A stretch of 41,739 nt of DNA from an uncultured Erysipelotrichaceae bacterium (lineage in GTDB: Bacteria; Bacillota_I; Bacilli_A; RF39; UBA660). Within the stretch, counting starts at the first letter, position 1, and each line of letters starts with the position of its first letter. The notes beneath the pieces were generated by a model. The model did no database searches, had not been told where the DNA came from, and saw nothing but the letters and a program-made list of their open reading frames with translations. A program made the position numbers and the translations under genes. Location of the stretch: positions 1-41,739 of the forward strand of contig CADBLZ010000113.1 in NCBI GenBank assembly GCA_902795675.1, given 5' to 3'. Positions 1-41,739 of this stretch are shown piece by piece.

Positions 1-95
1 TACCATATTCTCACTCCTTATTTAAGGCATCTTTCGATATTATTATATCATTGAACGAAAAAAATGATACAATGTAAATATAAAGGAGGTATAAA

Positions 96-386
96 ATGGA
101 TAGTAATATTTTAATAACTACCGGTGATATACATGAAGACTATGAAATAATTGATGCTGTATTCGCATTAGATTCATGTCAGCAAGGTTTCTTTACTGGT
201 GCTGATCCAAACAAGGCTTTTGACAAAGTAAAAGATGCGTTAAGAATAAAGGCTGCATCTTTAGGAGGACACGCTGTAATTAATTGTCAATTTGAATATA
301 GAGTTGCAACTACTTCAGGTGCTTTCGGAGGTTCAAAACAAGTAATTGAAATATTTGCATATGGTACTGCAGTTAGATTACATTAA
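96..386 (+). CDS. YbjQ/UPF0145-family small protein (putative heavy-metal-binding fold)
   Basis: 96-aa ORF preceded by AAAGGAGG. Its layout matches YbjQ-type proteins: ILITTGD...YEIID at the N-terminus and GTAVRL at the C-terminus. Confidence 0.7.
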   Translation: MDSNILITTGDIHEDYEIIDAVFALDSCQQGFFTGADPNKAFDKVKDALRIKAASLGGHAVINCQFEYRVATTSGAFGGSKQVIEIFAYGTAVRLH

Positions 387-519
387 TTAAATAGATGGTG
401 TATTTACTTTTGTCAAAATATTATGATGTATTTTATTTAGCAATTGAAAAACTTAATTCATAGATTTGTGCCCATTTTTTCGTAAACATGTTAAATAAAG
501 GCCCTATTTATGAAATTAA

Positions 520-543
520 AGAATCTGTTACAGATTCTTTTTT
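520..543 (+). terminator. Intrinsic terminator about 135 nt downstream of the YbjQ-like gene
   Basis: Stem AGAATCTG (520-527) / CAGATTCT (531-538), 3-nt loop, then TTTTT (539-543). Confidence 0.6.
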
Positions 544-683
544 CATTTGTATGATGATTTATATAGTTAAAAATCAGTTAATAAGTGATGCTATTTTCTA
601 GGTGAAAATTAGGTGAAAAATGGGTTTTTTTCTTGTAATAAAGGAGTAAAAAGTTTAAAATATACTTTAAGGGAGGAAAGAAC

Positions 684-1355
684 ATGAGTAATAAAGTTTA
701 TAAAGAAGAAATAAATGACGCAAGTGATTACGTTGATGATTTATCTTTAGAAGAAAAAGTAGAAATACTAGATAAGAGAGTTACTGCTACATTAATAGTT
801 TCAATTATTACATTATTAATTGCTGTAGTATTACTATTCGGTGTATTTAGTGGAACAAAATCTGATTCTAAGAATTCTGGTAGTAATGGTTCTTCTAAAA
901 CTCAAGAACAATCATATAGTACTGAGAAATTTAAAGTTATTAAAGGTACTGATATCGAAAAAGAATCTAAAGGTAAAACTATTATGATTTTCATCGGTAG
1001 ACAAAACTGTGGATACTGTGCAGCATTTGCTCCAGTTCTAGAAAAAGTTCAAGAAACTTACGGATTCACTGCTTATTATATTGATTTATATAGTATTTAT
1101 AATCAAAACTGGACTGAAACTAATGGACAAGATCAAATTCTTGATCAAGAATCATTAAATGCCATTACTTCATTAACAGGTACTGGTTATGCATTAGATG
1201 GTAAGTCTTCATTAGAAACTTTTGCTAGAGATAACTTTGGTGCTACACCTGAAATATTATTTGTTAAGAATAATAAATTAGTTGGTGGTATTCCAGGTTA
1301 TGTTGAAGAAGCAACTTTAAATGATTATCTTGAAAAAATGGGATTTAGTAAATAA
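684..1355 (+). CDS. Membrane-anchored thioredoxin-fold protein (CxxC)
   Basis: RBS GGGAGGAAAG. One N-terminal TM helix (ATLIVSIITLLIAVVLLFGVF), a Ser/Gly linker, then FIGRQNCGYCAAFAP with a CGYC redox motif. Confidence 0.7.
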   Translation: MSNKVYKEEINDASDYVDDLSLEEKVEILDKRVTATLIVSIITLLIAVVLLFGVFSGTKSDSKNSGSNGSSKTQEQSYSTEKFKVIKGTDIEKESKGKTIMIFIGRQNCGYCAAFAPVLEKVQETYGFTAYYIDLYSIYNQNWTETNGQDQILDQESLNAITSLTGTGYALDGKSSLETFARDNFGATPEILFVKNNKLVGGIPGYVEEATLNDYLEKMGFSK

Positions 1356-1402
1356 TACTAAATCCTTTTTTGTATGGTATTATATTACTGGTTGTGATAT
1401 AT

Positions 1403-3052
1403 ATGTATATTAAAAATTTAACATTTGCTTTTGGCTTACAAGATATATTTACTGATGTTAATATTCAAATTAAAGATAGTAGTCATACGGGTATTATTGG
1501 TGTTAATGGCGCTGGTAAATCAACTTTCTTTAATTTAATCCTTGGTAAGATTGAACCAGATGAAGGTAAGATTATTTTAAAACCTGGAACAAGAATTGGT
1601 TTTCTACCGCAAGTTATTGGTGATGAAATACCTAGTACAGATATTAGTGTGTTTGACTTTTTATTATCAGGAAGACCTATTAGAGATTTAGAACAAGAAC
1701 TAAGTACTATTTATGAAGAATTAAGTACTTGTACTGATGATAAGAAGACAAATCAATTATTAAGTAGAGTTAATAAAGTACAACAAAAGTTAGATTATTT
1801 TGATCAATACAATGCTGAAAGTGAATTACTTAGAATTATTGCTGGTATGAGTATTTCAGATGAGTTATTAGATTTAAAAGTTAATAATCTATCTGGTGGT
1901 CAAAAAAGTAAAGTAGCATTTGCAAGACTACTTTACTCTAAACCTGATATTTTATTATTAGATGAACCTACTAATCATTTGGATCAAGATAGTAAAGATT
2001 ATATTATTAATTATTTAAGAAATTATCATGGTATGGTTTTAGTTATTTCACATGATATAGATTTTTTAAATGATGTTACTGATAATACTTTATATGTAGA
2101 TAAGTTAAATCATTCTATGGAATTATATCCAGGTAATTATGAAAAGTATTTAAAGATTAGAAAAGAACGTGAGTTAGCTAAGGAAAGACTTTATAATAAA
2201 CAAGTTAAAGAAGAAGAAAAGTTAAAGAGAATTATTGCTAAGTATATTGGTGGTAATGAAAAGAAAGCTAATATCGCTAAGGATAGAATAAAGAAATTAG
2301 AAAAGTTAGAAGAAGTTAAAGTTACTTTAGATAAGAAAGATAAAACAAGTAATATTAAGATACACGTTAATCACCCTAGTGGTATTATTCCAATTAAGGT
2401 TGAGAATTTAAAATTTGGTTATACTGAAGATAAGTTATTATATGATAAGTTAACATTTGATTTAGAGCGTGGAGAAAAGTTTTTAATTATTGGAGAGAAT
2501 GGTATTGGTAAGTCTACTCTATTAAAACTTATTATGAATGAGTTAACACCTATTGATGGGAAGATATCTATTAATGATAAGTGTGAGATTGCTTATTATG
2601 CACAAGAGCATGAAGGTTTAAATAAGGATTTAACTATTATAGATAGTTTTAAAGAGTTTAATTTAAGTAAGAATCAATTAAGATCATTTTTAGGTAATTT
2701 TTTATTCCATGGTGATGATGTTTTTAAGAAGATTAGTTATTTATCTCCGGGAGAAAGAAGTCGTGTAGCATTGGCTAAAATTAGCCTTTCTGGAGCTAAT
2801 ACATTAATATTAGATGAACCTACTAACCATTTGGATCCCGAAACACAAAAGATTATTGCTGATACTTTTAAAGACTTTGAAGGAACAATGTTAGTTGTAT
2901 CTCATAATTTGGAGTTTGTTGATAATTTAGGTATTAGTAGAATGCTTTTATTACCTAGTGGTGAGATTAAATATTACGATAAAGAAGTTATTAAATATTA
3001 CGAAGAATTAAACAATGTTTCGAAATATAAAAAAAGAAATAAAAATGTGTGA
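1403..3052 (+). CDS. ABC-F family ATPase (two tandem ATP-binding cassettes, no membrane domain)
   Basis: Two Walker A motifs (GVNGAGKST, GENGIGKST), two signature motifs (LSGGQKSK, LSPGERSR), two Walker B motifs (LLLDEPTNHLD, LILDEPTNHLD), and a Lys/Glu-rich inter-cassette linker. I moved the start to the ATG at 1403 (MYIKNLTFAFG), which gives the usual ABC-F N-terminus. The track start at 1370 is a TTG with no RBS. Confidence 0.9.
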   Translation: MYIKNLTFAFGLQDIFTDVNIQIKDSSHTGIIGVNGAGKSTFFNLILGKIEPDEGKIILKPGTRIGFLPQVIGDEIPSTDISVFDFLLSGRPIRDLEQELSTIYEELSTCTDDKKTNQLLSRVNKVQQKLDYFDQYNAESELLRIIAGMSISDELLDLKVNNLSGGQKSKVAFARLLYSKPDILLLDEPTNHLDQDSKDYIINYLRNYHGMVLVISHDIDFLNDVTDNTLYVDKLNHSMELYPGNYEKYLKIRKERELAKERLYNKQVKEEEKLKRIIAKYIGGNEKKANIAKDRIKKLEKLEEVKVTLDKKDKTSNIKIHVNHPSGIIPIKVENLKFGYTEDKLLYDKLTFDLERGEKFLIIGENGIGKSTLLKLIMNELTPIDGKISINDKCEIAYYAQEHEGLNKDLTIIDSFKEFNLSKNQLRSFLGNFLFHGDDVFKKISYLSPGERSRVALAKISLSGANTLILDEPTNHLDPETQKIIADTFKDFEGTMLVVSHNLEFVDNLGISRMLLLPSGEIKYYDKEVIKYYEELNNVSKYKKRNKNV

Positions 3053-3102
3053 TATAATATATTGTAGAATAGTATAAATTATTTTAGAAACGGAGAGGTT
3101 AA

Positions 3103-3423
3103 ATGAAAGTATACAAAAGATTAGTAAGAGACAAAGTACCCGATATGATACTTAGGGATAATCAACTTCCAGTTACAAGAACTCTTAATGATAAGGAGTA
3201 TGAGGAAGAACTTAATAAAAAATTAGAGGAAGAAGTTAAAGATTATTTAGTAAATAAGAACTATATTGATATGATCGATATCGTCGAAGTTATTGATGCC
3301 ATCCTTGATTTTAAAGGCATTGATAAAGATGCATTCGAAAAAGAACGTATTAATAAAGCAAATAAAAAAGGTACATTTAAAGACAGAACTTATTTAGAAA
3401 AAATAATGGAACAAACTGATTAA
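3103..3423 (+). CDS. MazG-like / phosphoribosyl-ATP pyrophosphohydrolase-like NTP pyrophosphatase
   Basis: RBS GGAGAGG. The N-terminal YKRLVRDKVPDMI matches the KLVRDKIP signature of this small all-helical family. Also present are an acidic EEELNKKLEEEV helix and a C-terminal KKGTFKDR. Confidence 0.6.
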   Translation: MKVYKRLVRDKVPDMILRDNQLPVTRTLNDKEYEEELNKKLEEEVKDYLVNKNYIDMIDIVEVIDAILDFKGIDKDAFEKERINKANKKGTFKDRTYLEKIMEQTD

Positions 3424-3441
3424 TCTTGTGGTAAAGGTAGA

Positions 3442-4014
3442 GTGATTAGGATGTATACAAAGTTAGAAGAGGCACTACATTTTGTAATGAAATGTTATGA
3501 AGGCCAAAAAAGAAGAAATGATAATATTAACAGATCTTATCAACCAATTGTTGTAGCTAATATGATAAGAAATATTAATGACATTGAAGACGTTACTGTT
3601 GCTGCACTACTTCATAGAACTATTATGGATACTGAATATGGATATGAAGAAATTGAAGAAATGTTTGGAACTTTAGTTGCAGATATGGTAAGTGATTTAT
3701 CAGAAGATATGTCTATAGCTAAGTGGTTAGATCGTAAAAAAGATTTTATTAAACGTATGAAACAATGTAATGATATTGATGTTATCAATATTGTTGTGGC
3801 TGCTAAGTTAGCCGACCTTTTAGGAGATTACCAAGCTTTCTTAAAACGTGGAGACAAGATTTGGAAAGACGTTGGTGGAAGCAAAGAAGAAAATGCTTAT
3901 GTTTATCGTGAGATATACAGTTTAGCTAAGAGAAAAAGAGCTAATAGTAATCTACTTGAAAGATATAAAAATATGATTATTATTTATTTTGGAGAAATAG
4001 ACGAAGAGGATTAA
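3442..4014 (+). CDS. Mesh1/SpoT-hydrolase-type HD-domain protein with substituted catalytic residues
   Basis: Collinear with small alarmone hydrolases: GQKRR...SYQPIVVA (normally YxxHPxxVA), AALLHRTIMDT (normally AALLHDxxEDT), FGxxVADMV, AAKLADLL. The start is uncertain: GTG at 3442 or ATG at 3451. Confidence 0.7.
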   Translation: MIRMYTKLEEALHFVMKCYEGQKRRNDNINRSYQPIVVANMIRNINDIEDVTVAALLHRTIMDTEYGYEEIEEMFGTLVADMVSDLSEDMSIAKWLDRKKDFIKRMKQCNDIDVINIVVAAKLADLLGDYQAFLKRGDKIWKDVGGSKEENAYVYREIYSLAKRKRANSNLLERYKNMIIIYFGEIDEED

Positions 4015-4033
4015 TTTTTATTAATCTTTTTTT
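4009..4033 (+). terminator. Intrinsic terminator of the MazG-like/HD gene pair
   Basis: GATTAAT (4009-4015) / ATTAATC (4020-4026), loop TTTT, then T7 (4027-4033). It overlaps the stop codon. Confidence 0.55.
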
Positions 4034-4038
4034 GTGCA

Positions 4039-4067
4039 ATAAAAAACAGATACTATTTAGTATCTGT
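4039..4067 (-). terminator. Intrinsic terminator of the AAA+ gene
   Basis: ACAGATACT (4046-4054) / AGTATCTGT (4059-4067), followed on the minus strand by TTTTTT. Confidence 0.65.
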
Positions 4068-5027
4068 TAAATCAACATTCTCTTCTGCAATTAGATCTTT
4101 GAAATCTACTTTGAATTTTTCAATTGCTTTCTTTCTAGCATCTTCATATACGTTTCTAGCATTACATATAGCTTTATAAATATGTTTTGTTTTGCATTCA
4201 TGTTCGTTATCAAATAAAGCATATGTAAAAGCGTTAGAAAGAATTGTTAAACATATATCTGGATATCTAGATGATATTTCATATACTCTTTTATATTCAT
4301 CTGTCATATCAACAATGAATTTCATGAATCTTTCTTTTACGAAATCAGTGTAGTTAAGTTTTACACCTGTTTGTTTTTCAATCTTTGGTAATGTACCAAG
4401 AAGAACTTTAACACAAGTTTCTTGATCTACTTCTTTTACATCAATTTTTTGGAAACGTCTTAAGAAGGCTCTATCACGCATGAAGTATTGTTCATATTCT
4501 TCATCTGTAGTAGCACCAATCATTTTTATTTCACCACGGTCTAAACCAGCTTTAAACATGTTAGCGAAGTCGATTCCGCCTTCTGCTCCTTCTTTATTAA
4601 CTAGGACATGTGTTTCATCTAGAAAAACGATAGTTTTAGGACGATTTGCGAGTTCTTTTACAAGTAAGTCTACTCTGTTCTCTATTTGTCCATTTGCTTC
4701 TGTTTTGCCCAATAAAGAGGTTACATTAAGCTTATATATTTCATGATCTTTTAAAGCTTCTGGAACTAGTCCTTTTGTTATACGATAAGCTACACCTTCA
4801 ACGATAGCAGTTTTACCTGTACCAGCCTTACCAACTAGTAATGGACTTTTTTCTGGTGTAAGTAAAGTCATGATAACTTGTTTTATTTCTTCTGTACGTC
4901 CAATAGATGGATCAGTAATATATTCGTTAGCTGTTAAGTTTTTACCATAACGTTCTAGAATACTGAATGTATTACCTGTTGGATTTAATGTTTCAATTGG
5001 ATTTGTATCTTCTAATGTTTCAATCAT
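4053..5027 (-). CDS. Stand-alone ClpA/ClpB D1-like AAA+ ATPase (no N-domain, M-domain or D2)
   Basis: Near-collinear with Clp/Hsp100 D1: [27 protein letters not shown], Walker [22 protein letters not shown], Walker [30 protein letters not shown] moved the start to the ATG at 5027 (RBS GGTGAT). The upstream track extension overlaps the tRNA-Asn terminator. Confidence 0.75.
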
Positions 5028-5060
5028 TGTAATCACCGTCTTAATTATAACATAAATAAC

Positions 5061-5090
5061 AAAATAAAAAAGCAAGTATTAACTTGCTTT
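5061..5090 (-). terminator. Intrinsic terminator after tRNA-Asn
   Basis: AAAGCAAGT (5069-5077) / ACTTGCTTT (5082-5090), followed on the minus strand by TTTATTTT. Confidence 0.65.
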
Positions 5091-5101
5091 ATTTATCACA
5101 A

Positions 5102-5177
5102 TGGCGCCCGATGTAGGGCTCGAACCTACGACCTAACGGTTAACAGCCGTGCGCTCTACCAACTGAGCTAATCGGGC
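5102..5177 (-). tRNA. tRNA-Asn (anticodon GTT), CCA encoded
   Basis: The reverse complement reads GCCCGAT-TAGCTCAGTTGGTAGAGC-...CGG-CTGTTAA-CCG...-GTAGGTTCGAGCCCTAC-ATCGGGC-G-CCA. It has a 7-bp acceptor stem, canonical D and T loops, and anticodon loop CU-GUU-AA. Confidence 0.95.
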
Positions 5178-5188
5178 ATTGCTCTTTA

Positions 5189-5216
5189 ATTATAGCATTT
5201 TGAGGCACATTGTCAA
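5189..5216 (-). promoter_or_regulatory. Sigma-A-type promoter for tRNA-Asn
   Basis: Minus strand: TTGACA (5216-5211), 16 nt, TGcTATAAT (extended -10, hexamer 5194-5189). It lies about 12 nt upstream of the tRNA 5' end. Confidence 0.6.
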
Positions 5217-5249
5217 CATTTTTTAATTATTTTTTTATAAAAATATCAC

Positions 5250-6137
5250 TTATTGAACATCAGTATTATTTTCACCTTCAGATGGTGTAATTGTTACTGT
5301 AGTTTCAGGTGTTTGTTCTTCTTCAACAATTTGATTTTGTGATTCTATTTCACCTTCTGGAGCAGGTGCTGGTTGTTCTGTTTCGTAAGATGGATTTACT
5401 TGGATGCTTGGTTTTAAAACATTGTCTGTATGTTCAATTGTTATTTCTTGTTTTTCTTCTATTGGAATTGGAAGTGTGAAGTTATTATTCTCTTCTACTA
5501 CTTCTTTTTTATTTAATGTTTGAATAGTATTAATCTCTGGTTCTTTTTCTTCAAATACTTCGTATTTTTCTTCATAAGCTGCTGATTTTGGAGCATCAAA
5601 GATAACAAATGATTGATTTAACCCTAAGTATTTAACTAGATATTGCATTGGGAATCCACCAGCTTTTTCATTATAACGAAAAGCTAGAGCATTGTAATCT
5701 CTTCTAGCAATAGCTACACCATTAGTAGTTGAATTCATATCTTCTTCTGTAAATGTACCAATAGTTTGAAGTTTTTCAACTCCTGGATAGTATTCTAGTT
5801 TTAGATTCTTAGATAGTTTAAATTTATTCATTGCATTACTAGTTTTTACTTTTTGGTTAACATCACCTGTCATACCTTTGTCCATAGCTACTTGTAGTTT
5901 TGATAATTCTACTTTTATTTCTTCTACATTACTATATTTAGACATTATTTCGTCAGCTATTGCTTTAGCTTCATTAATCTTTTGAATTAAGTATGAATCA
6001 AGTGTTTTAGTAAATAGTTCTCTAATGTCATCTGTTTTACCTTTTAAGTCTCTATACTCTTTAAAGATATATAGACCTATAGCTAAAAAGATAAATAAAA
6101 ATATATTACTAAAGAACATATTCATTATTGTCCCCAT
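5250..6137 (-). CDS. LemA-family membrane protein with long acidic/Pro-rich C-terminal tail
   Basis: RBS AGGTGAG and an N-terminal TM helix. LEYYPGVEKLQ and IARRDYNALAFRYNEKAGGFPMQYLVKYLGL match the LemA E-YP-L and aRxxYN...FP motifs. Confidence 0.6.
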   Translation of the reverse strand: MGTIMNMFFSNIFLFIFLAIGLYIFKEYRDLKGKTDDIRELFTKTLDSYLIQKINEAKAIADEIMSKYSNVEEIKVELSKLQVAMDKGMTGDVNQKVKTSNAMNKFKLSKNLKLEYYPGVEKLQTIGTFTEEDMNSTTNGVAIARRDYNALAFRYNEKAGGFPMQYLVKYLGLNQSFVIFDAPKSAAYEEKYEVFEEKEPEINTIQTLNKKEVVEENNNFTLPIPIEEKQEITIEHTDNVLKPSIQVNPSYETEQPAPAPEGEIESQNQIVEEEQTPETTVTITPSEGENNTDVQ

Positions 6138-6193
6138 TTTATCTCACCTATTCTATATATGATTATATCATATTTATTAACAATTAATTAATA

Positions 6194-6219
6194 ATAAAAA
6201 AAGTAGGTGTCTACCTACT
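6194..6219 (-). terminator. Intrinsic terminator of the FIST-ALDH operon
   Basis: AGTAGGT (6202-6208) / ACCTACT (6213-6219), flanked by A and T runs. It lies 7 nt after the ALDH stop. Confidence 0.65.
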
Positions 6220-6225
6220 TTTTTA

Positions 6226-7665
6226 TTATTTTAAGATATTCTTTAGAATAACTGTTTTTGTTCTAGACATTTCTTTAAGTGTAGTCATTACACCTTCATT
6301 ACCTATACCACTATGATTCCATCCACCAAATGGCATTTCGAATGATCTGAAGAATGATGCACCATTAATAATAGCTCCACCACAATCTAATTGGTTAGCA
6401 ATTTTCATTGCATTAGAAGCATCTTTTGAGAAGATACATCCACATAAACCATAAGATGATTGGTTAGCTATCTTAATAGCTTCATTGATGTCATCAAAAC
6501 CAATTATTGGAATAACTGGACCAAAGATTTCCATATCTTTAGCAACTTCCATCTTTTTAGTTACGTTATCTAAGATTGTTATATCATAGAATGCACCATC
6601 TCTTTTACCACCATAGATGATTGTTGCACCTTCAGCTACTGTTTTATTAACTTGTTCTTCAACATTTTTAGCAGCTTGTTCAGATATTAAGCAACCAATT
6701 TCTACAGTTGGATCACTTGGCATTCCTCTTTTAATTTTAGATACACGTTTAATTAATTTATCAATAAATTCTTTCTTAACTGAGTTATGAATTAAGAAAC
6801 GTTTAGAAGCACAACATACTTGTCCAGTATTATATAATCTACCCCAAACAACTTCTTCAACAGCTAGATCAACGTCGCCATCTCTATCTAGAATGAAGGC
6901 ATCGTTTCCGCCTAATTCTAACATTGTATGAGTTAAGTTTTGAGCACAAGTACGCATTGTTTCCATACCACTCTTAGTAGCACCAGTAAGTGATACTAAG
7001 TTAACACCAGGATTAGCAGCTAATGCTTGAGCAGCAAATCCACCAGTACCATTAATTACGTTAATAGCACCTTCATCAACACCTGCTTCAATTAATAATT
7101 CAGCATATTTAGTTAGTGTTAATGGATTATGTGGTGATGGTTTCATAATTACAGCATTACCCATTAATAGAGCAGCTGGAATTTTTTGACAGAATAAATC
7201 TGAAGGGAAGTTGAAAGGAATGATTGCTTCAACTACACCTAACGGTTGTTGTTGAGTAAATTGAAGTGTATTTTCATTTCCTTTTTCTTGACCTGCAGGA
7301 ATTACATTACCATACATATGCTTAGCTTGTTCACAGAATGCTGGAATACCAATTGAAACGTTAGCGATTTCGCCATAAGCTTCAGTAATTGGTTTACCAG
7401 TTTCATCTGATAATAATTTAGCTAATTCATCTTTATGTTTTTCAACTAATGATACGAATTTCATTAGTATTGCAGCACGTTCATAAATAGGTTTTTTAAC
7501 CCATAATTTTTGACCTTTTCTTGCTGCAGCTACAGCAGCATCACAATCTTTTTGTGTACTTTCTGGAACTGTATCAATTACTTCTCTTGTTGCTGGATTA
7601 GTAATTGTTATTACAGCACCATCAGATGCGTCTAACCATTTATTTCCTATTAAATTCTTTGCCAT
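6226..7665 (-). CDS. NAD(P)+-dependent aldehyde dehydrogenase
   Basis: ALDH family signatures are present: FNFP, MLELGGND (catalytic Glu), NTGQVCCASKR (catalytic Cys), PFGGWNHSGIG. Start taken at the ATG at 7665 (MAKNLIGNKW) with RBS AGGTGA. Confidence 0.9.
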   Translation of the reverse strand: MAKNLIGNKWLDASDGAVITITNPATREVIDTVPESTQKDCDAAVAAARKGQKLWVKKPIYERAAILMKFVSLVEKHKDELAKLLSDETGKPITEAYGEIANVSIGIPAFCEQAKHMYGNVIPAGQEKGNENTLQFTQQQPLGVVEAIIPFNFPSDLFCQKIPAALLMGNAVIMKPSPHNPLTLTKYAELLIEAGVDEGAINVINGTGGFAAQALAANPGVNLVSLTGATKSGMETMRTCAQNLTHTMLELGGNDAFILDRDGDVDLAVEEVVWGRLYNTGQVCCASKRFLIHNSVKKEFIDKLIKRVSKIKRGMPSDPTVEIGCLISEQAAKNVEEQVNKTVAEGATIIYGGKRDGAFYDITILDNVTKKMEVAKDMEIFGPVIPIIGFDDINEAIKIANQSSYGLCGCIFSKDASNAMKIANQLDCGGAIINGASFFRSFEMPFGGWNHSGIGNEGVMTTLKEMSRTKTVILKNILK

Positions 7666-7674
7666 GATTGTCAC

Positions 7675-8823
7675 CTACTTTGAGAATCCTGTAAATGATA
7701 ATGATAAGCCTCCAATAGTAGCTCCTGAATGATTAGCTTGACCATATTCACCAAATGTGAAAGCAACAATGAATGGAATATCTCCACAAGTATTTTTAAT
7801 AGCAACAAAGTCTTCATCAATTCTGTTACCAATGTGAAGTTTTCTTCCACCACAGTGAACTAAGAATAATGCAGCTGGATCAAAACCTTCTTTTACAGCT
7901 TTGATTGTATCAACAGCACCATTAATTAAACCATCTACGTCATTATTTAATTGAATAATTGCAGTTTTTTCAGCTACTTTAGCACCAACATTGAATGAGT
8001 AATCTGGATTACCAATCATTGGGTGACGTACAGCAGTTAAATCACCTTGTAATGTTTTTACACCTAATGCATAAGGAATAGATGCAGCTAATAAGTTTTG
8101 ACCCATTAGTTCATCAGCATTTAAGCCATTCCATTCAGCATATTTTTTAAGAGCAGGAACACCATCAATTTCAACAATTTGACGATCTCCGTTCATTTTT
8201 GTTACGATACCAACTTTATCAGTTTCTTTATATGCACCTGTGAATACAGTTTTAATATCTCTTGTAGTATAGAATAATGCGATTGCACATCCATCTCCAA
8301 ATGATTTGTCTTCGCAGAAAACTTTCCATTCGCCTACTACAGCATCATCTGCTGCGCTTCCACCAAACATAGGAATTTCACCTAATACATCTTCAATACC
8401 TTTAACGTAGTATTCTTCTTCAGCAGGACTTGCAAACATTGCATAAGCTACTGGAGCAAATTTTTTACCAGCTTGAGCCATTGCTTCTTTAGCTAGTTTA
8501 CGACCTGTTTCACGAGGGTCATTACCTCTTTCAGATGCAGCTACACCTACTTGAAGTTCATTGTCTTCTAGAACCATCATACCAGCAAAACCATCTGGGC
8601 TTGAAATGATTCCTTCTGGTGTCATAATTGCACCACTTGATGTTACACCGATTACCTTAACATCTTTGTTAACAGATTTGATACCTTTAATTACTTCATT
8701 TTGGTCGTATTTAACTGAAGTAAATAAGAAACCAATCTTTGGATTTTTAATACCTTTTAAGGCATTATTAGCAGTTTCTACACCGGCTTGGAAACTGTCT
8801 TTTTGGATACTAGATCCTACCAT
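7675..8823 (-). CDS. FIST-domain (FIST_N + FIST_C) putative sensory protein
   Basis: PKIGFLFTSVKYD...VIGVTSSGAI is FIST_N-like and FTFGEYGQANH...GG is FIST_C-like. The start was moved to the ATG at 8823, which has a perfect AAAGGAGG RBS. The stop lies 9 nt before the ALDH start. Confidence 0.7.
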   Translation of the reverse strand: MVGSSIQKDSFQAGVETANNALKGIKNPKIGFLFTSVKYDQNEVIKGIKSVNKDVKVIGVTSSGAIMTPEGIISSPDGFAGMMVLEDNELQVGVAASERGNDPRETGRKLAKEAMAQAGKKFAPVAYAMFASPAEEEYYVKGIEDVLGEIPMFGGSAADDAVVGEWKVFCEDKSFGDGCAIALFYTTRDIKTVFTGAYKETDKVGIVTKMNGDRQIVEIDGVPALKKYAEWNGLNADELMGQNLLAASIPYALGVKTLQGDLTAVRHPMIGNPDYSFNVGAKVAEKTAIIQLNNDVDGLINGAVDTIKAVKEGFDPAALFLVHCGGRKLHIGNRIDEDFVAIKNTCGDIPFIVAFTFGEYGQANHSGATIGGLSLSFTGFSK

Positions 8824-8906
8824 TGCTTTCAAATAAATTCCTCCTTTTATTCTTATCCGCAACTTCGTTTCGCGTATTTTAGGATTTCCTACAATCCTCT
8901 ATTATT

Positions 8907-8935
8907 AATATATAACATTTTAGTTAAAATTTCAA
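8907..8935 (-). promoter_or_regulatory. Putative promoter of the FIST-ALDH operon
   Basis: Minus strand: TTGAAA (8935-8930), 17 nt, TATATT (8912-8907). It lies immediately downstream of the 8943-8976 terminator. Confidence 0.5.
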
Positions 8936-8942
8936 TGTTTGG

Positions 8943-8976
8943 AGAAAAATAAAAGAAGCAATATTTCTATTGCTTC
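8943..8976 (-). terminator. Strong intrinsic terminator closing the ORF-free unit
   Basis: Minus strand: GAAGCAATA-GAAA-TATTGCTTC (8976-8955), followed by TTTTATTTTT. Confidence 0.75.
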
Positions 8977-10021
8977 CTTTATTATTAAAAAGAGAATATT
9001 AATCATTCCCTTTTCGGGATTTTCGGTTGTCAATAACAACCGTTTAATCCCATTTTAGTTTTAATGCATTTGTACGTTTTAAATTAACTCCCATATAGTC
9101 TAATGAATTAACATACTATTTTGATAGTTTTCATAAACTAGATGACATTAATTCATCTTGGTTCAAATATCCTATTACATTCACGCTTAACTATACTGTT
9201 GTATAAGAGTTCTCCAATTCATCGCTAATTTTTAATTATACGGATCCACACGATATAACATATTGTGCATTGCCAACCGCCAGCTAAGCAGTCAGATATC
9301 ACTCAGTGTTTGGATTGCTTGATTCCCTTCGAAGACAAGTTTAAGGCTCTCCAATTTTTAAACGCGGCCAAGTTATTTTAAATATTTATACTTTCTTTAA
9401 AATCCCAAGAAATTCTCCCTTATATATTATTCATAAAAGAGCTGTTTCAATTCAAGTAAAGTAGTTATAAATATTTGCCATAAAATGAACAAATAATGCA
9501 TAACATACTTGCGATTTTATTATATTTAATAAAATCTGAACTAGTATGAAAGCCAGCTATCATTTTCGAAAGCAATATTACCACCCATATTGGGACAATA
9601 GAAAATGCTAACTATTAATAATATTACCTCGGTATTTGGTAACCCTTTCAGCAATTGTCTATAGGTGATAGATTTAAACCTATAAACAATTGACAGTTTA
9701 CGACTGGAACTTACAATAACTCATAAATTCCCATCAGTTTGAAGCTTATCACTTCTCGCTGGAAATTCGGATTGGGGGCCTAGTAAACAATTACTAGTAT
9801 ACAAATAGACTGCAAATTCTACATGTAACAATCCATTTTTTCACTATTTGCGGTAGCGAAACATAGTCGACTTTGCGGGTCTTCTATAATTTTAATACTA
9901 ATCAACGTCATGCAATTCTACAAACGGAATCTAAATTTCTTTATACTCTCACTGTATTTCAAGTTTATGTTCTATATACATGGTTACTTAATATTGTGTC
10001 GTATCCTGTATACCTCCTACT
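8943..10021 (-). ncRNA. Candidate large (~1.08 kb) structured non-coding RNA, family unrecognised
   Basis: The track shows no ORF of 60 aa or more on either strand from 8863 to 10064. The unit is bounded by a minus-strand promoter (10056-10028) and terminator (8976-8943). It has GC-rich islands and many hairpins, several with G.U pairs that work only in the minus sense. See the findings. Confidence 0.45.
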
Positions 10022-10027
10022 ATATTT

Positions 10028-10056
10028 AGTATAAACATTTGAGCGGCTTTAGTCAA
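10028..10056 (-). promoter_or_regulatory. Near-consensus sigma-A promoter at the head of the ORF-free unit
   Basis: Minus strand: TTGACT (10056-10051), 17 nt, TATACT (10033-10028). It starts 9 nt after the dusB stop codon. Confidence 0.6.
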
Positions 10057-10064
10057 TAGTTAAA

Positions 10065-11048
10065 TTATTGGTTGTCATTTAAAAATTGCTCATATTCATT
10101 TAGAATACCAAATATTTCTTCACTTGTCTTAGCGTGACATATTTGATCCTTGATTTCTTTGCATTTTGGTAAACCTTTTAAGTACCAAGTTATATGGGAT
10201 CTGATTTCTAAAAGAGCTCTTTTTTCATCTTTATCTTCTACTAGTAAATTATAGTGTCTTTTAATCATAGCTATTTTTTCTTGGAATGGTACTATTTGTG
10301 GTTCTTTGCCTGTTTCTAAGTATTCGATACATTCTCTAATTAACCATGGATTACCAAGCACTCCACGGCCAATCATGACAGCATCACAACCAGTTTCTTC
10401 TATCATTCTTTTAGCATCATAACAGGTAACAACATCGCCATTACCAATTACAGGAATAGATACAGCTTCTTTAACTTGTTTAATGATGTTCCAGTCTGCT
10501 TTTCCGCTATAACCTTGAGCTCTTGTTCTACCATGAATAGCAATGGCTTTAGCGCCTGCTTCTTCACATTTTTTAGCTATCTCAACACAGTTAATGTGAT
10601 TTTCATCCCAACCACTTCTCATTTTAACAGTTACAGGTATATCAACTGCTTCAACAACTGCTTTTACAATCTCATAAACTTTATCTGGATTTTTTAATAA
10701 TGCACTACCAGCTTGAGCTTTAACAGCAACTTTAGGTACGGGGCAGCCCATATTGATATCAATAATATCTGGATGCATTTTTTCATTAACAATTTTAGCT
10801 GCAGTAACAAATGATTCTTTATCACTACCAAAGATTTGTTGAGATATAGGTCTTTCCATATCAGTCATTTTTAATAAATCAAACGTTTTGTTGTTACCAT
10901 ATGTTATGGCTTTATCACTAACCATTTCAGCATAGATTAGCCCTGCTCCCATTTCTTTTATTATCTTACGATAAGAAGTATTAGAGATACCAGCCATTGG
11001 CGCTAAAACGATTTGGTTTTTAATATCTACATTACCTATTTTCCACAT
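10065..11048 (-). CDS. dusB: tRNA-dihydrouridine synthase
   Basis: MWKIGNVDIKNQIVLAPMAGISNTSYRKI...AEMVSDKAI aligns with the DusB N-terminus. Also present are DINMGCP, HGRTR and the TIM-barrel FMN-binding layout. Start at the ATG at 11048, 9 nt after AAAGGGA. Confidence 0.9.
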   Translation of the reverse strand: MWKIGNVDIKNQIVLAPMAGISNTSYRKIIKEMGAGLIYAEMVSDKAITYGNNKTFDLLKMTDMERPISQQIFGSDKESFVTAAKIVNEKMHPDIIDINMGCPVPKVAVKAQAGSALLKNPDKVYEIVKAVVEAVDIPVTVKMRSGWDENHINCVEIAKKCEEAGAKAIAIHGRTRAQGYSGKADWNIIKQVKEAVSIPVIGNGDVVTCYDAKRMIEETGCDAVMIGRGVLGNPWLIRECIEYLETGKEPQIVPFQEKIAMIKRHYNLLVEDKDEKRALLEIRSHITWYLKGLPKCKEIKDQICHAKTSEEIFGILNEYEQFLNDNQ

Positions 11049-11115
11049 AATATTCATCCCTTTAAGTCGTAAGTATTATAACAAATATGTTAATAAATGT
11101 ATATTTTTATAAAAA

Positions 11116-11142
11116 TTAGCACTCTGTGTTGACAAGTGCTAA
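11116..11142 (+). promoter_or_regulatory. CIRCE operator (HrcA binding site)
   Basis: TTAGCACTC-N9-AAGTGCTAA, against the consensus TTAGCACTC-N9-GAGTGCTAA (one mismatch). It overlaps the -35 of the hsp20 promoter. Confidence 0.8.
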
Positions 11143-11157
11143 TAATAGTGCTATAAC
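11129..11157 (+). promoter_or_regulatory. Sigma-A promoter of hsp20
   Basis: TTGACA (11129-11134), 17 nt, TATAAC (11152-11157). Confidence 0.6.
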
Positions 11158-11185
11158 ATAGTTATAGAAAGAAGGAAATGGATTT

Positions 11186-11593
11186 ATGAGTATAATTCCA
11201 AGAGGTTTTTATTTAGACGATATATTTGATGATGATTTTGATAAGATGATTCCATCTAATAGAATTAACAGTATGAAATGTGATGTCTATGAAAAGGACG
11301 GCAATTATAATATCGATATGGACATTCCTGGTTTCAATAAGAATGATATTAAAATCGAATGTGAAGATGGTTTATTAACTATCAGTGCAGAGAAGAAAAT
11401 AGACAATAAAGAAGAAGACAAAGATAAGAGATTTATCAGACGTGAAAGAGTTTATGGTAAAGTTTCTAGATCATTTACTTTCAATGATATAGATGAAAGC
11501 AATATTGATGCTGAATTTAAAGATGGTACTTTAAAAGTCATCATTCCAAAAGTTGAAAAATCTAACTCTAAAAAATATATCGAAATTAAGTAA
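11186..11593 (+). CDS. Hsp20/alpha-crystallin family small heat-shock protein
   Basis: The alpha-crystallin domain pattern is present: DVYEKDGNYNIDMDIPGFNKNDIKIECEDGLLTISAEK...RRERVYGKVSRSFTF...IDAEFKDGTLKVIIPK. Confidence 0.9.
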   Translation: MSIIPRGFYLDDIFDDDFDKMIPSNRINSMKCDVYEKDGNYNIDMDIPGFNKNDIKIECEDGLLTISAEKKIDNKEEDKDKRFIRRERVYGKVSRSFTFNDIDESNIDAEFKDGTLKVIIPKVEKSNSKKYIEIK

Positions 11594-11601
11594 AAATAGT
11601 C

Positions 11602-11637
11602 AAAAAAAAAGTAAGTTAATTACTTACTTTTTTTTGT
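11602..11637. terminator. Bidirectional terminator shared by hsp20 and the MIP channel gene
   Basis: A9-GTAAGT-TAATT-ACTTAC-T8. Confidence 0.65.
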
Positions 11638-12447
11638 GCTTTTTTTAGCAGCAGCTTTTTTAGCAACTACTTTTTTAGCTACTGGTTTTTCTTCAACTTC
11701 TACTTCAGCAACTTCAGCTACAGCTTTAACTGGAGTCTTAGCTTCTTTTTCTTCAAGAACGAATCTATAAAGTAAAGCAGCAAGAATACCACCAACTAAT
11801 GGTCCAACGATGAATACCCATACGTTAGATAGTGCTGTTTCACCAGTAAATAAAGCTGGTCCAATACTTCTAGCAGGGTTTACGCTAGTACCAGTAAATG
11901 GTAAGCCAAAGATATGTACTAATGCTAATGTTAAACCAATAACAATACCATTATTAGAATTCTCTTTCTTTGTAACACTTAGTACTACTAGAACAAATAC
12001 AAATGTTAAGATAGCTTCAATGATTAAAGCAAGTAACCATTTAACTTCAATTGTATTAACTAGTGCACTTCCTGTTGCATCTAAAATTTGAATTGTACCA
12101 AAACCATTAGCCCCAAGTTGTGTTAATTCACCAAGTACACCATATAGTGCAGCAGCACCGGCGATACCTCCGATGATTTGAGCAACAACATAACCAACAA
12201 ATGTAAGAACGTCCATACGTCCATCAATTAACATAGCAATTGATACTGCTGGGTTAACATGAGCTCCAGATACTTTTCCAAACATGTATACGATAGCCAT
12301 TAATACAAGACCAAATGTTAAAGCAACTAGTAAGTAGTCAACTTGAACAACTGATAGTGCAAATTGTGGGAATATAACAGCAGCCCCACAGCCAAAGAAT
12401 ACAAGTAAGAATGTACCTAATAGTTCAGATATTAATTTCTTTACCAT
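11620..12447 (-). CDS. MIP-family channel (aquaporin/glycerol facilitator) with Lys/Ala-rich C-terminal tail
   Basis: Two NPA boxes (HVNPAVS, SVNPARS) and six TM segments. Start at the ATG at 12447, behind AAGGAGGA. The track start at 12456 is a TTG only 2 nt after the RBS. Confidence 0.9.
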   Translation of the reverse strand: MVKKLISELLGTFLLVFFGCGAAVIFPQFALSVVQVDYLLVALTFGLVLMAIVYMFGKVSGAHVNPAVSIAMLIDGRMDVLTFVGYVVAQIIGGIAGAAALYGVLGELTQLGANGFGTIQILDATGSALVNTIEVKWLLALIIEAILTFVFVLVVLSVTKKENSNNGIVIGLTLALVHIFGLPFTGTSVNPARSIGPALFTGETALSNVWVFIVGPLVGGILAALLYRFVLEEKEAKTPVKAVAEVAEVEVEEKPVAKKVVAKKAAAKKSTKKSK

Positions 12448-12534
12448 ATTCCACAAATCCTCCTTAATTAGATTATAACACTTTTTTCAACTTTTTATGC
12501 TATAATTAGCATATAAAAGATAGGAAAATTGATT

Positions 12535-12876
12535 ATGTGGTATTATATTAAACGTTTTGGAAAATTATTATTAATAATTATTGCTGTTGTTGCATTAATA
12601 TTTGTTGGTTATTTTGGCTTCCAAGATATTGTTTGTCAAGAACCTAAAAAGTATGTTATTGAAAAATATAATATTGATTCATTTAAGGTATTTGTTTATA
12701 AGCATACTACTTATGCTTATTCTAAGGAGAAGGATTGTTCTTCTGCTTGGTTTAAGGAATGTACTGATGATGAAGATTTAAAAAGTGAAACATATTTAAT
12801 AAGAATTAATGGCGATAAGATTCATGTTACTGAACATAAAGATGGATCTTTCACAGATGATTATAATGAAGAATAA
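12535..12876 (+). CDS. Small membrane-anchored hypothetical protein
   Basis: One N-terminal TM helix (LLLIIIAVVALIFVGYFGF), then a Cys-containing soluble part. No family recognised. ATG at 12535. Confidence 0.4.
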   Translation: MWYYIKRFGKLLLIIIAVVALIFVGYFGFQDIVCQEPKKYVIEKYNIDSFKVFVYKHTTYAYSKEKDCSSAWFKECTDDEDLKSETYLIRINGDKIHVTEHKDGSFTDDYNEE

Positions 12877-12907
12877 AAAAAGTAGAAAATTAAATTTCTA
12901 CTTTTTT
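12875..12907. terminator. Bidirectional terminator
   Basis: A6-AGTAGAAA (12881-12888) / TTTCTACT (12895-12902)-T5. It overlaps the cca stop. Confidence 0.6.
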
Positions 12908-14230
12908 ATTTAACTCTTTTTGATCATTAGGAACGATTACTTTATTGATTACATAATCAATTAGTTTTTCACGTTTATTTTTAAGTTCGTTTCCTAGTAC
13001 TTTAACATACATGTCTTGTAATGTGTTACCAACGTTTTCTTGTTCAACACCTAAGTCAAGTAAGTCATGACCATCTATTTTTAATTCGTTTTTTGTTATG
13101 AATGATGATTTTCTCATCATTTTTTTAACTCTTTCATATTCTTCATCAATACGATTGCCGATTTCTGAATATTTAGTATTTTGACCAGCGAAGTTAGCTC
13201 TCTTACATTTGAATAAGTCTTCTACATTTTCTGGTCCTACACTATTAATGAATCTCTTTAAGTCTTGTTCTTTTTCAGGAACTTTTTCTTCTAGATATTC
13301 AATTAGTTTAGCAACTTTTTGAACTTGTTTATTTGAGTAATGCATACGGCGCATTATTTCACGTGCTATTTCTGCACCACGAACACCACGATTTTTGAAT
13401 GTACCTATACCATTTTCGTTTTTCTCGAATGTTAATGGTTTAGCAATATCATGTAATAACATTGCAAGTCTTAATTCTAGTGTTGGTTCGATTGATTTAA
13501 CTGTTAACATTGTGTGATTTAAGACATCATATAATTCATGAGGATTTTCTTGTTCAAATCCTTCCATTAAAGATAACTCTGGAATGATGTTAATCATTAT
13601 TTCAAAGTATTTCTTTATATAGTAAGCACTACTATAGTGTCCATTATGAGATACTAGTAGTTTATCAAATTCATCTTTTAAACTTTCAGGTTTAACTTTT
13701 TTAAGTAATTCAGCGCATTCAAACATAGCCATTTTTGTATCTTGATCAATAGCCATATCATATTCACTTGATAATCTTATTGCTCTTAACATGATGATTG
13801 GTTCTTTAGTGAATCTTTCTTCAGCATTACCAATTACTTTTATTACTTTATTATTAATATCTTTGATACCATCAAAATAATCTATTAAGCCATCTTCATC
13901 ACTATATGCTAAAGCATTCATTGTGAAGTCTCTTTCTTGTAAGTCACTTTCAAGAGTATTAGCTTTTGATTTATATTTTGTGATTTCCATTGGGAATTTA
14001 GTGTTAACAATACCTAGAGTAGATTTGTTTTCACCTTTAAGGAATGTGTTATAACCTTTTAAACATTTTTTTACTTCTTCTAATGAGGCATTAGTAGAAA
14101 TATTATAGTTCTTTGGCTTTTCTTCCATAACCATGTTACGGATTGCACCACCGGTAATATAACCGTCATAGTCTTTTTCATATAAAAGATTTAGAACTTC
14201 GTTAACAGGTTTAGGAATAACTATGTTCAT
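12890..14230 (-). CDS. cca: CCA-adding enzyme / tRNA nucleotidyltransferase with HD domain
   Basis: Pol-beta nucleotidyltransferase head (GYITGGAIRNMVM, DFTMNA), RAIRLS, and a C-terminal HD motif (LLHDIAKP). RBS AGGAGG. Confidence 0.85.
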   Translation of the reverse strand: MNIVIPKPVNEVLNLLYEKDYDGYITGGAIRNMVMEEKPKNYNISTNASLEEVKKCLKGYNTFLKGENKSTLGIVNTKFPMEITKYKSKANTLESDLQERDFTMNALAYSDEDGLIDYFDGIKDINNKVIKVIGNAEERFTKEPIIMLRAIRLSSEYDMAIDQDTKMAMFECAELLKKVKPESLKDEFDKLLVSHNGHYSSAYYIKKYFEIMINIIPELSLMEGFEQENPHELYDVLNHTMLTVKSIEPTLELRLAMLLHDIAKPLTFEKNENGIGTFKNRGVRGAEIAREIMRRMHYSNKQVQKVAKLIEYLEEKVPEKEQDLKRFINSVGPENVEDLFKCKRANFAGQNTKYSEIGNRIDEEYERVKKMMRKSSFITKNELKIDGHDLLDLGVEQENVGNTLQDMYVKVLGNELKNKREKLIDYVINKVIVPNDQKELNKKVEI

Positions 14231-14326
14231 TATATTACCTCCTTATCTTCTTACCCTCTATAATATTATAGACTTATTTTGTCAAATTTGTCTAGATTTT
14301 AAATAAAAAAAGAATAATGTTTGACA

Positions 14327-16003
14327 CTATTCTTCTTCAGTTATTTTGACTTCTAATCTTCTTATACTATTCATGAATTTGATAAGAGTAAAATCACCTT
14401 CGATGATATACCATTTAGGTTCTTTAATATTTATTAATTTATATTTATTAAATAAGTTATCTTCAATATTCATTAATAGTAAGTATGGGATTGAATCATA
14501 GTAGTAATTATTATTATTTTGATAAGCTGCTCTTATTTCATCGAAATCAGCATTTCTTACAAACATTTTATATCCTTCTGTTCGACCCATTATCTTAGTA
14601 CCATATGTAGTTCTTTTTGGCATGAATTTATATAGTAATAAGATTAATAAGACAGAGATGCATGAAACGACATAACTAATAATATAAAGTGGTATTAGTA
14701 ATTTGAAGTAGTTTAGGAATAAGATCCAGCAGAAACTAAAGATGATAATTGCTTGAATAACGAATGTTAGATTCATTCCTTTAGTATCTATCTTATCAAC
14801 AAATTTATATAGGAAAGCAAATGTCATAACACTAATTATTACTGGAATTGGGAATAAGTAGAACTTATCTGTTGTTACTATTGGATAAGATGTTAGTAAG
14901 ATTAAGATAATTGATACCATGAAGATAAAGTAGATACGATAACCAAATGAGTATGATTCAAAGTATTTCTTTTTATCTGTTTTTATCATTTCTTCAATCT
15001 TTATTAAATAAGATTTTATTCTTATTTTTAAATCATCTTCATTTATTTTATCGATATATTCATCTTTACCTACTCTTTTGTTAGTAGTTAAAACTTTAAC
15101 ATATTCATCCATTGTTAGAACAATGTTTTTTCTAAATAGATGTTTGATGAATAATGATTCATAGTAGTTTTTACCATCATATTCTTTACCTTTAGTTATC
15201 GTAAATGAACGATTATGTTCTTCTATTTTTAGATAACCTTTATTAGCTAGATAAAGGATTAAGTTATAAACATCTTTTTTAGTTACAGTACCATGATATA
15301 GTAAACCCATATCAATTGGATTTAAGTCAGGTATATCATTATTATATTTTATTTTTATTACTTTATCTTTACCAAAAGCAAACCATAAGATGTAACTTAT
15401 GATTACAAATACTAGTGATAAGATAACTGTTAGTTTTAAGTAATTAGCTCCTACTATTTCATTATTAATTCTTATTTCAAGAATGTCATCAGGAGCTAGT
15501 TCTTCGTTATATGTTATTGTTATTTTATTATCTTCTATTTTGTAATCGAGATCGATTCTTTTATCATTTAGATACATTTCTATTTCTGGTGTTTCTGTAT
15601 CTTTTGGAAGAGTTATAAAATAAGTTGATTTAGTGATTGGTACACTATAGTTATTAGCTAGAGTTATGTTTGTTTTTTTATTAAATTTATGTTTTCTTTC
15701 TAAGAAGTAGTTTAGTGATATTTTATAATTTAAGTTATCTTTGTTATATAAAACTATTTGATTATCTTTTATTTTGTAATCACTACTTATATTTACTTTT
15801 TTGATATCGTACTCTTTGATATCTATTTTTTTATTTAGTTTTGAATTTGGATTATTAAAGCTGACATCTAAATCTTCATTGATGGTGATATTATTATCTT
15901 CATCAATTTCGATATTAGATACCATGTTATTTATACTAGTACCTTTAGCATAAACAGTTATTGGTAATAATAGTAATAAAATAAATAAAATTGTTTTTTT
16001 CAT
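14327..16003 (-). CDS. DUF2207-like membrane protein
   Basis: Signal peptide MKKTILFILLLLLPITVYA, an extracellular N-domain, a TM helix, then the GKD...IPDLNPIDMGLLYHG...LILYLANKGYLKIEE pattern typical of DUF2207, and C-terminal TM helices. Start at the ATG at 16003. Confidence 0.6.
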   Translation of the reverse strand: MKKTILFILLLLLPITVYAKGTSINNMVSNIEIDEDNNITINEDLDVSFNNPNSKLNKKIDIKEYDIKKVNISSDYKIKDNQIVLYNKDNLNYKISLNYFLERKHKFNKKTNITLANNYSVPITKSTYFITLPKDTETPEIEMYLNDKRIDLDYKIEDNKITITYNEELAPDDILEIRINNEIVGANYLKLTVILSLVFVIISYILWFAFGKDKVIKIKYNNDIPDLNPIDMGLLYHGTVTKKDVYNLILYLANKGYLKIEEHNRSFTITKGKEYDGKNYYESLFIKHLFRKNIVLTMDEYVKVLTTNKRVGKDEYIDKINEDDLKIRIKSYLIKIEEMIKTDKKKYFESYSFGYRIYFIFMVSIILILLTSYPIVTTDKFYLFPIPVIISVMTFAFLYKFVDKIDTKGMNLTFVIQAIIIFSFCWILFLNYFKLLIPLYIISYVVSCISVLLILLLYKFMPKRTTYGTKIMGRTEGYKMFVRNADFDEIRAAYQNNNNYYYDSIPYLLLMNIEDNLFNKYKLINIKEPKWYIIEGDFTLIKFMNSIRRLEVKITEEE

Positions 16004-16144
16004 TTTAATCACACTACTCTTTTTATTATATCTATATATTACCATAATTTAATCCCATTATAAATAGAATAAATGTTATAATTAAAAAGGTGGTTGCATG
16101 AAATATTTAGCAGCAAATATATCTATTATGGGGGATTATGAATT

Positions 16145-16891
16145 ATGAAATTTATATTAAATACCGAAAAAGAATTACAAAGAAATATTGAGTTTAATAA
16201 TGAAGGTGTAATTCTTAATTATTTTCAAAATAAGATTTGTTATTTAATTGGTGGTGGTAAATTCGATGAACTTACTACTATTTATGAAGATATGATTAGT
16301 AATACTAATAAGAAGAATCCTACTACTCTATTTATTAATCATGGTAATAAGTTTGGTAAAGCTAACTATGATAAAGTTAAGAAGATCTTTCAAGAGTTAG
16401 GTTCTGAAACTAAATATCTTCATAAAGAAGATTTAGATGATATTAATAAAACTAAAGAATTAGTTAATAGTGCTGATATTATTTATATTGGTACAGGTAA
16501 TACAAAAGAAATGTTAGACTTATGGAAAGAAAAAAAGTTTGATGATATTCTTATTGAAGCATTCAATAACGGTAAGATAATGGCTGGTATTTCAGCTGGA
16601 GCAATAAGTCTTTCAAGATATGGTTTATCTGATTATTTAAGAGAAGAAGATGAAAAAGCTAAATTAGTAAAACTAGATGGACTTGGAATGGTTGACCTAC
16701 TAACTCTTCCACATGCTAATAAAGATAGTTTTAATGATGAAGATGTTAATAAAGAAAGCAAAGATATCGATTGTTATTTAATTAGTAATAAAGCTTGTGT
16801 TAAAGTATTTAATGATGATGTTAGTTTTATGCTAATCGATGATGGTTTTATTGATATTGTTAAGAGCGGAAAGACAGAACATATTTTATAG
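16145..16891 (+). CDS. Peptidase S51 (dipeptidase E-like, class I glutamine-amidotransferase fold)
   Basis: ADIIYIGTGNTKEMLDLWKE and GKIMAGISAGAISLSRYG contain the nucleophile Ser elbow characteristic of the PepE/cyanophycinase family. Confidence 0.7.
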   Translation: MKFILNTEKELQRNIEFNNEGVILNYFQNKICYLIGGGKFDELTTIYEDMISNTNKKNPTTLFINHGNKFGKANYDKVKKIFQELGSETKYLHKEDLDDINKTKELVNSADIIYIGTGNTKEMLDLWKEKKFDDILIEAFNNGKIMAGISAGAISLSRYGLSDYLREEDEKAKLVKLDGLGMVDLLTLPHANKDSFNDEDVNKESKDIDCYLISNKACVKVFNDDVSFMLIDDGFIDIVKSGKTEHIL

Positions 16892-16899
16892 GAGAAGTT

Positions 16900-17946
16900 A
16901 TGGGCTATTTTAATAAGATAAGTAAGTTTCTAAGAGAGTATTTTAGAATACTATCACCAGATATACCAGAATTCTTAGAAGAGTATATTGATACAGATGA
17001 GATGCAAAGAATTGATGGTACTAGTATGAATGTTGGAGTTCAGTATTCTGGTTTATATAAGTTAGTTAGAGACTATTCAAATTTAGATCATTCAGTTGGT
17101 GTTGCTTTAATAGTATGGCATTTTACTAAAGATAAGAAGGCTACACTTGCTGGTTTATTTCATGATATAGCAACACCTACATTTAAACATTGTATTGATT
17201 TTATGAATGGTGATTATGAAACACAAGAAAGTACAGAAGAAAGAACAACTGATATTATTAAAAATTCAAAGAAGATTATGAGTCTTCTTGAAAGAGATGG
17301 CATTAAGTTAGAAGAAATAAACGACTATAAGTTATATCCAATTGCCGATAATGATCACCCTAAACTATCTGCTGATAGATTAGAATATAATTTCTCTGGT
17401 GGTTTTAGTTTAATAGATTTATGGACATTAGAAGATATTAAGAAATGTTATGATAACATGTTCGTTAGTAAGAATGAAGACGGTATAGATGAGATTGTAT
17501 TTAGGGATTTAGATGTATGTGAATTCTATATCGAGAAGTTATCTAAATTATGGCCATGGTGGATTTGTGATAAAGATAGATGTGTTATGCAATTTATCGC
17601 TGATACATGTAAGGAAATGAATGAGAACGGTTATTTAAGTATTAATGATTTATATACTTATTCAGAAGATTATGTGATAGATTTAATACTTAATCATAGT
17701 AATAAAAGAATAAGTAATCGTTTTAAACAATTTATGAATATTAGAACATATTATGTAACTAAAGATAAACTTAAGAATAAGTATAGTGTTAAAATTAAAT
17801 CAAAGAAAAGATATGTTAATCCTTTAGTTTATAACAAAGGTCGTATATTAGATATTTCTAGTCCATCTAAAAAGAGATTTGATAAATTCTATAATAGTAC
17901 TAATTTTGAAAATTATGTTTCTATAAATATAAAAGAAGAAGATTAA
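16900..17946 (+). CDS. HD-domain phosphohydrolase-superfamily protein
   Basis: LDHSVGVALIV...GLFHDIATPTFKH carries the H...HD motif. RBS AGGAGAAG. Subfamily not recognised. Confidence 0.65.
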   Translation: MGYFNKISKFLREYFRILSPDIPEFLEEYIDTDEMQRIDGTSMNVGVQYSGLYKLVRDYSNLDHSVGVALIVWHFTKDKKATLAGLFHDIATPTFKHCIDFMNGDYETQESTEERTTDIIKNSKKIMSLLERDGIKLEEINDYKLYPIADNDHPKLSADRLEYNFSGGFSLIDLWTLEDIKKCYDNMFVSKNEDGIDEIVFRDLDVCEFYIEKLSKLWPWWICDKDRCVMQFIADTCKEMNENGYLSINDLYTYSEDYVIDLILNHSNKRISNRFKQFMNIRTYYVTKDKLKNKYSVKIKSKKRYVNPLVYNKGRILDISSPSKKRFDKFYNSTNFENYVSINIKEED

Positions 17947-18416
17947 ACATCTTCTTCTTTTGTATTCTCTATTTCAAATAAGACATAACCTAAATCTTGA
18001 TTACATTCTATTTGTGATCTTACTAAGATTTTATTATCTTTAATAAATAAGATATATTCTGTATCATTCTTTAGGAATTTATCTTTACTATAAATACTTA
18101 TATGATTCTTTTTATTATAACCACCATATTGGTAAACATAGTTTTCGTCATATGTACCTTTATAGTTTTCTAACACTTCTATTTTATATTCTGTCATTGG
18201 CATTTCTTCTGAGTTAATATGTTGGTTTTTTATTTTAACTATTTTAGCTCTAACGACATTATCTGATAGTTTTGTTTTTTCTTCGATATCATTTATACCA
18301 TATGGTAAATCAGTTTTTATATAATTTATTTTGTGCGTATAATAATTGATAAATAAATATAATATTATTACGGCTGCAAATATATACATTTTATATAAAT
18401 CTTTATTATTTGTCAT
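17943..18416 (-). CDS. Small membrane-anchored hypothetical protein
   Basis: RBS AGGTGTGA and an N-terminal TM helix (MYIFAAVIILYLFINYY). No family recognised. It is convergent with the HD gene and overlaps it by 4 nt. Confidence 0.4.
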   Translation of the reverse strand: MTNNKDLYKMYIFAAVIILYLFINYYTHKINYIKTDLPYGINDIEEKTKLSDNVVRAKIVKIKNQHINSEEMPMTEYKIEVLENYKGTYDENYVYQYGGYNKKNHISIYSKDKFLKNDTEYILFIKDNKILVRSQIECNQDLGYVLFEIENTKEEDV

Positions 18417-18511
18417 AATATCACACCTGTATTCATTATATCAGTTAATATAAAAATTACAAAATTATTGTTAAAATAGATTTTTTTATCAATTAAATTT
18501 TTTATTTTTAT

Positions 18512-18540
18512 TTGACAAATATATTTTTTAGTTTTATATT
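18512..18540 (+). promoter_or_regulatory. Sigma-A promoter of the leader/ABC-2 operon
   Basis: TTGACA (18512-18517), 17 nt, TATATT (18535-18540). Confidence 0.6.
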
Positions 18541-18621
18541 TCTATCAAGTGAGGAAATATAAGTAACATAGTTACAAGCTATTTCGGGTGAAGAGCCTAC
18601 ACAATTAATTATATAATTGGA

Positions 18622-18651
18622 GTCACGAATTATTTATTCGTGGCTTTTTTT
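18622..18651 (+). terminator. Leader-embedded intrinsic terminator (candidate attenuator)
   Basis: GTCACGAAT (18622-18630) / ATTCGTGGC (18636-18644), loop TATTT, then T7 (18645-18651). It lies about 100 nt after the predicted TSS and 42 nt before the ATG at 18693. Confidence 0.7.
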
Positions 18652-18692
18652 CATATTTTGAACCCCGAATAAGTGGAAAGGAGGAATTATAA

Positions 18693-19178
18693 ATGAAAGA
18701 ATTTAAGCTATATCGCGATGAAAAAAGAATGATTCTAGAATATAGAAAACATTTCTTTGAACATCTAGTCGCATTAAAGAAACAATCTATGAAAGAATAT
18801 TATGAGAAAAAAATTAATATTGAGTCAATAGCATTAGATCTACTAGAAGAACTAGGATTCGATCGTAAGGATATTGGTAGTTTATATCTTGCATCTGTAA
18901 TTGAGGAACTATTCCATGAAAGAAAAGGGTTTGTTGACGGAAATGAGGAGTTCAATTTCGATTGTAAGAATAATAACCATTATTGGCACTTAACTGAGTA
19001 TTATGAAGGTGGTTTTATTTCGATATCAAATGATATTAGAGTAGCCAAGGAAAAATCTTATGTTAAGGATTTATCGATGAACGAAATAGTTTATTCTATC
19101 GTTAATGATATTATTAACATGGTAGATAGAGACGAGTGTAAGAAGCTTGTTTATAGTAATGAAGATATTGACGAATAA
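18693..19178 (+). CDS. Hypothetical cytoplasmic protein, first gene of the ABC-2 operon
   Basis: RBS GGAAAGGAGG and no TM segment. The stretch LLEELGFDRKDIGSLYLASVIEEL faintly resembles Spo0A-C/helix-turn-helix-type segments, but I cannot assign a family. Confidence 0.5.
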   Translation: MKEFKLYRDEKRMILEYRKHFFEHLVALKKQSMKEYYEKKINIESIALDLLEELGFDRKDIGSLYLASVIEELFHERKGFVDGNEEFNFDCKNNNHYWHLTEYYEGGFISISNDIRVAKEKSYVKDLSMNEIVYSIVNDIINMVDRDECKKLVYSNEDIDE

Positions 19179-19237
19179 GTTAATATCTTTTTTTAATCAA
19201 AATATGATAAGATTATTAAAGTAAAAGGAGGATTTAT

Positions 19238-20215
19238 ATGAGTGTTATAGAAGTTAAGAATCTTTCTAAAACTTTTAAAGTTAAGATTAAGGATAAAGGT
19301 TTGAAGGGTTCATTAAAAGCTATTTTTAAGCCAAAATATAAATTAGTTAAAGCCGTTAAGAGTATTGATTTTAGTGTCGAAAAAGGTGAGATGGTTGCTT
19401 TTATCGGACCTAATGGTGCTGGTAAATCAACAACTATTAAGATGCTTACTAGTATTTTATACCCTGATAAAGGTAAGATTAAAGTTATGGGTTTAGATCC
19501 AGCAAAGGATCGTAAAAAATTAGCATATGAGATTGGTACAATGTTTGGTCAAAAAGAACAACTTTGGACACACTTATCACCATATGATAATTTTAAGTTC
19601 TTTGGAGCTATATTTGATATTCCAGAACCTGTAGTTGAGAAGAAGATTAAAGAATTAAGTATGTTATTTGAATTAGATGAATTCATTAATACTCCAGTTC
19701 GTAATTTATCTCTAGGTCAAAGAATTAGATGTGAAATAGTAGCTTCATTGATACATGAACCTAAGATATTATTCTTAGATGAACCTACTATCGGTTTGGA
19801 TCCAGTTGTTAAGGAAAATATCCGTACTTTAATTAAACGAATGAATAAGGAGTACAAAACAACTATTTTCTTAACAAGCCACGATGTTGGTGATATTGAA
19901 AAGTTATGTAAACGTGTAATCATTGTTAATGATGGTCAAATAGTATTAGATGATTCTATGGAGAATTTAAAATATCATTATTTAAATAAGAAGATTGTTG
20001 ATGCTAAGATGAAGGAAAAGATTAATCTTGATGACGAGGACGGAATTACTATTTTAAAAGATAAAGGTTATAATTTAAAAATAGAAGTTGATATTACTAA
20101 GAGAAGCATTTCTGATGCTTTAAAGTTACTTAATCCAGATAATATTATAGATATAAATATTTCTAATGTTCCATTAGAAGATATCATTGCTAATATTTAT
20201 AAGAGTAAGAAATAA
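19238..20215 (+). CDS. ABC transporter ATP-binding protein (ABC-2 type, with C-terminal extension)
   Basis: Walker A GPNGAGKST, Q-loop, signature LSLGQRIR, Walker B ILFLDEPTIGLD, H-loop SHD. Its stop overlaps the next start (TAATG). Confidence 0.9.
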   Translation: MSVIEVKNLSKTFKVKIKDKGLKGSLKAIFKPKYKLVKAVKSIDFSVEKGEMVAFIGPNGAGKSTTIKMLTSILYPDKGKIKVMGLDPAKDRKKLAYEIGTMFGQKEQLWTHLSPYDNFKFFGAIFDIPEPVVEKKIKELSMLFELDEFINTPVRNLSLGQRIRCEIVASLIHEPKILFLDEPTIGLDPVVKENIRTLIKRMNKEYKTTIFLTSHDVGDIEKLCKRVIIVNDGQIVLDDSMENLKYHYLNKKIVDAKMKEKINLDDEDGITILKDKGYNLKIEVDITKRSISDALKLLNPDNIIDINISNVPLEDIIANIYKSKK

Positions 20216-21006
20216 TGAGAAAATATTTGTTTATTTTTAAAACACAAATTATTAGTAATCTACAATACGTTGGCAATGTATTAATTGGATTTATAGGTAA
20301 CTTTGTTATGTTATTCATTTTATTTAATTTATGGAAGTACTTATATAGTGATCCAAGTGAATTAATAAATGGATACAATATGTTTCAAATGACTTGGTAT
20401 GTTATTATTACTGAGTTATTATGGATGAGTCTTGGTGGTAGAAAATTAGTAGGTAAAATAAGTGAAGATGTTATTACTGGTAATGTCGCTTATAACATTA
20501 ATAAACCATATAGTTATGTTGGTTATGTTTTAGCTACACATTTAGGTGATATCTTTATTAAGAGTATTGTTTTATCTATTCTATTTATGATTACTGGTTT
20601 AGTCTTTTTAGGAGGATTCCCAAGTTTAACTCTAGTTAATGTTTTAGTTATTATTTTAACAATGATATTAGCTACAGTAATAAGTACTTTATTTGCTTCT
20701 AGTATTGGTTTACTTGCATTCTTCTTTGAGAATTCAAGATCATTCTGGTGGTTATATAGTAAGTTTATTTTAATACTTGGTACTATCTTCCCTATAGAAT
20801 TCTTCCCTGGAGTATTACAAAAGATTTTATCTTTCAGTCCAGTATTTGTTTCTAGTTATGGTCCAGCAAAACTATTTGTTGACTTCTCTTGGAGCACTGC
20901 TTGGGAAATCTTATTAGCTCAATTAATTTACTTAGCAATTTCTTATGGAATTTGTGAGTTTATTTATAGAAAGGGAGTGAGAAAGATAAATGTTAACGGA
21001 GGTTAA
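20215..21006 (+). CDS. ABC-2 family permease component
   Basis: About 6 TM segments. Translationally coupled to the ATPase. This is the architecture of uncharacterised ATPase plus two-permease ABC-2 systems. Confidence 0.7.
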   Translation: MRKYLFIFKTQIISNLQYVGNVLIGFIGNFVMLFILFNLWKYLYSDPSELINGYNMFQMTWYVIITELLWMSLGGRKLVGKISEDVITGNVAYNINKPYSYVGYVLATHLGDIFIKSIVLSILFMITGLVFLGGFPSLTLVNVLVIILTMILATVISTLFASSIGLLAFFFENSRSFWWLYSKFILILGTIFPIEFFPGVLQKILSFSPVFVSSYGPAKLFVDFSWSTAWEILLAQLIYLAISYGICEFIYRKGVRKINVNGG

Positions 21007-21784
21007 AAAACAATTAAAAGTATCTCTATTAAGTGTTAAATATGGTTTTATGAGAGAAGCACTTAATAAAGCATCTTTGTTTTCAAGTATATTCTTTATG
21101 ATTATTAATAATTCATGTATGATTGTTCAATGGATTGTATTATTTAGTCTTAAAGATAACTTTGGTGGTTACTCTTTTAAAGAAGTATTACTTCTTTGGG
21201 GTTTAGCTGCATCGACATATGGTGTTTCACGTTTCTTCTTTAGAAAGTCATTTAATTTAAGTCAGACTATTGTTAGTGGTGCTTTAGATAATTATATAGT
21301 TCAACCAAAGAGTGTTCTCTTATCTGCTATTATTTCTGAATGTGAACCAAGTGCGTTAGGTGATATTATATTTGGTTATATTATGTACTTTATGTACGGA
21401 TTTAAAATACATACATTTATTCTTTTCACTTTATTCACAATAACTGGTGGTTTGATGATTGTAGCAGTAGCAGTAATACTTGGTAGTTTAAGTTTCTGGT
21501 TAACTAATTCTGATCAAATAGCTGATGTTGGTAATTCATTAGTAACTAACTTTGCAACATATCCTGATGGTATATTTAAAGGAGTTGCTCGTATGATGTT
21601 ATATACTATCATACCAGTAGGTATTACTAACTTTATACCAGCTAGAGCTATTATCAGTTTTAACCCTACTTTATTATTAATTAATATTGGTGCTACTATA
21701 CTATTTATCTTAACTGCTTTCGCAATTTTTTATAGAGGTTTAAGAAGATACTCTTCTAGCAATTTAATGAATGCTAGAGTATAA
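20990..21784 (+). CDS. ABC-2 family permease component (second)
   Basis: About 6 TM segments. Overlaps the previous gene by 17 nt. Confidence 0.7.
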   Translation: MLTEVKKQLKVSLLSVKYGFMREALNKASLFSSIFFMIINNSCMIVQWIVLFSLKDNFGGYSFKEVLLLWGLAASTYGVSRFFFRKSFNLSQTIVSGALDNYIVQPKSVLLSAIISECEPSALGDIIFGYIMYFMYGFKIHTFILFTLFTITGGLMIVAVAVILGSLSFWLTNSDQIADVGNSLVTNFATYPDGIFKGVARMMLYTIIPVGITNFIPARAIISFNPTLLLINIGATILFILTAFAIFYRGLRRYSSSNLMNARV

Positions 21785-21810
21785 AAAAAGAGACTATTAA
21801 GTCTCTTTTT
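21783..21810. terminator. Bidirectional terminator between the ABC operon and the GH5 gene
   Basis: A-run, then AAGAGACT (21788-21795) / AGTCTCTT (21800-21807), then T-run. Confidence 0.65.
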
Positions 21811-22907
21811 TAATATGTTATAAAGATATTTTTTAGGTACTTACCTGCCTCAGATAAGTTTTCATCTTTTAATACTGTTGTACCTGGTCTTAAGACAGCA
21901 CTTGATTCATTTTTATTAGATAGTGACCAAGCTACAATACTTATTTGTTTTTCTTTTAAATATGATATCCATTTATTAGCTTCGTCTAGGAAGATACCAC
22001 CATTTCCAGAAGCATCACTTACACCAAACTCTGTTACAAAAATTGGTGTTCCTTTATTTAATGCTGTAGTAGCTTTTTGTCTTAAGAAATCTTTATGTGT
22101 TCCAGAGTAGAAATGTAATGCATATAAAACGTTATCATAGTTAAGTTTATTTACTTGATCAACATCTTGTGACCATGTAGTTGTACCAACAATAATAATT
22201 GATTTTGGTGAATTCTTTTGAATGATAGGTATTACTTCATTAGCATAGTTATATACGTTATCCATTGATGTGTTATTAGGTTCATTACATATTTCATATA
22301 TAATATTAGGAACATTGCTATATTTACTAGTTACTTCGTTGAAGAATGATTTAGCTTGTTCTTTATATTGTAATGGATTTCCATCACTTAGTATGTGCCA
22401 GTCAACTATAACATACATATCCATTGATATTAGTTCATCAATGATACTATATACTTTATTCTTTATATTAGGATTAGAGATGTAACCATTTTCATTAGTA
22501 TACATAGCTATTCTAAAGACATTAGTATGCCATTCATTTTTTAAGATAGTTAGGTTTTCTTTAGTAACTAAATCGCCAAACCATTGAATACCATGAGAAC
22601 TCATTCCTTTTAAGATGATTGGTTCCCCTTTTTCATTTACTAAAGATGTACCATTTAATTTTAAGAAACCATTATAAGAAACATAATTATTTTTTTCTAC
22701 TATTGGAGCTTCTGGTTGAGGAGTTACTTCTGGTTCCTCATTCTCTTCCGTTTCTTTTTCCTCTTGTTTATTATTCTCTTTTTCTTCTACTTTTGTTTCT
22801 TCTTTTTTATTATCACTTTTATTATTAGTATTTATGAATACTATTATTGATAATATTATGATTATTAATACAAATACTAATGTAATTATTCTACCTTTAT
22901 TTTTCAT
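21810..22907 (-). CDS. Glycoside hydrolase family 5 (endoglucanase-type), membrane-anchored
   Basis: N-terminal TM helix and a Glu/Lys-rich linker. The catalytic domain has NVFRIAMY, IIYEICNEPN (acid/base Glu in NEP), HFY, and FVTEFG (nucleophile Glu). RBS AAGGAG. Confidence 0.85.
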   Translation of the reverse strand: MKNKGRIITLVFVLIIIILSIIVFINTNNKSDNKKEETKVEEKENNKQEEKETEENEEPEVTPQPEAPIVEKNNYVSYNGFLKLNGTSLVNEKGEPIILKGMSSHGIQWFGDLVTKENLTILKNEWHTNVFRIAMYTNENGYISNPNIKNKVYSIIDELISMDMYVIVDWHILSDGNPLQYKEQAKSFFNEVTSKYSNVPNIIYEICNEPNNTSMDNVYNYANEVIPIIQKNSPKSIIIVGTTTWSQDVDQVNKLNYDNVLYALHFYSGTHKDFLRQKATTALNKGTPIFVTEFGVSDASGNGGIFLDEANKWISYLKEKQISIVAWSLSNKNESSAVLRPGTTVLKDENLSEAGKYLKNIFITY

Positions 22908-22965
22908 ATATACTCCTTATGTTATTTTTATTATAACAAAAAATAAAAAAGGATTTTATCCTTTT

Positions 22966-23895
22966 TTATCTTTTTGGATAGTCTTCCTCTTCTTGAAGAT
23001 AATGTGATATTTTTATATCAGAATCTGTTGGAATACTTTTCATTAAGCCAACTATGTCTTCTACAAATCTATCTGTTGTAGTTCCGAAGTCACCTTTACC
23101 AAATAATTCGTTTTGAACTTTTAAACCTTTTACTTTACTCATCTTTTCTGGATTAGTGTTTTTAGGTATTGAGTATTTTACAAATATTCTATTAGGATCA
23201 GTTGTATCTATTTCTATTACAGCAGCATGTCCTAGATTTCGACCCATTATTAGAATTGTGTTTTCAAGATTGATTATATCTAATATATCTGAATCTATAT
23301 ATTCTCTTTGTAATTGTTCAAACAGTTTATCACCAAGAGGTGTTTGAACACCTCGATAATTATATACACAATATTTATCTGGTTTGAATGATTGAACAGT
23401 TGGTATTCTTTTATATAAATTATCATTATTTACTACAAGACTATGAATATAGTGAATACACTCATTTATAGTTATTGGTTCCATTACATTTGCACCATAG
23501 AATAAATAGTATCCTTTGAAACCTTGGTTTACTGATTGAATAAATTCTGGGCGCATTCCACTTATTTCTTTATTTATATAATCTATTATTTTAGAACCAC
23601 TTTGTTTAGCATAAGAATAGAAAAAATTATTAACTACATTTTTTATATTTTGAATCTTTGTTGAAAAAGCTAATCCTATTTCAGGATTTATTTTTTCTGC
23701 TCTTATCATTTTTAAAAAATTATCTTCTATATCATCTAATGCTCTTATTACTCTTTCAATATATTTAAAGATAGATTCATCATTGTATAAATCCATTCCG
23801 TTAGGAAATATTCTATCCTGAGCAGCTTTGGCTTTCATATCTGCTTCAAGGAATTCTTTTAGAGATTCTAGAGCTTTACTTTGTTCTTCTGGCAT
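22966..23895 (-). CDS. Hypothetical protein (no family recognised)
   Basis: 309-aa ORF starting at the ATG at 23895 (RBS TAGGGGA, 8-nt spacer). It has its own extended -10 (TGCTATAAT) and its own terminator-like hairpin at 22945-22967. Confidence 0.5.
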   Translation of the reverse strand: MPEEQSKALESLKEFLEADMKAKAAQDRIFPNGMDLYNDESIFKYIERVIRALDDIEDNFLKMIRAEKINPEIGLAFSTKIQNIKNVVNNFFYSYAKQSGSKIIDYINKEISGMRPEFIQSVNQGFKGYYLFYGANVMEPITINECIHYIHSLVVNNDNLYKRIPTVQSFKPDKYCVYNYRGVQTPLGDKLFEQLQREYIDSDILDIINLENTILIMGRNLGHAAVIEIDTTDPNRIFVKYSIPKNTNPEKMSKVKGLKVQNELFGKGDFGTTTDRFVEDIVGLMKSIPTDSDIKISHYLQEEEDYPKR

Positions 23896-23944
23896 ATTAC
23901 ACATCCCCTATTTTAATTATAGCATTATGTTTTGTCATGTTAGT

Positions 23945-23973
23945 TAAAAACAAAAACTAGGTTTACACCTAGT
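23945..23973 (-). terminator. Intrinsic terminator after the metallophosphoesterase gene
   Basis: ACTAGG (23956-23961) / CCTAGT (23968-23973), followed on the minus strand by TTTTTGTTTTT. Confidence 0.55.
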
Positions 23974-23974
23974 A

Positions 23975-24820
23975 TTATTTTGTTCTTACTCTTATTTTAG
24001 CTTTATCTTCTTCTTTTCTACTATAATCATTACCAATTGATATTAGTCTTATTAAGACATCTGTACCATCATAGGTTACATCTAAGAAACCTGAAGGATA
24101 ACAACTTTTTGTATCATCACTTAAGGATGGTATAAAGATATTATTATCACCATCTTTATCATAGTAATGACGATGACCAAAGAAGTTTATATCTGTTTCT
24201 AATGATTCATTGATTCTATATATAGTTGGATAATCTATGTATTGATTCTTAAATAGATTATTAATATGGTTAATACTTATTTCTAAATCTTCTAAGTTAA
24301 TTAATGTTTTACTTATACCTGTTACTATTATGTTTGGTTTTTTCTCTATTTCTTCAATAATTTCACTTACTCTTTTTTCTGGTTCTTCAATTGGTAATAT
24401 TGACCATATATCATGATCACCAATTGTTACTGCTGTGTATATATCTGGATATGAAGGATAGTTTTCTAAAAAGTAAGCTCTTTCTTCAGATGCTTTATGA
24501 AATTGAGAAAATGTATGAACATTATCAGCACCATAAGATTTTTCTTTAAAACCATTACCTTGTAGTAAGTCTCCTCCATGAATTATTAAACGTATGTTTT
24601 TACGGCAAGCATATTCATATGCAAGTTTGAGTTTGTTTAAGTTTTCTGTATAAGAACCAACATGTGTATCAGAGATAAACAATACTCTTGTTTCGTTTGT
24701 TTGATATCTAAAGATAGGATAGTTTTGTCTAGCGTCATAGTCATCTAATGAATCTAGTATTCTTTTTCTTTCTTTAGTAAATTCATCTGATTGTTGGTAA
24801 TCAACTATTATTTGATCCAT
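23975..24820 (-). CDS. Calcineurin-like metallophosphoesterase
   Basis: The canonical motif series is present: ISDTHVG (DxH), HGGDLLQGN (GDxxD/GN), IGDHD, GHRHY. RBS GGGGAG. Confidence 0.8.
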   Translation of the reverse strand: MDQIIVDYQQSDEFTKERKRILDSLDDYDARQNYPIFRYQTNETRVLFISDTHVGSYTENLNKLKLAYEYACRKNIRLIIHGGDLLQGNGFKEKSYGADNVHTFSQFHKASEERAYFLENYPSYPDIYTAVTIGDHDIWSILPIEEPEKRVSEIIEEIEKKPNIIVTGISKTLINLEDLEISINHINNLFKNQYIDYPTIYRINESLETDINFFGHRHYYDKDGDNNIFIPSLSDDTKSCYPSGFLDVTYDGTDVLIRLISIGNDYSRKEEDKAKIRVRTK

Positions 24821-24890
24821 GAATATCTCCCCTAAGTTGTGAAATATTATAACATAGCTTGTAAAACAAGCAAGTTATGGGTGGATAGAC

Positions 24891-24917
24891 AAAATAAAAA
24901 CTAGTCTTTCGACTAGT
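24891..24917 (-). terminator. Intrinsic terminator after tRNA-Gly
   Basis: ACTAGTC (24900-24906) / GACTAGT (24911-24917), followed on the minus strand by TTTTTATTTT. Confidence 0.6.
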
Positions 24918-24927
24918 TAAAATCAAA

Positions 24928-25001
24928 TGGAGCGGATAGACGGAATCGAACCGACATCAGGAGCTTGGAGGGCTCTTATTCTACCATTAAACTACATCCG
25001 C
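24928..25001 (-). tRNA. tRNA-Gly (UCC)-like, CCA encoded, atypical anticodon loop
   Basis: The reverse complement is GCGGATG-TA-GTTT-AATGGTA-GAAT-A-AGAGC-CCTCCAA-GCTCC-TGAT-GTCGG-TTCGATT-CCGTC-TATCCGC-T-CCA (74 nt). It has the Gly identity set (G1-C72, C2-G71, G3-C70, U73, C35 C36), but C at position 33, A27.C43 and U50.U64. Confidence 0.8.
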
Positions 25002-25018
25002 ATCAGTAGACAATTAAA

Positions 25019-25046
25019 ATTATAACATAATATTAGAAAAATGCAA
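25019..25046 (-). promoter_or_regulatory. Sigma-A promoter for tRNA-Gly
   Basis: Minus strand: TTGCAT (25046-25041), 16 nt, TATAAT (25024-25019). Confidence 0.55.
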
Positions 25047-25066
25047 TATTTAATTGTCTATTTTTT

Positions 25067-26887
25067 TTATAATTCTTCGATAAAGAATCTTTCATACCAA
25101 ATTATAAATGTGTAGATAACCCAAACCTTTTTGTAATTATCTTTTTTACGATTATTATTATCTTCTAGGATTTTATTAATAGCTTTTACGTTGAAGAATT
25201 TTTCAGCTACTGGAGAATTAAATTTATTCTTTATTTCAGTATATAAATCTTCATCTCTAACCCATTCTCTTAATGGTACTGGGAAACCTAATTTTTTCTT
25301 TTTGTAAGATTCGTTAGGGATTACTTCACGAGCAGCTTCACGAAGGATTGGTTTTGTTGTTTCTTTGTTAACTTTAGCGCTAACTGGAAGTTTTCTAGCA
25401 ACTTCATATACTTTGTCATCAAGGAATGGAGTTCTAGCTTCTAAACCAAACATCATTGTGTTTCTATCTACACCATGAAGGAAGTCATTTACTAACCAGA
25501 AGTAGAAATCGATAGCTTGTCTTTGAGCTGTATTACTATCTTTTTCGTATTTTTCATAATATGGTTTTACAACACTTATTGGTTTAATTTGGTTTTTAGG
25601 TTTTACTAATTTGATAGCTTCTTCATCTCTAAATAAACGACCTAAACCAATGTTGTAGTCTTTTAGTTTTTTACCACGACGATAAACAAAGTTTAATCCC
25701 CATTTATCAGGTAATACACTAGCTATGTTAGATGCTAGGTGTCTGATTGGATATGGTATTTTCATGTACCATTCTTGAGTTAAGTCTTCTTGATATGTTT
25801 GGTAACCTGCGAAGAATTCATCAGCACCTTCTCCACTCATTACTACTTTTACATCTTTTGAAGCTATTTGAGCTACAAAGTATAAAGCTATAACAGATGG
25901 ATCTGCTAATGGCTCATCCATATGATAGATGATATCTGGAAATGCTTTTAGATATTCTTCTTTAGTTATTTTTTTAGATTTATTTGTTATACCTAGTTTT
26001 TTAGTTAAGTCTTTTGCATAACTTATTTCATCATATTTAGGATTATCATAACCTACTGTATATGTTTTATCTGGTCTTGCTAATGATACTAAATAAGATG
26101 AATCAATACCAGATGATAAGAATGAACCAACTTCTACATCTGCAATTTCATGATGTTTAACAGAGTCTTTCATTGCTTCTCTGATATCGTTTATCATTTT
26201 TTCTTCTGGTTGATCAGTTTCTTCAAATGATAATTCAAAATATTTTTCTATTTTTATTTTATTATCTTTAAATGTTAAAGTGTGTCCTGGTAATAATTTA
26301 TAAACACCTTTAAAGAATGATTCTTCTGTTGGAACAGAGTTGAAGCATAAATAAGATGCTAGTATTTCATCATTAAATTTCTTTTCGAAATCTGGATGAT
26401 CTAGAAAAGATTTTATTTCTGAACCAAACATAAATGTTTTATTATTTTGATAATAATAGAATGGTTTGATACCCCATTTATCTCTTGCACAGAATAATTC
26501 TTGTTTGTCTTGATCCCATATTGCAAAAGCAAACATACCTCTTAAGTGATCTACTACTTTATGACCCCATTCTTCATAACCGTATATAATTGTTTCTGTA
26601 TCGGAATCATTTTGGAATTTATATTTTCCTGATAGTTCTTCTCTTAATTCTTTGTAGTTATATATTTCACCATTGAAAACTATTACGATGTTCTTTTTAT
26701 CGTTATACATTGGTTGTTTACCATTTGCTAAATCGATAATTGATAATCTTCTATGACCTAATGCACATTTATCATCTAGATAGAAACCTTCACCATCTGG
26801 TCCACGATAAGCTATTCTATCTGTCATTGCTTTTAATATTCTTTTGTTTGGTTTTGTGTCACTTATATAACCTGCTATTCCACACAT
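25067..26887 (-). CDS. asnB: Asparagine synthetase B (glutamine-hydrolysing)
   Basis: N-terminal MCGIAGY (catalytic Cys2) once the start is set at the ATG at 26887 (RBS AAGGAAG). It also has the HRRLSIIDL Ntn-amidotransferase domain and the SGGIDSS PP-loop-type synthetase domain (here LSSGIDSS). Confidence 0.9.
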   Translation of the reverse strand: MCGIAGYISDTKPNKRILKAMTDRIAYRGPDGEGFYLDDKCALGHRRLSIIDLANGKQPMYNDKKNIVIVFNGEIYNYKELREELSGKYKFQNDSDTETIIYGYEEWGHKVVDHLRGMFAFAIWDQDKQELFCARDKWGIKPFYYYQNNKTFMFGSEIKSFLDHPDFEKKFNDEILASYLCFNSVPTEESFFKGVYKLLPGHTLTFKDNKIKIEKYFELSFEETDQPEEKMINDIREAMKDSVKHHEIADVEVGSFLSSGIDSSYLVSLARPDKTYTVGYDNPKYDEISYAKDLTKKLGITNKSKKITKEEYLKAFPDIIYHMDEPLADPSVIALYFVAQIASKDVKVVMSGEGADEFFAGYQTYQEDLTQEWYMKIPYPIRHLASNIASVLPDKWGLNFVYRRGKKLKDYNIGLGRLFRDEEAIKLVKPKNQIKPISVVKPYYEKYEKDSNTAQRQAIDFYFWLVNDFLHGVDRNTMMFGLEARTPFLDDKVYEVARKLPVSAKVNKETTKPILREAAREVIPNESYKKKKLGFPVPLREWVRDEDLYTEIKNKFNSPVAEKFFNVKAINKILEDNNNRKKDNYKKVWVIYTFIIWYERFFIEEL

Positions 26888-26926
26888 AGATGTCACTTCC
26901 TTACTTTATTATTATATCATGTTTAT

Positions 26927-28849
26927 TTATCTATTAAGTATGTAGTTATAGTAATTGTTATTAACAATCATTTTGCTAATACTAAAGTAATTATTTATTT
27001 GATTATTTATTCTACTAATGTAAGCATTTGTATCTTCAAGTGTTCTTCCTTCTTTCGGAACAAAAGTTCTTGAGTTATAGAAATATGTTCCTTCATCAGA
27101 AACCCAACTACGATTACTGAAGATTGCTAATCCAGGTTCGTCTGATAAGATGTCATGCCCAACAATTAATCTTGAATCATATTCAATATCAAATAAGTTT
27201 AGTAATGTTGGTAATACATCTATTTGACTACCTACTTTAGTTATTTCTATTGGTTCCATTTCACTATTCCATAAGATGAAATTCGAATGATTTATTTCAA
27301 CTACTGCATCTCTTTCATATGTAGATACTGAGTTTATTTCATATGGTTTTAATGTATATGGATAGTGATCACCAACTAATGCTATTACAGTATTTTCTAG
27401 TTCACCTGATTCAGTTAGTTTATTAACTAGTTCTTCTAGCATTTTATCTAATTCGATTTGTGAAGCTAAATAATATTTTGTAGCATCATCTGTTGGTACA
27501 TCTTTTACAGCATCATAATGTAAACGAGCTATGTTATCACCAGCTGCATATGGTGAATGGCCACTTACAGTAACATAATATGTTACGAAGTTACCATCTT
27601 GACCTAAGTAATCTGGTGTTGTTACAGTTGCCATTTCTGAATCTTTTGGTAACCATGCACAACTCATTCTATTTTCTAATCCATTATTACAACCAATATA
27701 ATTTGTGAAACCTAATGTTTCCATTGTTTTATTTCTCTTGTAGTATGTGTATGTCCAGTCATGGAAACTTTGAGCACGATATCCAGCATTAGCAAAAGCA
27801 TTACCTAAACCAAAGCTAATAGTTGGTAATTTTGCTTTATATAGTGATAATGATTCTTGAGTAGCAATTAAACCAGTTGTTGCTTGGAATTCACCACCAG
27901 TAGTACTAAAGAAAACTGGTGAGTAGAAGTTTTTAAAATCAAATCCTTGATGAACCATTTTATATAGTGTTGGTGTACGTACTTCATCAACAGCTATTTC
28001 GTTAAAGCCTTCTGCTAAGATGAAGATTAAGTTTTTACCTTTAAACATACCTGTGTATTCATTCTTTTTAGTTGGTTGAGTAGCTGCAAAGTAATTATTT
28101 AAGTTAATAAGTTCTTGGTTATTAACACCATCATTAGAGAAGTTTAAATCCATTTTGTTATATTGGATTGGTTTTTCTTCTGGATCTGTAGGTTGTTCTT
28201 CAATAGGTGTTGATGGTTCAAATACTAAGACATTTTTATAACCAAAGAAGTATCTTTTGATATCTACTTTTGTGTATGTTAAAACACCAAAATTACTTAT
28301 CATGTCACCATAGTTATCTTGATTAAAATATAATGTTTTTAATTCTCTGTTAGGTAAGATATAACCGAATGTTGATAAGTAAGCAATAATAAACATTACT
28401 ATTAGAGATATATTGTTAAATCTATTATGACGTTCTAGATTTATTCTTCTTACAATTATTAAGAATAGTAATAATGGTAATAAGATTAAGATAAAAATTA
28501 ATAAGTTATCTCTTATGGCATCTAGAATGATATCTATAAAGTCAGCCGCTTGATTTGCTAAGTTTAGAGATGTAAATGATAATGGAACACTAAATAGTGT
28601 AAAAAAGATAAATTGAGTTTCAGCATAGATTGTTATTAATAAACTGAAAGTACTCATTATTATACTATTTACTGTTTTATTAAATAGTTTTGTTAGAAAT
28701 GTTAGTAAGATGACAATAGGTATTGTATTAAGTACTAAGAATAGTAAACCAATATTAAATACTTGATGACATATTACATATTTTAATATTATTTCTAGAT
28801 ATATTATTAATATAAAATAATATATTGCTGGGCTTATTTTATGTTTCAT
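26927..28849 (-). CDS. LTA-synthase-family (sulfatase/alkaline-phosphatase superfamily) membrane enzyme
   Basis: Five N-terminal TM helices followed by an extracellular sulfatase-type domain (NLIFILAEGF..., VSGHSPY, VGDHYP). The start is ambiguous: ATG at 28849 or GTG at 28867. Confidence 0.85.
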   Translation of the reverse strand: MKHKISPAIYYFILIIYLEIILKYVICHQVFNIGLLFLVLNTIPIVILLTFLTKLFNKTVNSIIMSTFSLLITIYAETQFIFFTLFSVPLSFTSLNLANQAADFIDIILDAIRDNLLIFILILLPLLLFLIIVRRINLERHNRFNNISLIVMFIIAYLSTFGYILPNRELKTLYFNQDNYGDMISNFGVLTYTKVDIKRYFFGYKNVLVFEPSTPIEEQPTDPEEKPIQYNKMDLNFSNDGVNNQELINLNNYFAATQPTKKNEYTGMFKGKNLIFILAEGFNEIAVDEVRTPTLYKMVHQGFDFKNFYSPVFFSTTGGEFQATTGLIATQESLSLYKAKLPTISFGLGNAFANAGYRAQSFHDWTYTYYKRNKTMETLGFTNYIGCNNGLENRMSCAWLPKDSEMATVTTPDYLGQDGNFVTYYVTVSGHSPYAAGDNIARLHYDAVKDVPTDDATKYYLASQIELDKMLEELVNKLTESGELENTVIALVGDHYPYTLKPYEINSVSTYERDAVVEINHSNFILWNSEMEPIEITKVGSQIDVLPTLLNLFDIEYDSRLIVGHDILSDEPGLAIFSNRSWVSDEGTYFYNSRTFVPKEGRTLEDTNAYISRINNQINNYFSISKMIVNNNYYNYILNR

Positions 28850-28883
28850 TATAATCTTCTCTCTCACATGCTTTATTATAGCA

Positions 28884-28918
28884 TAATATAAAAGAAGTAA
28901 TAATAATTATTACTTCTT
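28884..28918 (-). terminator. Terminator-like hairpin at the tex stop
   Basis: 12-bp stem AAGAAGTAATAA (28892-28903) / TTATTACTTCTT (28907-28918), followed by a T-rich tract on the minus strand. Confidence 0.5.
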
Positions 28919-31048
28919 TATTAGACTTAATTGAACTTTTTCTTTAGTTAAATCAATGGAATCTACGTAGCATTTTACTATATCACCAACATGAACGATG
29001 TCATTAGGATTACTAACGAATGAGTTACTCATTTTAGATATATGTACTAAACCATCTTCGTGAAGACCAATATCAATGAATGCTCCAAAGGAAGCAACGT
29101 TTCTTACTGTACCTTCTAGTTCCATTCCTTCTTTTAAATCTTCTATTTTTAATACATCTGATTTTAATACTGGTGCTGGTAATGAATCACGTGGATCTAA
29201 ACCAGGATGAGTTAATTCTTTAATGATATCTTGTAATGTGTAGATATCTACATTTAGTTCATCTGTATATTTATTAACATCTATTTTATTTAGTGCTTCT
29301 TTAAATTCAGGTTTGTTAATATCATTTAAATCTAAGTTTAGTTTTTTTAGTAATTCGTTAGTAGCTTTATAACTCTCTGGGTGGATACCTGTATTATCAA
29401 GTAAGTTAGTTCCATTATTAACTCTTAAGAAACCTATTGCTTGTTCATATACTTTATCACTTACACCTTTAATAGATTTTATTTCTTCTCTACTCTTTAT
29501 GTAATGTTTTTCTTTGTAGTCATATATTTTATCAATAACTGTTTTAGTTAAACCTGAAACATATTTTAAGATTGATTTAGAAGCTGTGTTAATGTTAACA
29601 CCTACTTCATTAACAACTTTTGAAGTTGTGAAATCTAATGCTTCAGATAAATTCTTTTGATCTACGTCATGTTGGTATTCACCAACACCAATTGATTTGG
29701 GGTCTATCTTAACTAGTTCTGATAGTGGATCTTGAATACGACGACCAATTGAGATAGCTGATCTTTTTTCAACTGTTAGGTCAGGGAATTCTTTTTTAGC
29801 TAATTCAGATGCACTATAAACTGATGCACCTGCTTCAGATGTGATGATATATTTAACATCTTTACGTTCTTTTATTACTTCAGAAATAAATTTTTCTGAT
29901 TCTCTACTAGCTGTACCATTACCAATTGATATTAGTTTTAAATCATATTTATCAATTAGTTCTAGAACTTTCTTTTTGGATCCTTCAAAATCATTATGAG
30001 GTTCTGTTGGATATATAACTGCTATTTCTAGTAAGTTACCTGATTCATCTAGTGCTGCTAATTTGCAACCTGTTCTAAAGGCAGGATCAAAACCTAATAC
30101 TCTAGTTCCTTTAACTGGTCTTGTTAGTAATAGGTTTTCTAGATTTGTTTCAAATGTTTCAATAGCTATCTTTTCTGATGATTCAGTTAAGTCAGATCTT
30201 ATTTCTCTTTCGATACTAGGTAAGATTAATCTTTTTAATGAATCTTTTATGCTTGCTCTTATTAAATCGCAAACGAATGATTTGTCATTCTTAATTATTT
30301 TTTGTTCTAAGTATTTCGCTTGTTCATCAACATCAATATCTATTGATACATTTAGTATTTTTTCTTTTTCACCACGATTTAGAGCAAGGACACGATAGTG
30401 TTTTATGTATTTTACTTTATCACTAAAGTTATAATACATTTCATAAGTCTTTTTAGGGTCATCTGCGTCCTTTTTTAGTTTAGAAGATATATTTGATGTA
30501 TTGAAGATATAGCTTCTTATAGACTTTCTGTAACTAGCATTATCACTAATCCATTCAGCTATAATGTAACCTGCTCCTTCTAAAGCAGCATCAGTTGTTT
30601 TTATGTTTTCATTTATAAACTTTTTAGCCATTTCTTCTAATGAACCAGTAGTAGGGAATGACATAATCATTTTAGCTAGTGGTTCTAGACCATTTTTTAT
30701 AGCTTCACTTGCTTTTGTTTTTTTCTTTTCTTTGTATGGACGATATAAGTCTTCTACTTCAGTTAGTTTTGTACATTTCATGATGTTTTCTTGAAGTTCA
30801 GGAGTTAGCATTCCTTTTTCATCTATTAATCTTATAACGTCATTTTTTCTTGTTAGAAGGTTTTCTTGATAACGATATTCTTCTTCGATTTCTCTTATTT
30901 GATCTTCGTTAAGATTACCTGTTCTTTCTTTACGATAACGTGCTATGCAAGGTATTGTTGAACCTTCACTAAGCATTTGTAATACTTCTTTTATTTGTTT
31001 TTCTTTAATACCTAGTTTTTCTACTAGATAGTTTATTACTTCTTCCAT
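28910..31048 (-). CDS. tex: Tex-like transcription accessory protein (YqgF/RuvC-like, HhH and S1 domains)
   Basis: IARYRKERTGNL (Tex N-terminus), the RVLGFDPAFRTGCKLA YqgF-like core, and a C-terminal S1 domain (GTVRNVASFGAFIDIGLHEDGLVHIS). Start at the ATG at 31048, behind AAGGTGA. Confidence 0.9.
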   Translation of the reverse strand: MEEVINYLVEKLGIKEKQIKEVLQMLSEGSTIPCIARYRKERTGNLNEDQIREIEEEYRYQENLLTRKNDVIRLIDEKGMLTPELQENIMKCTKLTEVEDLYRPYKEKKKTKASEAIKNGLEPLAKMIMSFPTTGSLEEMAKKFINENIKTTDAALEGAGYIIAEWISDNASYRKSIRSYIFNTSNISSKLKKDADDPKKTYEMYYNFSDKVKYIKHYRVLALNRGEKEKILNVSIDIDVDEQAKYLEQKIIKNDKSFVCDLIRASIKDSLKRLILPSIEREIRSDLTESSEKIAIETFETNLENLLLTRPVKGTRVLGFDPAFRTGCKLAALDESGNLLEIAVIYPTEPHNDFEGSKKKVLELIDKYDLKLISIGNGTASRESEKFISEVIKERKDVKYIITSEAGASVYSASELAKKEFPDLTVEKRSAISIGRRIQDPLSELVKIDPKSIGVGEYQHDVDQKNLSEALDFTTSKVVNEVGVNINTASKSILKYVSGLTKTVIDKIYDYKEKHYIKSREEIKSIKGVSDKVYEQAIGFLRVNNGTNLLDNTGIHPESYKATNELLKKLNLDLNDINKPEFKEALNKIDVNKYTDELNVDIYTLQDIIKELTHPGLDPRDSLPAPVLKSDVLKIEDLKEGMELEGTVRNVASFGAFIDIGLHEDGLVHISKMSNSFVSNPNDIVHVGDIVKCYVDSIDLTKEKVQLSLIKK

Positions 31049-31101
31049 TTTTATCACCTTTTTTATTATATCAATAAAGGTATTAAAAAAAGAAGAGTGT
31101 T

Positions 31102-31992
31102 TTACTTTTCTTTACTCTTCTTTTCTTTTGCTACTACTTTTGATTCTGTATTAGCAGATTGTTCAATTAGTTTTTGAACATCTATAATACCAGTTTTTTC
31201 TAATGATTCATGATAGTTCATAGCCATACCTATTACGAATATGTATGATAGTAAGTATACCCATAACATTAAGATAACCATACCTGCTATTGAACCATAG
31301 AACATTGAATAGTTAGCTATATGATTTATATAGTAAGCATAGATTGTGGTAGCACCTACCCAACCAATAGTTGTAAATATTGCTCCACCTCTTACACTTT
31401 TACTTGCTACTGTTTTATCAGGAGCAAGTGTATATATCCATTTAATAAAGATATATATGATTACCCAGTAAACTGGACTCATTAATACTTTGAAGACTTG
31501 TGTTACAGTTGATACTGTTTCTTCGTTCCATCCAAAATTACTTACCATATTTATTACTTGATCACCTAGTAGAGGAACTACTAATATGAATAAGAATAAG
31601 ATAACGATAAATAATTCCATAACGATAGCTTTGAATCTTCTTTTGAAGAAACCGCTATCTTTAATACCATAAATAGTATTAGATGCAACGATAATTGATG
31701 ACATACCGTTACTTGCAATGAAGTAACCAAAGAACATTGTTATTAAGAATGATGGTGTGATTGATGTTTGTGTCACCATTGGTGTTAGTAATTCAGATAG
31801 ATTAACACCAAAACCATTTGATATTACTGTTTGAATAACATTTTCTGATATTCCTAAGTAACTTGTAGCATAACTTATTAAAGTAATTGTAGGTACAAGT
31901 GATAAGAATAAGAAGAAGGCTATTTCACCAGGTAATATTAACATTTCAGGTCGCCAGAATGCAACCCAGAATCTCTTAAACCACTTCTTCAT
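31102..31992 (-). CDS. YihY/BrkB-family membrane protein
   Basis: Six TM segments, with an N-terminal GEIAFFLFLSLVPTITL pattern typical of the YihY family. The start lies 1 nt after the GGDEF gene stop. Confidence 0.75.
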   Translation of the reverse strand: MKKWFKRFWVAFWRPEMLILPGEIAFFLFLSLVPTITLISYATSYLGISENVIQTVISNGFGVNLSELLTPMVTQTSITPSFLITMFFGYFIASNGMSSIIVASNTIYGIKDSGFFKRRFKAIVMELFIVILFLFILVVPLLGDQVINMVSNFGWNEETVSTVTQVFKVLMSPVYWVIIYIFIKWIYTLAPDKTVASKSVRGGAIFTTIGWVGATTIYAYYINHIANYSMFYGSIAGMVILMLWVYLLSYIFVIGMAMNYHESLEKTGIIDVQKLIEQSANTESKVVAKEKKSKEK

Positions 31993-31993
31993 A

Positions 31994-34030
31994 TTAATCT
32001 TCTTCTTGCTCTTCTTTTTGTGTATGCATTGCTTCTATTGATTCGTTAATAGAGTCTTCAATTGTTTTCATGTCATTTAAGATCATTGAGTAACCAATTG
32101 CTGCACCATGTTCATATGGTAATGTTTTGAATTCTTTATTTAGTTTTCTAATATAAGCTACAATTTGTTTTTCTGAGTAACCTACTAAGTAGATTAAGAA
32201 TTCGTTACCATCTGTTCTCATGATATCTGTGTTATCAAGTTGTGTTTTGATTAAGATATTAGCAGCAGATTTAATTTGGTCGTCACCTTTTTCGTAACCT
32301 AATGTATCGTTAATTGTTTGAACTTCATTTAGGTCGATAACCATAGTTGCTTGAGGATAGATTGTATTCTTATTCCAAGCACTTATGTTTTCATTTAAGT
32401 AGTTACGATTTTTAAGTGATGTTAATTGATCGATATATTTTATCTTATCTTCTTTTTTGATTTTCTTAGCTATATGAATCTTCTTAGTTGAACGATATAC
32501 GATAATAGCTGTTATTAGTGCTACAACAGCAATGATAGCTGAGTATCTAACTATTTGACCAATTAGAGTACCACTCTTAATTGTTCTCTTATGGTTATAT
32601 AAACCTTCTACTCTTATTTCTTCTGGATCAAGAGTCATGATATATTTATTAAATAATAAGTATAATGTATCATCATCTTTTACATAGAAGTTATATGTAT
32701 CAGATAGTGTATTTGTATATCTTACATTGTAATTAGATAAGATGTTTTCTTTGTAATAATTAAATGATTCTTTATCTAATAAGATAATACTATCTTTACG
32801 AGCTATCTTTTTAAGATCTTTAGTGTTTTCATATGTTTTAATATCTACACCACCAATTGATGTTAGATATTTTTCTAAGATACTATTCTTTAAAACATAT
32901 ACTGTTTTGTTAGCTAAAGATGAAACAGTAGTTATTACTAATGGATTGTCTTCTTTAGCTACAATTGAGAATGATATGTATGCTAATGAATCTACTTTTT
33001 TGTAGTTAGTATCTAGATTATAGTAGTTATAGAATAAATCTATTTTATTACCTGCAATTGATTCAGTGAATTTAGTGAATGATTTATACTTTGTGAATTT
33101 AAATTCTACATCACTAAATGAACTGAAACGAGAAATATATTCAGATATAATTCCACCATATGATCCACTTGTTAAGATTTCATATGGAGAGTTATTTATG
33201 AAACCATATGTATAACTATAAGCTTGGATTTCATCAATATCTCTATCACTTATATTTAAAGCTTTAACGAAAGTTTTTAATTCATTACGATTAAATACTT
33301 CGTTGAATTCTTTTTCTTTCCATGTTTCATAATACTTTTTAAGTATTTGACTGAATAAGTCATCTTCTTCCATTTCAAATACGAAATACTTATTAATATC
33401 ACTTATATGATAATCGATGTAGTAACTAGATGTAAGAATGGAAGTTAAGTTTTCTTCTAATGGAACAATAACAAAATCAATATCTGTTCCGGCACTTAAT
33501 TCTTGGAATAATGATGCAGAAGTTTCATAGGTTTTGATTACTGTACCAGTAACATCTTTTAATTGTTTAGTTATAATTGGTTCATCTGATGATAAGATAC
33601 CAATTCTTTTTTCTTTTAAGTTATCAACGTTAGTTATAGCATTCTTTTCTTTTGATACAACTACATAATGTTCTGTGTAGAACACTACATCTGAATCATT
33701 TATGTCATAAACAACTTTAAATGATCTTGAACCAACATCTTCGCCATTGTTATATGTTATAGGATTAATTTCTAGATTGTATTCTTTTTCTAAACTATCG
33801 ATAAAGTCATAGAATACACCTGAACCATAAGCACCAAAGACATCAATGTTATTGATAACATTAATACTTTGTACTTTGTTAACGTTTTCAGTTATCCATC
33901 CTCGTTCTTCTACTGTAAGACGATTTTCGTCGTGGATAATAACATTAAATACTATTACACCAATAATAATAAAAACAGCTAATACTATTAATGGTATAAA
34001 GACTTTCTTGTTTAGTCTATATTTTTTCAT
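31994..34030 (-). CDS. Membrane sensor: two extracytoplasmic solute-binding-like modules, a TM helix, and a degenerate GGDEF domain
   Basis: N-terminal TM helix, an extracytoplasmic region of about 470 aa, a second TM helix, then LTSLKNRNYL...IDLNEVQTINDTLGYEKGD...RTDGNEF. This has GGDEF-domain architecture, with DGNEF in place of GG(D/E)EF. Confidence 0.75.
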   Translation of the reverse strand: MKKYRLNKKVFIPLIVLAVFIIIGVIVFNVIIHDENRLTVEERGWITENVNKVQSINVINNIDVFGAYGSGVFYDFIDSLEKEYNLEINPITYNNGEDVGSRSFKVVYDINDSDVVFYTEHYVVVSKEKNAITNVDNLKEKRIGILSSDEPIITKQLKDVTGTVIKTYETSASLFQELSAGTDIDFVIVPLEENLTSILTSSYYIDYHISDINKYFVFEMEEDDLFSQILKKYYETWKEKEFNEVFNRNELKTFVKALNISDRDIDEIQAYSYTYGFINNSPYEILTSGSYGGIISEYISRFSSFSDVEFKFTKYKSFTKFTESIAGNKIDLFYNYYNLDTNYKKVDSLAYISFSIVAKEDNPLVITTVSSLANKTVYVLKNSILEKYLTSIGGVDIKTYENTKDLKKIARKDSIILLDKESFNYYKENILSNYNVRYTNTLSDTYNFYVKDDDTLYLLFNKYIMTLDPEEIRVEGLYNHKRTIKSGTLIGQIVRYSAIIAVVALITAIIVYRSTKKIHIAKKIKKEDKIKYIDQLTSLKNRNYLNENISAWNKNTIYPQATMVIDLNEVQTINDTLGYEKGDDQIKSAANILIKTQLDNTDIMRTDGNEFLIYLVGYSEKQIVAYIRKLNKEFKTLPYEHGAAIGYSMILNDMKTIEDSINESIEAMHTQKEEQEED

Positions 34031-34040
34031 AAGGCACCTG

Positions 34041-34538
34041 CTATTCTGTTGCTTCCTCTGTTGCTGTAGTTACTGGTCGATTGTTATTCCATGATAAGTT
34101 AGCGCTAGGAGCATTCTTTGCACCAGCGATTATGAAACCTGCACTTGTTTCAGATTTATCTTCTTTTAAAGTGAAGTGTAAGTCATATACTGATTTTTCT
34201 TCATCAGTGAAGAAATCTAATGATGTTGCAGCTACATTTTTAGCAGCATCTAAAGGAACGTCAGCATTTAGTTTGATATCAATATAAATGATTTTACCTG
34301 TGCGTTCTACTTCAGCATCAAGTACGCTAGCATCTTCTTCTAATTTTTTTGTGTATTCGCTTAATCTTTCATTTTCAATTTCGTTTCCTTTAATGTCAGA
34401 TAAACGATTACCATATTTGTTATTACCATTACCAACATAGAACATTTCAAATAATACTGTAGCTATTACTATTACACATACTAGTAGGATAGCCATTAGG
34501 ATTGTAAATATACGATGTTCTTTATAAAACTTTTTCAT
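34041..34538 (-). CDS. Small membrane-anchored hypothetical protein (first gene of the GGDEF/YihY operon)
   Basis: RBS AGAGGTGG and one TM helix (IFTILMAILLVCVIVIATVLF). No family recognised. Confidence 0.4.
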   Translation of the reverse strand: MKKFYKEHRIFTILMAILLVCVIVIATVLFEMFYVGNGNNKYGNRLSDIKGNEIENERLSEYTKKLEEDASVLDAEVERTGKIIYIDIKLNADVPLDAAKNVAATSLDFFTDEEKSVYDLHFTLKEDKSETSAGFIIAGAKNAPSANLSWNNNRPVTTATEEATE

Positions 34539-34594
34539 TCTTTTTCCACCTCTTTTAGGTATTTAAATTATACTACATTACGGTGCTTAAAGCA

Positions 34595-36611
<2,017 letters not shown>

Positions 36612-36637
36612 TTATTATACCAAATTAAAGTGTTTAT

Positions 36638-36667
36638 AATAAAAAAATAATAGCTAAGCTATTATTT
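36638..36667 (-). terminator. Intrinsic terminator between the nucleotidyltransferase gene and ligA
   Basis: AAATAATAGC (36645-36654) / GCTATTATTT (36658-36667), followed on the minus strand by TTTTATT. Confidence 0.6.
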
Positions 36668-37564
36668 TTATTTCCATAAGTCTTGTGGGTAAACACCAGC
36701 ATTTATTTCATTTTGAATGTGGTTTTGAACGTTTACTGCATCTTCTTTATATGTCATACCGATCCATGTTGCGGTAGTTGAATCAACATCAATTGTTTTA
36801 CCTGATTTGATTTCTTCATCCATAGTATCTGTTAGTAACATTTCATATGATAATAAGTTTTCTTTGTTATTAGTAAATTCATTTAACATATCATTTCCTA
36901 TTGTAGTTAAGATTTCTTGTGTAAAACCATTTATTAACATTGATACTGGAGTATCTAGTGGAACATCAAATTTAGGAATTGATTCATTTAATGGAGTACA
37001 TTCAACATGATCGCCAGCTAAGATACAAGATGATTCAATAATACTTTTAACTGAACCATTTTCATTTGTTAAGATAACTCCTCTTTTTACAGCACCATTT
37101 TCAGATAGTGTTTTAGCAACTGGATAACCAACGATAATGTAGTTATCACTATTATCTAAGTGTTCAGCTAATACTTTGAAAGCGTTATCTCCATAGAAGT
37201 CATCTGATGTTATAACACCAAATTTACCTTCTATTTTATCTCTAGCAACGTAGATTGCATGAGCAGTTCCCCATGGTTTTGTTCTTCCTTCTGGAACTTC
37301 AAAACCTTCAGGAATATCTTCTAGTTTTTGGAATGCATAATCAACTTTTACTTTGCCTTCTAGACGAGCACCAATTGTTGTTTTGAATAAGTCTAAGTAT
37401 TCTTCACGAATTACAAATACTATTTTTGTGAAGCCATATTTTACAGCAGAATAAATTGAGTAATCCATTATGAATTCACCATTTGGACCAACTGGGAATG
37501 TTTGTTTCATTCCCCCAAATCTTGAACCCATTCCGGCAGCTAGTACTACTAAAGTTTTTTCCAT
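36668..37564 (-). CDS. Sugar-phosphate nucleotidyltransferase-fold protein
   Basis: N-terminal LAAGMGSRFGGMKQ (the GxGxR...K signature of the nucleotidyltransferase fold), and PWGTAHAIYVARD. RBS GAAGGA, 15 nt after the pcrA stop. Confidence 0.65.
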   Translation of the reverse strand: MEKTLVVLAAGMGSRFGGMKQTFPVGPNGEFIMDYSIYSAVKYGFTKIVFVIREEYLDLFKTTIGARLEGKVKVDYAFQKLEDIPEGFEVPEGRTKPWGTAHAIYVARDKIEGKFGVITSDDFYGDNAFKVLAEHLDNSDNYIIVGYPVAKTLSENGAVKRGVILTNENGSVKSIIESSCILAGDHVECTPLNESIPKFDVPLDTPVSMLINGFTQEILTTIGNDMLNEFTNNKENLLSYEMLLTDTMDEEIKSGKTIDVDSTTATWIGMTYKEDAVNVQNHIQNEINAGVYPQDLWK

Positions 37565-37579
37565 TTTTTATCCTTCTTT

Positions 37580-39679
37580 CTATTTTTCAACTTTTGTAAT
37601 GCTTGTATGTGTTTTCATTAATCTTCTTATACCAAAGTTTTTGTTGAAAGCAACTGTTATGAAGTCACCATTCACTTCTACTATAACACCTTTACCATAA
37701 GTTGTGTGCATTATTACATCACCTGGTTTGAAATCAACATCAGAGTTCTTTTTGTAAAGGGTTTTTTTATCTGTTTTAGGTTTGTCATCATTAAATAACA
37801 TTTCATTATCAATATCTAGTAGGTTTTGATCTACTTCTTTAATGAATCTACTAGGTGGATTCATTGTATCTTTACCATATAACATTCTTCTTTTAGCATT
37901 ACTGATATATAGTTTTTCTCTAGCTCTTGTTATACCTACATAGCATAGTCTTCTTTCTTCTTCTAAGCCACCTTCTTCAAGGAAGGAGTTTTGGTGTGGG
38001 AAGATACCTTCTTCCATACCTATTAGGAAGACTACATCAAACTCTAAACCTTTAGCACTATGGATAGTCATTAAGGTTACTTGGTCTTCTTCTTCACGAT
38101 GTTCTGTTATATCAGCAATTAAAGATATTTCTTCGAGGAAGTCACTTAGTGATTCACTTCCTGTTCTATCTTCAAATGTTTTAGTAATAGATTTAAATTC
38201 TTCTAGGTTGTCTAAACGTAGATCTGTTTCTAGTGTTTGAGCACTCTCTAGTTCATGTTTAATACCTGTTTTATCTAGTATTAAATCAATTAAATCAGTT
38301 AATGATATGTTTTCTGATTCTTTAGTTAATTCTTCTATTAAATGTTTAAATTCTAGTTCTTTACCTTTATCGATTACTTCAAAGATTGATTTATTTTCAG
38401 TTTTTGCTTGTTGTTCTAGTTTAGCAATAGTCATGTCACCTATACCACGTTTAGGAACATTTATAACTCTTCTTAATGATATGTCATCATTATTATTAAT
38501 TATTAATTTTAAATATGCAATTAAGTCTTTAATTTCTTTACGACTGTAGAAGTAGTATGAACCAACTACACGATATGGCATACCAGCTTTTAAGAACATT
38601 TCTTCAACAAGACGACTTTGAGCGTTAGTTCTATATAGAACACCAATATTAGAATTCTTGTAACCTTCTTGTTGTAATCTTTTTATTTCATTTATAACTA
38701 ATTCTATTTCGTGACGATCATCATAAGCTCTTAAGTATTTTACTTTAGCACCGTCACCTTTTTTACTCCATAAGTTTTTTTCTTTTCTTTCTTGGTTGTT
38801 TTTAATTATAGAGTTAGCTGTATCAAGAATGTTAGTCGTTGAACGATAGTTTTCTTCTAGAGGAATTACTTTAGCATTCTTATAATCTTTTTCAAAGTTA
38901 AGAATGTTATGGAAGTCAGCTCCTCTGAATTTATAAATTGATTGGTCTGGATCACCAACAACAAAGATGTTTTTATGTTTTTTAGCTAACATTTTAGTTA
39001 GTTTATATTGAACATCATTTGTATCTTGATACTCATCTATTAGAATATATTTATATTTATCTTGATAGAATTCAAGTATTTCAGGATGATTCTTAAATAG
39101 TTCAACAGGCATTAGTAATAAGTCATCAAAATCAACTGAGTTATTTTTTATTAACACTTCTTGATAAGCATAGAATACTTCTTTAGCTATTTTCTCAGGT
39201 GGAGTATTAAGGAATCGATCCACTTCAGCGTTTGTTAACATGTTATTTTTGATAAATGATATTTTACTTCTTATATAACCTGGTGTTGTAAATTTAGGAT
39301 CATAACCATTTTCTTTCATGATTTTTTTTATGATTGAGTTAGCATCCTCTGTATCAATTATTGAAAAGTTTTTTTCTAAACCTAAATATTCATAGTTTTC
39401 TCTTATGATACGAACACCAAAGGAATGGAAAGTACCAACAAAAGCATAGTTATTAGGTACAATTTTTTCTAGTCTATCACGCATCTCTTTAGCCGCTTTA
39501 TTGGTAAATGTAATAGCTAAGATTTGGGAAGACAATATACCTTCATTAATTAAATGAGCTATTCTAGTAGTTAATACTTTTGTTTTACCTGAACCAGCAC
39601 CAGCAAGTACTAGAACTGGTCCATCAATTGTTAGAACAGCTTCTTTTTGTTTTTCATTAAGTTCATCTAAATAGTTCAT
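37580..39679 (-). CDS. pcrA: ATP-dependent DNA helicase PcrA (UvrD family, SF1)
   Basis: LNEKQKEAV, Walker A AGAGSGKT, DEYQDTN, TIHSAKGLEF, VGITRA, and a C-terminal GDVIMHTTYGKGVIV Tudor-like tail. Confidence 0.95.
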   Translation of the reverse strand: MNYLDELNEKQKEAVLTIDGPVLVLAGAGSGKTKVLTTRIAHLINEGILSSQILAITFTNKAAKEMRDRLEKIVPNNYAFVGTFHSFGVRIIRENYEYLGLEKNFSIIDTEDANSIIKKIMKENGYDPKFTTPGYIRSKISFIKNNMLTNAEVDRFLNTPPEKIAKEVFYAYQEVLIKNNSVDFDDLLLMPVELFKNHPEILEFYQDKYKYILIDEYQDTNDVQYKLTKMLAKKHKNIFVVGDPDQSIYKFRGADFHNILNFEKDYKNAKVIPLEENYRSTTNILDTANSIIKNNQERKEKNLWSKKGDGAKVKYLRAYDDRHEIELVINEIKRLQQEGYKNSNIGVLYRTNAQSRLVEEMFLKAGMPYRVVGSYYFYSRKEIKDLIAYLKLIINNNDDISLRRVINVPKRGIGDMTIAKLEQQAKTENKSIFEVIDKGKELEFKHLIEELTKESENISLTDLIDLILDKTGIKHELESAQTLETDLRLDNLEEFKSITKTFEDRTGSESLSDFLEEISLIADITEHREEEDQVTLMTIHSAKGLEFDVVFLIGMEEGIFPHQNSFLEEGGLEEERRLCYVGITRAREKLYISNAKRRMLYGKDTMNPPSRFIKEVDQNLLDIDNEMLFNDDKPKTDKKTLYKKNSDVDFKPGDVIMHTTYGKGVIVEVNGDFITVAFNKNFGIRRLMKTHTSITKVEK

Positions 39680-39720
39680 AGTTGTATCATCTCACTAAGT
39701 CCTATTATAACATTTAGGTA

Positions 39721-39751
39721 TTAAAAAAAGTAGATTAAAATCTACTTTTTT
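39721..39751 (-). terminator. Intrinsic terminator upstream of pcrA
   Basis: A-run, then AGTAGAT (39729-39735) / ATCTACT (39740-39746), then T-run. Confidence 0.6.
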
Positions 39752-39755
39752 GTAA

Positions 39756-40043
39756 CTATAAATATTCCATTATATCGACGTTTTTTTCTAGTTTTTCAAT
39801 TAGATCTTCATCGTCATATTTATTGAAGATATTTGTAAATGTTGTGTGATCTAGTAAGAACATGTTATAGAATTTAACAAATGCTACATCATAATTATTA
39901 ATACCTAAATCTTTTAAGTATTTAATATTAGATGATACTAGATCTTTCTTTGCGATGATTTCTTGTTTAGCACGGTCAGGAAAATTTGTGTTTATTAGTT
40001 CAATATATTGATCACTAATTTTTAATTCTTTTAAGAAGTCCAT
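39756..40043 (-). CDS. Small helical hypothetical protein, translationally coupled to the acidic repeat protein
   Basis: The RBS GGGGAGGA lies inside the end of the upstream gene, and the start is 2 nt after its stop. No family recognised. Confidence 0.45.
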   Translation of the reverse strand: MDFLKELKISDQYIELINTNFPDRAKQEIIAKKDLVSSNIKYLKDLGINNYDVAFVKFYNMFLLDHTTFTNIFNKYDDEDLIEKLEKNVDIMEYL

Positions 40044-40045
40044 TT

Positions 40046-41739
40046 TTATTCCTCCCCTATATTTTGATTTGCAAATTCAACTATTTCAGCAATCTTATCT
40101 TCAGATAATCTTAAGTTATATAATGCACTCATTAAGATGATTTTGTTTTGATATTTAAGTGTATCTTGCATTTCATCGTTTTCATATAGTTTTTGCATTA
40201 TATAAGATATGTTACGAGTCATTTTTGGTCTTGAAATATAAATATTACTAATGTTATATGTTCTATTATCTGAATCATCATCATTAAACATTTGACCAGC
40301 TCTGATTCGTAAGTCTTCAACTGTTGCTGTAACGCCAGCATCGCTTATATCAACATTTAATTCTTCACTATTATTGTAATCATCTAGGTAACCTAGTATT
40401 TTCTTAGTGAATTCTTCATCACCAACAAGTGCTGGTAATTTATCATTATTATTTTCAGGAAGTTCTTCAAAACTATCTTTGAATGGTTCTGTATTAGTTA
40501 TATCAATAATATAATCTGCATAAGAACCTTGTTTATTTTCATCCATTAATGGAATGTTATTTTTATTACAATAGTTAATTCTCTTAATTATTTGATCTGA
40601 GTTAAATCCAAGAACTTCTGGATTAGCTTCAATTAGTTTTGATAAGTTACTTTCTAGATAGTTATCAATTGTGTAAGCTAATTCTTTTGGTGTTTTCCAT
40701 AACATTTCAAAACTATATTTATTACTTCTCTTAATGATACTTATTACATAATCTTTTAATACTTCGATGTTTTCTCTTGCATCAATAGTACTTAATTCTG
40801 GAAGACAGATTAGTAATTCGTTACTATCTGGTTCGATATTTAATTCTGTTAAGGAATCTAAGTTGTTATAGTATGTAGCTAAATCATAGTTTAGTTTGAA
40901 TAGGTTTTCATCTGTTACATTTTCTTTTGATTTTAGTAAACGAATACGATCTCTTAGTTCTTCGTAAGGACAAGTTATACCATAATCATTTAGTAAATCA
41001 GCTATGTAGATGTTTTTAACTCCTACACTATTTAATGATTCTATTTTCTTAACGAAGTCTTTATCTGTTAGGTACATATAACCATTATGAACGTTATATA
41101 TTACATCATTATTAACAGATAATCTTCTTAAATAACCATAGTTAGAAGCAATTATGCTTTCTGGAGTTTTCTTAAGTTCTTCTAATGCTTCTGGACTAAA
41201 TTTAGATGCATCAATAGAAATTGAATCTAGGAATTTATCGATATCATCATTTAGTTTAATTGGTGTTTCTTGTAGGTCTGGTTCAGTTGTTTCTTCTTCG
41301 TCTTCTTGTTCTTCTTCTACTGGTGTTTCTTCAACAACAGGTGCTTCTACTTCTTCATCATCTTCTTCGACAACTGGAGTTTCTTCTACCTCTTCTTCAA
41401 CAGATTCTTCTTCTGAAGTTTCTTCTAGATCTGGTTCTTCTTCACTATTCATTAGTGGTTGTTCTTGTTCTTCGAATGGATTAAATGAAGATACGTCATT
41501 TTGATTTAATGAAGTTAAATCTAAATCAGCGCTTTCTTCATCTTCAGAAGCAAATTCGTTTTCAACTTCTTCTTCCTCTTCAGGTTCTTCTATAGCTGGT
41601 TCTTCTACTTCTTCAGCTACTGGAGATTCTGGAGCAAATGGAACACTAGGTGTTTCAATTACTGGTTCTTCAATAGGAGCTTCTTCAACTTCTTCTTCAA
41701 CAACTGGAGTTTCTTCAACAACAGGAGCTTCTACTTCTA
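40046..41739 (-). CDS. Large acidic-repeat protein with helical C-terminal domain; 5' end outside the window
   Basis: The track calls 468 aa from the ATG at 41452. My translation of the same frame stays open from 41453 to the window edge (...EVEAPVVEETPVVEEEVEEAPIEEP...FEEQEQPL-MNSEEEP...), so the gene is probably 5'-partial. An internal start at 41452 cannot be excluded. Confidence 0.5.
   Translation of the reverse strand, partial: EVEAPVVEETPVVEEEVEEAPIEEPVIETPSVPFAPESPVAEEVEEPAIEEPEEEEEVENEFASEDEESADLDLTSLNQNDVSSFNPFEEQEQPLMNSEEEPDLEETSEEESVEEEVEETPVVEEDDEEVEAPVVEETPVEEEQEDEEETTEPDLQETPIKLNDDIDKFLDSISIDASKFSPEALEELKKTPESIIASNYGYLRRLSVNNDVIYNVHNGYMYLTDKDFVKKIESLNSVGVKNIYIADLLNDYGITCPYEELRDRIRLLKSKENVTDENLFKLNYDLATYYNNLDSLTELNIEPDSNELLICLPELSTIDARENIEVLKDYVISIIKRSNKYSFEMLWKTPKELAYTIDNYLESNLSKLIEANPEVLGFNSDQIIKRINYCNKNNIPLMDENKQGSYADYIIDITNTEPFKDSFEELPENNNDKLPALVGDEEFTKKILGYLDDYNNSEELNVDISDAGVTATVEDLRIRAGQMFNDDDSDNRTYNISNIYISRPKMTRNISYIMQKLYENDEMQDTLKYQNKIILMSALYNLRLSEDKIAEIVEFANQNIGEE
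41317..41739 (-). repeat. Imperfect intragenic repeats encoding E/V/P/T-rich units
   Basis: The 39-nt segment 41701-41739 (caactggagtttcttcaacaacaggagcttctacttcta) recurs at 41317-41355 with 4 mismatches. There is a partial third copy (caactggagtttcttc) at 41371-41386. Confidence 0.7.

Follow-up and report, generated by a model that had tools for sequence, protein, structure and literature searches.

A predicted large structured RNA encoded upstream of a FIST-domain gene in uncultured gut Bacilli

Bacterial noncoding RNAs that are longer than 500 nt and have complex conserved folds are few. These include the rRNAs, RNase P, tmRNA, group I and group II introns, OLE, GOLLD, ROOL, and HEARO, and the large classes have each proved to be a ribozyme, the core of a ribonucleoprotein (RNP), or an RNA-only nanostructure. 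OLE RNA assembles with the protein OapA and also forms homo-oligomers. A smaller element, the STAB-SD of the Bacillus cryIIIA mRNA, is a Shine-Dalgarno (SD)-type stabilizer at the 5' end of the message that protects it from the 5' exonuclease activity of RNase J1. Cryo-EM has established that GOLLD and ROOL are RNA-only homo-oligomers (PMC12286853). A reduced form of OLE, "variant 2", is common in RF39 gut bacteria and scores at least 235 bits with the OLE covariance model (PMC11332333).

The window analyzed here is a 41,739-nt stretch from an uncultured Erysipelotrichaceae bacterium of the RF39 lineage. An initial annotation proposed that an unclassified large structured RNA unit lies on its minus strand between dusB and the gene of a FIST-domain protein, and this reading is supported by homologs, by covariation, and by the lack of any Rfam or protein match. 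We consider it probable that positions 10021-8987 of the minus strand are a gene in its own right, coding for a large and highly structured noncoding RNA whose class has not been described before.

Comparison with described RNA families

The whole window gave no match to Rfam 15 at the gathering threshold. When positions 8700-10300 were searched at E<=10 with permissive filters only the terminator hairpin was matched, at chance level, and six diverse homologous loci gave no match to Rfam at E<=0.1. The Rfam check (cmscan) proposed in the initial annotation thus returned no confident family match to the region. Signatures of RNase P, tmRNA, and group II introns, sought earlier by eye and not seen, were not detected by the Rfam models either: the models of group I and group II introns, RNase P, tmRNA, SRP RNA, and 6S RNA had no match in the window or in the six homologous loci, and the window locus has no flanking exons and no intron-encoded protein. 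The same holds for the OLE covariance model (RF01071; window at E<=10, six loci at E<=0.1) and for GOLLD (RF01998) and ROOL (RF03087) in the window and the six loci. Additionally, no matching RNA was found in the literature on FIST, RF39, ornate and large RNAs, and language-model genome mining (two 2026 preprints).

The resemblance to OLE is one of kind. Both RNAs are large and ornate, have no assigned biochemical function, occur in anaerobic Bacillota, and contain many invariant nucleotides; both are stand-alone genes with a constant protein-coding neighbor, and OLE-type RNAs are also present in gut Bacilli with reduced genomes. The RNA described here differs in its length (~1,000 nt vs ~610 nt for OLE), in having no detectable similarity to the OLE model, and in its much narrower distribution. 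Its neighbor is a soluble FIST protein whereas that of OLE is the membrane protein OapA; the gene tables of the loci that were retrieved showed no oapA-like gene, and in the window the RNA is flanked by genes for a FIST_N + FIST_C protein and a Dus protein.

GOLLD (~800 nt) and ROOL (~580 nt) are likewise very large and multi-domain, with long-range helices and pseudoknots, and they are found in Bacillota and in rumen and gut metagenomes with no assigned function. GOLLD and ROOL often reside on prophages and near tRNAs, whereas this RNA is chromosomal, with no phage, plasmid, or IMG/VR match, and the nearest tRNA is 3.8 kb distant. The raiA motif, which is abundant in Bacillota and Actinomycetota, is also independently transcribed, highly structured, presumably abundant, and without an assigned function, but at ~200 nt it is five times smaller, it shares no sequence or structure match with this RNA, and the host range of the RNA is far narrower.

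The locus and its transcription signals

The features of the locus are as follows, in the order of transcription.

10065-11057, minus strand: dusB, encoding tRNA-dihydrouridine synthase (Pfam), the upstream neighbor in this genome by local synteny only
10051-10056, minus strand: predicted -35 hexamer, TTGACT, of the RNA's own promoter (consensus scan)
10028-10033, minus strand: predicted -10 hexamer, TATACT, 17 nt from the -35 hexamer (consensus scan)
8987-10021, minus strand: predicted RNA of ~1,035 nt, with its start placed ~7 nt past the -10 hexamer and its 3' end at the conserved terminator
10013-10018, minus strand: SD-like AGGAGG at the very start of the RNA, left unpaired by the consensus fold and with no conserved start codon after it
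9016-9051, minus strand: variable hairpin between the core and the terminator, in some lineages only (alignments A2 and A3)
8987-9013, minus strand: family-wide intrinsic terminator AAAGGGAAUGAUUAAUAUUCUCUUUUU, with a covarying stem, a conserved GAUUAAU-type loop, and a U-run
8945-8976, minus strand: second terminator, lineage-specific to the window, with a hairpin at 8976-8955 followed by a T-run
8907-8935, minus strand: promoter-like site for FIST (TTGAAA, 17 nt, TATATT; consensus scan)
7675-8832, minus strand: gene for a FIST_N + FIST_C protein (Pfam), the constant neighbor downstream of the RNA

The FIST gene more probably starts at the TTG at 8832 (385 aa, as in database clusters), so that the gene-free spacer extends from 8833 to 10064 (1,232 nt). 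The second longest in the window measures 297 nt, in agreement with the earlier estimate that all others are under about 300 nt. On either strand of 8863-10064, where no ORF of 60 aa or more had been reported, the longest start-to-stop ORF is 53 aa at most, and the longest stop-free stretch over the six frames of the spacer is 66 aa. All six frames contain TAA, TAG, and TGA, with 18-32 stops per frame, in line with the earlier view that the region does not look like a gene hidden by a recoded stop. The G+C counts that had been made by hand (28/60, 27/60, and 11/60) were exact on recount; the patchiness of composition that they were taken to show is mild, at 24-36% in 200-nt windows, and is weak evidence taken alone.

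A spacer of this kind could be a decayed gene or a mobile-element remnant, e.g. the scar of an Fe-ADH gene, an IS, or a prophage, and the place next to FIST is indeed taken in distant relatives by an Fe-ADH gene of 1.15 kb, close to the RNA in size. We regard this origin as extremely improbable. A tblastn comparison of two Fe-ADH proteins with 25 RNA sequences gave a best E of 1.4, with matches that were scattered over the two strands and formed no collinear series. None of the ten longest open segments in the spacer has a Pfam match, and no collinear protein similarity was found for the RNA region, so that the test for protein remnants suggested in the initial annotation speaks against a pseudogene. 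In 21 representative homologs all frames are closed, each being broken by 13-42 stops. Neutral decay does not leave behind a promoter and a terminator that are both conserved, invariant stretches as long as 20 nt, and base pairs altered in a compensatory manner. Searches of phage, plasmid, and IMG/VR collections gave no match.

The predicted promoter is near-consensus and of the sigma-70 type. It had been noted at the outset, and TTGACT followed after 17 nt by TATA(C/A)T was found in 24 of 25 distinct homologs. This conservation weighs against a long structured 3' UTR of dusB, the fallback reading of the initial annotation. In the window, dusB lacks its own terminator, and the RNA begins ~40 nt past the dusB stop codon. 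However, the distance between the RNA and dusB is 0-3.5 kb among relatives, with separations of 1.2-3.5 kb telling against an extension; one to three opposite-strand genes separate the two, and one locus (L104) has the RNA but no dusB. An extension of dusB is refuted by these observations and scarcely deserves further consideration. No exact match to the DusB protein of the window is on record.

Next to the promoter, the motif A(A/U)GGAG(G/A) follows the -10 hexamer by 9-10 nt in 24 of 25 homologs (AGGAGG in the window), and the predicted 5' end bears an 8-nt perfect SD-like sequence, AAGGAGGU. Such a sequence would be expected of a dual-function RNA in which a tiny peptide is translated from the strong 5' SD and the remainder is a structured UTR, and some homologs do have an AUG 3-4 nt past the SD-like sequence. 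However, the homologs share no start codon at a usable distance, the window has none after the SD-like sequence (GGAGGUAUACAGGAUACG), and there is no ORF whose position or frame is conserved; translation of a peptide is thus very doubtful.

At the 3' end, the hairpin and T-run that had been described at 8976-8955 are present, but they are not the conserved end of the RNA. The terminator at 8976-8945 has no counterpart among the other homologs in alignment A2. The family-conserved terminator is the upstream hairpin at 9013-8987, which is aligned in 20 of 20 sequences of alignment A3 and matched by a strict sequence pattern in 23 of 25; six of the nine pairs in its stem (helix 31) covary. The promoter-to-terminator unit proposed earlier therefore stands, with the conserved RNA being ~1,035 nt rather than ~1,080 nt. 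Expression and both transcript ends are read here from the conserved promoter and terminator, that is, from sequence. The palindrome AUUAAU in the terminator loop was considered as a kissing-dimer site and dropped, since natural variants of the loop break the palindrome.

Homologs and consensus fold

Metagenomes of gut and rumen yielded full-length homologs of ~900-1,070 nt at 36 further loci. Eight of these loci were reached via DusB, 21 were among the 22 loci that a two-block DNA pattern picked out of metagenomes, and seven were reached via FIST proteins. They represent ~27 distinct sequences (23 clusters at 97% identity) that are 59-67% identical to the RNA of the window, so that conservation outside the strain, which the initial annotation had named as a test, is established. 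One homolog (L007) carries a tandem-repeat insertion of ~600 nt and another (L005) has an apparently shortened 5' region, which suggests that peripheral elements of the RNA tolerate change.

The RNA is chromosomal, syntenic, and single-copy per locus. It was found only in the clade whose FIST proteins are at least 58% identical to that of the window. FIST homologs that are no more than 56% identical lack it, and 73 related loci without the RNA gave no match to a covariance model of its 3' core. These results indicate that the RNA is not broadly essential. A 1-kb spacer upstream of a 56%-identical FIST gene (L114) was examined as a further homolog and rejected, as it had no nhmmer match (E<=10), no match to the core covariance model with filters off, and no Rfam match. 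One locus from a 19-mer scan of IMG/VR (L081) proved to be a chance match by nhmmer, and a second, two-block scan of IMG/VR gave nothing. No blastn match to the RNA was found among 50,697 phage records or among plasmids. Judged from the sequences searched, the class occurs in a single narrow clade of uncultured gut Bacilli and nowhere else.

The consensus fold contains 211 base pairs, of which 103 show compensatory double changes (covariation term -29.77). Paired cells make up 96.1% of the total vs 86.0% when shuffled, and the covariation score is 0.392 vs 0.197 for shuffled alignments, with 0 of 500 shuffles reaching 0.392. When the pairing partners were slid the score was 0.076-0.099, so that the real fold scores about 4-fold higher. 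Compensatory changes exceed both controls by a wide margin, as is expected of a structured noncoding RNA and as the covariation test put forward in the initial annotation had asked. All homologs are fairly close relatives, which means that the covariation signal is partly phylogenetic; the slid-partner control argues against it being wholly so. The minimum free energy of the native strand has a z of -4.2 relative to dinucleotide shuffles. The minus strand is fixed by the alifold energy (-128.65 vs -48.66 for the reverse complement) together with 14.5% G-U among paired cells. Conservation and covariation are the decisive evidence that takes the RNA beyond chance.

The fold is composed of the following elements.

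9693-10009, minus strand: 5' domain, closed by the long-range helix P1 (10009-10000 with 9702-9693), in which 8 of 9 pairs are compensatory
9652-9692, minus strand: hairpin H8, with 10 of 13 pairs covarying
9567-9631, minus strand: hairpin domain H9-H11, with 11 of 15 pairs of H9 covarying
9086-9554, minus strand: 3' domain, closed by the long-range helix H12 (9554-9541 with 9098-9086) in the consensus fold
9183-9365, minus strand: most conserved core, ~185 nt, with 82% mean column identity in alignment A5
9065-9072, minus strand: invariant CAAAUGCA in the 3' tail (alignment)

Two domains closed by long-range helices, P1 of 10 bp and H12 of 13 bp, are thus separated by two hairpin modules. The hairpins of the 5' domain include two CCGCAAA loops (9878-9872 and 9853-9847) and GAAA-type loops. 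The loop of H8 (9672-9666) forms a pseudoknot with 9562-9556 in the linker before the 3' domain; 94.2% of its cells are paired, five of its seven pairs show double changes, and its covariation score is 0.444 vs 0.289 shuffled and 0.07-0.20 slid. In the H9-H11 domain, the 10-nt loop UUAGCAUUUU (9611-9602) is invariant in 20 of 20 aligned sequences, and GUUAGCAUUU within it is kept in the divergent loci L106 and L110. The helix that closes this loop, otherwise invariant, shows a compensatory change from AUAG/CUAU to UCAG/CUGU in L106. Divergent members also show a compensatory change, CUUG/CAAG to CCUG/CAGG, in another helix that was previously invariant. The 3' domain (~470 nt) contains the nested long-range helices H14, H15, H20, H21, and H24; H12 itself is 100% paired with one covarying pair (AU in 13 sequences, GC in 7).

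Many junction and loop nucleotides of the core (9183-9365) are invariant. The core covariance model R1 scores 189.6 bits for the window and has no match in 768 kb of sequence from loci without the RNA. The invariant CAAAUGCA of the 3' tail is complementary to GCAUUU of the invariant loop at 9611-9602, and a second pseudoknot is therefore possible; with both partners invariant, this pairing lies beyond the reach of the covariation test.

Relationship to FIST and proposed mode of action

The conserved neighbor of the RNA is FIST, not dusB. FIST lies downstream of the RNA in each of the 25 loci whose retrieval did not involve FIST and whose sequence reaches far enough, and the RNA lies upstream of FIST in seven of seven loci retrieved via FIST proteins 59-66% identical to that of the window. 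This order is kept despite differing outer flanks, with dusB or HExxH genes upstream and Aldedh or NrdD downstream. In one subclade a lipoprotein gene is inserted between the RNA and FIST.

A position always immediately upstream of FIST on the same strand, with an intrinsic terminator that has an unusually conserved loop sequence and ends the RNA 100-150 nt before the FIST start, might suggest a giant cis-acting leader, either riboswitch-like or a protein-controlled attenuator, whose terminator at 9013-8987 gates the FIST operon. We consider this improbable. A riboswitch or leader sits in the 5' UTR of the gene that it regulates, its terminator or antiterminator is coupled to the sensor, and no promoter intervenes; the locus does not show this arrangement. 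The promoter-like site that had been noted at 8935-8907 is present, and many homologs have a TTGAnn, 17-18 nt, TA(T/A)AAT site aligned at the corresponding position, which falls between the terminator and FIST. Two terminators follow one another in the window, and the variable-length hairpins between core and terminator argue against a fixed antiterminator geometry. At ~1 kb, the self-contained closed architecture is also far beyond any known leader. The conserved terminator, the downstream promoter-like site, the variable hairpins, and the inserted lipoprotein gene together indicate that the RNA is independent of FIST transcription.

FIST proteins sense small molecules, and the RNA and the adjacent FIST could instead be one functional unit, either an RNP comparable to OLE-OapA or an RNA that responds to or modulates FIST and the aldehyde/alcohol pathway. 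The constant RNA-then-FIST order in the 25 and seven loci, differing flanks included, and the restriction of the RNA to the clade with the closest FIST proteins are consistent with such a unit; given the close relationship of all carriers, the adjacency could be synteny kept by descent. The intervening lipoprotein gene weighs against it, as do the distant FIST genes that sit in Fe-ADH/Aldedh operons with no such RNA. With a pI of 4.6-5.5, the clade's FIST proteins are acidic and show nothing that resembles a nucleic-acid-binding surface, and neither charge nor pI supports FIST as an RNA-binding partner. We consider a joint unit unlikely, though less so than a leader. The constant position directly upstream of FIST does suggest a putative functional tie to the FIST protein or its pathway.

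Our best guess is that the RNA may be stable and act in trans, as a scaffold or an ornate RNA. It would be made constitutively. Its 5' end is like STAB-SD in having a strong SD-like sequence at the very end of the transcript that is not used for translation start, but here the element heads a noncoding RNA and its function is suggested by position, conservation, and unpaired state. By analogy, binding of the unpaired SD-like sequence to the 16S rRNA 3' end would block decay in the 5'-to-3' direction, and at the other end of the RNA the terminator hairpin would be protective. The RNA may act in trans via its three-dimensional shape, as a protein scaffold, an RNA-only assembly, or a catalyst, and probably through neither short antisense pairing nor a cis leader; a search for antisense targets within the window gave short A/T-rich chance matches only.

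With its predicted length, the RNA ranks with the largest structured RNAs yet seen in bacteria outside the ribosome. We lean slightly toward regarding it as the founding member of a new giant "ornate" class, which at ~1 kb is larger than GOLLD and may depend on its fold for catalysis, self-assembly, or a role as the core of a FIST-linked RNP, in uncultured gut Bacilli with reduced genomes that already carry a trimmed OLE. This claim is tempered by the narrow host range and by the transcript being predicted from DNA sequence. A class of ~1 kb with more than 200 conserved pairs and no relation to known classes would be an addition to a short list and would offer a fresh large natural target for structural biology by cryo-EM. 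The retention of ~1 kb of noncoding DNA in reduced genomes implies strong selection. The finding points to unexplored biology in the abundant, uncultured Bacilli of gut and rumen, and the fixed pairing with a FIST-domain gene gives a concrete and testable handle on the function of the RNA.

The spacer between dusB and the FIST gene

The extent of the spacer depends on where the FIST gene begins. A mechanical ORF call starts at a TTG at 8862 and gives 395 aa. The FIST proteins in database clusters are 385 aa long and a strong SD sequence (AAAGGAGG) lies 7 nt upstream of the TTG at 8832, so this second TTG is probably the true start. The spacer therefore spans 8833-10064 (1,232 nt); no other spacer in the 41.7-kb window exceeds 297 nt. 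The initial annotation had described the stretch as free of ORFs, and this was confirmed: on both strands the longest start-to-stop ORF between dusB and the FIST gene is 53 aa, the longest stretch without a stop in any frame is 66 aa, and TAA, TAG and TGA each occur in all six frames. The promoter-like site that it had placed beside dusB (TTGACT at 10056-10051, 17 nt, TATACT at 10033-10028), the hairpin with a T-run at 8976-8955 and the promoter-like site for FIST at 8935-8907 are likewise present in the sequence, and its three G+C hand counts were exact on recount. Two tRNA genes were the sole Rfam or ARAGORN matches across the whole window, within which these tools found no OLE, RNase P, tmRNA or SRP RNA.

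Genes and terminators of the window
10065-11057, minus strand: dusB (Pfam Dus)
5102-5177 and 24928-25001: tRNA Asn-GTT and tRNA Gly-TCC, ordinary tRNA genes
9013-8987, minus strand: family-wide terminator with covarying stem, conserved loop and U-run
8976-8945, minus strand: second terminator (the hairpin of the initial annotation), with no counterpart in the other homologs of alignment A2

Homologs and known RNA families

Homologs of the RNA were gathered by three routes: DusB-anchored loci, a DNA pattern scan and FIST protein look-up. With the spacer as the nhmmer query, full-length homologs on the dusB strand were found in 8 of 80 DusB-anchored loci. The window belongs to an uncultured gut bacterium of the class Bacilli, and its closest DusB loci are in MAGs that carry the labels 'Candidatus Coprovivens', 'uncultured Bacilli' or 'Tenericutes'. 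A pattern of two blocks taken from the best-conserved region of the RNA (TTAGCATTTTCT, then 36-60 nt, then GCTTTCNTANTAG) retrieved 22 metagenome contigs, 21 of them with full homologs, and FIST proteins 59-66% identical to that of the window led to seven further RNA loci. The DusB and pattern sets form 23 clusters at 97% identity, beyond which there are four additional distinct members. The RNA is thus conserved outside the window genome, with homologs of ~900-1,070 nt that are 59-67% identical to it in gut samples of human (including Hadza), rabbit, rumen and deer.

A protein-coding origin was examined in 21 representative homologs, in which every frame contains 13-42 stops and no conserved open stretch is found; Pfam matched none of the ten longest open segments. 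Invariant blocks of up to 20 nt alternate with indel-rich segments, unlike the pattern of a coding sequence. As an Fe-ADH gene of similar size adjoins FIST in distant relatives, the spacer was also tested as a remnant of such a gene; tblastn gave only scattered matches on both strands (best E 1.4) and this candidate was rejected.

The RNA has no confident match to a known family. Rfam 15 gave no match for it at the gathering threshold and only chance matches, at the terminator hairpin, at E<=10, while six diverse homolog loci gave nothing at E<=0.1. RF39-type gut Bacilli commonly bear a reduced OLE 'variant 2', which the OLE model still scores at 235 bits or more (PMC11332333). Since that model recovers even variant 2 and Rfam 15 does not match the window RNA, the latter differs from OLE. 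GOLLD and ROOL are often phage-borne, whereas no similarity to the window RNA was found in phage collections, plasmid collections or IMG/VR. Full-text literature searches returned no description of such an RNA, and it has quite likely not been described previously.

Predicted transcript boundaries and consensus fold

A shared 5' layout recurs in 24 of the 25 distinct homologs: TTGACT, exactly 17 nt, TATA(C/A)T, 9-10 nt and A(A/U)GGAG(G/A). In the one exception, L005, this promoter sits further downstream and the 5' region is apparently shortened. In this locus (L005:8083-9224) the TTGACT/TATACT promoter and GGAGG lie ~150 nt deeper into the alignment, the first 5' hairpins are apparently missing, and sequence like the missing segment (CATAAACTT...) occurs upstream of the promoter. 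One terminator is common to the 3' end of all homologs, with a conserved GAUUAAU-type loop followed by a U-run and covariation in 6 of 9 stem pairs. The hairpin that the initial annotation took as the transcript end is real, but the conserved end is the terminator at 9013-8987. Its fallback, a long 3' extension of dusB, is excluded because the distance from dusB to the RNA varies from 0 to 3.5 kb, one to three tandem HExxH protein genes on the opposite strand fill this gap in relatives, and locus L104 has the RNA and lacks dusB.

The consensus fold was predicted with RNAalifold on alignment A3 (20 representatives, 1,189 columns). Of its 211 pairs, 103 show at least one double compensatory change, above both shuffled and slid-partner controls; none of 500 shuffles attained any observed value.

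Covariation in the consensus fold (observed; shuffled; slid partners)
Cells in standard pairs: 96.1%; 86.0%; 35-47%
Pairs with a double change: 103; 60.5 +/- 3.9; 32-47
Covariation score: 0.392; 0.197; 0.076-0.099

Elements of the fold (all minus strand)
10018-10013: unpaired 5' AGGAGG
10009-10000 with 9702-9693: long-range helix P1, closing the 5' domain; 8 of 9 pairs covary
9692-9652: hairpin H8
9631-9567: hairpin module with the invariant loop UUAGCAUUUU
9554-9541 with 9098-9086: helix H12, closing a 3' domain of ~470 nt with nested long-range helices
9365-9183: ~185-nt core of the 3' domain, 82% column identity
9672-9666 (H8 loop) with 9562-9556 (linker before H12): pseudoknot, supported by covariation

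Among the several hairpins of the 5' domain inside P1, two have CCGCAAA loops and others have loops of the GAAA type. The pseudoknot emerged when antiparallel runs that covary were sought beyond the nested fold, and pair counting confirmed it; 94.2% of its cells are paired, 5 of 7 pairs have double changes, and its covariation score is 0.444 versus 0.289 shuffled and 0.07-0.20 slid. A second, loop-to-tail pairing of GCAUUU (9611-9602) with AAAUGC (9072-9065) is possible; both sides are invariant, so covariation is uninformative here. Divergent members add compensatory changes in helices previously without variation. The strand is settled by the alifold energy (-128.65 vs -48.66 for the reverse complement) and the 14.5% of paired cells that are G-U, and the native-strand MFE z-score is -4.2. 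A homolog from a 'Ca. Coprovivens' MAG (L007:9866-10500) carries an insertion of ~600 nt, made of ~14 tandem ~45-nt repeats (GGATACATAAACA...TGGTGAAATAG), in a variable apical region of the 3' domain, the remaining RNA being intact.

Comparison of the homologs shows a conserved, independently bounded, non-coding RNA gene with an elaborate predicted fold. The main reading of the initial annotation, an unclassified large structured RNA, is supported by the homologs, the covariation and the lack of an Rfam match. A conserved structured ncRNA gene is very probable, and it appears to represent a new class of structured RNA, ~1 kb in size and with no relationship to any family in the catalogues.

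FIST neighbourhood and proposed mode of action

The FIST gene lies downstream of the RNA in 25 of 25 loci that were found independently of FIST and are long enough, and the RNA lies upstream of FIST in 7 of 7 loci retrieved through clade FIST proteins. The outer flanks vary, with dusB or HExxH protein genes upstream and Aldedh or NrdD downstream. The tandem paralogs between dusB and the RNA (L010:6007-9338, L104:474-3808, L106:2797-3936, L110:2792-3901; 353-388 aa) are absent from the window and differ in copy number among close relatives; the three in L010 have the metalloprotease-type motifs HEFTH, HEFGH and HEYGH, and those of L104, L106 and L110 have no Pfam match on record. The anaerobic ribonucleotide reductase gene nrdD follows FIST in part of the RNA-bearing clade (L104, L108, L110). 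In one subclade (L085, L086, L090, L093, L095, L097, L099) a small lipoprotein-like gene (MKK..LLL..GCGDKDDDD..) sits between the RNA terminator and FIST, giving a gap of ~570 nt that breaks direct adjacency.

The RNA is unlikely to be a cis-leader of FIST, because its terminator precedes FIST, a promoter-like site for FIST follows that terminator, the spacers between the two are variable and one subclade has the inserted gene. The clade FIST proteins are acidic, a property that gives no hint of RNA binding. Where FIST identity falls to 49-53%, the gene belongs to an Fe-ADH/Aldedh operon in which spacers are short and the RNA is absent. At the distant loci L112, L116 and L117 the operon of the FIST-only protein also encodes an aldehyde dehydrogenase, an iron-type alcohol dehydrogenase or both, which suggests a role for FIST in aldehyde/alcohol metabolism or its sensing. 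A different organism (L114, 832-kb contig, 27% GC; FIST 56% identical to that of the window) has 1,017 nt of unrelated, gene-free spacer DNA (18.5% GC) ahead of a FIST-Aldedh operon (L114:2985-4000, also L115). It opens with TTGTCA, a 17-nt gap and TATAAT, followed by TAAACTAGAGGAGGACAG, and contains two direct-repeat pairs, a 77-nt unit present twice with a ACGTCAAGACCAAAWGGYACGGA core and a second pair ~100 nt apart. This spacer matches neither Rfam nor the window RNA and could be some other long leader or ncRNA.

The RNA would be expressed strongly and constitutively, as its promoter is near-consensus. The SD-like element may guard the 5' end, for which Bacillus 5' stabilisers are the model, and the terminator hairpin would guard the 3' end. 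The RNA would work through its shape, as a scaffold, an assembly or a catalyst, since its invariant nucleotides are mostly in loops and junctions, the fold is self-closed and the periphery tolerates change; peripheral stems accommodate the 600-nt repeat insertion of L007 or the apparent truncation of L005. We regard the full statement, with this mode of action included, as somewhat favoured. The host range of the RNA is narrow: the core covariance model matched nothing in 73 related loci without the RNA, so the family is restricted to one clade, where FIST is its only constant neighbour and a functional tie between the two is plausible but unproven.

Follow-up and report, generated by a model that had tools for sequence, protein, structure and literature searches.

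The minus strand of the window (the whole 41,739-nt stretch of DNA analysed here) very probably carries, at ~10021-8985, a free-standing gene whose product is a highly structured non-coding RNA of ~1,040 nt, unrelated to any Rfam family. Copies at ~70% identity over ~1 kb are present in 25 of the 27 species genomes of the genus Candidatus Coprovivens/UBA11963 (RF39), which comprises uncultured gut bacteria, and when these are compared variable stems alternate with invariant loops and junctions. Outside rRNA, few bacterial RNAs above ~500 nt with complex conserved folds are known. Moreover, RF39 is an uncultured, genome-reduced gut lineage, and streamlined genomes are not expected to keep a non-coding kilobase without strong selection. 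RNase P, tmRNA, group I/II introns, OLE, GOLLD and ROOL each act as a ribozyme, a ribonucleoprotein core or, as most recently recognised, an RNA-only assembly (PMC12286853). To these, a genus-wide chromosomal RNA of this length with >260 conserved pairs and no Rfam relative adds a new class; orphan ornate RNAs in general are known, and what is new is the family, together with its fold and host range.

A probable minus-strand RNA gene with its own promoter and terminator

The gene and its flanking signals are located as follows.

8985-10021, minus strand: RNA gene, predicted transcript of ~1,037 nt
10028-10056, minus strand: sigma-70 promoter TTGACT-17-TATACT, with the -35 box at 10056-10051 and the -10 box at 10033-10028
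8985-9012, minus strand: intrinsic terminator, in the G000 copy AAGGGAAUG-AUUAA-UAUUCUCUU followed by a U run

The predicted span runs from the purine 7-8 nt past the -10 box to the U run of the terminator. The promoter matches the consensus at 10 of 12 positions, and TTGAC(T/A)-N17-TATA(C/A)T stands at this position in each of the 23 genome copies of full length and in 27 copies from metagenomes. The terminator, which takes the form GAACGAUUAAUGUUC plus U7-9 in most species, is kept in every copy whose sequence reaches that point, and its helix is 97% canonical with six covarying pairs. Transcription of the RNA, the position of its ends and its abundance are predicted from this conservation of promoter and terminator.

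The region contains no open reading frame under translation tables 11 or 4, with 22-35 stops per frame and TAA, TAG and TGA all present in every frame; under table 4 no stop-to-stop frame is longer than 100 aa. Period-3 power is 0.95x the median, compared with 421x in the adjacent FIST gene. A protein-coding gene in an alternative code, or a pseudogene, is ruled out by the stops in every frame together with the lack of periodicity in the substitutions.

Covariation supports a large fold in the minus sense

The consensus fold from 44 non-redundant copies comprises 265 base pairs in ~40 helices and is 93% canonical, with compensatory double changes at 154 pairs; 242 of the 265 form in the G000 copy. 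An alignment of 24 copies gave 231 pairs (93.3% canonical), of which 117 are double-change pairs against 66 ± 4 in shuffles (maximum 77), a significance that is overstated since the copies are related. Two controls are free of that assumption: double-change pairs drop to 45-57 when the partners are slid, and in a model-free mutual information ranking of 464,166 column pairs pairs of the fold take 23 of the first 25 places and 36 of the first 50. An independent tool run on 9840-9563 found 66 pairs, 95.9% paired compared with 82.9% after shuffling, and 46 double-change pairs against 25.5 in shuffles (0/500 shuffles) and 16-21 with slid partners. The 24- and 44-copy alignments give different folds for two sub-regions, 9536-9513 and 9163-9103.

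Read in the minus sense, the fold has about ten G.U pairs for every A.C mismatch (651 vs 70 in 24 copies; 1,508 vs 139 in 44 copies), indicating that the RNA is the minus strand. The whole fold is 93.3% canonical in the minus sense and 82.5% in the plus sense, and RNAalifold gave -250 vs -179 for the two senses. Single-sequence energies carry less information. The minimum free energy of 9065-10020 is -216.8 on the minus strand against -197.8 ± 7.6 in 100 dinucleotide shuffles (z -2.49), and -178.9 against -161.7 ± 7.2 on the plus strand (z -2.40), so that the excess over shuffled controls proposed as a check by an earlier, sequence-only reading is present but modest, and as a strand test it is uninformative. 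That reading had taken eight hairpins folded by hand to support a structured minus-strand RNA, and the covariation in 44 homologues, the preponderance of G.U over A.C and the conserved promoter and terminator bear it out.

Architecture of the RNA

The fold has a tripartite layout. Long-range helices P1-P3 close off a 5' domain, a long hairpin whose loop is invariant occupies the centre, and a long-range helix of 15 bp closes the 3' domain. The main elements, in 5' to 3' order along the RNA, are listed below; helix numbers are those of the sequence-only reading.

9632-10020, minus strand: 5' domain, closed by P1 (10020-10010/9642-9632) and P2/P3 (10009-9998/9704-9693)
9801-9826, minus strand: hairpin 9826-9816/9810-9801, 99-100% canonical, 3-4 covarying pairs
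9780-9797, minus strand: hairpin CUAGUAA-UUGU-UUACUAG (helix 5), 97-98% canonical, 6 of 7 pairs with double changes
9706-9761, minus strand: two hairpins, 9761-9754/9743-9735 (96% canonical, 7/8 pairs covary) and 9731-9723/9714-9706 (94% canonical, 9/9 covary)
9652-9692, minus strand: helix 1, 9692-9679/9665-9652, 91-97% canonical, 8-10 covarying pairs
9567-9631, minus strand: central long hairpin with the invariant loop UUAGCAUUUUC, 15 bp, 94% canonical, 12 covarying pairs
9085-9555, minus strand: 3' domain, closed by the 15-bp long-range helix 9555-9540/9099-9085
9381-9475, minus strand: variable arm of several tiers, in which the internal loops GAAUU and UUGGGAU are conserved; the apical stem includes helix 2
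9182-9366, minus strand: most conserved core, 80% mean column identity
9135-9163, minus strand: hairpin overlapping helix 7 in the same register, 9163-9158/9140-9135 plus 9155-9153/9145-9143
9065-9073, minus strand: invariant 3' motif ACAAAUGCA, with which the conserved body of the RNA ends

P2/P3 spans ~300 nt and all 10 of its pairs covary. P1 is near-invariant; a few copies compensate (GGCAU/GUGCC, GGAAU/GUUCC) and there are two exceptions. The invariant 5' sequence AGUAAGGAGGUAUAC falls inside P1, and an invariant AAGGAGG sits 4-5 nt from the predicted 5' end of the RNA, with no start codon conserved after it. In these respects the motif resembles STAB-SD, the 5' stabiliser with a Shine-Dalgarno-like sequence in the Bacillus cryIIIA mRNA; it differs in that P1 takes up its last two G residues and the flanking bases. 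Being partly paired in this way, AAGGAGG may be structural rather than a 30S binding site.

The loop of helix 1 (9672-9667) pairs with 9561-9556 over 6 bp, four of which covary. This is the sole stack between unpaired columns with at least three covarying pairs, and the parallel control gave none, so that at least one pseudoknot in the RNA is supported by covariation. The central loop UUAGCAUUUUC is invariant in 44 of 44 copies, and the GCAUUU within it (9608-9603) is complementary to the invariant AAAUGC (9071-9066) of the 3' motif, which reads A(C/U)AAAUG(C/U)A in nearly all copies and in which AAAUGC is identical in 44/44. Since neither side varies, and the two cannot covary, we can only hypothesise that they make contact, either within one molecule or between two.

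The helix that closes the 3' domain is 95% canonical, with five covarying pairs and 135 G.U vs 8 A.C. Within this domain the three arm helices 9475-9468/9388-9381, 9461-9455/9401-9395 and 9448-9435/9422-9409 have 8, 7 and 12 covarying pairs, respectively. The tip of the arm holds a module that is single in all copies except that of species G003, where 11-13 tandem modules of ~45 nt each are found (UGGUGAAAUAG...UGGAUACAUAA). Most helices of the core are invariant, and covariation there argues neither for nor against them; because they barely vary, the helices of the core (9366-9182) and of P1 rest mainly on energy and conservation. Across the RNA, conserved GGA-containing motifs recur (UAAGGAGG, UUGGGAU, and UUGGAGA twice).

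All eight hairpins folded by hand in the sequence-only reading, and the counter-example that it gave, pair at their positions when checked base by base. Helices 1 to 3 do lose pairs on the plus strand, as it had argued (14/14 vs 13/14, 9/9 vs 7/9 and 8/8 vs 6/8). Its proposal that covariation be sought at these exact pairs uncovered a large conserved fold, in which the list of helices needed correction. Helix 1 is 91-92% canonical at its exact columns, with eight double-change pairs and 82 G.U vs 4 A.C, and helix 5 is 97-98% canonical (6/7 pairs covary); both are strongly supported. The exact columns of helix 2 are only 56-61% canonical, but they represent the G000 version of the variable stem 9448-9435/9422-9409, which scores 90% canonical and in which 12 of the 13 pairs covary. 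The A/U hairpin of helix 6 (9513-9536, minus strand) is 74-81% canonical with six double-change pairs; it is in the 24-copy consensus and absent from the 44-copy one, which leaves its standing uncertain. Helix 7 rises from 45% on the first alignment to 84% on the second, and the hairpin at 9135-9163 that overlaps it is 93% canonical with three covarying pairs in 44 copies, whereas another fold is predicted with 24. The remaining three fail the comparison. Helix 3 (65%) does no better than slid controls and is displaced by the two hairpins at 9706-9761, helix 8 (72-74%) is displaced by 9826-9816/9810-9801, and helix 4 (9016-9051, minus strand) is species-specific, lying in a variable spacer, hard to align, between the 3' motif and the terminator where only 3-6 of 24 copies have letters in its columns and other species carry unrelated hairpins or nothing. 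The counter-example at 9249-9267 is indeed better on the plus strand (8/8 vs 7/8); 23 of 24 copies retain its A.C mismatch, and the helices 9302-9299/9268-9265 and 9257-9250/9245-9237 account better for its arms. The earlier caution that AT-rich DNA forms hairpins by chance was thus well placed, given the weak single-sequence energies and the three helices lost.

Distribution and genomic neighbourhood

Along the RNA, invariant blocks form a mosaic with covarying ones, and ~165 columns of the alignment are near-invariant, 69 of them unpaired. The RNA is single-copy and is not repeated within its genome. Every copy derives from a metagenome-assembled genome of a single genus. A covariance model, R1, was built from the conserved core at 9182-9366 (alignment A1) and matched 36 metagenome contigs at 150-219 bits. 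In samples of the family, order and class (150 genomes each) R1 gave two weak matches, both inside ORFs, and blastn in 150 other genera returned short matches only (E>=1e-5). The two viral contigs that match the DNA pattern gave no R1 match, and a phage origin was rejected on this absence from the searched viral contigs. The alignment, helix map and covariance model can serve as a basis for chemical probing, cryo-EM and the search for partners.

On the chromosome the locus is syntenic and lies between housekeeping genes, with dus upstream and FIST-ALDH downstream. FIST lies directly downstream in the same orientation at 32 of the 43 loci with a downstream gene call; three copies (L018/G001, L039/G007 and L107) have no FIST downstream at all, and in eight more (seven from metagenomes and L037/G016) a different gene is immediately downstream. 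The linkage to FIST in most copies leaves some room for a role in cis. In the copies inspected FIST is preceded by a separate promoter, TTGAxx-17-TATAAAAT, and a separate leader of ~75 nt. The FIST-ALDH operon is present in 28 of 149 other genera, and at the four such loci that we inspected a coding gene is immediately upstream, with no gap for an RNA; a functional tie to FIST-ALDH was rejected on this basis. Upstream and divergent, 37 of 44 loci carry an HExxH gene whose protein has no Pfam match. This gene was not found in G000, G190, G021, G022 or G016, and as all five genomes carry the RNA, the HExxH protein was rejected as an obligate partner. From this variation in its surroundings the RNA is judged independent of its neighbours.

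Comparison with known RNA families

We scanned Rfam 15 (4,227 models, including OLE, GOLLD, ROOL, HEARO, raiA, group I/II introns, RNase P, tmRNA, 6S and riboswitches). At gathering thresholds only two tRNAs reach threshold in the whole window, and between 8700 and 10200, with permissive filters and E<=10, only short chance matches on terminator hairpins were obtained. A diverged housekeeping RNA was rejected, as RNase P, 6S, tmRNA and OLE are located elsewhere in these genomes; the OLE model (RF01071) finds another locus in 23 of the 27 genus genomes at 215-246 bits (contig C55:1553-2035 in G000). A literature search, by genus name among other terms, found no description of this RNA.

Long, non-coding and multi-stemmed, with a covarying pseudoknot, the RNA would by these sequence features fall in the operational class of 'ornate' bacterial non-coding RNAs. 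It resembles OLE (including the reduced 'variant 2' of RF39 bacteria) in being large and ornate, with conserved nucleotides alternating with covarying stems, but it does not match the OLE model and is about twice as long. Judged by neighbours alone, dus and FIST-ALDH show no sign of OLE-associated protein genes. OLE is described as a core, single-copy gene in anaerobic Bacillota, RF39 included (PMC11332333). GOLLD (RF01998) is likewise a very large bacterial non-coding RNA with several domains, support from covariation and no known function, and it is the largest ornate class described; however, the ~800 nt cited for it is exceeded by the ~1,040 nt here, there is no sequence or structure match even at E<=10, and GOLLD is phage- or prophage-encoded near tRNA islands whereas the present RNA is chromosomal, syntenic and found in one genus. 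ROOL (RF03087) shares the ornate character, with pseudoknots, no known protein partner and an occurrence in gut and rumen bacteria. It too gives no match, is phage- or prophage-borne and forms an octameric cage. In homo-oligomeric assemblies such as the OLE dimer and the ROOL and GOLLD cages, kissing loops between molecules would be expected, for instance loops that covary from one palindrome to another. The hairpin loops here do not keep palindromes: most copies have the palindrome AUUAAU in the terminator loop, but the variants AUUAGU, UGUGAU and UUUAUA are not palindromic. Palindromic kissing loops are accordingly a doubtful sign of oligomerisation in this RNA.

Possible roles

An origin as chance hairpins of AT-rich intergenic DNA, or as a decayed gene or mobile element without function at the RNA level, can hardly be credited. 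The region has a G+C content of 31%, promoter-like sites are not enriched in the consensus scan (7 seen vs 8.5 expected), the z-scores are modest on both strands and three of the eight hand-found helices are not conserved; however, a kilobase is kept across nearly all species of the genus, the 154 compensatory pairs and the mutual information ranking back the fold, and the sequence is single-copy, absent from viral contigs and free of codon periodicity. The position directly upstream of FIST, co-oriented at 32 of 43 loci, together with the unusual conservation of the terminator sequence, loop GAUUAAUG included, would fit a giant cis-acting leader (a riboswitch or attenuator) that senses a signal and controls terminator read-through into the FIST-aldehyde dehydrogenase operon. 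This we regard as very unlikely: FIST has its separate promoter and ~75-nt leader in the copies inspected, 11 of the 43 loci have another downstream context, the operons inspected in other genera have no such element, and we know of no cis-regulatory RNA near 1 kb with so many independent domains.

Also quite unlikely is a large ribozyme, with the invariant junctions and loops as the active site for some reaction yet to be named. Its size, multi-domain architecture, pseudoknot and many near-invariant unpaired columns would suit one, but it shows no similarity to any Rfam ribozyme family and no hint of a substrate, a processing site or a mobile-element or intron context. Comparable orphan large RNAs are not described as ribozymes in the literature examined, although a similar profile led to ribozyme proposals for OLE (PMC11332333). 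A sponge RNA, sequestering a protein by means of repeated motifs like CsrB/RsmZ or 6S RNA, appears unlikely as well. The array of G003 speaks for it, as amplification of a module is a hallmark of multivalent binding, and so does the recurrence of GGA-containing motifs; but every other copy has a single module, most of the RNA forms a unique, non-repetitive fold and not an array, no protein emerged as a candidate partner, and the G003 array could be an assembly artefact or an oddity of that lineage.

By analogy with OLE, ROOL and GOLLD, the likeliest role is that of a trans-acting structural RNA, a scaffold or assembly RNA, and we put its chance at about even. Acting in trans as a stable structural RNA, it would serve as the core of a ribonucleoprotein or form an RNA-only assembly. 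Its invariant single-stranded segments could then be working or binding surfaces, and the tip of the variable arm a repeatable binding module. More tentatively, the RNA may be the founding member of a new class of giant RNA with a biochemical task of its own in RF39 gut bacteria, for instance as a self-assembling particle or as the catalytic or organising core of a new ribonucleoprotein, with GCAUUU/AAAUGC and the amplifiable arm-tip module as interaction surfaces. With its 5' end buried in P1 and its 3' end in the terminator, the trans-acting RNA would also be protected from exonucleases.

A conserved RNA gene in an ORF-free stretch

The large RNA of the window is an independent, conserved and heavily structured RNA gene, presumably transcribed as 1,037 nt from ~10021 to ~8985. 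It lies between genes for a dihydrouridine synthase and a FIST-domain protein, in 8863-10064, where no ORFs were found. Each frame of this stretch holds 22-35 stop codons, with all three kinds present, and reading it with table 4 gave no frame longer than 100 aa. Column variability among the RNA copies showed no three-base period (power 0.95x the median, versus 421x in the adjacent FIST gene).

Blastn with the minus strand as query aligned its positions 4-1000 (window 10061-9065) to same-genus genomes at ~70% identity. The records of these genomes bear the titles Candidatus Coprovivens or uncultured Bacilli, Tenericutes or Erysipelotrichaceae, with chicken, rabbit, mouse, rumen and human gut as sources. 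The genus corresponds to GTDB UBA11963, order RF39 (PMC8035907). The RNA is present in 25 of its 27 species representatives, the two without it being 85% and 87% complete; one further genome holds a fragment at a contig end. The genome of the window carries a single copy. A degenerate pattern of invariant positions matched 57 metagenome contigs, 36 of which scored 150-219 bits with R1, a covariance model built on 9368-9180. Neither of the two viral contigs among the pattern matches scored, and a phage-borne origin was rejected on this ground. In 150 other genera blastn returned short, weak matches only, and R1 on 150-genome samples each of the family, order and class gave two weak matches, both within ORFs, and nothing credible. 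All copies thus far are from metagenome assemblies of a single genus.

Comparative folding and strand

RNAalifold on 24 genome copies gave 231 pairs, 93.3% canonical, with compensatory double changes at 117, compared with 66 ± 4 (maximum 77) when partners were shuffled among sequences and 45-57 when they were slid by 1-3 columns. The 44 non-redundant copies gave 265 pairs at 93% canonical, and 154 of these showed double changes. APC-corrected mutual information over 464,166 column pairs, assuming no structure, agreed: 23 of the 25 highest-ranked pairs, and 36 of the 50 highest, belong to the fold. An independent run on 9840-9563 recovered six of the helices: 66 pairs, 95.9% paired versus 82.9% shuffled, and 46 double-change pairs versus 25.5, a value reached in 0 of 500 shuffles (slid partners, 16-21). 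Two sub-regions fold differently between the two alignments, and the most conserved helices lie beyond the reach of covariation testing.

Among the consensus pairs there are 651 G.U against 70 A.C with 24 copies, and 1,508 against 139 with 44; read on the plus strand, the same pairs are 82.5% canonical. The refolded reverse complement, with 173 G.U versus 148 A.C, reached -179, against -250 for the minus sense. Together with the promoter and terminator described below, this excess and the refolding contrast settle the RNA on the minus strand. The consensus elements, all on that strand, are as follows.

Consensus architecture of the large RNA
10020-10010 with 9642-9632, minus: P1, which with P2/P3 closes a ~390-nt 5′ domain
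10009-9998 with 9704-9693, minus: P2/P3, all ten pairs covarying
9983-9908, 9950-9926, 9835-9768, 9826-9801, minus: hairpins inside the 5′ domain
9797-9780, 9761-9735, 9731-9706, 9692-9652, minus: further hairpins of the 5′ domain
9631-9567, minus: central 65-nt hairpin with invariant loop UUAGCAUUUUC
9555-9540 with 9099-9085, minus: long-range 15-bp helix closing a ~470-nt 3′ domain
9475-9381, minus: multi-tier variable arm within the 3′ domain
9366-9182, minus: most conserved core, within the 3′ domain
Loop of hairpin 9692-9652 with 9561-9556, minus: 6-bp pseudoknot, four covarying pairs

The pseudoknot is the sole stack of such quality between unpaired columns, and a parallel-strand control gave none. 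The invariant loop sequence GCAUUU (9608-9603) is perfectly complementary to an invariant 3′ AAAUGC (9071-9066) in all 44 copies. A tertiary or intermolecular contact between them is plausible from this complementarity, and is beyond covariation because neither side varies.

The sequence-only reading had described eight hairpins in 9013-9851, some with G.U pairs that become A.C on the plus strand, and one counter-example, 9249-9267, that pairs better on the plus strand. A scripted check of 8400-10500 reproduced all of these pairings. Comparison of homologues strongly supports the hairpins at 9692-9679/9665-9652 and 9797-9780. The stem at 9441-9433/9423-9415 represents, in this genome, an apical stem of the variable arm whose length and register vary among species; 12 of that stem's 13 pairs covary, and the exact columns score poorly only because of this variation. 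The hairpin at 9536-9513 (74-81% canonical) was predicted on one alignment and absent from the other, and that at 9158-9140 kept its register on the larger alignment (9163-9158/9140-9135, 9155-9153/9145-9143) but lost it on the smaller. Three did not hold as conserved elements: 9768-9761/9732-9725 does not outscore slid controls, and two well-covarying hairpins take up its arms; 9851-9844/9808-9801 is displaced by 9826-9816/9810-9801; and 9051-9016 is a species-specific hairpin of the variable spacer before the terminator. The A.C mismatch of the counter-example persists in 23 of 24 copies, and its two arms fit better into 9302-9299/9268-9265 and 9257-9250/9245-9237.

The sequence-only reading had also proposed comparing folding energies with shuffled controls. 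The minimum free energy of 9065-10020 was -216.8 kcal/mol on the minus strand versus -197.8 ± 7.6 in 100 dinucleotide shuffles (z -2.49), and -178.9 versus -161.7 ± 7.2 on the plus strand (z -2.40). The region folds somewhat better than chance, but this modest excess would not carry the claim alone and cannot separate the strands.

Promoter, ends and terminator

In every copy TTGAC(T/A)-17-TATA(C/A)T opens the conserved block, followed ~7 nt downstream by a nearly invariant AUAGUAAGGAGGUAUAC, behind which no start codon is conserved. The 5′ AAGGAGG is reminiscent of Bacillus 5′ stabilisers and is partly buried in P1. The block closes with an invariant ACAAAUGCA (9073-9065). Beyond a spacer of variable length with species-specific hairpins lies a conserved intrinsic terminator, in most species GAACGAUUAAUGUUC then U7-9, and in the genome of the window 9012-9004/8998-8990 plus a U run; six pairs of its stem covary, and 97% of the stem pairings are canonical.

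The terminator loop (window 8990-9012 and its counterpart in all copies; GAUUAAUG in most species) is conserved well beyond terminator requirements. As DNA, the element forms a near-palindrome, AGAACGATTAATGTTCT, and so could double as a protein-binding site.

Relation to known RNAs

No Rfam family matches the RNA, even at E<=10, and a literature search, including by genus name, found no description of it. OLE, RNase P, 6S and tmRNA were rejected as identities, each being found at other loci in genus genomes. OLE occurs in 23 of 27 (215-246 bits versus RF01071; in the genome of the window on contig C55, 1553-2035) in a reduced form of ~485 nt, consistent with the RF39 'variant 2' of PMC11332333. 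The lineage thus keeps two unrelated large ornate RNAs.

Neighbouring genes

Genes around the large RNA
10065-11057, minus: dihydrouridine synthase, upstream flank of the ORF-free stretch
7675-8862, minus: FIST-domain gene, downstream flank
6226-7674, minus: aldehyde dehydrogenase (ALDH), next after the FIST gene
L003/L033 (G004:C61:4226-5383) and 36 other loci, opposite strand: HExxH protein gene, ~60-77 nt upstream of the RNA promoter

Of 149 other genera sampled, 28 have FIST-ALDH operons; at the four such loci inspected, the operon is preceded by a coding gene, or by ORF-free DNA of no more than ~320 nt, and not by the large RNA. A functional tie to FIST-ALDH was rejected on these four loci and on the 11 of 43 RNA loci with different downstream genes. 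Upstream and divergent, the usual neighbour codes for an HExxH protein of 350-390 aa that matches nothing in Pfam and has a HEYGH zinc-peptidase-like motif; one genome (G004) has three tandem paralogues. This protein was not found in five RNA-bearing genomes (that of the window and four others, one of the five 96% complete), and it was rejected as an obligate partner.

The FIST-ALDH mRNA leader (window 8863-8935, with equivalents elsewhere) has AUAAGGAGGAUU a few nucleotides after the -10 box, then a hairpin; this AUAAGGAGGAUU lies well ahead of the actual ribosome-binding site and recalls the AAGGAGG near the 5′ end of the large RNA. Between the conserved terminator and the FIST promoter, 8955-8976 forms a second, bidirectional terminator-like hairpin (GAAGCAAUAGAAAUAUUGCUUC, T-runs flanking on both strands) particular to the genome of the window.

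Possible function

In our estimate there is about an even chance that the RNA acts in trans in a structural role, forming the core of a ribonucleoprotein or of an RNA-only assembly. This reading is suggested by how large the RNA is and how its domains are organised, by its pseudoknot and its unpaired but invariant segments, by its core-gene distribution and by the precedent of OLE, ROOL and GOLLD (PMC12286853; PMC11332333). A cis-acting leader would be expected to act on the gene downstream, and in 32 of the 43 loci this gene is FIST; FIST has a promoter and leader of its own beyond the RNA terminator, and we regard a leader as the least probable of three alternatives. That the RNA is a ribozyme is slightly less remote, though still very unlikely, and a protein sponge is also improbable, if the least so of these three.

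The variable arm may offer a clue to a binding surface. In one species (genome G003, contig C43; L038 1856-2490, equivalent to window ~9395-9440) its tip is replaced by a ~560-630-nt array, which could be either a genuine amplification of binding modules or an assembly artefact. The array holds 11-13 tandem ~45-nt modules, UGGUGAAAUAG ... UGGAUACAUAA (also given as UGGUGAAAUAG-variable hairpin-UGGAUACAUAAACAUA; TRF, period 45, 13.3 copies), and these are related to a motif that other species carry once at the apex, UGGUGAAAWAGCAUAU.
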